From positions 1 through 32,059 of the IMG/VR virus record IMGVR_UViG_3300025543_000123: DNA of 32,059 nucleotides; one strand, written 5' to 3'. The notes below the pieces were generated by a model. It worked only from the letters and a program-made list of their open reading frames with translations, ran no database searches and was not told the origin of the DNA. A program made the position numbers and the translations under genes. The DNA comes from a virus. Taxonomy: Duplodnaviria; Caudoviricetes. This document shows positions 1-32,059 of the stretch, piece by piece; positions within the stretch are counted from its first letter, which is position 1; every line of letters starts with the position of its first letter.

Positions 1-44
1 CACATATGATAATACTTATTTTAAAATAAGTATTATCATATGTG
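1..44. repeat. Perfect 44-bp palindrome at contig start (probable fold-back artefact)
   Basis: CACATATGATAATACTTATTTT|AAAATAAGTATTATCATATGTG; bases 1-17 are absent from the second copy of this locus at about 31920-31960. Confidence 0.9.
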
Positions 45-143
45 GTGCACTTTTTTTTAGTTGTGCATCTAGAAAAGTAGATATAAATAAAACAGAAATA
101 AAAAAAGATAGTTTAGTTGAAAAATTAATTACTATTAAAGATA
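18..143 (+). repeat. Terminal direct repeat, copy 1 (126 bp)
   Basis: Identical to 31934-32059; implies a circular or terminally redundant genome of 31,916 bp. Confidence 0.95.
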
Positions 144-496
144 CTATTTCAGAAAAAAAAGAATCTAAAATTAATTATAGTATATTTTCAGATATAAATG
201 AAATAACTATTAAACCAATAGACACATCAAAAGCAATTGAAATAAACGGTATTAAATACAAAAACGTTGTTTTAAGCGTTAAAAATAGTAAAGTTAATAG
301 TTTATACAATAAAGAAGAAATAACATCTAAAAACGTGTCTAAAATAACAACTGAAAAGAATAAGACACATTTAACAACTAAAGAAAATATAAAAGAAAAA
401 AAAGTAAATAAAAAAGCAAATTATTTTGTTTATTTATGGTTACTTATTTTACCATTAATTTATTTTTTATATCGGTCAATTAAGTTTAAAGCATAA
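20..496 (+). CDS. Putative unimolecular spanin / lysis lipoprotein, main part (gene starts at 31930 and crosses the junction; about 160 aa)
   Basis: MNFKISIIICGALFFS-C lipobox, Lys/Thr-rich middle, C-terminal TM YFVYLWLLILPLIYFLY then basic tail; downstream of lysozyme; missed by the ORF track. Confidence 0.7.
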   Translation, partial: FKISIIICGALFFSCASRKVDINKTEIKKDSLVEKLITIKDTISEKKESKINYSIFSDINEITIKPIDTSKAIEINGIKYKNVVLSVKNSKVNSLYNKEEITSKNVSKITTEKNKTHLTTKENIKEKKVNKKANYFVYLWLLILPLIYFLYRSIKFKA

Positions 497-669
497 TTTT
501 CCCTAAAATTTTTGTTCGCTTATTTTAATTTATTTTTGTTTACTTATTTTAAATATATTTTTTAGTTATTTATTTAGTTTTTAAGAACATTACAAATTTA
601 CAGTTTTTTTTTGACAAAATTGCAATGATTTAAATAAAGTTATTAACCGAAATGTTTAAAACGTAATAT

Positions 670-677
670 TACATTTG
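670..677 (+). promoter_or_regulatory. Bacteroidota-type -7 promoter element TACATTTG
   Basis: Matches TAnnTTTG immediately upstream of the NinG-like gene. Confidence 0.45.
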
Positions 678-680
678 TAT

Positions 681-1055
681 ATGAAGAAACCTACTCGTAA
701 ATCTTTAGTTACAAAACTAGATACTGTGTTTAGTCAATACATAAGACGCAAGGATGCGGTGAATGATATTGCTGAGTGTATTACTTGTGGTAAAAAAGAC
801 CATTATAAAAAATTGCAATGTGGTCATTTTATGAGTAGAAGACATTACTCTACTAGATGGGATGAGAATAATGTTGGTGTTCAATGTTATGGTTGCAACA
901 TCACTAATCAGGGTCAACAATATATTTTTAGTCAATATCTTGGTAATAACTTATCTGAAGAAATGTATTTAAAATCAAAACAAATAGTTAAATTTGCTGA
1001 TGTAGATTTAATTGATATGATTGATTATTATACTGAAAAGGTTTCTATGTTATAA
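681..1055 (+). CDS. NinG/Rap-family recombination endonuclease
   Basis: CITCG...QCGHFMSRRHYSTRWDENNVGVQCYGCN zinc/HNH-like pattern; ATG at 681 preferred to TTG at 675. Confidence 0.85.
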   Translation: MKKPTRKSLVTKLDTVFSQYIRRKDAVNDIAECITCGKKDHYKKLQCGHFMSRRHYSTRWDENNVGVQCYGCNITNQGQQYIFSQYLGNNLSEEMYLKSKQIVKFADVDLIDMIDYYTEKVSML

Positions 1056-1080
1056 AATTCTTTCTTTCCTGTTTTAATAT

Positions 1081-1167
1081 GAATAGCATTAGTAGCCACC
1101 GCTCGAAGGGTAATAAATAAGAAGCTACTTTAATATATTGTGGCCGAAATCGCAGTATAATCTATTC
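1081..1167 (+). ncRNA. Candidate structured RNA (three-way junction)
   Basis: GAATAG/CTATTC closing stem, AGTAGC/GCTACT stem, TATATTGTGG/TCGCAGTATA stem with G-U pairs; non-coding and GC-richer than its flanks. Confidence 0.35.
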
Positions 1168-1182
1168 GACTTTTGTTTGTTG

Positions 1183-1209
1183 AAAGCCCCTTTAATTAGG
1201 GGTTTTTTT
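1183..1209 (+). terminator. Intrinsic terminator
   Basis: GCCCCT-TTAATT-AGGGGT followed by a T tract. Confidence 0.85.
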
Positions 1210-1223
1210 ATGCTTAAAAAGTT

Positions 1224-1280
1224 TTAACAAAATTTTAACAAAATTTAAAAATCAATATGTTTAAATATGTTGTATATTTA
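1224..1280 (+). promoter_or_regulatory. Early promoter in front of the cassette array (TTAACA-N5-TTAACA box plus TATATTTA)
   Basis: Same architecture and spacing as 3453-3509, and the same AAACAAATAGAAATTATG leader. Confidence 0.65.
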
Positions 1281-1307
1281 CACCATAGAAATAAACAAAT
1301 AGAAATT

Positions 1308-1535
1308 ATGAAATCAGCAATGAATCAATTAGAAAAATGGATTTTAGATTACGAAAAAGTAAATGGATCTCCAACAATGTGCGAAATTAAATCACAATTA
1401 GAAATGTTTAAAGAAGTTGAAAAATAACAAATTTTTGATGCTTATGATGCTGGAAATGATTTTGATGGAGATTGGGAAGCAGAAGAAAATTATTATAAAG
1501 AAACATTTGGCGACAATATAGAAGCTGGAATATAA
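1308..1535 (+). pseudogene. Cassette A gene with in-frame TAA at 1425-1427; paralogue of 2003-2254
   Basis: MKSA...EK*QIFDAY...AEENYYKETF...EAGI aligns with MKTA...EKQQIMDAR...AEEYYKNTY...QAGI. Confidence 0.75.
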
Positions 1536-1575
1536 CGGATAGCCGCTATAATTTCAGCGTGGAATTATGTAAACT
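1533..1575. repeat. attC-like element 1 (degenerate or truncated)
   Basis: GAATATAAC-GGA left end identical to element 3; only a short ATAATTTC/GGAATTAT hairpin and no intact GTT. Confidence 0.5.
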
Positions 1576-1602
1576 GAACTGCATTTAAAAAACAAAAATA
1601 TT

Positions 1603-1836
1603 ATGAAAGTAAATGGAACAGAATATGGTTTTTCAATTTTTCCTAGCTATGGAAAAGTACAGGCTGAGATATACAAGGTATCTAGTTATAAATTAGATGT
1701 AGAAATGAATATGCATATAAGACTTTTAAATAAAGATTTCGGATCTATTTTTAGAAGTCCAAATGAAAACGATTATAAAAACGCTAGAAAATGGGTTGAT
1801 ATACAAATGAAGTCTATTTTAGACGCTAACGCTTAA
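1603..1836 (+). CDS. Cassette B hypothetical protein
   Basis: 77-aa ORF followed by CTTGCTGTTAAC left end of element 2. Confidence 0.75.
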   Translation: MKVNGTEYGFSIFPSYGKVQAEIYKVSSYKLDVEMNMHIRLLNKDFGSIFRSPNENDYKNARKWVDIQMKSILDANA

Positions 1837-1845
1837 TCTTGCTGT

Positions 1846-1974
1846 TAACGGAATCGCATAACAGAAGTTACGGATAAGTAAATCCTGAAACTCCAAATTA
1901 AAGACTAATAAAACCAAGTACAAACTAAACATTAAATTAATCAACCAAGCCGTAATTACTGTTATGCAGTGTTA
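1846..1974. repeat. attC-like element 2 (129 bp)
   Basis: TAAC-GGAATC-GCATAACAGAAGTTACGG...CCGTAATTACTGTTATGC-AGT-GTTA. Confidence 0.85.
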
Positions 1975-2002
1975 TATTCTTGGCTTTTTAAACGCAAACA
2001 TT

Positions 2003-2254
2003 ATGAAAACAGCAGGACAAGATTTTTTAGAATGGTATAACTATTACGTAAAAAAATACGGATGCTCTCCAAGTGATTACGATGTGAACTATTTTTGGAA
2101 CGGAGGTAATTTAGAAAAAGAAAAACAGCAAATTATGGACGCTAGAATAGACGGAGTTACTAAAAGTTTAGCATTGCCACCTAGTTATTCTATTAAAAAC
2201 GCAGAGGAGTACTACAAGAATACGTATATCGACTCCAACCAAGCTGGAATATAA
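2003..2254 (+). CDS. Cassette C hypothetical protein (alternative in-frame ATG at 1964 lies inside element 2)
   Basis: A-rich leader before ATG 2003; the stop TAA forms the TAAC of element 3. Confidence 0.8.
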   Translation: MKTAGQDFLEWYNYYVKKYGCSPSDYDVNYFWNGGNLEKEKQQIMDARIDGVTKSLALPPSYSIKNAEEYYKNTYIDSNQAGI

Positions 2255-2373
2255 CGGAAGGTTGCTTGGCATCTGTTGCCGATAACGTGAACGGAATTAT
2301 GAAAAATAAATTTAATATTACCAGCGGATTTTCAGCTGAAAAACTAAACGGCAATAGTGCCAAACAACTGTTA
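2252..2373. repeat. attC-like element 3 (122 bp)
   Basis: TAAC-GGAAG-GTTGCTTGGCATCTGTTGCCG...CGGCAATAGTGCCAAACAAC-T-GTTA. Confidence 0.85.
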
Positions 2374-2391
2374 ACAACTGTAATTTTATGA
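2299..2391 (+). CDS. Putative 30-aa leader peptide encoded within element 3
   Basis: MKNKFNITSGFSAEKLNGNSAKQLLTTVIL*; TGA overlaps ATG 2388 (ATGA). Confidence 0.5.
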   Translation: MKNKFNITSGFSAEKLNGNSAKQLLTTVIL

Positions 2392-2693
2392 AAACATCAT
2401 TTTGGATTTTATTTAGTCTATTCTTTATTATTTATAGCTCTAAACCAACATTAAGTATTAAACCATTTGCAATTAGTTTTGAATCTCCTTACACACCATT
2501 CGGTATAATTTTTCTAATACTTTCTCTCAGTTGCTTTCAGTTACAAACAAGAAAAGATACAAAAAAAGAATTAATAAAAACTTACTACGTTGAAGGAATA
2601 AATGACGGATTTGATAAGGCTGTTGAATCAATTAATTTAGAACTAAAAAAACAAGGTAAAGAATCAAAGATAATAATTGAAAGCAACAACTAG
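2388..2693 (+). CDS. Cassette D membrane protein
   Basis: Two hydrophobic segments (FWILFSLFFIIY; FGIIFLILSLSCF). Confidence 0.8.
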   Translation: MKTSFWILFSLFFIIYSSKPTLSIKPFAISFESPYTPFGIIFLILSLSCFQLQTRKDTKKELIKTYYVEGINDGFDKAVESINLELKKQGKESKIIIESNN

Positions 2694-2706
2694 CTATTAT
2701 AGTTGT

Positions 2707-2831
2707 TAACGGAAGGTATCCTTGCTTAGTGGCTGAATTAAAACTATTGCAAACAAATATAAACTAATCATTAAATGCAAAAATTATGAGTAAAGAAAAA
2801 ACAAATGAGCCATTATGCAAGACTGATGTTA
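2707..2831. repeat. attC-like element 4 (125 bp)
   Basis: TAAC-GGAAGGTATC-CTTGCTTAGTGGCT...AGCCATTATGCAAG-ACTGAT-GTTA. Confidence 0.8.
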
Positions 2832-2923
2832 ACAAATTGGTTTGCAAGCACTGTGGTAACAAATTATGCCCAAGTCAAACATTTAATGAGGAATGTTTCA
2901 AGTGTGGTAAAAAGCCTTTGTAG
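2786..2923 (+). CDS. Cassette E 45-aa zinc-ribbon protein starting inside element 4
   Basis: MSKEKTNEPLCKTDV|NKLVCKHCGNKLCPSQTFNEECFKCGKKPL*, two CxxC pairs. Confidence 0.7.
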   Translation: MSKEKTNEPLCKTDVNKLVCKHCGNKLCPSQTFNEECFKCGKKPL

Positions 2924-2935
2924 CAAACTGTTTGT

Positions 2936-3061
2936 TAACGTTCATTATTGTAGCAGTTAAGGAAAAGTACACCTTATGCTTCGATTAAAGACCAAATTTT
3001 AAAAGTACAAAACAATAATCAAATTAATAACCAAAGCCTTAATTGCTACAATATATTGTTG
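2936..3061. repeat. attC-like element 5 (126 bp)
   Basis: TAAC-GTTCAT-TATTGTAGCAGTTAAGG...CCTTAATTGCTACAATA-TATT-GTTG. Confidence 0.85.
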
Positions 3062-3088
3062 TAGGTAGGTTTTTTAACACCACTAATT

Positions 3089-3340
3089 ATGACACCAAAA
3101 GAAGAAGCACAAGATTTAATAGACAAAATGACGATGGAAATAGGTAAATTTAACGCTAAACAATGTGCGTTAATTGCTGTTAATGAAATAATAAAATACC
3201 ACGAATCATTATTTGATAAAGGATTTAAAGATATTCATATTGCACTTTCATCGCCAATAAAAACTTATCTAGATATTATGAATCCTTTATTAAAACACCT
3301 GATAGAAGTAAGAGAAGAATTAAAAAACCTACCTGCGTAA
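3089..3340 (+). CDS. Cassette F hypothetical phage protein
   Basis: 83-aa ORF MTPKEEA...AKQCALIAVNEII. Confidence 0.8.
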   Translation: MTPKEEAQDLIDKMTMEIGKFNAKQCALIAVNEIIKYHESLFDKGFKDIHIALSSPIKTYLDIMNPLLKHLIEVREELKNLPA

Positions 3341-3371
3341 CTTTGGCACCAAAGTTGAGCAAACTTACCTA

Positions 3372-3447
3372 CAACTGCTAATATCGTATAAGCGTAGTAA
3401 ATTTATAAATTATAAAAAGTCTTATTTATTACGTTTATACTAAGTTA
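3372..3447. repeat. attC-like element 6 (76 bp, terminal)
   Basis: CAAC-TGCTAATATC-GTATAAGCGTAGTAAAT...ATTTATTACGTTTATAC-TAA-GTTA. Confidence 0.7.
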
Positions 3448-3452
3448 TAAAA

Positions 3453-3509
3453 TTAACAAAATATTAACAGTTTTAAATAACCAATATTTAAAAAACATTT
3501 ATATATTTG
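3453..3509 (+). promoter_or_regulatory. Early promoter (TTAACA-N5-TTAACA box plus TATATTTG)
   Basis: TAnnTTTG at 3502-3509; direct repeat at 3453-3469. Confidence 0.75.
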
Positions 3510-3536
3510 TACTCAACAAACAAACAAATAGAAATT

Positions 3537-3626
3537 ATGAAAAACAATTTAAAAGATTTCGGAGCATCATTAGTATTTATGTTTATACTAATAACATTAT
3601 ACACAACTTTAATATCACTAATATAA
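3537..3626 (+). CDS. 29-aa hydrophobic peptide
   Basis: MKNNLKDFGASLVFMFILITLYTTLISLI*; first ORF after the promoter, TAATG-coupled to the next. Confidence 0.55.
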   Translation: MKNNLKDFGASLVFMFILITLYTTLISLI

Positions 3627-3805
3627 TGAAAGATTTACTAGATTTCCAAAGGTTTCAAATCCAAAGTTTGCAAAATAGAATATGTGAACTTGAAAATCAA
3701 AACAACATTCTTACTGAATACATTTTTGAAGCTTTAGACGAACAATGTACGCAAGAATATAAGACTATAATAAAAAAAGAAATTTACACCTTAAAACAAC
3801 CTTAA
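3626..3805 (+). CDS. Hypothetical protein (59 aa)
   Basis: MKDLLDFQRFQIQSLQ...; fills the gap, coupled to neighbours. Confidence 0.65.
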   Translation: MKDLLDFQRFQIQSLQNRICELENQNNILTEYIFEALDEQCTQEYKTIIKKEIYTLKQP

Positions 3806-3806
3806 A

Positions 3807-4088
3807 ATGAAAAAAGTTTTATTTTCAGCAATTATTATAACAACGTTATTTAGTTGCACAAATAATGAGTTAATACAAGAGGATTGTAGTTGTGATGAAA
3901 TAGTAAGTAAAAAAGTTTCTGCTGATTATGGTTCTAATCCAAGAGTAATAGTTTTATATCACACAAAAAATTATTGTTCAAATGTAGAAAAAGATTTTAA
4001 TTTAGTAATCGACGCAACTTACTCAGGAGTAATTAATGCGTTAAATGATTCTAGGATTCAAGAAATAGGTAAATGTTATAAAAAATAA
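3807..4088 (+). CDS. Putative lipoprotein
   Basis: MKKVLFSAIIITTLFS-C lipobox, additional Cys residues. Confidence 0.75.
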   Translation: MKKVLFSAIIITTLFSCTNNELIQEDCSCDEIVSKKVSADYGSNPRVIVLYHTKNYCSNVEKDFNLVIDATYSGVINALNDSRIQEIGKCYKK

Positions 4089-4093
4089 ATAAA

Positions 4094-4651
4094 ATGGAAA
4101 ATATGTTATTACAAGAAAAATTATCAATTATTCAAAAAGAATTTAAAGCAAACAAATCAAAATTTAACAGTTTTGGTAAATATAACTTTAGAAGTGCTGA
4201 GGATATATTAGAAGCCTTAAAGCCTTTTAATGAAAAGTATAAAGTTAGTTTTATTATTAAAGAAAAAATGATTAGTTTTGACCCTCCAATTATGTTATCT
4301 GAAGCTATTATTTACGATAATAATGGAGTAAATGAATTATCAGCATCAGCAGTAGTTGGTATCGACTTAGAACAGAAAGGAATGCAAATGCCACAAAAAT
4401 ATGGTTCTGCTAGTTCTTACGCTAAGAAATACGCATTAGGTAACTTACTATTAATTGATGACACACAAGACCCTGATGCAAGTAATAAGCACGACAAAAC
4501 AGAATCAAAAACAGATGATAAAAAATGGTTAAATAAAAATACACCTGAATTTAAAAAAGCAGTTGAATATTTAAAAAATGGTGGTAATATTGTAACCATT
4601 GAATCTAAATATAAAATGACTAAAGAAGTCAAAGAAGAGTTAACTAAATAA
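4094..4651 (+). CDS. ERF-family single-strand annealing recombinase
   Basis: FNSFGKYNFRSAEDILEALKP and GSASSYAKKYALGNLLLIDDTQDPD motifs. Confidence 0.9.
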   Translation: MENMLLQEKLSIIQKEFKANKSKFNSFGKYNFRSAEDILEALKPFNEKYKVSFIIKEKMISFDPPIMLSEAIIYDNNGVNELSASAVVGIDLEQKGMQMPQKYGSASSYAKKYALGNLLLIDDTQDPDASNKHDKTESKTDDKKWLNKNTPEFKKAVEYLKNGGNIVTIESKYKMTKEVKEELTK

Positions 4652-4712
4652 TAATAACTGAAAAGCTGACAACAGTAAAAAAAGGTAAGCAAAGTAAATA
4701 AAAATAAATATT

Positions 4713-5009
4713 ATGAGTGCATTAATTAATTTAAGTTTAAGAGTAGACAAGTTGCCAAAAGAGAAATTTGTTCAAGGAAAAGATGGAGCGGTTTACTATA
4801 ATTTCACAGTTTCAGTAAATGACGATTCAAACCAATGGGGACAAAATGTTTCTGCAATTGATTCACAAACTAAAGAAGAACGTGAAGCTAAAAAGACTAA
4901 AAACTACTTAGGAAACGGAACAGTTGTTTGGACAGATGGTAGTATTAAAACTGCTGAAAAGAAAGCTGAAGCAACTAAAGAAGAAATAGCATCTGACCTG
5001 CCATTTTAG
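4713..5009 (+). CDS. Putative single-stranded DNA-binding protein
   Basis: Follows ERF; acidic C-terminal SDLPF tail. Confidence 0.7.
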   Translation: MSALINLSLRVDKLPKEKFVQGKDGAVYYNFTVSVNDDSNQWGQNVSAIDSQTKEEREAKKTKNYLGNGTVVWTDGSIKTAEKKAEATKEEIASDLPF

Positions 5010-5016
5010 TATTCAT

Positions 5017-5042
5017 AGGGGATGTAAAAGTCCCCTTTTTTT
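5017..5042 (+). terminator. Intrinsic terminator
   Basis: AGGGGAT-GTAAAA-GTCCCCT followed by a T tract. Confidence 0.8.
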
Positions 5043-5056
5043 AAACAAACAAACAA

Positions 5057-5899
5057 ATGGACGAAGAAGCAAAAAGAATGTTAATGCAAATGTATGAGGA
5101 GGAATGTTTTATTAATCCTTTGGAAAAAATAACATATCCTGAGCCTGCAATATCATTCGGAACAAAAGAATACGAAACTAAAGATGGTGTAATTGAATAC
5201 CCAATTCCAATTGGAACTTATGGAAACTTTAGTTTTATACAAGCACCACCAAAATCAAAGAAAACTTTTTTTGTATCATTATTATCTGCTGCATATTTAG
5301 CTGAAAGTTTAGAATCATTTTGTGGTGATTTGAAGTCAAATAGAAATGACAAACATTTGATACATTTTGATACTGAGCAAGGGAATTTTCACGCTGCAAA
5401 TGTGTTTAAAAGACCAATAGATATGACAGGAATAAAAACAAATAAATATCATACATTAGCGTTAAGGCAATTGTCATTCAAAGAGAGAATAGATTTTATT
5501 GAGTATTATCTGTATGATAAATTAGAAGCTAAAAACATAGGATTAGTCATTATAGATGGTATTGCTGATTTATGTAGTGATGTAAATAACATTGAAGAAT
5601 CAAACAATGTAGTTCAAAAACTTATGAAATGGACAAAAGAGTTGAATTGTCATATTATCACAGTAATTCACAGTAATTTTGGTTCAGATAAACCAACTGG
5701 TCATTTAGGTTCATTTTTAGAAAAAAAAACAGAAACACAAATACAACTAGAATTAAATACAGTTAACAAAGGATTAGTTACTGTAAGTTGCAAACGTTCA
5801 AGAAATGCATCATTTGAGAACTTTAGTTTTAAAATAAATAAGTTTGGGTTACCACAAATAGAAGGAGCATTTTATGACCCACTAAAAGATATATTCTAA
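5057..5899 (+). CDS. RecA-fold AAA ATPase / replicative helicase-like protein
   Basis: Deviant Walker A APPKSKKTF, FDTEQG, Walker B IIDGIAD, VIH...GHLGS. Confidence 0.8.
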   Translation: MDEEAKRMLMQMYEEECFINPLEKITYPEPAISFGTKEYETKDGVIEYPIPIGTYGNFSFIQAPPKSKKTFFVSLLSAAYLAESLESFCGDLKSNRNDKHLIHFDTEQGNFHAANVFKRPIDMTGIKTNKYHTLALRQLSFKERIDFIEYYLYDKLEAKNIGLVIIDGIADLCSDVNNIEESNNVVQKLMKWTKELNCHIITVIHSNFGSDKPTGHLGSFLEKKTETQIQLELNTVNKGLVTVSCKRSRNASFENFSFKINKFGLPQIEGAFYDPLKDIF

Positions 5900-6195
5900 T
5901 GAAAACAACAATTAAAAACCATTTAAACGACATACAACTTTCAACTGCTAAAGCATTATTATTACATTCAGACAATAGAGTGTTAATAAGTTTCTTTAAA
6001 GACTTGAATGAAAAGTTGTTATATTTACAACAGTTAACAGAATCGGATTCTAAATATGATTGGATGCAACTTGAATTATTTATGGATGGGTTAATAAAAC
6101 AAGACCCTGAACTAACCAATATTAATATTAATTTTGAAATTCAAGAAGTGCAGTCAGAAAAAAAAGAAGCTAGATTAAAAATAAAAAGTTTTTAA
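5899..6195 (+). CDS. Hypothetical protein
   Basis: 98-aa ORF coupled to neighbours. Confidence 0.7.
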   Translation: MKTTIKNHLNDIQLSTAKALLLHSDNRVLISFFKDLNEKLLYLQQLTESDSKYDWMQLELFMDGLIKQDPELTNININFEIQEVQSEKKEARLKIKSF

Positions 6196-6735
6196 ATGGA
6201 ATACAAATGGCTTGAAGAAGTAGCAAAGCATCATAAAGAATGGGTTAATACTATTCAAAAGATGGGAGAGTTTGACTATGCTGAGGACATAGTCCAAGAA
6301 TCTTATATCGCTTTAATGAAGTATGCTGATGCAACTAAATTGATAGATGTAAATGGTGATGTTCGCAAGGGGTATATGCTTTTTACTCTAAGGTCATTAT
6401 ATTATCAATTCTACAATAAAAAGAAAAAAATAAATAAAGTTTCTTTTGATGGATGTTGGGAATTATTTGACGATTCAAACATCGAAGAACAAGAAGCGTA
6501 TCATAGCATTTGTCTTTTAATTGATGAAGAAATAGAGAATTGGCATTGGTACGATAGAAAATTATTTAAACTTTATAGAGATACTGATTTTTCAATGCGT
6601 GATATTTCTAAAGAAACAAATATAAGTTTGATTTCTATATTTCATTCAATAAAGAATTACAAGTCTATTTTAAAAGATAAATTACAAAAAGATTATCAAG
6701 ATTACATTAATAACGATTATAATAACATTTATTAA
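6196..6735 (+). CDS. ECF/sigma-70-like factor
   Basis: Region-2-like AEDIVQESYI and region-4 HTH SMRDISKETNISLISIFHSI. Confidence 0.8.
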   Translation: MEYKWLEEVAKHHKEWVNTIQKMGEFDYAEDIVQESYIALMKYADATKLIDVNGDVRKGYMLFTLRSLYYQFYNKKKKINKVSFDGCWELFDDSNIEEQEAYHSICLLIDEEIENWHWYDRKLFKLYRDTDFSMRDISKETNISLISIFHSIKNYKSILKDKLQKDYQDYINNDYNNIY

Positions 6736-6738
6736 ATT

Positions 6739-6924
6739 ATGAAAAAATTATCAGTTTTAGTAGTAGCAATTTTTTTATTTGCTTTAGTGGGAGAAGTTAA
6801 GTGTATAATAAAAGCAATTAATTGCAACTGGGAACCAATAGGCAAAGCAGAAGTAGTTTATACTGCTTCGGTATTTACAGGATTAGGTTGTATAGTAGGA
6901 TGGTTTAATATTGAGGATAAATAA
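6739..6924 (+). CDS. Small membrane protein
   Basis: Two hydrophobic stretches. Confidence 0.7.
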   Translation: MKKLSVLVVAIFLFALVGEVKCIIKAINCNWEPIGKAEVVYTASVFTGLGCIVGWFNIEDK

Positions 6925-6932
6925 ATTTAATT

Positions 6933-7325
6933 ATGGCTAAAAAAGTAGTAAAAAAGATGTCAGACAAAGGTCTTGGTGACACAGTAGAAAAAATAACAAA
7001 AGCAACGGGTATTAAAAAAGTTGTTGAGTTATTTAGCAAAGCAACAGGATTAGATTGCGGATGCGATGAACGTAAAGAAAAACTAAATAAGTTATTTCCT
7101 TACAATAGACAAATTAATTGTTTAAATGAAACTGATTATAATTCATTGACTGTATTTTTATCACCTAAACAAACAACTTTAAATCCTGCTGAACAAAAGA
7201 TTATCTCAGATATTTATTTTAATGTGTTTAATGTACGATTACAAATAAGTTCTTGTAATAGTTGTTGGAAAGGAAAAATTGAAGAGTTAAAAAGAGTTTA
7301 TAACGAATACAAAATAAATGAATAA
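6933..7325 (+). CDS. Hypothetical phage protein (GLGDT/CGC motifs)
   Basis: 130-aa ORF with CGC and CxxC. Confidence 0.75.
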   Translation: MAKKVVKKMSDKGLGDTVEKITKATGIKKVVELFSKATGLDCGCDERKEKLNKLFPYNRQINCLNETDYNSLTVFLSPKQTTLNPAEQKIISDIYFNVFNVRLQISSCNSCWKGKIEELKRVYNEYKINE

Positions 7326-7713
7326 TTGGACAGAAATAGATTTATTTAATTGGCTAAAAGAAAATGTTTATCCTGATTTAGTTAAAGCAAAGAATCCAAT
7401 GTCTAGATGGGACTGTTATTCTCCTTGTTCAGGTCATAGGCTTGAATTAAAATGTAGAAAGAAACATTATTCTACTATGTTATTGGAAAAGAAAAAATAC
7501 AACGCAATGCATTTTGAATGTCTGAAGCATTTAGACATACCAATGTATTTTAACTCAACTCCTGAAGGAATATTTTCTTGGAATCTAAATAAAATAGACC
7601 CGATTTGGGAAGTTAACTTTAAGAATCCTGCCACTACTCAATTCAATAACAATAATAAAATAAGTAAAGAAGTATCATATTTAGAAATAGAAAAAGCAAA
7701 ACAATGGAAGTAA
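7318..7713 (+). CDS. Putative PD-(D/E)xK nuclease
   Basis: WD...LELKCR motif. Confidence 0.6.
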   Translation: MNNWTEIDLFNWLKENVYPDLVKAKNPMSRWDCYSPCSGHRLELKCRKKHYSTMLLEKKKYNAMHFECLKHLDIPMYFNSTPEGIFSWNLNKIDPIWEVNFKNPATTQFNNNNKISKEVSYLEIEKAKQWK

Positions 7714-8063
7714 GTGAAGTACAACAAGAATATTTAAAATCAGTTTTATTGAGCCAATTATTATTGGAATCAAATGAAAATTTAGCATTTACAAAGCAAT
7801 ACAAGCAACAAGTAAAGCAAAAGATAAATAGCTTAAATAAAGACTTAGAAGAAACTGTACGAAATGAATTTAAGATAATTTACAAAACAGACCCTGAAAC
7901 AACTACAAACATTTTAAGAAGTATAGACGAAATAATTGGTAAACTTCAAACAAATTCTTTAGACGAATTAGTATTTATAAATGCAGTAATTGATAAGTAT
8001 AACGAAAATAAAGAATGGTTCAAAGAATACGGAGAAACTGAGTTTTTAAGACTAAATGGCTAA
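7704..8063 (+). CDS. Hypothetical protein
   Basis: 119-aa ORF overlapping its neighbours. Confidence 0.75.
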   Translation: MEVSEVQQEYLKSVLLSQLLLESNENLAFTKQYKQQVKQKINSLNKDLEETVRNEFKIIYKTDPETTTNILRSIDEIIGKLQTNSLDELVFINAVIDKYNENKEWFKEYGETEFLRLNG

Positions 8064-8319
8064 AAAAAAAGAAGATAAATACCATCCAACAGAAGCAGAA
8101 ATACAAGCTATGCATTTATGCAATAAGAATGATTTAGCTTATTTAATTCAACCTATTAAAAATAAAACAAAATACAATGTAATTAAGTTTCAGATTTCAA
8201 ATTATTTGCAAGTTCATATTCTAAAAGAAAATGATATACCTTTAGAATTTACAGAGAATGATGGAATGAAAAAAACAATGGAATTATATTTGTTTCACTC
8301 AAAAAGATTTAAGAAATGA
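8056..8319 (+). CDS. Hypothetical protein
   Basis: 87-aa ORF overlapping its neighbours. Confidence 0.7.
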   Translation: MAKKKEDKYHPTEAEIQAMHLCNKNDLAYLIQPIKNKTKYNVIKFQISNYLQVHILKENDIPLEFTENDGMKKTMELYLFHSKRFKK

Positions 8320-8618
8320 CATACCAAGAATTAGAAGGATTAGTAGAACTTTGGGCAGAAGACAAAGGAATTTTAACAAAAGCGACACCAAAGGCACAAG
8401 CTGAAAAAACATTAGAAGAAGTAAACGAGTTAATAGATGCTATTGAAAGTGATAATAGATTAGAAATAATAGACGCTTTAGGTGACATTTTAGTAACTAT
8501 AATTATTCAGGCTAAATTGCAAGGATTAATTTTAGAAAAATGCTTAGAATCAGCTTATGATGTTATAAGTAAAAGAACAGGTAAAATGATTAATGGACAA
8601 TTTGTAAAAGATAAATAA
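8316..8618 (+). CDS. MazG-like nucleotide pyrophosphohydrolase
   Basis: KTLEEVNEL...IIDALGDILVT, RTGKMINGQFVK. Confidence 0.85.
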   Translation: MTYQELEGLVELWAEDKGILTKATPKAQAEKTLEEVNELIDAIESDNRLEIIDALGDILVTIIIQAKLQGLILEKCLESAYDVISKRTGKMINGQFVKDK

Positions 8619-8803
8619 TGAAAGATACAATAGTTGAAAGCGTAATAAATCAATTTAAAGAGCGTTCTAGCGTAGGTATAGAAAAGTATGGTGTTACATT
8701 AGATAGAACTGATTTAACACGCTTAGAATGGATAAATCACGCACAACAAGAAGCGATGGATATGATTTTATATTTAGAAAAATTAAAGACTTATGAAAAA
8801 TAA
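8618..8803 (+). CDS. Small all-alpha NTP-pyrophosphatase-like protein
   Basis: GIEKYGVTL...WINHAQQEAMDMILYL. Confidence 0.6.
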   Translation: MKDTIVESVINQFKERSSVGIEKYGVTLDRTDLTRLEWINHAQQEAMDMILYLEKLKTYEK

Positions 8804-8927
8804 ACTATCAGCAATTAGAAGGATAAATAGAATAATTGAGTTCTATCATAAAAGAGGTGTAAACAAAGAATCAGTAAACAAAGTTTATTGGAATATATTA
8901 CAAATTAAGCTACCTAGAAATGGGTAG
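8793..8927 (+). CDS. Hypothetical protein (44 aa)
   Basis: MKNKLSAIRRINRIIEFYHKRGVNKE...; ends in the terminator. Confidence 0.55.
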   Translation: MKNKLSAIRRINRIIEFYHKRGVNKESVNKVYWNILQIKLPRNG

Positions 8928-8936
8928 TTTTTTTTT
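8909..8936 (+). terminator. Intrinsic terminator
   Basis: GCTACCTA-GAAA-TGGGTAGT followed by a T tract. Confidence 0.85.
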
Positions 8937-8946
8937 ATTTTAAATT

Positions 8947-8991
8947 TTAACGTTTCATTAACACTTTATGTTTAAAAGTTGTTTATATTTG
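8947..8991 (+). promoter_or_regulatory. Early promoter (TTAACG-N5-TTAACA box plus TATATTTG)
   Basis: TAnnTTTG at 8984-8991; 8984-9009 identical to 14811-14836. Confidence 0.75.
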
Positions 8992-9020
8992 TACTCAGAT
9001 AACAACAAATAAAAAAACAT

Positions 9021-9233
9021 ATGATACCAGCAGGATTAGAATTAAAATATAAAAATGTAGAAATTATTTATAGTGGTTTTCAAATGGAAAATAAACTTTG
9101 TTTTTATATAAAAGGAAATAATAAAGGAATGATATATTTATCTTTATTACAATTTAATAAAGCATATGAAGAATATGAATTAGGACCGCCACAGGATTTT
9201 GACAATGATAATTTAGAAACATATTTTTGGTAA
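9021..9233 (+). CDS. Hypothetical protein
   Basis: First ORF after the promoter. Confidence 0.7.
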   Translation: MIPAGLELKYKNVEIIYSGFQMENKLCFYIKGNNKGMIYLSLLQFNKAYEEYELGPPQDFDNDNLETYFW

Positions 9234-9251
9234 TAATTAAAAATAAAACAT

Positions 9252-9377
9252 ATGAAAAACTGGATTTACAAAACACAAGAAGAATTAAGAGTAGAAGCAA
9301 TGAAAACTCTTAAATTAGCAAAAGAATTAGAAACTTTAAAAAAGAAAAAAGATGGACAAGCAAGAAATAATAAATAG
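9252..9377 (+). CDS. Hypothetical protein (41 aa)
   Basis: MKNWIYKTQEELRVEAMK...; A-rich leader. Confidence 0.5.
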   Translation: MKNWIYKTQEELRVEAMKTLKLAKELETLKKKKDGQARNNK

Positions 9378-9522
9378 TTTAGAAATATGTATTTCAATGG
9401 CAAAGGTATCTGAAAATACTTTTTTAGTTAGAAAACTAGAAGAAATAGAAATTGCATTGATAAAAGAATGGAATGAATCAGATGCTTATTATGAACAAAT
9501 AAAACAAAGTATAAATGAATGA
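9352..9522 (+). CDS. Hypothetical protein (56 aa)
   Basis: MDKQEIINSLEICISM...; overlaps the next start. Confidence 0.55.
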   Translation: MDKQEIINSLEICISMAKVSENTFLVRKLEEIEIALIKEWNESDAYYEQIKQSINE

Positions 9523-9718
9523 GTTAGCATTAATAAAAATATTCTCGAAATTAGAGGTATTAGATAGAGAGTTTGAGAAAGCAGTAAAAAATTTAATTCA
9601 AGGAAGCTCAAGTCTTAGTGATGAAAAACTAGAAGTTATTGTAAACAGTACAGAAAGGGAAATCTTGATTTACGAATACATTTTAAAGCTAATTATTAAC
9701 TATTCAAACGTAAACTAA
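9515..9718 (+). CDS. Hypothetical protein
   Basis: 67-aa ORF, TAATG-coupled to the exonuclease. Confidence 0.7.
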   Translation: MNELALIKIFSKLEVLDREFEKAVKNLIQGSSSLSDEKLEVIVNSTEREILIYEYILKLIINYSNVN

Positions 9719-10431
9719 TGGTAGTATTATTTGATGCGGATAGTTTGATATTTTCAAGTTGCTATAAGAAAAGAGAAACAATAGAAGACGATGGTTTTCA
9801 TCACGTTTTAGAAGACGCAATTGTAAAGTTTGACGAAGTATTTATGAGTATTATAAATCACTTAGAAGACATTTATGATATAACAGAGGTAAAAACATTC
9901 TCAGGTTCAAAAGGAAACTTTAGAAAATACATAAGCCCAAAGTATAAAGCAAACAGAAACTATAACGCTTTACCTCCTTTATTAAATGAAATGCACGATT
10001 TTGTGAAAGAATCATATAATTCTATTTGGGGTTATGGATGTGAAACAGATGATGTAGTTGCTAAATATTGGTTTAATCTTTCAAATGAAATAGGAAGAGA
10101 TAACGTTATAATAGTATCAATTGATAAAGACTATAAACAGTTCCCTTGTTTAATGTATAATTATCACATAAAACATAAAGTAATTTATGACATCACCGAA
10201 GATGAGGCTATGTATAATTTCTATGAACAAATGATTATAGGTGATACTGCTGACAATGTAAACTATTGTAAAGGCTATGGTAGAAAGTTTGCTGAAAGGT
10301 ATTTGGTAGGCTGTAAAAGTAAATACCAATATACTAAAAAGATTTACGAATTATTTAAAGAAATACATAAAGGGAAAGCAAAGCAAAGATATGTTGAATG
10401 CTGGAACTTATTAAAATTAAAAGTTAATTAA
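9718..10431 (+). CDS. 5'-3' exonuclease (FEN/T7 gp6-like)
   Basis: FDADS, NFR...YKANR, ETDD, SIDKD, GDTADN...GYG motifs. Confidence 0.9.
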   Translation: MVVLFDADSLIFSSCYKKRETIEDDGFHHVLEDAIVKFDEVFMSIINHLEDIYDITEVKTFSGSKGNFRKYISPKYKANRNYNALPPLLNEMHDFVKESYNSIWGYGCETDDVVAKYWFNLSNEIGRDNVIIVSIDKDYKQFPCLMYNYHIKHKVIYDITEDEAMYNFYEQMIIGDTADNVNYCKGYGRKFAERYLVGCKSKYQYTKKIYELFKEIHKGKAKQRYVECWNLLKLKVN

Positions 10432-10472
10432 ATGTTAAATACTTTATTAAGTTAAATTAATTATTACCTTTA
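10422..10472 (+). promoter_or_regulatory. Possible promoter (inverted box plus TACCTTTA)
   Basis: AGTTAA-N5-TGTTAA upstream of a TAnnTTTA element. Confidence 0.45.
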
Positions 10473-10501
10473 CAAAAACAAACAAATAAAAAAAAGAAAT
10501 T

Positions 10502-11263
10502 ATGAACACACAAGAAATTAAAAGAGGAGAATTTAATGCTTATTATTTAATAAGTGATTTGAAATTTGCAAAAGTAAACAGAGAATTATTTATAAAACAC
10601 GCTGAAAACTTTAAAAGTAAGTTAAATGATTTTGGTTGGATGTTGCCAGTAGTTATATCTAAAAGCGGAGATGTAATAGAAGGACATCATAGAATACAAT
10701 CAGCTATTCTAATGAATCAAAAAACAGTACCAGCTTACATTGTTGACTGGGTAGATACTAAAAACGATACAGAGCATTTAAAATATATTATAAATTTAAA
10801 CAACGGGAATAAGCCTTGGTTAAAGTTAGATTATTTAAGAGCATTTGCAAAAGAGAATGAACAATATAACACTGTTTATAATGCATATTTAAGTAACTCA
10901 AACAACTTATCTGTTGGTAATATAATAAACTGTTTCTTTGGTAAATCAGTAAATGATAAATTTAAAAAGGGGCTTAGTACAATTGACGATTTAGATTTCT
11001 CTTTATTGTTATTAAATAAGTTTTCTGAATTAGTAACTAAATACGGTGCAAATAAAATACAAGCCTACTGTGTTAGAGAATTAATAAACATAGCGTTTAT
11101 TAAAACAAAAAAAGATGTTAAAGCAATAAAACACTTACTAAGGTATTATGATGAAATGGCAAGAATAAATCACCCAGCATTAACATCTATATCAGAATTC
11201 AGACCAGCAATGGAAAAAGAATTAAATTACTATAAACTTACAACAAATGAAAGTAACAGATAA
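10502..11263 (+). CDS. ParB/Srx N-terminal domain protein
   Basis: FGWMLPVVI...VIEGHHRIQSA...VPAYIV. Confidence 0.75.
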   Translation: MNTQEIKRGEFNAYYLISDLKFAKVNRELFIKHAENFKSKLNDFGWMLPVVISKSGDVIEGHHRIQSAILMNQKTVPAYIVDWVDTKNDTEHLKYIINLNNGNKPWLKLDYLRAFAKENEQYNTVYNAYLSNSNNLSVGNIINCFFGKSVNDKFKKGLSTIDDLDFSLLLLNKFSELVTKYGANKIQAYCVRELINIAFIKTKKDVKAIKHLLRYYDEMARINHPALTSISEFRPAMEKELNYYKLTTNESNR

Positions 11264-11894
11264 AATAACAATAACAAACGAGGACAATATGCTTTTAATG
11301 GCTCGCTATCCTGATAAATATTTTGATTTAGCTATTGTAGACCCTCCTTATGGGATTGAAAGATTTAAAAAAGTAACTAAAACACCAAGTGCAAAAGATA
11401 AGCACGCAAAAAGTTTCCAAAGAATGGAAACAGTAAATAACAATAAACCAAGTATTGAATATTGGAATGAACTTTTTAGAGTTTCAAAAAATCAAATTGT
11501 ATTTGGAGCAAATAATTTTATTATGCCTACAAGTGAATATTTTTTAATTTGGGATAAAAAACAAGCTATGCCAAACTTTGCAAGATGTGAATACGCTTGG
11601 GTATCTATGGGATTAAAAACACCTGCTAAAATATGTGAACATTCTATTTATATTCATAATCAAACAGAAAAGATACACCCAACACAAAAGCCAATTTATT
11701 TATATAAGTATATTTTAGATAATTACGCAAAAGAAAATGATAAAATACTTGACACGCATTTAGGCTCTGGAAGTATCGCAATAGCCTGCCACGATTATAA
11801 ATATAATCTTACCGCTTGTGAATTGGATAAAGAGTATTTTGATAAAGCAATACAAAGAATAGTAAACCATACAAATCAAACTAAACTATTTTAA
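11247..11894 (+). CDS. DNA N6-A/N4-C methyltransferase (beta class)
   Basis: DPPY before HPTQKP and ILDTHLGSGS. Confidence 0.92.
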   Translation: MKVTDKITITNEDNMLLMARYPDKYFDLAIVDPPYGIERFKKVTKTPSAKDKHAKSFQRMETVNNNKPSIEYWNELFRVSKNQIVFGANNFIMPTSEYFLIWDKKQAMPNFARCEYAWVSMGLKTPAKICEHSIYIHNQTEKIHPTQKPIYLYKYILDNYAKENDKILDTHLGSGSIAIACHDYKYNLTACELDKEYFDKAIQRIVNHTNQTKLF

Positions 11895-11895
11895 A

Positions 11896-12396
11896 ATGGA
11901 AATAACAAAAAGATTACTAGAAGTAATAAAAGAACATACAGGAGTAGATGTGAATATTAAATCACGTAAAAGAGAAGTAATAGAAATGCGTTCATTGTAT
12001 TTTAATGTACTGAAAGAATTGCGACCAAATATAAGTCTGTCATCAATTGGTGAAAGCGTTAATTTAAATCACGCAACCGTTATTCATTCGCTGAATAAAT
12101 ATGAAATGTATGAAAGATTCAATTCAAATTTTAAAGCATTGAAAAGAAAAATAATTTTAGAATTAATAGAAAACAAACTTTTTACAAGTGAAGAAAACCC
12201 TGAGTTAATAAAAAAACTAAACTTAAAAATAATTGAACTAGAAAATGAAAATGAAAAACTAAAAGAAAACAAAGAAATAGAATACAAAATAATAAAAGAA
12301 CTAACTCAATTACTAATAGACACAAAAGGAACAGATAAACATCAATTACTTAAAATTAGATTAGATGCTTTATATCAAATGAATAAAATAAAATAA
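11896..12396 (+). CDS. Protein with DnaA C-terminal-like HTH and coiled coil
   Basis: KSRKREV...SLSSIGESVNLNHATVIHS. Confidence 0.7.
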   Translation: MEITKRLLEVIKEHTGVDVNIKSRKREVIEMRSLYFNVLKELRPNISLSSIGESVNLNHATVIHSLNKYEMYERFNSNFKALKRKIILELIENKLFTSEENPELIKKLNLKIIELENENEKLKENKEIEYKIIKELTQLLIDTKGTDKHQLLKIRLDALYQMNKIK

Positions 12397-13038
12397 ATGA
12401 CAAACACAGTAGAATTATTAGGATATTACGGAAATGATATAGTACACGCTCAATCAGCCTGGACATCAACATCCAGAGATTTAACAGATGATAAAATAAA
12501 TAGAATACCAAAACTTTTAAATATGTTAGCCTCAGAGGGACATCATACACCGTTTGAGAAGAGTTCTTTACATTTCTTGGTAACAGTAGACCAGGCAACT
12601 CATATTCATCTCTTAAAACATCGTATTGGTGTTTCTATTAATGGAGAGAGTGCTAGGTATAAAGAACTGAAAGAAGATAAGACATATATTCCTGAAGATT
12701 GGGAAGATATATCATCAACTTCAGTTACCTCTTGGGCGGATGAATTAAAAATATTTACACATACAAGTAATAGTTTGTATCATAAATGTCTTGAAGACCT
12801 TACTCCAATATTAGGTCGTAAGAGAGCTAAGGAATCAGCTAGGTTCTTTAAAACAATGAACAGTCAAATAACAATGGATATATCATTTAACTTTAGGAGT
12901 TTTTACCACTTTCAGAATCTAAGAAACTCAGAACATTCACAACTAGAAGTAAGAGAATTAGCTGAACAGATGTTGAACTTAGTTAAGAATATAGAAGGAA
13001 ACCCATTTAATTTAACATTAAAAGCTTTTGAATTATGA
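12397..13038 (+). CDS. thyX: FAD-dependent thymidylate synthase
   Basis: GHHTPFE, KHRIGVSINGESARY (variant RHRx7-8S), NFRSF..F..LR...HSQLEVRELA. Confidence 0.9.
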   Translation: MTNTVELLGYYGNDIVHAQSAWTSTSRDLTDDKINRIPKLLNMLASEGHHTPFEKSSLHFLVTVDQATHIHLLKHRIGVSINGESARYKELKEDKTYIPEDWEDISSTSVTSWADELKIFTHTSNSLYHKCLEDLTPILGRKRAKESARFFKTMNSQITMDISFNFRSFYHFQNLRNSEHSQLEVRELAEQMLNLVKNIEGNPFNLTLKAFEL

Positions 13039-13124
13039 GAAATAGAATAGAACAATGGATTATTAGATTAGCTAATTGGTTAAAAGAAAGTTCAAAGAAT
13101 TGTCCAAGAGAAACTAAATGGTAA
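13035..13124 (+). CDS. Small hypothetical protein (29 aa)
   Basis: ATGA-coupled to thyX. Confidence 0.4.
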   Translation: MRNRIEQWIIRLANWLKESSKNCPRETKW

Positions 13125-13146
13125 ACAACTATAAGAAAAAGTTATT
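13125..13146 (+). promoter_or_regulatory. Putative late promoter ACAA-N13-TTATT
   Basis: One of five copies in intergenic gaps before late genes. Confidence 0.65.
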
Positions 13147-13174
13147 ATAATTTTAATAATAATATTTTTTAATT

Positions 13175-13435
13175 ATGGAAGATAAACGTAAAAATAACGG
13201 TGGACATAAGACTGCTGGACGAAAGTCTAAAGCAGATGAAGTACAACTAATAGAAAAGCTAGGGGTGTTAGAACCTTTGGCTTTTTTAGCATTAGAAAAA
13301 GGATTAGAAAAAGGTGATTTTAAATTTACTCAATTGTTTTATAATTACTATGCGGGTAAACCAAGAGAAACAAAAGAAATCACAGTTACAAATGAGCAGC
13401 CTATATTCAATATAGGTAATTTAGATGAGATTTAA
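13175..13435 (+). CDS. Terminase small subunit (putative)
   Basis: Directly before TerL; NGG...AGRK N-terminus. Confidence 0.7.
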   Translation: MEDKRKNNGGHKTAGRKSKADEVQLIEKLGVLEPLAFLALEKGLEKGDFKFTQLFYNYYAGKPRETKEITVTNEQPIFNIGNLDEI

Positions 13436-13446
13436 ACAACGATAAT

Positions 13447-14613
13447 ATGGAATTTGTATTAACTACTGCAATTAAAAAGTTAGCGAGTTTAAAGCAGCGT
13501 ATTAAAGTTGTAAGAGGTGGAACATCTGCTGGTAAAACATTTGGAATCTTACCTTTGTTAATTGATAAAGCTATCAAAGAACCATTGTTAGAGATAAGTG
13601 TTGTATCTGAATCTATCCCACATTTACGTAGAGGAGCATTAAAAGACTTTCTTAAAATAATGATGGCATTGAATAGATATAAGGATGACCAATTTAATAA
13701 GTCAACTTTAAAATATACATTTGCAAATGGTTCATACATCGAGTTCTTTAGTGCTGACCAACCTGATAAGTTAAGAGGTGCAAGAAGAAACATTCTTTAC
13801 GTTAATGAGTGCAATAATATAGAGTTTGATGCTTACTATCAAATGGCAATTAGAACAAGTGGGGATGTATGGCTAGATTATAACCCTGCTTCAACTTTTT
13901 GGGTAGATAAAGAAATATTAACTCAGCCAAATGTAGACTTCATTACATTGACATATTTAGATAATGAAGCATTAAGCGATACAATTGTAAAAGAGATTGA
14001 AACTGCAAAGATTAAAGCATTAACATCTACTTATTGGGCTAATTGGTGGCAAGTTTATGGATTAGGACAAACAGGTAGTTTAGAGGGTGTGTGTATAACT
14101 GATTGGCAAGAGATAGATTTGCCTAAAGATGCTAGAATCTTATGTGCGGGAATGGATTTTGGTTACACAAATGACCCAACTTCATTGGTTACTATGTACA
14201 AGTACAATGATGCTTATATCTTTGATGAAGTAATCTACAAAAAAGGGTTATTGAATAGTGAAATATCTAATCTATTAAAAGCAAATAGTATTGAAGATAT
14301 AATTTATGCAGATAGTGCTGAACCAAAATCAATAGCTGAGTTGAATAGTTACGGTCATAATGTATTACCTGTATCAAAAGGAAAAGATTCAATCATATAT
14401 GGTCTTAATTTAATCAATCAAAATAAGATATACGTAACATCAAGAAGTAAAAACTTAATTAATGAACTACGTAATTACATTTGGTTAACAGACAAATCAG
14501 GAGTTAAGATGAATAAACCTATTGACGCATACAATCACGCAATAGATGCAATGCGTTACGCTATAATGAGCCAACTAGAAAATCCAAACAAAGGAAACTA
14601 TTTTATTTACTAA
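13447..14613 (+). CDS. terL: Terminase large subunit (PBSX/SPP1-like)
   Basis: RGGTSAGKT Walker A, LYVNE, DYNP, GMDFGYTNDP, NHAIDAMRY. Confidence 0.95.
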   Translation: MEFVLTTAIKKLASLKQRIKVVRGGTSAGKTFGILPLLIDKAIKEPLLEISVVSESIPHLRRGALKDFLKIMMALNRYKDDQFNKSTLKYTFANGSYIEFFSADQPDKLRGARRNILYVNECNNIEFDAYYQMAIRTSGDVWLDYNPASTFWVDKEILTQPNVDFITLTYLDNEALSDTIVKEIETAKIKALTSTYWANWWQVYGLGQTGSLEGVCITDWQEIDLPKDARILCAGMDFGYTNDPTSLVTMYKYNDAYIFDEVIYKKGLLNSEISNLLKANSIEDIIYADSAEPKSIAELNSYGHNVLPVSKGKDSIIYGLNLINQNKIYVTSRSKNLINELRNYIWLTDKSGVKMNKPIDAYNHAIDAMRYAIMSQLENPNKGNYFIY

Positions 14614-14762
14614 TGACATACGGACAAATGATTGCTGAGATACAATGCTATATTCATCACGTTATGAATGTAGAGGTGATAATTAATTTACCAAGAAACA
14701 TAGGTGAGATAAAGAAAATGCAAGCTATGTTTAAAGTAGCAAACAAATACTTCAAATGTTAA
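14613..14762 (+). CDS. Hypothetical protein (49 aa)
   Basis: TAATG-coupled to terL. Confidence 0.55.
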   Translation: MTYGQMIAEIQCYIHHVMNVEVIINLPRNIGEIKKMQAMFKVANKYFKC

Positions 14763-14818
14763 AGTTTTGTTAAAATTTATAGTTATAGTTTTAAATGTTA
14801 ATAAAGTTTGTATATTTG
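14757..14818 (+). promoter_or_regulatory. Early-type promoter (TGTTAA-N5-TGTTAA plus TATATTTG)
   Basis: TAnnTTTG at 14811-14818; 26 bp identical to 8984-9009. Confidence 0.75.
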
Positions 14819-14851
14819 TACTCAGATAACAACAAACAAAAAATAGAAACT

Positions 14852-15040
14852 ATGAATAAAGTAATTAAAATAAAAGGAAATTTTGTAAATGGATATACAA
14901 AAAGAAGTAATAACTCCGCTTATGTTATGACTAACTCATTAGGTCAATTTGGTTACTTGCCAAATGAAAGTAATCCTTATATGCCAATAGGTGGAAGAAA
15001 AGCTTTGTTAAGTGTAGAATCAATTTTAATTTTTAAATAA
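14852..15040 (+). CDS. Hypothetical protein (moron-like unit, gene 1)
   Basis: Start moved from 14795 to the ATG downstream of the promoter. Confidence 0.65.
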   Translation: MNKVIKIKGNFVNGYTKRSNNSAYVMTNSLGQFGYLPNESNPYMPIGGRKALLSVESILIFK

Positions 15041-15196
15041 ATGGATAATTACGCAATTGAAGTATTAGAAAAAGAAATTTATTTGTTAGAAAAATGTTTA
15101 TCTGAATGGCAATTAAATCAATATAAAGAAGCAAGAAATCAAAGGGAAATAAAATTAAACCAATTGAAAGAAGCTATAATAAAAATAAAGATATGA
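15041..15196 (+). CDS. Hypothetical protein (moron-like unit, gene 2; 51 aa)
   Basis: MDNYAIEVLEKE...; abuts its neighbours. Confidence 0.6.
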   Translation: MDNYAIEVLEKEIYLLEKCLSEWQLNQYKEARNQREIKLNQLKEAIIKIKI

Positions 15197-15351
15197 AAGC
15201 ATTTAAAGTTGAAGGTTGGTACAGATACAACGATGAAAAAGATTTTGAAACAATAACAATAGAATGTAATACGCCTGAAGAAGCTATTAAGTCTTTTAAA
15301 GAGTGGTGTTCTTTTAGTTGTTACAAAATAGATATAAAAGAAATAGTTTAA
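15193..15351 (+). CDS. Hypothetical protein (moron-like unit, gene 3; 52 aa)
   Basis: MKAFKVEGWYRY...; ATGA-coupled. Confidence 0.6.
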   Translation: MKAFKVEGWYRYNDEKDFETITIECNTPEEAIKSFKEWCSFSCYKIDIKEIV

Positions 15352-15398
15352 TTGGTTATTAAATTTGGTTAGGGTTGTGGTGTCCGCAGTTCGGAATT

Positions 15399-15427
15399 AG
15401 ACTTACAGAAATGTAGGTCTTTTTTTT
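15399..15427 (+). terminator. Intrinsic terminator
   Basis: AGACTTACA-GAAA-TGTAGGTCT followed by a T tract. Confidence 0.9.
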
Positions 15428-15434
15428 GTTTATT

Positions 15435-15456
15435 ACAATTTCAACTAAATGTTATT
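15435..15456 (+). promoter_or_regulatory. Putative late promoter ACAA-N13-TTATT
   Basis: Exact motif 17 bp before ATG 15474. Confidence 0.65.
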
Positions 15457-15473
15457 ATTATAAAAAAAACATA

Positions 15474-16145
15474 ATGAAATTAGAGATAAGCATACCAACA
15501 AAACTAAGCGAAATAAAATTATCACAGTATCAAAAGTTTTTAAAGATAGCTGATGGTAATATTGACAATGAATTACTTCATCAAAAGATGGTTCAAATAT
15601 TTTGTGGAATTGATTTAAAAGATGTAGCTGAAATAAGGTATAAGGATGTACTTGAAATAACTGCATCGCTTGGATTAATGTTTGAAAATAAAAACCATAG
15701 ATTTATCAATAGATTTAAAATGGGTGGTGTTGAATTTGGATTCATACCTAATTTAGAAGACATATCATTTGGTGAATATACTGATTTAGATACGTATTTA
15801 AACGATTGGACGCAAATGCACAAAGCAATGGCAGTATTATATCGACCAATCAAAAAGAATGGCTTAAACGGCACATATGAGATTGAGAAATATAATGGTT
15901 CAATTACTTATTCAGATGTAATGAAACACGCTCCTTTAGATGTTGTTCTTGGTGCTAATGTTTTTTTTTACAATTTAAGCAACGAATTATTGAACAGTAC
16001 GATGACTTATTTGGAGGAGAATCAGGAGGTACAGAATATTCTCAAGTCACAAACTTCGGTAGAAAATGGGGATGGTACTCTTCATACTATGCTATCGCTA
16101 AAGGAAACCTTGAACGATTTGATTATATTTCAGAATTACCGTTAA
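15474..16145 (+). CDS. Putative tail assembly chaperone (0-frame product)
   Basis: Internal T9 slippery run at 15961-15969 with a long open -1 frame; first gene of the tail operon. Confidence 0.65.
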   Translation: MKLEISIPTKLSEIKLSQYQKFLKIADGNIDNELLHQKMVQIFCGIDLKDVAEIRYKDVLEITASLGLMFENKNHRFINRFKMGGVEFGFIPNLEDISFGEYTDLDTYLNDWTQMHKAMAVLYRPIKKNGLNGTYEIEKYNGSITYSDVMKHAPLDVVLGANVFFYNLSNELLNSTMTYLEENQEVQNILKSQTSVENGDGTLHTMLSLKETLNDLIIFQNYR

Positions 16146-16225
16146 CACAATGTTTGACATATTTAACATTTGAAAAAGAAAAGAATAAAATTGAATCAGA
16201 TTTAATAAAAAGACAAAATAAATGA
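15968..16225 (+). CDS. -1 frameshift extension of the chaperone
   Basis: LQFKQRIIEQYDDLFG...FGRKWGWYSSYYAIAKG...LTYLTFEKEK*; no ATG of its own; TGA overlaps the next ATG. Confidence 0.7.
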   Translation, partial: LQFKQRIIEQYDDLFGGESGGTEYSQVTNFGRKWGWYSSYYAIAKGNLERFDYISELPLTQCLTYLTFEKEKNKIESDLIKRQNK

Positions 16226-16674
16226 GTACATTCTACGAAATAACAACTAAGATAAAAGACCAACTAGAACTTGATAAGTTTGTAAATACAGTTACAATAG
16301 GCGACATCTTTAAAGTTGATTTAAACAAGCAAACTATATTTCCATTAAGTCATATAATAGTTAATAATGTATCTTATCAAGGCAATATTTTAGTTTATAA
16401 TGTATCTATTTTATCTATGGATATTGTGGATGAAAGCAAGGATATGGTTACAGATATATTTTTAGGAAATGACAATGAGCAAGATGTATTAAATACTCAG
16501 CTATCAGTAGCTAATAGGTTCTTAGAAATATTAAGAAGAGGAACATTGGCAGATGATTATGAACTAATTGGAAATCCAAACATTGAGTTTTTTGTAGAAC
16601 GATTTGAAAACAAATTAGCAGGTGTTACTTATACGTTTGATATGGCGATTGCAAATACAATGACAATATGCTAG
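16222..16674 (+). CDS. Putative tail terminator / neck protein
   Basis: Size, position and acidic composition (inference). Confidence 0.5.
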   Translation: MSTFYEITTKIKDQLELDKFVNTVTIGDIFKVDLNKQTIFPLSHIIVNNVSYQGNILVYNVSILSMDIVDESKDMVTDIFLGNDNEQDVLNTQLSVANRFLEILRRGTLADDYELIGNPNIEFFVERFENKLAGVTYTFDMAIANTMTIC

Positions 16675-17198
16675 AAGTTGAAGCAGTAATAAAAAGATTT
16701 AGGGATTATGTTATACAACAATCACGCAGTAATTTATCTAAGTCAGGACACAATAACACTAAAGAACTTTATAATAGTTTAAAAGGTGAAATAGTAAATG
16801 AAAAAGATTATACAATAGTTGGTTTTGAAATGTTAAATTATGGGATGTTTCAAGACCAAGGTATAAAAGGAAAAAGCAGTTCAGCAAAAGCACCAAATAG
16901 TCCGTTTAAATTTGGAACAGGAACGGGAAAGAAAGGTGGGTTAACACAAGGTATAAATAAATGGGTTAGGCAAAAAGGATTTCAATTTAGAGATAGGAAG
17001 TCAGGTAAATTTTTAAGCTACCAATCTACTGCTTATTTAATAACAAGGTCAATATTTCATAAAGGAATAAAACCAAGTTTATTTTTTACAAAACCATTTG
17101 AAGCGGGATATAAGAAATACATAGATACAGATTTAATGAAAGCATTTTCACAAGACATTGATACATTAATTGATTACAGTTTAAAAGATATAAAATGA
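16668..17198 (+). CDS. Putative tail completion protein (HK97 gp10-like)
   Basis: Basic; LYNSL...YG.F.D.G...GIKPSLFF pattern. Confidence 0.55.
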   Translation: MLEVEAVIKRFRDYVIQQSRSNLSKSGHNNTKELYNSLKGEIVNEKDYTIVGFEMLNYGMFQDQGIKGKSSSAKAPNSPFKFGTGTGKKGGLTQGINKWVRQKGFQFRDRKSGKFLSYQSTAYLITRSIFHKGIKPSLFFTKPFEAGYKKYIDTDLMKAFSQDIDTLIDYSLKDIK

Positions 17199-18292
17199 AA
17201 ATAGTAAAAGTAAGAAGTCCTTTTATAATAGAAGTTAATGAGCCTGCTCAATTAGGAAGCAAGATAGAATTATTTATTTGGAATAAAGGAAGTGCTGAAC
17301 CTACAACACCAACCTACACACTAAGTAAAAAAATATCTAGTACTTCAGATGTTAAAACAAATTACAATGTATCAAATTTTGTACGTGAATATATTAATAA
17401 TGTTATCCCAACTATATCGACTAATCCAAGTGTTGAAGATAACAATGAATGGTGTTTGTTTAAGATTAAACGATATACTTTATCGACTGTTTATAATTTA
17501 ATTGACACGACTACTTATGTAGGTGTAAATGGTTTTACAAGTCACATAGATGGATTTAATGCTATTGTAGACACTAGTGGAGGAGGTAGTCTTGTACCCG
17601 CTTATCCTTTAATTAGTAATGGATATAAAAATTACAGACAATATAATCAATATAATTTAAGTAGCTATTTTAATTTAATTTGTCAAAAGAAACCAAGTGC
17701 TGCATTATGGATTTTTTACGCAAATACAGATTCAGGAGTTCCATTTAAATCTGCTGAAATATTACCCGCAGGTGCAACTGACGAAATATACAATTATAAA
17801 ATACCTTTTAGATTTGGAAGCAATCCAAGACAAACTATTTTTCTTTCTTATTTAGGTGAAAGTGAATTTATAAGAGTTTACTCGGATGAAGTTGAAGAGT
17901 GTAAATATACACCCGTAGAATGTAGGTTTATAAATAGTAAAGGAGGATGGCAGAGTATAACGTTCTTTAAAGCACAAACTAATTCTATTAGTGTTAATAC
18001 TACTAATTATAATTTAAGTCCCGAAGCAGTTAATTATAACATCCACAAAGGTCAAAGTAAAAACTTTAATACCAATGGAAAACAAACTGTAAAATTAAAC
18101 ACAGGATGGGTGGATGAAAATACTTCATTAGCAATAACTGATTTATTATTAAGTGAAACGGTTTTATTGGATTATCAGCCTTCTTTAGTGAAGACAAGTA
18201 GCTTTGAAATTAAAAACAGTTTAAAAGAAAAACTAATTAACTACGAAATTGATTTCGAATATAATTTTGATTTAATTAACAATGTACTATGA
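17195..18292 (+). CDS. Putative distal tail / baseplate protein
   Basis: Beta-rich; C-terminal FINSKGGW...LNTGWV...LLLSE; position. Confidence 0.55.
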   Translation: MKIVKVRSPFIIEVNEPAQLGSKIELFIWNKGSAEPTTPTYTLSKKISSTSDVKTNYNVSNFVREYINNVIPTISTNPSVEDNNEWCLFKIKRYTLSTVYNLIDTTTYVGVNGFTSHIDGFNAIVDTSGGGSLVPAYPLISNGYKNYRQYNQYNLSSYFNLICQKKPSAALWIFYANTDSGVPFKSAEILPAGATDEIYNYKIPFRFGSNPRQTIFLSYLGESEFIRVYSDEVEECKYTPVECRFINSKGGWQSITFFKAQTNSISVNTTNYNLSPEAVNYNIHKGQSKNFNTNGKQTVKLNTGWVDENTSLAITDLLLSETVLLDYQPSLVKTSSFEIKNSLKEKLINYEIDFEYNFDLINNVL

Positions 18293-20595
18293 TTTTAAAA
18301 TTAGCATTATATTTAGAAATTCCAAAAGAAATAACTACATCGGATTATACTCCTGAATTAGCATCAGGATTTACACAAAGAGTTTTAGCTGATGGTGGTG
18401 TATTTGAGGGTGATTATTGTTTAAACAAAATACTTTACGACTTAGGTGGATATAGCTTAACTGCAAATTATATCTCAGACTTTAAAAGTAGAGTTATAAC
18501 TGATGGAGGTACTTATGAAGCGGGACAATGTTTGTATGATACTTTAATAGGGTTAGGTGGATTTACTCAAACAAGTACACAACAAGTATTTGAAAGAGTA
18601 GATTTATTTGCTGATGAAAGTGTTTCGTTAACACAAGTAATACAAGATGTAAAAGATATTTCTAAAATATTTACAGAATTTAGTAAGACATTTAGTTTAC
18701 CTGCTAATGAAAAAAATAATAGAATATTCAAACATTATTACAATTATGATATTGATAATTATTTTGATGCAAGGTTTAAGATAAATGCATACATAGAGAT
18801 AGATAATGTACTTTATAATACAGGTAAAATAAAACTAGAAGGTGTAGACTTGAAAAATGGGCAACCAAATAATTACAGAATAACATATTTTGGAAGTACT
18901 GTAAACTTAAAGGATGTCATAGGAGAAGATAAACTAAATGCATTAGATTTAAGTCAATTTAATTTAGCGTATAATAACACAAATGTAAAAGCTAAGTTAC
19001 AAGTCAACCCTAGTGCAAATGATGTAATAGTACCTTTTATTTCGCATACAACTAGGTATTTTTTAGACTCAAGTTCAGGACATTCAGAATCAGATGTAAG
19101 TAATTTAAATTACCATAGTGGGGCTGGAAATAATCACGGATTACTTTGGTCTGATTTAAAATACGCATTGAGAATATCTAAAATAGTAGAGGCTATTCAG
19201 ATAAAATATAACTTAACGTTTTCAAATGATTTCTTTAATAACACAAATTTAGATTATTACAATCTATTTATGTGGTTACATAGAGTAAAAGGAGATGTTC
19301 AAAGTGCTACGTTTGGAAATAATCCACCTCAATTAATTGACGCTTTTACACCTACAACAGATACTTGTGGAGGTGTTTATATGCTTAATGAATCTACGTT
19401 AAAAGTACTTGATAATAGTTTAATATACTCAGGTGAATTACGTTTAAATACAATCTCAACGGGTAATTATAAGGTGTCTATTTACAGAAATGGTACTTTA
19501 ATATATCAATCAGCTGATTTAACTGGAAATCAAGTTATAAATACATCAGTATTAGGTGCATCTCTTTTAAATGGTGACTATACTTTGTACGTTCAAAGTC
19601 AATCTATTATTTCATTTAGTTTACTTGAATGGTATTTTAATGTAGACTGTACTTTTTCACCTATAAAAAGATTTCAAATATTTGATTTCAATTTGTCAGG
19701 TGACTTCTTGTTTGATATTTCACAACAAATTCCTGATATTAAAGTAATTGATTTCTTAACTGGTTTGTTTAAAATGTTTAACCTTACTGCTTATGTAGAT
19801 AATGGAACAATTATAGTAAAAAGTTTAAATGAGTTTTACAATACATTCGATATTTATGATGTATCTCAATATGTGATTTCAGATAGTAAGTCAATTGATG
19901 TTGCTTTACCTTTTAAACAAGTTTCATTTGGTTATGAAGACACTAATGCGTTATTAGCTTTAAAACACAATCAGTTATTTAGTCAAGAATGGGCTAAAGA
20001 AAAATATCAATCTGAATTAGGTTTAGCGGGTGATACTTACGAAATAAGTTTACCTTTTTCACATATGAAATACGAAAGAATTATTGATTTAAATGGTAAC
20101 GTTCAATCGAATATCCAATGGGGTTATTCTGCTACTGATAACTTTAATTCAGCAACAGGTAATTATGAATCATACATAGGTAAGCCTTTATTGTTTTATC
20201 CTATTTTAGTTAGTGGTGTTCCTGATATGAGTTTCAGAGATACAATTTCTACTCATACACAAATAACATCATACATTGCTCCATCAAATAGTTTATATTT
20301 AAGTTCGGCAACTGATTCGACAAATATAAATTTCAAGCAAGAAATAAATGAGTGGACAGGTGACACGACATTTGAAAATACTTTGTTTAAGAAACATTAT
20401 GAAAATTATATTTTAGAAGTATTCGATCCTAAAAATAGACTAACAAAAATTAAAGCTATTTTACCATTAAAGATTTTAACTAAATTTAAATTAAACGATA
20501 GGTTTCAAATATCTGACAGACTATTTAAGATAAATAAAATAACTACTAATTTAACAAATGGAGAAAGTGATATTGAACTTTTAAATGAATTATGA
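18289..20595 (+). CDS. Putative baseplate hub / tail tip protein
   Basis: 768 aa; FSKTFSLP motif; two N-terminal DGG repeats. Confidence 0.65.
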   Translation: MILKLALYLEIPKEITTSDYTPELASGFTQRVLADGGVFEGDYCLNKILYDLGGYSLTANYISDFKSRVITDGGTYEAGQCLYDTLIGLGGFTQTSTQQVFERVDLFADESVSLTQVIQDVKDISKIFTEFSKTFSLPANEKNNRIFKHYYNYDIDNYFDARFKINAYIEIDNVLYNTGKIKLEGVDLKNGQPNNYRITYFGSTVNLKDVIGEDKLNALDLSQFNLAYNNTNVKAKLQVNPSANDVIVPFISHTTRYFLDSSSGHSESDVSNLNYHSGAGNNHGLLWSDLKYALRISKIVEAIQIKYNLTFSNDFFNNTNLDYYNLFMWLHRVKGDVQSATFGNNPPQLIDAFTPTTDTCGGVYMLNESTLKVLDNSLIYSGELRLNTISTGNYKVSIYRNGTLIYQSADLTGNQVINTSVLGASLLNGDYTLYVQSQSIISFSLLEWYFNVDCTFSPIKRFQIFDFNLSGDFLFDISQQIPDIKVIDFLTGLFKMFNLTAYVDNGTIIVKSLNEFYNTFDIYDVSQYVISDSKSIDVALPFKQVSFGYEDTNALLALKHNQLFSQEWAKEKYQSELGLAGDTYEISLPFSHMKYERIIDLNGNVQSNIQWGYSATDNFNSATGNYESYIGKPLLFYPILVSGVPDMSFRDTISTHTQITSYIAPSNSLYLSSATDSTNINFKQEINEWTGDTTFENTLFKKHYENYILEVFDPKNRLTKIKAILPLKILTKFKLNDRFQISDRLFKINKITTNLTNGESDIELLNEL

Positions 20596-20738
20596 TAAAA
20601 AACATCTTAGAATTATTAGCATTGCAAGAACATTATAATCAATCTGAAAACATAGAAATTGCAAAAGGGAAATATAAATTAGTAACTACTTGGAAACAAG
20701 GATTTGAACAAATAAAAAGAATATGGAAAATAAGGTAG
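20592..20738 (+). CDS. Hypothetical protein (48 aa)
   Basis: MIKNILELL...IEIAKGKYKL; ATGA-coupled. Confidence 0.6.
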   Translation: MIKNILELLALQEHYNQSENIEIAKGKYKLVTTWKQGFEQIKRIWKIR

Positions 20739-22612
20739 TTAATTTAAAAGTAAATTTAGGCTCATCTGAAGAGGACTTAAAAAACCTTGGTGATGCATTT
20801 AAAAAAGTAGATAAAGAAGCTACTAATTTAGATGCAACATTTGAGGAGATATACGGTGATTTAAAACCTTTAACTGCTCGAATGGGTGAACAAGAAGATA
20901 GGCTTTATGAATTAGCAAAAGCGGGGAAACAAAGTTCACAAGAATATAAAGACTTATTAAAATCAGTTGGTGAATATAAAAGAGTTCAGCAACAAACAGA
21001 TTTAATAGTTGATGCATCTGCTCAAACATTAGGAACGAAACTGTCAGGTTCTTTAAATGCGGTTGCAGGTGGTTTTTCATTAGCACAAGGAGCGGTTGGA
21101 TTATTTGGTACAGAATCTGAAAACGTAGAAAAAGCTATTTTAAAAGTTCAATCTGCAATGGCTATAAGTCAAGGATTCGAAACTATAAATCAAGGCTCTA
21201 AAAGCGTTAAAGCATTAGGAGAAACAATAAAAGCAACTACTGTATTTCAGAAATTGCAAACTGCTGCAACTGCTGCTCAAACATTTGTAACCAATGGAGC
21301 GACATTAGCAACTAAGGCTTTAAGAGGTGCTTTAGTAGCTACGGGAATAGGTGCTTTAGTTGTTGGTGTAGGTTTGTTAATTGCTAATTTTGATAAAGTT
21401 AAAAAGGTAATTTTAAATTTAATTCCTGGACTTTCTAAAGTTGGTGATTTCATTGGTAGTATAGTAGATTCTGTTACTGATTTTGTAGGTGCAACTTCAG
21501 ATGCTAGTAGAGCGTTAGATAAATTAAAAGCAAATGCAGATAAAACTTTATCAGTAAATAAAAAATTCTTACAAGAACATTCTGACCAAATAGATGAATA
21601 TACTAAGAAAAAGATTGAAGCTAAAAATGCATACTCCGAAGCAGTAAAAGAAGAAGGTGCTGACCAAATTGCATTAGCTAAAAAACTCAATAGAGAATTA
21701 GCCGCCATAGAATATTCACGTGGTGATGAAAAAAGAAAAATACAAAAAGAAAATGATGATAAACTAAAAGCAGATAGAAAAGCAAAATCAGAAAAAGATA
21801 AAGCAGATAGAGAAGCAGAAACTAAAAGGTTAAAAGATGAAAAATTAGCTGAAGAAATGCAATCGGCTAAAGATGCTTTAGCTATTCAAAAAGCATTACA
21901 AGAATCACAAGAAACACCAATACAAAAAGAACAAAGAGAATATTTAGAAAAGAAAGCTATATTAGAAGCTAATAATGTAGATACTGAACTATTAACTAAA
22001 ACGCATAATGACGCTATTAATAAGCTAAATATAGATAGTTATGTAGCAGATTTTGAAGCAACAAAAAAGAAAACTGAAGACGAAAAGGAACAATCTGACG
22101 CAAGAAAGAAAATAATTGAAGCAGAATATGCTTTTAAAATAGGTCAGGCTAGAGAAGCAAGTGCAGTATTAGGTCAATTATCTGAATTAGCAGGAAAAGA
22201 AACTGCTGCGGGTAAAGCATTAGGGATTGCAAGTGCTACGATAAATACCTATGTGGGTGTATCTGAAGCATTAAAACAAAAATCAACCCTACCATCTCCT
22301 TTTGATGTTGTCGCTAAAGTTGCCAATGTAGCTACTATTTTAGCTACGGGTTTTAAAGCAGTAAGAGCAATTACTTCAGTTAAAGTTCCTGGAGGCGGTG
22401 GTGGTGGTTCTGCTCCAAGTCCAATATCAGTTCCTAACGCTACTGCTCCATCTGCACCTCAGTTTAATGTAGTTGGAACAAGTAACACAAGTCAATTAGC
22501 ACAATCAATAGGACAAAAAGATGCAACACCTATAAAAGCATATGTAGTAAGTAATGATGTAAGTACGCAACAAGGATTAGATAGAGCAATTGTAAAAACT
22601 GCAACTTTATAA
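20723..22612 (+). CDS. Tape measure protein
   Basis: Long Ala/Lys/Glu-rich helical protein with hydrophobic TGIGALVVGVGLLI segment. Confidence 0.85.
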   Translation: MENKVVNLKVNLGSSEEDLKNLGDAFKKVDKEATNLDATFEEIYGDLKPLTARMGEQEDRLYELAKAGKQSSQEYKDLLKSVGEYKRVQQQTDLIVDASAQTLGTKLSGSLNAVAGGFSLAQGAVGLFGTESENVEKAILKVQSAMAISQGFETINQGSKSVKALGETIKATTVFQKLQTAATAAQTFVTNGATLATKALRGALVATGIGALVVGVGLLIANFDKVKKVILNLIPGLSKVGDFIGSIVDSVTDFVGATSDASRALDKLKANADKTLSVNKKFLQEHSDQIDEYTKKKIEAKNAYSEAVKEEGADQIALAKKLNRELAAIEYSRGDEKRKIQKENDDKLKADRKAKSEKDKADREAETKRLKDEKLAEEMQSAKDALAIQKALQESQETPIQKEQREYLEKKAILEANNVDTELLTKTHNDAINKLNIDSYVADFEATKKKTEDEKEQSDARKKIIEAEYAFKIGQAREASAVLGQLSELAGKETAAGKALGIASATINTYVGVSEALKQKSTLPSPFDVVAKVANVATILATGFKAVRAITSVKVPGGGGGGSAPSPISVPNATAPSAPQFNVVGTSNTSQLAQSIGQKDATPIKAYVVSNDVSTQQGLDRAIVKTATL

Positions 22613-22634
22613 ACAAAAAACAATTTAATTTATT
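22613..22634 (+). promoter_or_regulatory. Putative late promoter ACAA-N13-TTATT
   Basis: Exact motif 18 bp before ATG 22653. Confidence 0.6.
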
Positions 22635-22652
22635 TTGATAATAAAAACATTT

Positions 22653-23204
22653 ATGGCTTTAGTATATCAACATTTAAAACCTAGTGGAGAAGTTTTTTAT
22701 ATTGGAATAGGAATATCTAAAAAAAGAGCATATTCTAAATATGGTAGAAATAAACATTGGAGTAATACGGTTAATAAATATGGTTATGAAGTTCAAATTT
22801 TAACTAATAATATTAACTATGAGTTTGCAAAAGAAATAGAAAAAAACTTAATTTCTTATTATGGAAGAAAAGATTTAGAAAGAGGTAAATTAGTAAATAT
22901 GACAGATGGAGGAGAGGGTTTTCTAAATATGAATCCAGAAGAGAGATTAAAAAGAAAAATAAAATTAACAAATTATAATAAAAATATAAAAGATTACTCT
23001 TTCACTCAAGACGAAACTTATAAATTAAATATGAGAAAGTCTTGTTTAGGAAAAAATAATAAAAAAATAATAGATATAGAAACTAAAATGATTTTTAAAT
23101 CAATGCGAGAAGCATCTGAATTTAGTAAAATAAATTACACAATATTAAGTGGTATGTTAAATAATAAAAAAATTAATAAAACAAATTTAAGATGGCAGAA
23201 TTAG
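22653..23204 (+). CDS. Free-standing GIY-YIG-like homing endonuclease
   Basis: VYQH...FYIGIG...RAY, LVNMTDGGEG, C-terminal NUMOD1-like FKSMREAS. Confidence 0.8.
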   Translation: MALVYQHLKPSGEVFYIGIGISKKRAYSKYGRNKHWSNTVNKYGYEVQILTNNINYEFAKEIEKNLISYYGRKDLERGKLVNMTDGGEGFLNMNPEERLKRKIKLTNYNKNIKDYSFTQDETYKLNMRKSCLGKNNKKIIDIETKMIFKSMREASEFSKINYTILSGMLNNKKINKTNLRWQN

Positions 23205-23785
23205 AAACAATAGAATTGTATATTGATGAAAACATAGAGAAAGAAGGTATTGATGCTCTTAGCTTGGTTAAATTTCCAGCAATAGAAGAAAATTGGGTGG
23301 CATTAAATAATCATAGAATTGAGTTTAAATCGGTTGATGAAGAAAAAAGAATAATTATAGGATTAGCTTTAGTTCCAGATAAATTAATTTATAGAAGAAA
23401 TGGAGAACACGAATATAATATTAAGTTTTCAAAAGAAACTGTAAAAAAAGCGGGTCAATTATATTTAAAAAGACTAAACAATAATAATGCTACATTAGAG
23501 CATACTACAAATGTAAAAGGAGTATCGGTTGTGGAATCTTGGATTGTAGAAAATCCATTATTAGATAAAACTGCTATTTATAATTTAAATGCGGTTGAAG
23601 GGGCTTGGGCAGTAATTATGAGTATTGACAATGATAAAGTTTGGGAAGAAATAAAAAACGGAACTTATTTAGGAATAAGTGTCGAAGGATATTTTTCGGA
23701 CAAACTAGAAATGAGTTTACAAGCTGAAAAAGAAAATGAATTAATAGAAAAAATAAAATCAATAATTTTAAAAAATGGCAAATAA
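23192..23785 (+). CDS. Prohead protease (XkdF-like)
   Basis: EEKRIIIGLALVPD, LEH, VESW, W..IK.G...GISVEG. Confidence 0.85.
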   Translation: MAELETIELYIDENIEKEGIDALSLVKFPAIEENWVALNNHRIEFKSVDEEKRIIIGLALVPDKLIYRRNGEHEYNIKFSKETVKKAGQLYLKRLNNNNATLEHTTNVKGVSVVESWIVENPLLDKTAIYNLNAVEGAWAVIMSIDNDKVWEEIKNGTYLGISVEGYFSDKLEMSLQAEKENELIEKIKSIILKNGK

Positions 23786-23960
23786 AACAAGTTCACCAAA
23801 AGGTGGAAAAAGAGGATGTCTTTGTAAAGATGGTAAATACAGTCAAAAATGTTGCAATGGTGAACTATCTGAACAAGGTATAGGTTCATTAATTCAGCAA
23901 CAAAACTCAACTATTACAGTAATAGATGGAGTACGTACAACAGTTAGAAGTAATGGCTAA
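23775..23960 (+). CDS. Small Cys-rich protein
   Basis: RGCLCKDGKYSQKCCNG. Confidence 0.7.
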   Translation: MANKTSSPKGGKRGCLCKDGKYSQKCCNGELSEQGIGSLIQQQNSTITVIDGVRTTVRSNG

Positions 23961-23966
23961 TTTATA

Positions 23967-23988
23967 ACAAAAATAAATAACATTAATT
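23967..23988 (+). promoter_or_regulatory. Putative late promoter ACAA-N13-TAATT
   Basis: One-mismatch copy 19 bp before ATG 24008. Confidence 0.55.
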
Positions 23989-24007
23989 AATATAAAAAAA
24001 TACACTT

Positions 24008-24559
24008 ATGAGCGTAATAAATGAAATTAAAACACTTTTGGGAATGGAGGTAAAACTTGCCCAAATGAAACTAATGGATGGAGTGACTGTTATTGAAGCA
24101 GATTCTTTTCAATTAGATAATGCAGTATTTATTGTAAATGGCGAGGAAAGAGTTCCAATGCCTATTGGTGAATACGAATTAGAAGATGGTAATATCTTAA
24201 AGGTAGATGTTGAGGGAATCATTGCTGCAATTGAACCAGCTACTGAGGAAGAGCCTGCTAATGAAGAACCATTGGCTACTCCTGCTGAACAAGAAATGGA
24301 AGCAGAACCTAATGCGCCTAAAAAAATTGTTGAATCAGTTTCTAAAGAGATTTTCTTTGCAGAAATTGAAAAATTAAGAACTGAAATTGCTGAATTAAAA
24401 TTAGCAAAAGAAGTTATTAAAGAAGAATTAAGTGCAGATGTAGTTGTTGAACCATTAACACATTCACCTGAAACTAAGTCGGAAGTTAAATTAAACAAAA
24501 TATCAACTAATCGCCAAATGACTACTCAAGATAGAGTTATGGCACAACTTTTTAAATAA
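24008..24559 (+). CDS. Capsid scaffolding protein (putative)
   Basis: Acidic with coiled coil; between protease and capsid. Confidence 0.7.
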   Translation: MSVINEIKTLLGMEVKLAQMKLMDGVTVIEADSFQLDNAVFIVNGEERVPMPIGEYELEDGNILKVDVEGIIAAIEPATEEEPANEEPLATPAEQEMEAEPNAPKKIVESVSKEIFFAEIEKLRTEIAELKLAKEVIKEELSADVVVEPLTHSPETKSEVKLNKISTNRQMTTQDRVMAQLFK

Positions 24560-24565
24560 TAAAAT

Positions 24566-25519
24566 ATGGCTACTACTACAAGTATTACTACTACTTATGC
24601 TGGTGAATTTGCAGGAAAATATGTTTCTGCTGCATTACTATCAGGTTCAACTATCGCAAATGGCGGTATTGAAGTAAAACCAAATGTAAAATTCAAAGAA
24701 GTAATTAAGAAACTAAGTTCAGACGCTATTGTAGCTGATGCAACTTGTGATTTCAATGCTACTTCTACAATTACATTAACAGAAAAAATTCTACAACCAG
24801 AGGAATTTCAAGTAAATTTACAACTTTGTAAAAAAGATTTCCGTTCAGATTGGGAAGCGGTATCAATGGGGTATTCTGCTTTTGATTCTTTACCAAAATC
24901 ATTTGCTGATTTCTTACTGGCTCACGTAGTTGCTAAAGTTGCACAAAAAACTGAACAAAACATTTGGAAAGGTGTTACTGCTAATGCAGGTGAATTTAAC
25001 GGATTCGCTACATTGTTATCTTTAGACGCTGGCTTACCTGCTGCTCAAGAAGTTGCTGGAACAACTGTTACTGCTTCAAATGTTATCGTTGAATTAGGTA
25101 AAATTGTGGATGCAATTCCTGCTGCATTGTATGGAAAAGAAGATTTATATCTTTATGTTTCTCAAAACGTAGCTAGAGCATACGTAAGAGCATTAGGTGG
25201 ATTTGGAGCATCAGGATTAGTTTCTGCTGGTACTAATGATATGGGTACACAATGGTACAATAATGGTTCACTTTCTTTTGATGGTGTAAAAATCTTTGTT
25301 GCCGATGGTTTAGCTGCTAATACTGCAATTGCTGCTGAGAAATCTAACTTGTATTTTGGTACAGGATTACTTTCTGACAATAATGAAGTAAAAGTAATTG
25401 ATATGGCTGACATTGATGGTTCTGAAAATGTAAGAGTAGTAATGAGATTTACTGCTGGAGTTCAATACGGAATTGTTTCTGACATTGTAACTTACGGAAT
25501 CGTTAACGCTGCAAACTAA
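24566..25519 (+). CDS. Major capsid protein
   Basis: 317 aa, strongly biased codons, follows the scaffold; IWKG...FNGF pattern. Confidence 0.85.
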   Translation: MATTTSITTTYAGEFAGKYVSAALLSGSTIANGGIEVKPNVKFKEVIKKLSSDAIVADATCDFNATSTITLTEKILQPEEFQVNLQLCKKDFRSDWEAVSMGYSAFDSLPKSFADFLLAHVVAKVAQKTEQNIWKGVTANAGEFNGFATLLSLDAGLPAAQEVAGTTVTASNVIVELGKIVDAIPAALYGKEDLYLYVSQNVARAYVRALGGFGASGLVSAGTNDMGTQWYNNGSLSFDGVKIFVADGLAANTAIAAEKSNLYFGTGLLSDNNEVKVIDMADIDGSENVRVVMRFTAGVQYGIVSDIVTYGIVNAAN

Positions 25520-25547
25520 TAACAATTAGATAATTAAATTAAAAGAT

Positions 25548-25579
25548 GGGCAGTTTGCTTTTTGCTTTCTGCCCTTTTT
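25548..25579 (+). terminator. Probable terminator after capsid gene
   Basis: GGGCAG...CTGCCC followed by TTTTT. Confidence 0.55.
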
Positions 25580-25585
25580 AAAACA

Positions 25586-25885
25586 ATGATAGTTTGCGAG
25601 TATAAACATTGTGACAATTTATTTGAATATAAATCAAATAAAAAGTTTTGCAGTAGAAGGTGCAAAGAAAGAAGTAAGGAATCAAGAACTTGTTCAAAAA
25701 GACCTTATAGATTATTTGTAGCAGATAAATGCTCAAATTGTGGATTTATACCAATACATATTTGTCAATTAGATGTTGACCATATAGATGGTAATAGAAA
25801 TAATAATAACATTTTAAACCTTCAAACTCTTTGTGCTAATTGTCACAGATTGAAAACGTACTTAAACAAAGATTGGATTAAATAA
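25586..25885 (+). CDS. HNH endonuclease
   Basis: CSNCG...LDVDHIDGNRNNNNILNLQTLCANCH; N-terminal KKFCSRRC zinc finger. Confidence 0.9.
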   Translation: MIVCEYKHCDNLFEYKSNKKFCSRRCKERSKESRTCSKRPYRLFVADKCSNCGFIPIHICQLDVDHIDGNRNNNNILNLQTLCANCHRLKTYLNKDWIK

Positions 25886-25916
25886 TCTTTTTTATTAACT
25901 TTAAAAAATATAAAAA

Positions 25917-26435
25917 ATGGCGTGCGATATAACACTAGGAAGAACGGAACAATGTAAAGATTCCAATGGAGGTCTTAGAGCAGTATATTTTGTAAATTGG
26001 GGAGATGCAACAGGTTATACAATTGTTGACGATTCAATTACTGCTGCTGCTGGTACACCTTCAGCATACAAATATGAACTAAAAGGAACAAGTTCATTCG
26101 AACAAACAGTTACAAGTTCAAGAGAAAACGGAACTACATTTGTTTCTCAAAAATTGACATTAGATTTAAAAAAATTAAGTGCTGCTGACCATAAGCAAGT
26201 AAAACTTTTATCTTATGGAAGACCACAAGTAATAATCGAAGATAATAACGGAAATCATTTTCTTGCAGGATTAACTAAAGGATGTGACTTGGTTTCTGCT
26301 ACTATTTCAACGGGTGCAAATCTTGGAGATAAAAGTGGTTATTCTTTAGAATTTGATGGAATGGAACCAATTGCTGCAAACTTCATCACGGGTGATTTAA
26401 CTACTGTTGGATTTACAATTGTTGCGGGAGTATAA
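25917..26435 (+). CDS. Major tail tube protein (putative)
   Basis: 172 aa; MACDI..GR...CKD..GG N-terminus, followed by a terminator. Confidence 0.7.
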   Translation: MACDITLGRTEQCKDSNGGLRAVYFVNWGDATGYTIVDDSITAAAGTPSAYKYELKGTSSFEQTVTSSRENGTTFVSQKLTLDLKKLSAADHKQVKLLSYGRPQVIIEDNNGNHFLAGLTKGCDLVSATISTGANLGDKSGYSLEFDGMEPIAANFITGDLTTVGFTIVAGV

Positions 26436-26457
26436 TTTATTTTTATTTGTTTTTTTT

Positions 26458-26484
26458 AAAGGGTGTCTTCGGGCATCCTTTTTT
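26458..26484 (+). terminator. Intrinsic terminator
   Basis: AAAGGGTGTC-TTCG-GGCATCCTTT followed by a T tract. Confidence 0.9.
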
Positions 26485-26491
26485 ATTTAAA

Positions 26492-26513
26492 ACAATTTTC
26501 AATTTTAATTATT
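26492..26513 (+). promoter_or_regulatory. Putative late promoter ACAA-N13-TTATT
   Basis: Exact motif 17 bp before ATG 26531. Confidence 0.65.
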
Positions 26514-26530
26514 AATATAAAAAATATTAT

Positions 26531-26959
26531 ATGATAATTTTAAAGCAACAAACAGAACCACAATTAATATACTTTATTCCTAGAGAATATACTGCTTCGG
26601 CTTTGAGTTTAAGAAATGAAACTACTGGTGAAATAGTGATATATTATACTGCTGATGCTATTTATAAATTAATTGATAGAACTTTATTAGAAGGAGGTAA
26701 TTTTGAAGCTAAAGAATGCTTAATAAATAGTTTTGATTTAATAGATACTTATTTTCAACAAGAAGATTATTTTTTAAAAATATCAATACCATTAACTTTA
26801 ACAGAAAATACTTTCTATAATTTAAATATTTTCAACAAAGATAAGGTTATTTATAAAGATAAAGTTTTTTGTACTAACCAAGTAATAAAAGACTTTACAG
26901 TTAACGAAAATCAATACGTAGAGAACAATACAACGAACGAATTTATAATATATGAGTAA
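26531..26959 (+). CDS. Putative virion/neck protein with internal DGG-like motif
   Basis: Precedes portal; contains RTLLEGGNFEAKECL. Confidence 0.65.
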   Translation: MIILKQQTEPQLIYFIPREYTASALSLRNETTGEIVIYYTADAIYKLIDRTLLEGGNFEAKECLINSFDLIDTYFQQEDYFLKISIPLTLTENTFYNLNIFNKDKVIYKDKVFCTNQVIKDFTVNENQYVENNTTNEFIIYE

Positions 26960-28730
26960 TATATCAGTTCTTAATTTATCGGCTTACACAAGCCCTACAA
27001 TTCAAGAAAATAAGAAAAACAATTACGTAGAATATGGCTCAGAAAATAACTACTTTCAATATTTAATTGATAGATATTTATATTCAGCCACAAATGGAGC
27101 AATCATTACAGGTGTATCTAATATGATATACGGTAAAGGATTGGATGCTTTAGATTCTAACCATAAACCAAACGAATACGCACAATTTAAGTCTATTGTA
27201 AAAGATTCAGATTTAAAGAAAGTTATCTTAGAGCGTAAACTTCTAGGTATGGCTGCAATGCAAGTTGTAAAAGAAAAAGGAGTAGTTAAACAAGTACTTC
27301 ATTTTCCTATGCATACATTAAGAGCAGAGAAATGCAATGATAAAGGACAGATTGAAAATTGGTATTACCATAATAATTGGGCTGAAAAGAAACCTAATGA
27401 AGTAATTAAAAAGATTCCTGCTTTTGGATTTGGTAATGGTAATGAAGTAGAATTGTATGTTATTAAACCTTATGTATCGGGTTTTGATTATTATAGTCCG
27501 ATTGATTATAGCGGTTCATTGCCTTATGCATTACTTGAAGAAACTATTGCTGATTATCAAATTAATGATTGCCAAAATGGATTCTCAGGAACTAAAGTAA
27601 TAAACTTCAATAACGGAGTTCCATCTGAGGAAATGCGTGATAAAATGAAGAGTGATGTGCTGCGTAAATTAACAGGTTCAAGAGGTGAAAAGGTAATTGT
27701 AGCTTTTAATCAAAATGCTGAATCAAAAACAACAGTTGAAGATTTGCCTTTAAATGATGCACCTCAACACTATGAATATTTAAGTAAAGAATGCTTTGAT
27801 AAGTTGATTGTAGGTCATAGAGTTACTTCGCCAATGTTGTTAGGAATACGCACAGGTGATGGTGGTTTAGGTAACAATGCAGACGAAATTAAGACTGCTA
27901 CGCTATTAATGGACAATATAGTAATTAAACCATACCAATTAGAAATAATAGACGCAATTGATGAAATTTTAGCAGTTAACGATATATCATTAAAACTTTA
28001 TTTCAAAACTATCCAACCTTTAGAATTTGTAGATACTGATGGAATGAATGCTGAAACTAAAGAAGAAGAAACAGGTGTTAAAATGAGTGCTGAAAATTCA
28101 ATTGAATTAGATGAATTTATTGATTTAAAAGGTGAGGTTTTACCTGACAATTGGGTTTGTGTTGACGAAACTGAAGTAGATTACGAAACTGAGGAAGAAT
28201 TGGATAATGAAATTAATTCTTTAAATAAAAAATCAGTTTTATCTAAAATATATGACTTTGCTACATCTGTTGGTTCTAGACCAAATGCAAAATCTGAACA
28301 AGATAAAGAAATTGATGGTTTTAAATTTATCACTAGATATTCATATACTGGTAATGAATCACCTGAAAGAGAATTTTGTAAAAAAATGATGTCCGCAAGT
28401 AAAAACGGTAGAGTTTATAGAAAAGAAGATTTAGAAAATGTAAATTCTAAAGTTGTAAATGATGGTTTTGAGCATAACAACGAGCCTTATAATATCTTTC
28501 TTTATAAAGGTGGTGCTAGATGTCATCATAAATTTTTAAGAAAAACTTTTGTAAATATGGAAGGTGTTAAAATAGATGTCAACAATCCACAAGCAAAAAC
28601 TATTTCAGTAGCAAAAGCAGAAAAATATGGTTATAGAATCAGAAACAAAAAAGAGGTTGCTATGATGCCGAATGATATGCCTTTGAAAGGATTTCACCCT
28701 GATAATAAAAACTTACCTAAAGACGTATAA
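26952..28730 (+). CDS. Portal protein with C-terminal extension
   Basis: LIVGHRVTSPMLLGI...LGNNADE...VIKPYQ portal pattern plus about 215 extra aa. Confidence 0.8.
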   Translation: MSNISVLNLSAYTSPTIQENKKNNYVEYGSENNYFQYLIDRYLYSATNGAIITGVSNMIYGKGLDALDSNHKPNEYAQFKSIVKDSDLKKVILERKLLGMAAMQVVKEKGVVKQVLHFPMHTLRAEKCNDKGQIENWYYHNNWAEKKPNEVIKKIPAFGFGNGNEVELYVIKPYVSGFDYYSPIDYSGSLPYALLEETIADYQINDCQNGFSGTKVINFNNGVPSEEMRDKMKSDVLRKLTGSRGEKVIVAFNQNAESKTTVEDLPLNDAPQHYEYLSKECFDKLIVGHRVTSPMLLGIRTGDGGLGNNADEIKTATLLMDNIVIKPYQLEIIDAIDEILAVNDISLKLYFKTIQPLEFVDTDGMNAETKEEETGVKMSAENSIELDEFIDLKGEVLPDNWVCVDETEVDYETEEELDNEINSLNKKSVLSKIYDFATSVGSRPNAKSEQDKEIDGFKFITRYSYTGNESPEREFCKKMMSASKNGRVYRKEDLENVNSKVVNDGFEHNNEPYNIFLYKGGARCHHKFLRKTFVNMEGVKIDVNNPQAKTISVAKAEKYGYRIRNKKEVAMMPNDMPLKGFHPDNKNLPKDV

Positions 28731-28731
28731 A

Positions 28732-29232
28732 ATGGCAAAAGCATTATTTATAAACACAAATGACATAGTTAAATATACTATGCTAAACGGAAATGTAGAC
28801 CCTGATACTTATACTCAATTTATTTTTCAGGCTCAACAAATACACATTCAAAACTATTTAGGTACTAAGTTATACAATAAAATCAACGATGGTATTATAG
28901 CAGGAACTTTGACTACTGACTATTCAGACCTTTTAAAGGATTATATTAAAATGATGACAGTATGGTGGTCAATGGTGGAGTTCTTACCTTATGCGTCTAT
29001 TAAAATAAGCGAAAAGGGAGTATTTAAACATAACTCAGAGAATAGTGTAAATGTAGATAAGGTAGAAATGGATTCTTTAATTGCAAATGCAAGAGATACT
29101 GCTCAAAGTTATACAAATAGGTTTATTGATTTTATGACTTTTAACCAAGAAAAATTCCCTGAGTACAACTTGAATACTAATGCGGATGTATATCCCGACA
29201 AAGACGCAAACTTCGGAGGATGGATACTATAA
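28732..29232 (+). CDS. Head-tail adaptor (putative)
   Basis: Follows portal; helical AQ..HIQNYLGTKLY. Confidence 0.65.
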   Translation: MAKALFINTNDIVKYTMLNGNVDPDTYTQFIFQAQQIHIQNYLGTKLYNKINDGIIAGTLTTDYSDLLKDYIKMMTVWWSMVEFLPYASIKISEKGVFKHNSENSVNVDKVEMDSLIANARDTAQSYTNRFIDFMTFNQEKFPEYNLNTNADVYPDKDANFGGWIL

Positions 29233-29298
29233 AAAAGACATACGAACCTAAGAAAAAGAACGTTAAAAAATTACAAATCTTTTTAAAAAAAATAGCAA

Positions 29299-29529
29299 AT
29301 GAGCGATTGGGGACAAGGAGTAAATAATACAATTGGATGGAGTCAAGGATTCATCAATAATACTATTAATTGGGGTAAATCTTATGTTACTAGTTGGACA
29401 GGAGAAACAGATATTACAGGAGTAGTTTATAAAATTACAACTGATTTTAAAGCAAGAGTATTATTAGATGGTGGAACATTTGAATCTGATTCTTGTTTAT
29501 ACAATACATTAACAAATTTAAACATATAA
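29299..29529 (+). CDS. Small structural protein with WG repeats and DGG motif
   Basis: WGQG/WSQG/WGKS repeats; FKARVLLDGGTFESDSCL. Confidence 0.7.
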   Translation: MSDWGQGVNNTIGWSQGFINNTINWGKSYVTSWTGETDITGVVYKITTDFKARVLLDGGTFESDSCLYNTLTNLNI

Positions 29530-29530
29530 A

Positions 29531-30493
29531 ATGAGTTTATTAGATAAAGCAAGTTTGGTTATTACACCAAATGCAACAAAAGCAAGTAAATTATATTCAG
29601 TTATTCCTTCAGATGGAACAGGTGATATGAACGTTGTAAGAGCAACAACTGCAACAAGAGTTAATAGTAGTGGTTTAATAGAATCAGTTGCTTTAAATGT
29701 ACCTAGAATAGACTATACAGATAGTAATTGTCCTAGTGTATTGGTAGAACCACAAAGAACTAATTTATTATTTCCTAGTGATATAGCTACAATACAAACG
29801 AAAACAGTAACTGCACAAGCATATACTTTATCCTTCTATGGCACAGGTTCAATTGTTGTATCAGGTGTGTTTACGGGAACTTTAGTGGGTACTGGGTTAA
29901 ACAATAGAGTTTATTTAACTTTCACTCCAACTGCTGGAAGTGTTATTTTTACAGTTTCTGGTTCGGTTTTAAATTGGCAACTAGAACAAGGATCATACGC
30001 TACATCATACATACCAACGGTAGCATCAGCAGTAACTAGAAATGCAGATGTTATTAGTAAAACAGGTGTAAGTGATTTGATAGGACAAACTGAGGGAACT
30101 ATTTTTTTTGATGGATTAGCAATTGGAGAAACTGAAATTTGTAACATTAATCAAAGTATTGTAAATTCAGTATTTTTATATGTGCTATCAGGTAAAGTTT
30201 GCGGAATTGTTTTTGCAGACGGTACTACTTTAAATATGATTTCTACTATTAATTCATCAACAAGATTTAAAGCCGCTATTGCTTATAAATCAAATGATAT
30301 TATTTTTTATGTAAACGGTCAATTAATTTCACAACAAACATCTGCAACATTTACTCCAAATGTAATAATGCAAAACTTCTATATTGCACAGGGTAATTAT
30401 GTACAAGGAAAAGAAAAAGTAAATTGTAATTCAGCACAACTTTACAAAACAGCTTTAACAAATACAGAACTAGCAACTTTAACAACACTATAA
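29531..30493 (+). CDS. Fibre / receptor-binding protein with LamG-like C-terminus
   Basis: RATTATRVN, PRID, EPQRTNL, QLEQGSYATSYIPT...VTRNAD; beta-rich C-terminus. Confidence 0.75.
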   Translation: MSLLDKASLVITPNATKASKLYSVIPSDGTGDMNVVRATTATRVNSSGLIESVALNVPRIDYTDSNCPSVLVEPQRTNLLFPSDIATIQTKTVTAQAYTLSFYGTGSIVVSGVFTGTLVGTGLNNRVYLTFTPTAGSVIFTVSGSVLNWQLEQGSYATSYIPTVASAVTRNADVISKTGVSDLIGQTEGTIFFDGLAIGETEICNINQSIVNSVFLYVLSGKVCGIVFADGTTLNMISTINSSTRFKAAIAYKSNDIIFYVNGQLISQQTSATFTPNVIMQNFYIAQGNYVQGKEKVNCNSAQLYKTALTNTELATLTTL

Positions 30494-30494
30494 A

Positions 30495-30806
30495 ATGAAT
30501 ATAATAAAACTAAATTACACAGATAAAGAAACTGCAATTGCTGATTTAAAAGCTAAAGGAGTTTATGTAGAAAAAGAAAACTTAGAAAAAGAGTTAGTGT
30601 TAAGCTATGGTGATGGTGTTCAAGCTATTGTTGAAATAGGTAAAATAGTTTTAACACAAGGTACTTATGATGCTGATTTTGTAGAATTAACCCCTCCAAT
30701 ATTTGCTGATGGTTATCACTATGATATTATGTGTGAACAAGAAATAGACTTTGGTGTAAATGAAGTTGTAGTAAATAATCCTAAACATTCCTTCGCAGGA
30801 TATTAA
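30495..30806 (+). CDS. Fibre-associated hypothetical protein
   Basis: Follows the fibre gene; GYHYD...PKHSFAG. Confidence 0.65.
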   Translation: MNIIKLNYTDKETAIADLKAKGVYVEKENLEKELVLSYGDGVQAIVEIGKIVLTQGTYDADFVELTPPIFADGYHYDIMCEQEIDFGVNEVVVNNPKHSFAGY

Positions 30807-30807
30807 T

Positions 30808-31002
30808 ATGAAAAACATTTATAAAAGTTGGAAAACAACCCTATTAGGCATTATCTTAATAGGGGTTGGTATTGGTTATGTATTCGTAAATGCATCACCT
30901 GATTATATCTTAATGAGTATTTTAATAAGTGCTGGAATAGGCTTTGTTTTTTCTCCTGATAGTGTAATAGAATTGTTAAAAAAGAAAAGTAAGGAAGTGT
31001 AA
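30808..31002 (+). CDS. Holin (putative)
   Basis: SWKTTLLG, two TM segments, basic C-terminus. Confidence 0.7.
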   Translation: MKNIYKSWKTTLLGIILIGVGIGYVFVNASPDYILMSILISAGIGFVFSPDSVIELLKKKSKEV

Positions 31003-31295
31003 TGACAAAGCTTGAATCAGAAAAAATAGACCGTTTAGAAAGTCATTTTAAAGTGTATAAATCTGATATGGTTGATGTAATAGCTAGCGTTAGAAATATA
31101 GAACAATCTTTAATAGGTTCACCTTTAAACGGTCATAAAGGAATAGTTCATTTATTAGATTCTATTGATGAAAGAGTAAAAGATTTAGAGAAAAAACAGA
31201 TATTAGCAGATGATAGACTTGAGAAGTTTAAGTGGTTTCAAAGGGGATTTATAGGAGTGATTTTTGGTTATTTAACGTGGTTAATAAGTAAGTGA
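31002..31295 (+). CDS. Coiled-coil protein with C-terminal TM (lysis-associated)
   Basis: Between holin and endolysin. Confidence 0.6.
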   Translation: MTKLESEKIDRLESHFKVYKSDMVDVIASVRNIEQSLIGSPLNGHKGIVHLLDSIDERVKDLEKKQILADDRLEKFKWFQRGFIGVIFGYLTWLISK

Positions 31296-31296
31296 T

Positions 31297-31743
31297 ATGA
31301 AGCTAGATGCAAATGGAATAAATTTTTTATCTGAACTTGAGGGATTAGAATTAAAAGCATATAAATGCTCCGCAGGTGTATGGACAATAGGATTAGGAAA
31401 TACATTTTATTCTGATGGTTCTAAAGTAAAACAAGGCGATGTTATAACTAAAAAAGATGCTTATGATTTATTTCATCTAATAGCGATTAAATTTGAAAAA
31501 GCTATTAATGAAAATGTAAAAGTTAATTTAAATCAAAATCAATTTAACTCTTTATTTTGCTTTGTTTATAATATAGGTATTACTGGGTTTAAAAATAGTA
31601 CACTTTTAAGATATGTAAATCTAAATCCTAATGATGGAAATATAGCTAAACAATTCTTGAGATGGAATAAGATAGCAGGAAAAGAATCTAAAGGATTGAC
31701 AAATAGAAGAATCAAAGAATCAGCTTTATACTTTAAAAAATGA
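31297..31743 (+). CDS. Endolysin, GH24 lysozyme
   Basis: EGLELKAYKCSAGVWTIGLG, QNQFNSL, GLTNRRIKE. Confidence 0.95.
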   Translation: MKLDANGINFLSELEGLELKAYKCSAGVWTIGLGNTFYSDGSKVKQGDVITKKDAYDLFHLIAIKFEKAINENVKVNLNQNQFNSLFCFVYNIGITGFKNSTLLRYVNLNPNDGNIAKQFLRWNKIAGKESKGLTNRRIKESALYFKK

Positions 31744-31940
31744 ATGATAAATATTTAATATTAACGGAAGCTAAAAGTATTAGAGAACAATTTTCAACAG
31801 AAAAAGAGTTTGAAGATTGGTTAAGAATAGATTTTGAAGGTTCACACTATGAAGATTTATTATTTGCTTTACAAGTATTTGAAGAAGCTGAAATGTATGA
31901 AGACTGTATAATAATTAAGAAAATCTTAGATGAATTTTAA
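31740..31940 (+). CDS. Hypothetical protein
   Basis: 66-aa acidic ORF. Confidence 0.6.
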   Translation: MNDKYLILTEAKSIREQFSTEKEFEDWLRIDFEGSHYEDLLFALQVFEEAEMYEDCIIIKKILDEF

Positions 31941-32059
31941 AATAAGTATTATCATATGTGGTGCACTTTTTTTTAGTTGTGCATCTAGAAAAGTAGATAT
32001 AAATAAAACAGAAATAAAAAAAGATAGTTTAGTTGAAAAATTAATTACTATTAAAGATA
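31930..32059 (+). CDS. 5' part of the u-spanin-like lipoprotein (continues at 144-496)
   Basis: ATG 31930, lipobox FFSC. Confidence 0.7.
   Translation, partial: MNFKISIIICGALFFSCASRKVDINKTEIKKDSLVEKLITIKD
31934..32059 (+). repeat. Terminal direct repeat, copy 2
   Basis: Identical to 18-143. Confidence 0.95.

Follow-up and report, generated by a model that had tools for sequence, protein, structure and literature searches.

What placed a cluster of six short genes, interleaved with hairpin-forming sequences, between the NinG and Erf-like genes of a small freshwater phage? The window, meaning the whole 32,059-nt stretch analysed, is a phage genome that is about 98% complete, and the host is likely a Flavobacterium-type bacterium. 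The interval between NinG and Erf is 3042 nt in the window; of 114 distinct regions, 112 have an interval of 333-1130 nt. A first-pass annotation had described the interval as a phage-borne, integron-like system for acquiring and shuffling early genes; the word "early" follows from position only. We conclude that the array very probably consists of single-gene cassettes, each headed by its own hairpin, upstream of a fixed acceptor, and that it was likely built by an Xer-like recombinase supplied in trans. Its parts, all on the + strand, are:

1182..1207, +, intrinsic-terminator-like hairpin that closes the upstream (ninG) unit, conserved in the related phage L082
1224..1313, +, promoter-like repeat copy 1, with TATATTTA at 1273-1280; fused to the start codon of ORF1
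1308..1535, +, ORF1, a decayed unit that has no heading hairpin and has an in-frame TAA at 1425-1427
1534..1600, +, E0, a truncated hairpin with the left arm only; the GTT matching the end of unit 2 is missing
1603..1836, +, ORF2, 77 aa, no family
1847..1973, +, hairpin E1 (AAC...GTT), heads unit 1849-2254
2003..2254, +, ORF3, 83 aa, viral hypothetical family, similar to ORF1
2253..2372, +, hairpin E2, heads unit 2255-2709
2388..2693, +, ORF4, 101 aa, N-terminal half hydrophobic, no family
2708..2830, +, hairpin E3, heads unit 2710-2938, with the ORF5 start codon in its loop
2786..2923, +, ORF5, 45 aa, two CxxC pairs, reads through the E3 right arm
2937..3060, +, hairpin E4, heads unit 2939-3374
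3089..3340, +, ORF6, 83 aa, phrog_21441 (unknown function)
3373..3446, +, E5, fixed acceptor at the attI position, with a short hairpin; AAC and the TATA box are 6 nt further apart in this copy
3453..3542, +, promoter-like repeat copy 2, heads the backbone erf/ssb unit, with TATATTTG at 3502-3509

The six co-oriented ORFs described earlier (1308-1535 to 3089-3340) were borne out. Each had been thought to be followed by an element; five of these elements are intact, but the one after ORF1 is a left arm only, an arrangement that recurs in run X3 record 2. The ORF1 homologue in L082 is intact, with Gln at the position of the stop, and sits within the array of that phage, preceded by a right arm of E1 type. 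A search for relatives with ORF3 as query returned only the near-identical phage and four weak matches. Family and structure comparisons assigned no function to the cassette genes of the window. The single promoter assigned to the head of the array is a promoter-like stretch that forms one copy of a 90-nt direct repeat (1224-1313 and 3453-3542, 76% identical). The octamer TATATTTA in the copy before the array is one off the Bacteroidetes -7 consensus, and that copy gives a 77% match to a promoter-bearing cassette in the recombinase-bearing phage L271; a sigma-70 promoter scan was at chance level (16 vs 16.7).

AAC occurs at 1534, 1847, 2253, 2708, 2937 and 3373, and the closing GTT at 1971, 2370, 2828, 3058 and 3444, which gives AAC-to-GTT lengths of 127, 120, 123, 124 and 74 nt for E1 to E5, with ungapped inner stems of 13-18 bp. 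As the annotation stated, the spacer on the AAC side is the longer one in all five elements and the flanks depart from RYYYAAC/GTTRRRY: the bases after GTT read RRRY in none of the five, in 26 of 235 viral units and in 4 of 69 host units. The strand that reads AAC first folds better in 211/232 viral and 56/69 host hairpins, and viral hairpin loops are 60% purine. Minimum free energy folds of whole elements give the full hairpin in some cases only, and a loose hairpin score by itself had 7 further + strand matches in the window, indicating that such a score is weak alone. The strong signal is the complementarity of unit ends. In all four intact units the sequence that follows GTT is perfectly complementary to the sequence preceding the next AAC, over 9, 10, 9 and 10 nt, with a joint chance of about 1e-14 for these pre-specified pairs. 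A chain search for two hairpins plus at least 8 nt of end complementarity, run on the window and 173 loci, matched only array-like stretches.

The polarity of the units is the reverse of that first proposed: the hairpin does not follow its gene but precedes it. The assignment of each hairpin to the next gene is based on four homologous pairs (three independent, one weak) and on breakpoints. E2-type hairpins precede three different ORFs, and E2 itself (2261-2373) is 92% identical to a hairpin of the cultured phage hattifnatt9-1 and 87% identical to one in L271.

The arms covary, supporting the claim of structure-conserved, attC-like, non-canonical hairpins whose arm sequences differ. MAFFT with RNAalifold returned no base pairs, the arms being out of register in the alignment; model R1 therefore uses sequence only, and arm swapping and fixed registers served as the tests of covariation. 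The cognate arm was the best partner in 17 of 18 cases. Among 108 non-redundant hairpins picked by the sequence-only model, 60% of positions paired in one ungapped register, compared with 22-34% when slid and 36% (maximum 39%) when shuffled. In this common register, which needs no bulged base, C-A mismatches at pair 5 and G-T at pair 14 are frequent; bulges do occur in individual hairpins, with no conserved one identified.

The fifth element had been taken for another cassette site. Comparison with relatives indicates instead that E5 is the fixed acceptor, at the attI position, since empty and filled copies exist and breakpoints fall at its AAC. E5-type acceptors were found in 17 contexts with varying upstream flanks, and at three backbone positions within the window phage's family. 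The site is empty in L160, L167 and L168 and filled by about 1 kb in L162, where a 23-nt flank is identical to that of the empty L167. The core AAC-N5-TATA is present in 31/37 viral and 12/14 host recombinase-adjacent terminal sites, and in 16/17 E5-type sites and 0/251 hairpins, the last two counts being partly by construction because the E5 pattern required TATA and the hairpin set was chosen to start with AACG, leaving only the 5-nt spacing free. In the window copy of E5, 11 nt instead of 5 separate AAC from TATA, so that the site is 6 nt off register, and it scores -10.7 versus +4.0 to +9.4 in relatives; this acceptor may no longer take cassettes. Folding z-scores of E5 are modest (-0.5 to -4.2), and its spacer favours neither the phage nor the host enzyme cleanly.

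Cassette content differs between related phages. The backbones of L003 (92-95% identical to the window) and L082 (83-93%) carry other cassettes; the L003 sequence returns to that of the window precisely at AAC 3373. Contigs from another study break at 2252 and 3382. Crossover had been expected at GTT; the breakpoints are at AAC, not at the top-strand GTT. Of the proposed acquiring and shuffling, gain and replacement between relatives are documented, but not reordering of the same cassettes or excised circles: contigs from four runs contained no joint indicating a circle, though contigs cannot prove absence.

An unlikely alternative is that the array is a passive relic: the phage's own recombination proteins would have copied in blocks of cassettes from hosts or from phages that bear a recombinase, and the acceptor would go unused in this family. 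The Erf and NinG neighbours, the 90-nt repeat on both sides of the array, the fusion of ORF1 to the promoter at its start codon and the off-register acceptor are all consistent with such copying. Site-specific recombination offers no explanation for the chimeric, non-pairing hairpin in L082, nor for the truncation of the first hairpin at the 5' end of four arrays; trimming and mixing of arrays by homologous recombination is probable as well. Other observations speak against the relic reading. The empty L167 and the filled L162 share the erf-end flank up to AAC, implying insertion at AAC on this family's own backbone. Many different cassette ends abut the same AAC and are complementary to their own starts, and the flanks are unrelated, leaving no homology for recombination.

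The proposed system is phage-borne in its sites only, since the window phage encodes no enzyme for it. A PF00589 search of the 98%-complete window genome found no match, while 14 of 14 control genomes were positive, and PF00589 is absent also from three further array-bearing family members that are 97-100% complete. None of the 173 loci (L001-L173) has a recombinase, and the window has no core genes in common with recombinase-bearing viral loci within 8 kb. The enzyme is therefore likely borrowed from the host or from larger phages.

Candidate sources exist in both. The same hairpins build chromosomal arrays in Bacteroidota, with the genes in the opposite sense: ORFs are in sense in 224/235 viral units and antisense in 56/69 host units, with the reverse orientation scored in 11/235 and 13/69, respectively. 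Host G013 has 23 hairpins, complementarity of 9-10 nt at 22 of 22 junctions, and a recombinase at the array head. Same-strand hairpins lie upstream at 36 of 80 viral recombinase loci, and opposite-strand hairpins at none. The array-linked enzyme is matched best, in structure and in profile, by archaeal XerA (PDB 4a8e, 5hxy) and NCBIfam NF040815. It has the residues of the R-K-H-R-H-Y motif. Xer acts on double-stranded dif sites; the linked enzymes differ from that family in sitting beside cassette arrays. In a quick-search tree of 88 of the 110 proteins (the rest were short, interrupted or identical), 53 of 58 viral enzymes form one branch (SH-aLRT 99). A single pattern scan of a genome collection was too tight and gave 2 matches, and the surroundings of tet(X5) in L319 contained neither a hairpin nor a complementary terminal site.

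It is much less probable still that the array is a classical integron CALIN, its attC sites worked by an IntI-family integrase. CALINs in phages are already published, the AAC/GTT cores and hairpins resemble attC, as does a recombining strand that is purine-rich and folds better, and among NCBIfam models TIGR02249 ranks second for the linked enzyme. However, the TIGR02249 scores are 197-211 against a cut-off of 265, and the linked enzymes, which have no IntI insertion, lack about 40-47 residues when compared with VchIntIA; host and phage enzymes align to it in two pieces (250->272 vs 182->246; 175->209 vs 179->260). RRRY is rare after GTT, and the common register can form without a bulged base.

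The published phage CALINs bear directly on this question. In the accessible text of Qi et al. 2023, which reports CALINs in virulent phages, two sites of one array in Polaribacter phage P12002L are called a CALIN; attC1 did not recombine with IntI1 and attC2 did, and the sites are taken as classical attC acquired by off-target or illegitimate recombination (PMC9892861). The paper's clusters of cassettes in lytic phages, without an integrase and with DNA methyltransferase cargo, resemble the present system. The same text makes no mention of an acceptor, of inverted genes, of arrays in hosts or of a dedicated enzyme. In our analysis P12002L belongs to the system described here: its hairpin-first chains, which a strict 9-of-12 register filter missed and the chain search found, have 8-10 nt end complementarity and form two arrays that end in one conserved terminal site. 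The paper's attC1 corresponds to a family hairpin and its attC2 to that terminal site; this correspondence would account for the "divergent directions" described for P12002L. On the published portion available, the single family-type hairpin assayed in print is one that IntI1 did not recombine, and the negative result could be reinterpreted as the wrong enzyme.

That the hairpins are RNA elements (terminators, processing sites or translational controls) amid ordinary moron turnover has next to no probability: the sense strand does fold better, and 95 of 222 viral units have their start codon within the hairpin, making an effect on translation possible, but a + strand scan of the five elements found none terminator-like, although terminator-only hairpins had been raised by the first-pass annotation, the one Rfam match is at chance level (E 3.6) and outside the elements, host arrays have the same hairpins antisense to genes, and RNA function explains neither unit-end complementarity nor breakpoints at AAC.

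The favoured explanation, a trans-acting recombinase filling a fixed acceptor, suggests, on the model of attC, the following course of events. An Xer-like tyrosine recombinase of a Bacteroidota integron-like system, from the host or a larger co-infecting phage, would build the array. The gene-sense strand of a circular cassette would fold, AAC pairing with GTT, into a structure with a 5-nt versus a 1-nt spacer, a stem of about 18 bp and an A-rich loop; the folded cassette would be cut within AAC and joined to the acceptor AAC. Joining at that position would set the newest unit next to the acceptor and leave the oldest, decaying units at the promoter end. Inversion relative to host cassettes would let the phage promoter upstream of the array read the genes.

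The likeness to integrons, as far as the accessible portions of the sources describe them, lies in a tyrosine recombinase with a single fixed acceptor at the array end beside the enzyme, and in structure-conserved hairpins of variable sequence, with AAC the sole invariant core and a purine-rich, more stable recombining strand (PMC5027507, PMC4889954, PMC9024848); here, in contrast, there is neither the IntI insertion nor RYYYAAC/GTTRRRY. Compared with the integrons so described, the hairpins here have a 5:1 asymmetric spacer and conserved mismatches with no evident extrahelical bases, and the phage genes are inverted, their start codons often inside the hairpin. In the classical layout the gene precedes attC and is read from the attI side; host genes conform to it, whereas the phage genes are inverted, placing the newest unit at the greatest distance from the upstream promoter.

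A broader reading, to which we would give slightly less than an even chance, is that a second integron, built independently, operates in Bacteroidota and their phages: a minimal Xer-like enzyme that has no IntI insertion would recombine hairpins folded from single strands, and small phages would freeload on it through a portable docking module and a shared cassette pool. The module would comprise the acceptor core, its hairpin and the downstream promoter, planted at several genome positions. Larger lytic phages would have complete platforms, and hosts and co-infecting phages would supply enzyme to recombinase-free phages; host and phages would trade genes, anti-restriction methyltransferases included, through one pool. 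Literature searches, in which subscription papers were thinly covered, found no description of this system. If the reading is correct, enzyme-driven precise capture, and not random mosaicism, would offer a mechanism for the fast-turning small accessory genes of Bacteroidota phages. It would also challenge two assumptions in the parts of the literature available to us, that Bacteroidetes are nearly without integrons and that the IntI insertion is required to recombine hairpins. It is directly testable with a 266-aa enzyme, defined sites and two cultured array-bearing phages (hattifnatt9-1 and P12002L), and a recombinase that is specific for hairpins and follows another site rule could become a tool. 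Of 60 cassette proteins scanned, 6, for the most part the longest, are DNA methyltransferases, a cargo that points to counter-defence.

The six co-oriented cassette ORFs and five elements reported in the first-pass annotation, between ninG and the erf/ssb side of the genome, were borne out on re-examination. The features of the array, read on the gene-sense strand, are:

1308-3340: ORF1-ORF6, the six cassette ORFs
1534-1600: E0, a truncated hairpin consisting of the left arm only
1847-1973, 2253-2372, 2708-2830 and 2937-3060: E1-E4, the cassette hairpins, each running from AAC to GTT
3373-3446: E5, a short fifth element read as the fixed acceptor (attI position)

The strongest signal of the array was absent from that earlier account: the bases 3' of each hairpin GTT are the exact reverse complement of the bases 5' of the next AAC, over 9, 10, 9 and 10 nt, with a joint chance probability of about 1e-14. 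Off-diagonal complementarity is at most 8 nt, a value reached only among three similar flanks, except that it is 9 nt for E0, whose flank is identical to that of E2. This end complementarity indicates that both ends of each gene form one unit, as expected for a formerly circular cassette. No functions were assigned to the cargo genes in the window. Among 60 cassette proteins scanned from elsewhere (the 50 longest of 181, plus 10 from the window's phage family), six are DNA methyltransferases.

Arm swaps among 18 hairpins, which had been chosen for having stems, identified the left arm's own right arm as its best partner in 17 (mean -16.3 vs -7.5 kcal/mol), and none of 100,000 permutations was as good. 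In an independent set of 108 non-redundant hairpins, chosen by a sequence-only model, pairing reaches 60% in a single register, the one that leaves 5 nt behind AAC and 1 nt ahead of GTT; sliding the register gives 22-34%, and shuffling the arms gives 36% (39% at most). Most positions in this set show all four types of pair, and a C-A mismatch at pair 5 and a G-T at pair 14 are frequent. Of the viral hairpins, 211 of 232 fold better on the AAC-first strand, which in the window is the gene-sense strand, as do 56 of 69 hairpins from hosts; the loops of this strand are A-rich. The bottom (recombining) strand of attC, the integron cassette site, is likewise the better-folding, A-rich-loop strand, as described in a portion of PMC5027507.

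A pattern scan and previously recruited loci provided 17 distinct E5-type contexts, two of them near-copies, which are conserved from AAC on and variable 5' of it. The site lies upstream of ssb in 15 of the 17 and at the window's position in two; one relative, L168, has an additional copy upstream of erf. Three E5-type sites are empty (loci L160, L167 and L168). Locus L162 is identical to L167 over 23 nt of the erf end plus AAC, and then carries about 1 kb of cassettes followed by an E5-type site. The conservation from AAC on and this empty and filled pair therefore indicate that new units enter at AAC, hairpin first. The acceptor-distal hairpin is truncated in four arrays (the window, L082, L112 and L168), as expected if that hairpin is the oldest. 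Of 107 distinct erf-ssb regions, 13 contain an E5-type site, a figure raised by the search strategy itself. AAC-N5-TATA, in which TATA was fixed by the E5 pattern and the spacing was free, is present at 16 of the 17 sites; the sole exception is the window's own E5, with six extra bases. Contigs from metagenome runs X5 and X8 are joined in register at 3382. Also, a conserved motif at 4658-4692 (CTGAAWAGCTGACAACAG, an A-run and GGTAAG), a possible regulatory leader, stands before ssb in many relatives and after both E5-type sites in L168.

Recruitment by Erf or NinG yielded 153 loci, of which 138, representing 114 distinct regions, carry both genes. The NinG-Erf gap is 333-1130 nt in 112 of these regions; it is 1656 nt in L112, which has a small array, and 3042 nt in a phage near-identical to the window. 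Other cassettes occupy the window's array position in L003 (backbone identity 92-95%), which becomes collinear with the window again precisely at AAC 3373, and in L082 (83-93%), where an intact ORF1 homologue lies within the array and the match stops just past AAC. In contigs of four runs, each belonging to a different study, cassette depth is 0.5-13 in several bins vs roughly 40-100 on the flanks, and run X5 contigs have breakpoints at 2252 and 3382. The upstream hairpin is shared more than the downstream one in all four homologous pairs with differing contexts (three independent), and for 95 of 222 viral genes the start codon falls within the gene's own hairpin. E2-type hairpins, found ahead of three different ORFs, count against a rigid hairpin-gene link. 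At L030:8303-8500, the hairpin loop is ~140 nt long and takes in the first half of its own ORF, start included.

No tyrosine recombinase was found in the window, in a search that gave matches in 14 of 14 control genomes; the recombinase is also absent from three further array-bearing members of the phage family (97-100% complete) and from the cultured phage hattifnatt9-1. The sequence model of the hairpin matched 51 of 151 genomes from the phylum of a Chitinophagaceae bin. In bacterial genome G013, 23 hairpins are spread across 19 kb, with 9-10 nt complementarity at 22 of 22 junctions; the genes run antisense to these hairpins, and a tyrosine recombinase heads the array. Arrays in G124 and G048 resemble it. 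At least two G013 units are sense-oriented and of phage type, one being an Rv2179c-like exonuclease, a family also present in a phage cassette. Judged by inspection, the end of the G013 array farthest from the acceptor carries small gene pairs that resemble toxin-antitoxin systems, and repeated 324-aa transposase-like ORFs lie inside the G124 array (both in the L197-L201 set).

The recombinase has relatives in viral contigs and in 80 of 121 genomes from the family of the Chitinophagaceae bin. Hairpins lie directly upstream on the recombinase strand at 36 of the best 80 viral loci, and on the opposite strand at none. The phage L271 carries a full platform: nine hairpins, a promoter-bearing cassette and a 266-aa recombinase. 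That cassette (L271:6457-7002) has two ORFs and a promoter-like stretch matching window 1229-1316 at 77%; internal cassette promoters may serve long arrays. One branch of a quick tree holds 53 of 58 viral recombinases. The array-linked recombinases have XerA as best match; they do not reach the integron-integrase cut-off, and about 40-47 residues present in the integron integrase VchIntIA are missing from them. Enzyme-side terminal sites, definable in 37 of 80 viral and 14 of 30 host loci, show AAC-N5-TATA in 31 of 37 and 12 of 14 cases, respectively; cassette hairpins show it in 0 of 251. The commonest E5 spacer scores nearer to phage (-1.2) than to host sites (-4.6) and other E5 spacers do not, so the enzyme may come from either phage or host. 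Plasmids also carry recombinase relatives. The one on a Chryseobacterium plasmid (L320) is accompanied by a terminal site and an array of hairpins; the one on an Acinetobacter plasmid (L319) adjoins tet(X5), and neither a hairpin nor a complementary terminal site was detected there. Nine co-oriented hairpin cassettes lie on a phage-like contig of 104 kb from a bacterial bin (L207; G002:C55:99.5-103.8 kb).

Positions 1-4100 of hattifnatt9-1 contain an unannotated seven-hairpin chain with 10-nt end complementarity and one methyltransferase cassette; annotated gp005 falls inside a hairpin. A term search of the main text of its isolation paper (PMC7077304) returned neither "integron" nor "cassette". 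Qi et al. 2023 reported 17 CALINs (attC clusters without integrase) among 10,705 phage genomes, including Polaribacter P12002L (PMC9892861, in part). P12002L has two hairpin-first arrays, both ending in one conserved terminal site, at 29239 and 37265. Its published attC1 is a family hairpin (30055-30009), and its attC2 is that terminal site. In the IntI1 assay described in PMC9892861, attC1 failed and attC2 recombined; the single attC1 failure is a weak negative. Complete integrons are almost lacking in Bacteroidetes according to a section of PMC9024848, and a section of PMC4889954 dismisses recombinases without the IntI domain. Nothing on the present system appears in the accessible portions of PMC8618304, 10.1101/2024.07.02.601686 and PMC13616975, and literature searches brought up no account describing this acceptor, the inverted gene layout or the array-linked enzyme. 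Part of the system has already been published as a phage CALIN; the window contributes a clear example that lacks a recombinase, together with acceptors in the empty and the filled state.

The array appears to work like an integron, and the IntI and core-consensus tests place it outside that class. The data establish the units, their polarity, the acceptor, the breakpoints and the association with one enzyme family. In the mechanism we propose, the hairpin would fold as a single strand and be cleaved within AAC, between A and C by analogy, by a recombinase supplied in trans, and the promoter ahead of the array would drive the cassette genes. Trimming and chimeras, as seen in L082 and where the start codon of ORF1 is fused to the promoter, are probably a further contribution of homologous or microhomology recombination.

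The window spans an entire record (32,059 nt, with an estimated completeness of 98%) and carries genes for terminase, portal, endolysin, Erf-like, NinG and methyltransferase proteins. Similar sequence is present in metagenomes from fresh water and rivers. A Flavobacterium-type host is suggested by matches at the DNA level with Flavobacterium phages and by the -7 promoter motif (PMC6847099, in part). A perfect 22-bp inverted repeat with zero loop at the contig start (1-44) is probably an assembly fold-back, because L082 matches only from base 18 onward. Between ninG and the terminator, 117 nt (1056-1172), to which no family was assigned, stand in place of 15 nt in relatives (runs X3 and X4; L082). 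Upstream of a 317-aa gene, matches to phrog_24921 are divided between two ORFs, 23192-23785 and 24008-24559.

Follow-up and report, generated by a model that had tools for sequence, protein, structure and literature searches.

The locus raises the question of how a series of small genes, each next to a hairpin, came to stand in a phage genome, and of where one unit of the series ends and the next begins. The window, that is, the whole stretch analysed, is a virus record of 32,059 bp, which is 98% complete according to CheckV and harbours the gene set of a tailed phage, including NinG, Erf, terminase, portal, and endolysin. The GC content of the record is 22-35%, and Flavobacterium phages are its closest annotated DNA matches. 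The array is found in the early region, in the NinG-Erf interval, which measures 3,039 bp versus a median of 450 bp in relatives. Hairpins between NinG and Erf were found in none of the 72 Erf relatives spanning that interval, and the array is therefore regarded as an insertion. No match to PF00589, the tyrosine-recombinase family, was detected in the record, and none of the 55 ORFs scanned gave one. The search of positions 1000-4000 against Rfam gave no match at E <= 1. Among the cassette proteins, Pfam and PHROGs revealed only phrog_21441 and two weak matches below the cut-off. Close cassette homologues sought in viral contigs were mostly the phage itself or family members outside cassettes; one cassette homologue was found.

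We consider it probable that the window carries a recombinase-less array of a Bacteroidota phage, comprising four intact cassettes, in which the hairpin precedes the gene, and one degenerate cassette, all in front of a fixed dock (Table 1). The cassettes likely entered as single-stranded circles in folded form, with the cut at AA|C of the + strand, through the action of a short integron-like tyrosine recombinase supplied by the host or by another phage. Sequence comparison shows where the units end, the dock and its empty state, an outer stem of 15 bp containing a fixed G·T pair, and the presence of the same sites beside such a recombinase in phages and Flavobacterium chromosomes.

Table 1. 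Features of the cassette array in the window
Feature	Position	Strand	Description
Intrinsic-terminator-like stem	1182..1215	+	3' of NinG-like gene; left edge of the inserted region
Promoter/RBS-like block P1	1224..1313	+	76% identical to 3453-3542; relatives such as L017 have a single copy
Broken ORF	1308..1536	+	In-frame TAA at codon 40; paralogue of ORF 2003-2254, with common 3' end
Degenerate site remnant A	1534..1571	+	38 bp; homologue of the next gene in L114 has a full hairpin
Degenerate unit	1536..1848	+	Remnant A + ORF 1603-1836
attC-like hairpin B	1847..1973	+	AAC..GTT, 127 nt
Cassette 1	1849..2254	+	406 bp; hairpin B + ORF 2003-2254 (83 aa, no family)
attC-like hairpin C	2253..2372	+	120 nt
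Cassette 2	2255..2709	+	455 bp; hairpin C + ORF 2388-2693 (101 aa, no family)
attC-like hairpin D	2708..2830	+	123 nt; contains the start codon of the next ORF
Cassette 3	2710..2938	+	229 bp; hairpin D + ORF 2786-2923 (45 aa, two CxxC motifs)
attC-like hairpin E	2937..3060	+	124 nt
Cassette 4	2939..3374	+	436 bp; hairpin E + ORF 3089-3340 (83 aa, phrog_21441, unknown function)
Terminal dock F (attI-like role)	3373..3446	+	Insertion point AA|C at 3374|3375
Promoter/RBS-like block P2	3453..3542	+	Backbone copy, common to relatives

The ORF of the degenerate unit encodes 77 aa and shares 69% identity with a gene from a cassette of L114, and hairpin C has a 92% identical copy in Flavobacterium phage hattifnatt9-1, flanked by other genes. 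The two copies of the promoter-like block bracket the array, and the second contains the motif TAnnTTTG, which we take to be the Bacteroidota -7 element. Block P1 likely drives the array. The scan for sigma-70 promoters gave 14 versus 15.6, which is the chance level. In a relative (L014 at about 6300-6560, read on the - strand, and L015 at 145-165), a collapsed site of 11 nt is present between AAC and GTT. This collapsed site indicates that sites can decay via internal deletion, as appears to have happened at remnant A.

The first-pass annotation had reported that the sequence after the GTT of an element pairs with the sequence before the AAC of the next element and not of its own. All eight strings were found in the places it gave, with GTT triplets starting at 1971, 2370, 2828, and 3058, and AAC ends finishing at 2255, 2710, 2939, and 3375; an additional copy of the C-type end is present at 1522-1536. 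Over the 13 nt past the triplets, the four pairs of ends form 8, 11, 9, and 11 Watson-Crick pairs, the counts of 8 and 9 requiring a 1-nt bulge, compared with 3-7 for ends of the same element and with a mean of 3.8 and a maximum of 10 for 6,912 GTT..AAC pairs elsewhere in the phage. Their duplex energies are -9.4, -11.9, -13.3, and -13.3 kcal/mol versus -4.05 +/- 1.28 in the null, where 11, 1, 0, and 0 out of 5,000 pairs, respectively, were as strong. The assignment to the next element ranks best among 120 permutations.

The outer stem of about 15 bp predicted upon circularising is general across 217 related units. These are consecutive units from related arrays to which no complementarity filter was applied, and pairing amounts to 71-99% for 12 nt past GTT, falling to about 40% at position 13; the 15-bp stem is therefore a property of the system. 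Pairing of the ends of the same element in these 217 units is at background level, with the exception of positions 1 and 8. A Watson-Crick pair at position 8 of the outer stem is present in 3% of these 217 units, which come from phages and metagenomes; G stands there in 78%, and the partner is T in 99%. All four units of the window have, by eye, this T on the AAC side, and the G lies opposite directly in two units and via a 1-nt bulge in the other two.

In the first-pass annotation each unit was a gene plus the hairpin following it, joined at G|TT of the + strand, as in a classical integron read forwards. The offset pairing fits this model, and its circles fold 3.9-9.1 kcal/mol better than the integrated hairpin. 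However, the offset is symmetric and a cut at AA|C leaves the same pattern, so the pairing of ends cannot place the crossover; it merely assigns what lies between a GTT and the next AAC to a single unit, and leaves the partner hairpin undefined. Circularising the units in silico under either model (AA|C or G|TT) results in a gain of 2.4-10.1 kcal/mol over the integrated form, so that circles do fold better, and the G|TT crossover is not singled out. The comparison decides for a boundary at AA|C on the + strand because of the contexts of dock F, the flank test, the relatives of cassette 4, the starts of the ORFs, and the hairpin-free interval between NinG and Erf. The first-pass view of integron-like cassettes, whose circles would re-form a hairpin with a stem about 15 bp long, was thus retained, and the + strand G|TT crossover was given up together with the units 1972-2370, 2371-2828, 2829-3058, and 3059-3444, in whose place the comparison gives cassettes 1 to 4 of Table 1. 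The crossover would still lie at G|TT, although on the - strand, and the array would be the integron layout read backwards.

The flank test was symmetric and compared pairs with an identity of 85% or more among 561 hairpins from 311 loci and the window. To collect the loci, patterns from both hairpin ends were used, and six loci of the same phage were removed; being chosen by hairpin patterns, the loci are not independent samples. Only the downstream flank is shared in 35 hairpin pairs, which correspond to 28 distinct context pairs and 12 families, one of them a coding false positive. Only the upstream flank is shared in a single pair, within locus L185, where the partners agree with the first-pass model. 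Among the other pairs, 85 share both flanks, 887 share neither, and 91 were not scorable. By this comparison the hairpin travels with the gene after it (11 families versus one). The 887 pairs without a shared flank mean that hairpins also change partners by a route outside the proposed model.

The neighbours of cassette 4 bear on the same point. The start and the end of cassette 4, together with the right arm of its hairpin, recur in L114, L187, and L264, and the match with the window stops at 3374-3376, where other sites follow and never F, as opposed to the first-pass unit. Excision at G|TT would also separate ORF 2786-2923 from its start codon, which is located within hairpin D. An ORF start within the upstream hairpin is present in 99 of 248 units, compared with three of 248 in which the ORF runs past the AAC. 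Contigs from four runs (16 listed) contained neither circles nor exact excision joints; the joints seen in them have inserts in between and were not counted as proof.

Several observations concern the content of the units. L114:323-631, L187:4491-4853, and L264:1-409 represent one cassette frame, with common start and end, carrying different or strongly diverged ORFs, and L280 possesses three units with near-identical ends and different genes. Members of the families to which cassette genes 1 and 4 belong are also present, hairpin-free, in L005, L008-L012, L051, L056, L064, L110, and L112. There are hints here of gene swapping into reusable cassette frames. In L262, L282, L286, L298, and L301 the 4-nt bulge after AACG differs between cassettes otherwise 91-100% identical, and this bulge changes faster than the rest of the hairpin.

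Dock F is constant. It was found directly after AAC in relatives with differing cassettes, at the locus of the window in L014/L015 and L243, and also at a second locus between Erf and ssb, which is occupied by a dock in six of 77 Erf relatives. Fourteen distinct contexts upstream of F were detected (15 rows, two of them one base apart). Two contexts, L102 and L103, are cassette-free, with the dock directly after the Erf gene, so that filled and empty states both exist. A constant dock behind 14 contexts, empty docks, and insertions bounded by AAC also speak against the gene-then-hairpin unit of the first-pass annotation, which, with the flank test, we regard as very improbable. F itself can fold as a hairpin, and it may act as a folded site rather than as a double-stranded attI.

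The dock of the window has six extra bases, 3376-3381, between AAC and the conserved start of the dock, which are not present in the close relatives L015 and L243; a unit may have been inserted at a secondary AAC immediately before the dock. In one contig of run X8, positions 1547 and 3382 are linked through an insert. At the Erf-ssb junction of the window (4651-4680) the dock is absent, and in L102 and L103 one stands there with an AAC triplet on either side. Possibly the dock is itself a unit lacking a gene that was inserted at a secondary site.

The stems carry a strand signature. On the + strand, which bears AACG, G·T pairs outnumber A·C pairs by 221 to 10 in outer stems and by 435 to 158 in inner stems. 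In phage arrays the AACG strand is also the coding strand, and folding as RNA therefore had to be excluded. According to this alternative the pairings form in RNA, where they would serve as RNase III sites or stabilise early mRNA, and homologous recombination between similar hairpins, many of which are 85-100% alike and swap partners, moves the units. In 250 of 260 phage and metagenome units the AACG strand carries the gene, and five of the six exceptions examined were strand mis-calls, so the distinction between RNA and DNA was made on chromosomes. There the gene lies opposite the AACG strand in 58 of 65 well-paired units, yet G·T stays on the AACG strand: among 74 chromosomal units, 82% have G·T at position 8 when read on that strand, and 0% have A·C. 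The wobble mark thus follows the DNA strand and not the transcript, which favours folded single-stranded DNA over RNA structure. Boundaries falling on one triplet, the existence of empty docks, and the lack of Rfam matches in the array region also disagree with the RNA reading, to which we give hardly any credence.

Phage genes face the dock. Chromosomal arrays have the orientation of classical integrons, of which phage arrays are the reverse. Seven of the 65 chromosomal units have the phage orientation (L399, L403, Flavobacterium chromosomes), and the ends of one of them resemble cassettes in phage 11b and L074, which suggests a flow of cassettes from phage to host.

A motif-filter screen of 238 loci found a recombinase gene beside the array in three viral or metagenome loci, L154, L186, and L267, where it starts 55-76 bp after the terminal AAC. 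The proteins of L154 and L267 match best the NCBIfam models of XerA/XerC/XerD type, below every cut-off, and their scores on the integron model TIGR02249 are 136 and 158 bits versus a cut-off of 265, with the match split. Compared with VchIntIA (2A3V), 36 residues span what takes 84, and the enzyme is about 48 aa shorter between two matched blocks. We take this region of VchIntIA to be the one containing I2. XerC, XerD, and XerA are also the best PDB matches of the neighbouring enzyme, and XerC/D are able to act on folded single strands (PMC5027507). Unlike them, the enzyme adjoins cassette arrays and a dock. From this neighbourhood we infer that the short recombinase moves the cassettes.

Forty stretches around recombinase homologue genes were taken from Flavobacterium genomes. 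At least two hairpins of the same geometry were found in 15 of 18 downstream stretches, and the chromosomal array is usually downstream of the recombinase gene; it lies upstream, as in phages, in one of ten checked (L380). A degenerate hairpin pattern for searching whole genomes was discarded, as 22 of its 25 matches were chance matches. IntegronFinder surveys report very few integrons in Bacteroidetes, according to the sections of Neron et al. 2022 (PMC9024848) that deal with this group, whereas homologues of the recombinase are present in 57 of 101 Flavobacterium genomes, mostly adjoined to arrays where examined.

Similar to integrons, the related arrays contain tandem one-gene cassettes, hairpins with AAC/GTT cores, and a terminal insertion site for a tyrosine recombinase, and the tandem alternation of ORFs with imperfect hairpins, each enclosed by AAC and GTT, is that of attC sites. 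The passages on attC in Nivina 2016 (PMC5027507) describe a core RYYYAAC/GTTRRRY with the cut within 5'-AAC-3' of the folded strand, an unpaired central spacer of five to six bases per arm, and two or three extrahelical bases near L'', usually G and T. The cut here would likewise lie in the AAC of one folding strand, at AA|C of the G·T-biased + strand. Unlike attC, the sites possess an outer arm of 15 bp in which one G·T pair is fixed. The 5' spacer exceeds the 3' spacer by 4 nt in 189 and by 3 nt in 44 of 260 hairpins, an extrahelical G is not conserved, and a bulge in the first stem is absent from 143 of 260 hairpins, the commonest bulge being T on the other arm.

These differences weigh on the explanation that the array is an ordinary CALIN of classical attC cassettes with inverted genes, moved by a canonical IntI. 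The AAC/GTT core, the 120-127 nt hairpins, and the terminal site agree with it, and 17 phage CALINs are reported in the relevant parts of Qi et al. 2023 (PMC9892861), where IntI1 recombined five of six phage sites tested. The spacer asymmetry, the bulge-free first stems, and the neighbouring recombinases, which lack the IntI-specific insertion and score far from the integron model, do not agree with it, and we hold an ordinary CALIN to be quite unlikely. The array fits the description of a CALIN in having four intact sites and no integrase, though its sites are non-canonical. Unlike a complete integron, it has no intI gene beside it in the 98%-complete record, and its genes are not oriented away from the insertion site, as they are in complete integrons, where Pc serves as their promoter, and in the chromosomal arrays (58 of 65). 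The array works like an integron, yet it differs in several of the features by which integrons are recognised.

The closest published case is the CALIN of Polaribacter phage P12002L (L343), which is, as in the window, an integrase-less attC cluster in a phage (PMC9892861). P12002L_attC1 is a hairpin of the window type, and its AACG strand, labelled bottom strand in that paper, is the coding strand. It is the one site whose recombination by IntI1 was not verified there. The attC2 site, which we assign as the terminal site of that array, was recombined by IntI1, and IntI1 is therefore not blind to these arrays. The relevant parts of PMC9892861 treat the sites as ordinary attC and ascribe the 'divergent directions' to mosaicism; the dock, outer stem, reversed genes, and short recombinase are not described in them. 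Phage attC clusters, including one site of this type, were thus already known, as these parts indicate. The literature search, which left most subscription papers outside, found no published description of this integron-like variant and no positive recombination assay for a site of this type. Outside the CALIN figured by Qi et al., P12002L possesses further hairpins at 14503-14624, 31121-31313, 32801-32924, and 38880-40948, some of them in the chromosomal orientation.

The same units and the same boundary could also be moved double-stranded, by a Xer-like exchange of two strands at extruded cruciforms or short sites. The recombinase is best on XerA/XerC/XerD-type models and lacks I2, which Escudero et al. 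2020 (PMC7790495), in the sections on this element, hold to enable single-strand recombination by integron integrases. Nonetheless, G·T exceeds A·C on one strand in both outer and inner stems, and the unit ends pair only if they are single-stranded or extruded. We consider the double-stranded route unlikely.

In the preferred reading, with folded single-stranded circles, the + strand of the circle would fold so that its two ends form the outer 15-bp arm and the hairpin forms the inner arm. A bulge of 3-4 nt would adjoin the AAC in the folded circle. An outer arm of this length would accommodate the binding arm of Xer-type recombinases, which measures about 11 bp. The recombinase would cut at AA|C and join the circle to the dock, so that the newest cassette adjoins the dock. 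The bulge and the G·T pair may mark the strand to be cut, replacing the extrahelical bases read by IntI. In the integrated form the long arm would be mismatched, and insertion would be favoured over excision. With the phage gene on the cut strand, the early promoter P1 at the far end would read the array towards the dock.

A wider interpretation, which is tentative and to which we would give somewhat less than an even chance, is that Bacteroidota and their phages harbour a second lineage of integrons. Its recombinase would lack I2 and act on folded single-stranded cassettes, reading the long wobble-marked arm and the bulge instead, and phages would build reversed cassettes of their own from ordinary early genes in reusable frames. 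If true, cassette building in phages would expose how new cassettes are made, and the reversed phage cassettes and reused frames would give a handle on cassette genesis. Strand-marked sites beside an enzyme without I2 would represent an independent solution or a stage preceding I2. The window is a modest example: its four tiny genes have no assigned function, and it lacks the enzyme.

DNA methyltransferase cassettes are frequent in related arrays, being annotated in L001 and L343 and recognised by eye in L088 and L154. The methyltransferase of the window (11247-11894) lies outside any array. Positions 1-44 of the window form a perfect, loop-less inverted repeat of 22 bp at the start of the contig, which is either an assembly artefact or a genome end.

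Follow-up and report, generated by a model that had tools for sequence, protein, structure and literature searches.

An integron-like row of hairpin elements in a phage genome, with probable gene starts inside the elements and head–tail junctions at a valine codon

The locus described here raises the question of what a hairpin element provides for the gene that lies behind it. A sequence-only reading had proposed that the elements of a phage array supply translation starts, leaders and N-termini to the next cassette, such that expression and N-terminal sequence depend on the upstream neighbour and shuffling would create fusion proteins and switch genes on or off. The window analysed is the whole assembly, a single contig of 32,059 nt, and a profile scan of its 54–55 open reading frames (ORFs) gave matches to terminase, portal, tape-measure, endolysin, ERF and Thy1. 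None of these 54–55 ORFs is a tyrosine recombinase, and tblastn of the window with a related recombinase found nothing at E≤1. The contig is likely to represent a complete, circularly permuted genome with an assembly artefact at its start, because it begins with a perfect 22-nt palindrome (positions 1–44), its final 60 nt repeat positions 88–147, and the near-identical contig L019 joins 31019–32059 to position 18 onward. The host is likely to belong to the Bacteroidota, as judged from the element pattern described below, since most loci with this pattern lie in Bacteroidota genomes (80 of 130, among the loci listed with names) and in GenBank the phage matches are limited to two Flavobacterium phages. 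The cultured Flavobacterium phages hattifnatt9-1 and 11b have the same layout as the window array.

Between 1530 and 3450 the window holds a row of hairpin elements of the form AAC-arm-loop-arm-GTT with short genes in between (Table 1). A detector built on the arms finds four elements in the entire window (elements 2 to 5), all inside the array and on one strand; over 110 kb it returned 121 matches in real DNA against 3 in shuffled DNA, and the array elements are real hairpin sites. Elements 1 and 6 are missed by the detector and were recognised by eye and by folding. Folding z-scores of whole elements are weak, element 3 excepted, because the loops are long and unstructured, and the arm detector was therefore used. 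Its 200-nt limit in the cassette and linkage counts leaves out long-loop elements, and was widened for the counts of long elements and of zinc-ribbon loci. Neither Pfam nor PHROG has a family for genes A–D or for the zinc-ribbon protein, and an Rfam scan of 1000–4200 gave one chance-level match and neither Flavo-1 nor any other family. The promoter-like repeat ahead of the array presumably resembles the Bacteroidota -7 motif.

Table 1. Coordinates of the array features and of the ERF-family gene in the window.
Feature	Position	Strand	Remarks
Promoter-like repeat	1256..1305	+	Upstream of array; copies at 3485-3534 and 8967-9016 (repeat family D1)
Gene A	1308..1535	+	Resembles gene C by eye; in-frame TAA at 1425 breaks the frame
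Element 1	1534..1575	+	Degenerate: AAC and short hairpin, without intact GTT box
Gene B	1603..1836	+	Starts at its own ATG; L020 (full cassette) and L183 hold homologues
Element 2	1847..1973	+	AAC 1847, GTT 1971; ATG 1964 in paired 3' arm
Gene C	2003..2254	+	Own start at 2003
Element 3	2253..2372	+	AAC 2253, GTT 2370; widespread family
30-aa ORF	2299..2391	+	Opens in element 3 loop; ATGA overlap with gene D
Gene D	2388..2693	+	Own ATG with favourable context; matches no family
Element 4	2708..2830	+	AAC 2708, GTT 2828-2830; A-rich loop with ATG 2786; loop and 3' arm encode 14-aa head
Head and tail protein, 45 aa	2786..2923	+	14-aa element-coded head, Val15 = GTT, 31-aa CxxC...CxxC zinc-ribbon-type tail
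Tail module GTT...AAC, 112 nt	2828..2939	+	Ends mutually complementary; homologues have equal length and equal ends
Element 5	2937..3060	+	AAC 2937, GTT 3058; copy 87% identical in L046 heads a different gene
Gene F	3089..3340	+	phrog_21441 (PHROG of unknown function); own ATG
Element 6	3373..3446	+	Terminal hairpin preceding second promoter-like repeat; candidate attI-like entry end
ERF-family single-strand annealing protein	4094..4651	+	Profile match; outside array; candidate for short-homology route

Several features of individual elements deserve record. Gene A has no element before it here, while its homologue is preceded by an element-2-type head in contigs of two sequencing runs (joint 1975->1305). 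The element 3 family has a member, 92% identical, in the cultured phage hattifnatt9-1, and a GC-rich short inverted-repeat element of another kind occupies an element-3-type site in another contig, replacing its AAC end (L005:637-760 and 1300-1400). The closing stem of cassette F is nearly duplicated 35 nt further upstream (3325-3375), and this second copy overlaps the stop codon of gene F. The promoter-proximal end of the array (1308-1575) is decayed, with a stop in gene A, a degenerate element 1 and a gene B whose 5' and 3' ends mismatch; such decay would be expected if new cassettes came in at the opposite, 3' end, remote from the promoter.

To which gene, then, does an element belong? In a classical integron it would belong to the preceding cassette, the crossover would lie at GTT, and every shuffle would change the start and N-terminus of the gene behind and could switch that gene on or off. 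Some observations fit this arrangement: N-termini do change at the GTT/Val codon, the upstream element differs in 7 of 17 same-cargo pairs, and five of the 32 rows of one element family yield only a mini-ORF past GTT. The linkage runs against it. Among 883 pairs of phage elements at ≥85% identity, which are not independent in that they share families and contigs, the upstream gene is shared in 0 and the downstream gene in 57, and the 9 nt before AAC are shared in 20 against 203 for those after GTT (background 1.7% and 1.9%). Seventeen pairs have the same cargo in different arrays; ten of them keep the upstream element, nine at an identity of 0.81–1.00 and the tenth with a loop deletion, and none keeps the downstream element (identity 0.30–0.69; background mean 0.52). 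Identical cassettes in L039 and L080 match from AAC to the next AAC and break in the TAACG core. Furthermore, the two ends of a cassette (9 nt after GTT and 9 nt before the next AAC) are complementary at a mean of 7.0 of 9 positions over 271 segments, compared to 3.6 of 9 both across the element and in random pairs. The idea that element and downstream gene are inseparable, drawn from nine pairs, was corrected by the larger set, in which seven pairs differ in the upstream element.

The position of the recombinase speaks to the same point. Eight phage loci end with the AAC of the last cargo and no hairpin, followed by a tyrosine recombinase frame of 267–301 codons that matches PF00589 and mostly also PF13495; a classical array would not be expected to end at a bare AAC ahead of its recombinase. 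Five of these phage recombinases were scanned and score 128–155 bits, under the TIGR02249 integron-integrase cutoff of 265; three host loci (L309, L317, L355-357) have longer recombinase frames nearby, of 379–450 codons. The bare AAC of the eight loci, standing ahead of the recombinase, suggests that cassettes enter at the 3' end of the array, and the promoter-like repeat of the window lies at the opposite end; in other contigs, different cargos end at element 6. As to strand, the coding strand of the arms is richer in G.T than in A.C pairs (813 vs 401), and position 8 of the outer stem is G.T in 196 and A.C in 0 of 242 cassettes. In attC sites the recombining bottom strand carries the same G.T bias (Nivina et al. 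2016, PMC5027507, in the part available). Cargo lies on the G.T-rich strand in 298 of 362 phage segments, and on the other strand in 81 of 96 host segments; the host chromosomal arrays (L284-L413) draw on the same element family and have their genes on the other strand. Because of the linkage, the AAC breaks, the complementary ends, the recombinase position and the G.T strand, the moving unit is the element plus its downstream gene, in effect an integron cassette with the gene turned round. The sequence-only reading had thus mis-drawn the cassette to which an element belongs; the head is not provided by the cassette upstream, and the linkage gives no support to the view that a gene's N-terminus depends on its upstream neighbour. 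The classical arrangement is already largely refuted by linkage, and we regard it as highly improbable.

The likeness to integrons is nonetheless considerable. Features shared with attC arrays and with the integrase-less clusters of attC sites known as CALINs (PMC9892861, PMC5027507) include short genes separated by imperfect hairpins with AAC and GTT at their borders, complementary cassette ends, and the strand, richer in G.T pairs and purines, in whose AAC cleavage is inferred (PMC5027507); these accounts are cited from their accessible sections. The window has the layout of a cluster of attC-like sites without an integrase, as called by the arm detector. Phage CALINs are known (Qi et al. 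2023), and the accessible text of that paper (PMC9892861) mentions neither Bacteroid-, Flavobact- nor 'start codon'. The differences are equally clear. No integron integrase gene lies beside the window array, and the related recombinases fall below the integron-integrase cutoff. Classical cassettes run gene then attC with the crossover at G|TT, whereas here the element is linked to the gene downstream and the main break is at AAC; the phage genes are read on the recombining strand with the site 5' of the gene, whereas host Bacteroidota arrays are classical. The spacers here are about 5 and 1 nt, the outer stem has 12 bp with a fixed T.G and conserved mismatches, and the loops reach about 300 nt and carry coding sequence. 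The spacers and conserved mismatches of window-type elements appear to depart from classical attC geometry.

Within this framework the starts inside elements can be judged individually. ATG 2786 is fused in frame across the GTT to the CxxC...CxxC segment exactly as had been noticed. That this segment has no start of its own is correct for ATG; an in-frame TTG does occur at 2837, in poor context (score -6.0). Start contexts were scored with a matrix built from the 43 window genes outside the array, relative to 590 non-start ATGs, and ATG 2786 lies at the 97th percentile, comparable to the starts of gene C (98th) and gene D (97th). In this phylum, A at -3 and no use of Shine-Dalgarno sequences are described (Baez et al., PMC6847099, accessible part). 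Four relatives of element 4 place an ATG 45 nt before GTT and join it to four cargos unrelated to the zinc ribbon. ATG 2786 is thus supported as the probable start of the zinc-ribbon-type protein.

In-element starts of this kind occur across the relatives of the window array. A cassette was counted as start-dependent if its frame is open back to GTT and no ATG of its own lies in the first 60 nt, which holds for 70 of 296 phage cassettes with sense cargo; the largest cargo family contributes 11 of the 70. An in-frame ATG is present in the preceding element of 67 of these 70, compared to a mean of 24.4 under random pairing of elements (sd 4.0, maximum 38 in 1000 runs) and 25 with the following element. 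Taking one cassette per cargo family, 50 of 53 have an in-element ATG (null mean 18.2, maximum 29). GTT is read as Val in 38 of the 67, and the other two frames account for 25 and 4. In one element family (32 rows) the distance from the ATG to GTT is 42 or 41 nt; the ATG agrees with the frame of the long cargo in 27 rows, and the remaining five yield mini-ORFs before cargos with a later ATG. By eye, many start-dependent cargos (in L022, L028, L030, L051, L079, L083, L086, L091 and others) resemble DNA methyltransferases lacking their own Met. In-element starts exceed chance, and a supply of starts and N-termini by the elements is supported, both at 2786 and across the relatives. Random pairing, as under the classical arrangement, would leave about two thirds of start-dependent genes startless; observed are 3 of 70. 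With silenced cargos this rare, the data do not demonstrate the proposed switching of genes on and off by shuffling.

It could be argued that the frames are accidents of AT-rich DNA and the combinations assembly chimeras across repeats. The relatives are all metagenome assemblies, the two cultured phages excepted, and two of the features discussed below, ATG 1964 and the ATGA overlap, seem to be accidental. This explanation is scarcely credible, given 67 of 70 against a null maximum of 38, junctions that share only 4 nt and could not be produced by a k-mer assembler, and the genes gp18 of the isolate hattifnatt9-1 and gp5 of the isolate 11b, both annotated as beginning inside elements.

The other two in-element ATGs fare differently. 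The 30-aa ORF does cross the GTT of element 3 and overlap gene D as described, and it is a role as functional leader that finds no support. ATG 2299 has an average context (43rd percentile); among 15 distinct members of the element 3 family, that of the window included, the in-frame ATG is kept in seven, the ORF ends 7 nt past GTT in 13, and the ATGA overlap occurs in the window alone. The same cargo occurs behind ATG in L009 and behind TTG in L014. Translational coupling through the overlap was rejected, as such overlaps are not enriched (7 of 161 own-start cassettes against 9.9 under random pairing, with three gap widths tried), and mini-ORFs crossing the GTT are rarer than random (67 vs 104 of 161 own-start cassettes). 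The ORF is likely to be a by-product, a left-over head before a gene that needs none, which may be weakly translated. ATG 1964 is indeed in frame with gene C, which it would extend by 13 codons before ATG 2003. As a start it was rejected: its context is at the 1st percentile, none of nine gene C homologues carries the 13-residue extension, all opening at or within three residues of the Met at 2003 (starts as chosen by gene callers), and one contig joins the promoter region (1300) directly to 1997, giving gene C without element 2. Three related elements have the same ATG as part of the arm palindrome in a different frame. ATG 1964 is likely not a start. All three reading frames of the sequence-only reading are hence present, and of its three starts 2786 stands.

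Translation signals inside recombination sites have precedents. Known examples are ORF-11, ORF-17 and ORF-18 of attI1, short reading frames within attC, and cassette fusions such as gcuF1-blaOXA-28 (reviewed in PMC8876359); in these, as far as the accessible sections of the review describe, a recombination site gives translation signals to a gene without them and cross-junction fusions exist, but the signals are tied to position, in the first slot or the upstream cassette, and mostly act by coupling. In the window elements, by contrast, the signal travels with the gene and belongs in frame to the protein itself, and this design extends across the family.

The prediction that zinc-ribbon N-termini switch at the Val (GTT) codon was borne out. 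A profile-free full scan with the 45-aa protein gave 27 matches (a word-index search returned only the protein itself), of which 24 were aligned, the long repeat proteins P0019 and P0026 being excluded. In 19 of the 24 a Val lies 5–6 residues ahead of the first Cys, and the heads before it, of 14–72 residues including that of the window, are unrelated (best local score 34 in 190 pairs); five of the 24 have no Val junction, and L428/L429 are without a junction. At the DNA level, 12 of 14 non-self loci contain the tail as a frame-0 GTT...AAC module, and eight different heads of 123–269 nt were resolved, every one with a loop ATG. The tails of L415 and L419 are 100% identical over 112 nt and those of L420 and L421 98% identical, with related arms and unrelated loops in both pairs. 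Here the loops are swapped while arms and tail are kept; in L415/L419 the replaced stretch begins immediately behind the ATG. This amounts to a third level of exchange inside the hairpin. In the tails of L415-L427 the first 6 nt after GTT and the last 6 nt before AAC covary in about five variants while the next bases are constant, and this paired block of 6 bp beside the fixed T.G mismatch could be a recombinase spacer.

The reciprocal pattern is seen from the side of the head. The 53-residue element-coded head of L419 has 64 homologues, 55 with the junction Val, whose tails fall into 32 families, and one identical head among them carries 10 tails, among those listed; the protein database is clustered at 90%, which inflates tail diversity, and each junction still exists. 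Within phages, 16 of 21 long elements (≥150 nt) fuse at least 15 codons to at least 20 cargo codons, and 31 of 47 element pairs at 97–100% identity already differ immediately after GTT. One of the tails behind the 53-aa head, that of P0063, is an FtsK-gamma domain (PF09397, scoring above cutoff); real domains do become captured as tails. In the window itself the order gene D, element 4, tail is unchanged in the contigs of five covering sequencing runs, which as contigs carry no information on starts, strands or levels; runs X9 and X10 look like one data set, small-share RNA runs were set aside, and the single RNA run on record gave one 152-nt contig. No excision circles or deletion joints of the window phage occur in the run contigs, which proves nothing, and a pattern search with the 3' arm of element 4 found only a near-identical phage. 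In-frame head–tail fusions jointed at GTT thus occur in the sequences, and what did not stand is their origin in ordinary shuffling, which moves head and tail together at AAC. Taken as a whole, the earlier interpretation is supported on elements giving starts and N-termini and on the switch at Val, and finds no support on dependence on the upstream neighbour, on the starts at 2299 and 1964, or on on/off switching.

Two further systems bear on such a joint. In shufflons (Rci and pilV of IncI plasmids) a tyrosine recombinase site within the reading frame fuses a constant N-terminus to variable C-termini (PMC5430464, cited from its accessible part); there, a few fixed segments are inverted behind one constant N-terminus, whereas here all elements lie on one strand in direct order, both halves vary, the pool extends across many phages and the enzyme of the GTT exchange is a candidate only. 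The rAID-1 arrays of Bacteroidales share an XerD-like recombinase and integron-like intergenic repeats (Ross et al., 10.1101/471110), the criterion being a recombinase that has >44% identity with BF9343_RS08045 and lies upstream of low-GC genes in the same orientation. Compared by description only, they differ in being chromosomal with immunity-gene cargo, and the accessible text mentions no starts in the repeats. The words 'integron' and 'cassette' are absent from the accessible text of the hattifnatt isolate paper (PMC7077304), and the open-licence literature, subscription journals lying outside this scope, yielded no description of inverted cassettes with coding loops in the sections available. 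The window system works like an integron with a shufflon-like joint; its array has neither an integron integrase nor the polarity of an integron.

We consider it probable that the locus is a hairpin-first, integron-like array in which element and gene move together at AAC, and in which front and back halves are re-paired at GTT in a second and perhaps rarer exchange. This draws directly on the frames, the linkage of element and downstream gene, the AAC and GTT breakpoints, the in-frame bias, and the occurrence of one tail with many heads and of one head with many tails. A short Xer-type recombinase, presumably supplied in trans, would cut the folded coding strand, the likely main substrate, in AAC, and recombination there would move element and gene as a unit, each cassette carrying its own A-rich start in an unpaired loop. 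Elements would often encode the start codon and the first 14–70 residues of their gene. Less often, exchange at GTT would re-pair heads with tails; in-frame products would be new head–tail proteins, and products in another frame would disappear or persist as mini-ORFs before own-start genes, of which 2299-2391 would be an example.

Two routes to the exchange at GTT come into consideration. The favoured one, on which we are evenly divided, is use of the other strand of the near-symmetric site by the same recombinase. Recombination of this kind would remove tail n together with head n+1, and head n would then stand before tail n+1. In classical attC sites the opposite strand is used at 1,000–10,000-fold lower rates (PMC5027507, accessible part). 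No pair keeps a tail together with its downstream head, the direct footprint expected of this route, and the element has moved from behind to in front in only 1 of 17 pairs, the element belonging to a very common family. Short-homology recombination is a possible, less favoured route to the exchange. As a full account, in which the anatomy is the same and re-pairing is not site-specific, it would act in the 3' arm or TGTT core, for example through ERF, with products filtered for a hairpin and an open frame. An ERF gene is present at 4094-4651, and L415/L419 and L420/L421 share arms and cargo (98–100%) and not loops; where heads have a common arm family, as in these two pairs, the break may lie anywhere in the 3' arm and so cannot be called site-specific. 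Different tails of one head, moreover, often share their first 4–8 residues, which places breaks also downstream of GTT. Of the seven same-cargo pairs with different upstream elements, four need an in-element start (cargo identity 95, 91, 86 and 78%), and either member of each pair has an in-frame ATG. In the three most similar of these pairs (L048/L187, L086/L173, L157/L184) the heads share only T before GTT, too little for annealing by homology, which counts against this account. The tails of one head, too, part ways directly after Val, where six different residues are found. We judge this account of the whole to be rather unlikely.

Alternatively, heads and tails may have been joined once, when a cassette was created by capture into a common site family, and never exchanged later. 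One capturing site family would predict that elements sharing the sequence after GTT carry different genes, as 146 of 203 such pairs do, and the head domain is also found in ordinary proteins without the arm peptide in 6 of 64 cases. Both halves are reused, the same tail (up to 100% over 112 nt) with unrelated heads and identical heads with many tails, and a single joining is improbable in that light. More tentatively, and with slightly less than even confidence, we propose that the two-sided hairpin is a phage protein-shuffling system, in which one recombinase moves cassettes at AAC and re-pairs loop-encoded N-terminal with cargo C-terminal domains at GTT. If true, Bacteroidota phages would share a combinatorial small-protein library in a fixed frame, with a visible route for the birth of new cassettes.

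Integron cassettes are taken to move whole genes, and how they arise is, to our knowledge, an open question. In the array described here the recombination site is itself coding sequence; the start signal accompanies the gene, and the two halves are re-paired at a fixed codon which the site marks; one tail occurs with 20 heads, that of the window and those of 19 homologues, and one head with 32 tail families. If driven by a recombinase, this would be programmed domain shuffling in phages, and would account for small 'hypothetical' phage proteins with mosaic ends and give a testable handle on how cassettes are made. The presence of the layout in two cultured Flavobacterium phages makes it a system that can be tested at the bench.
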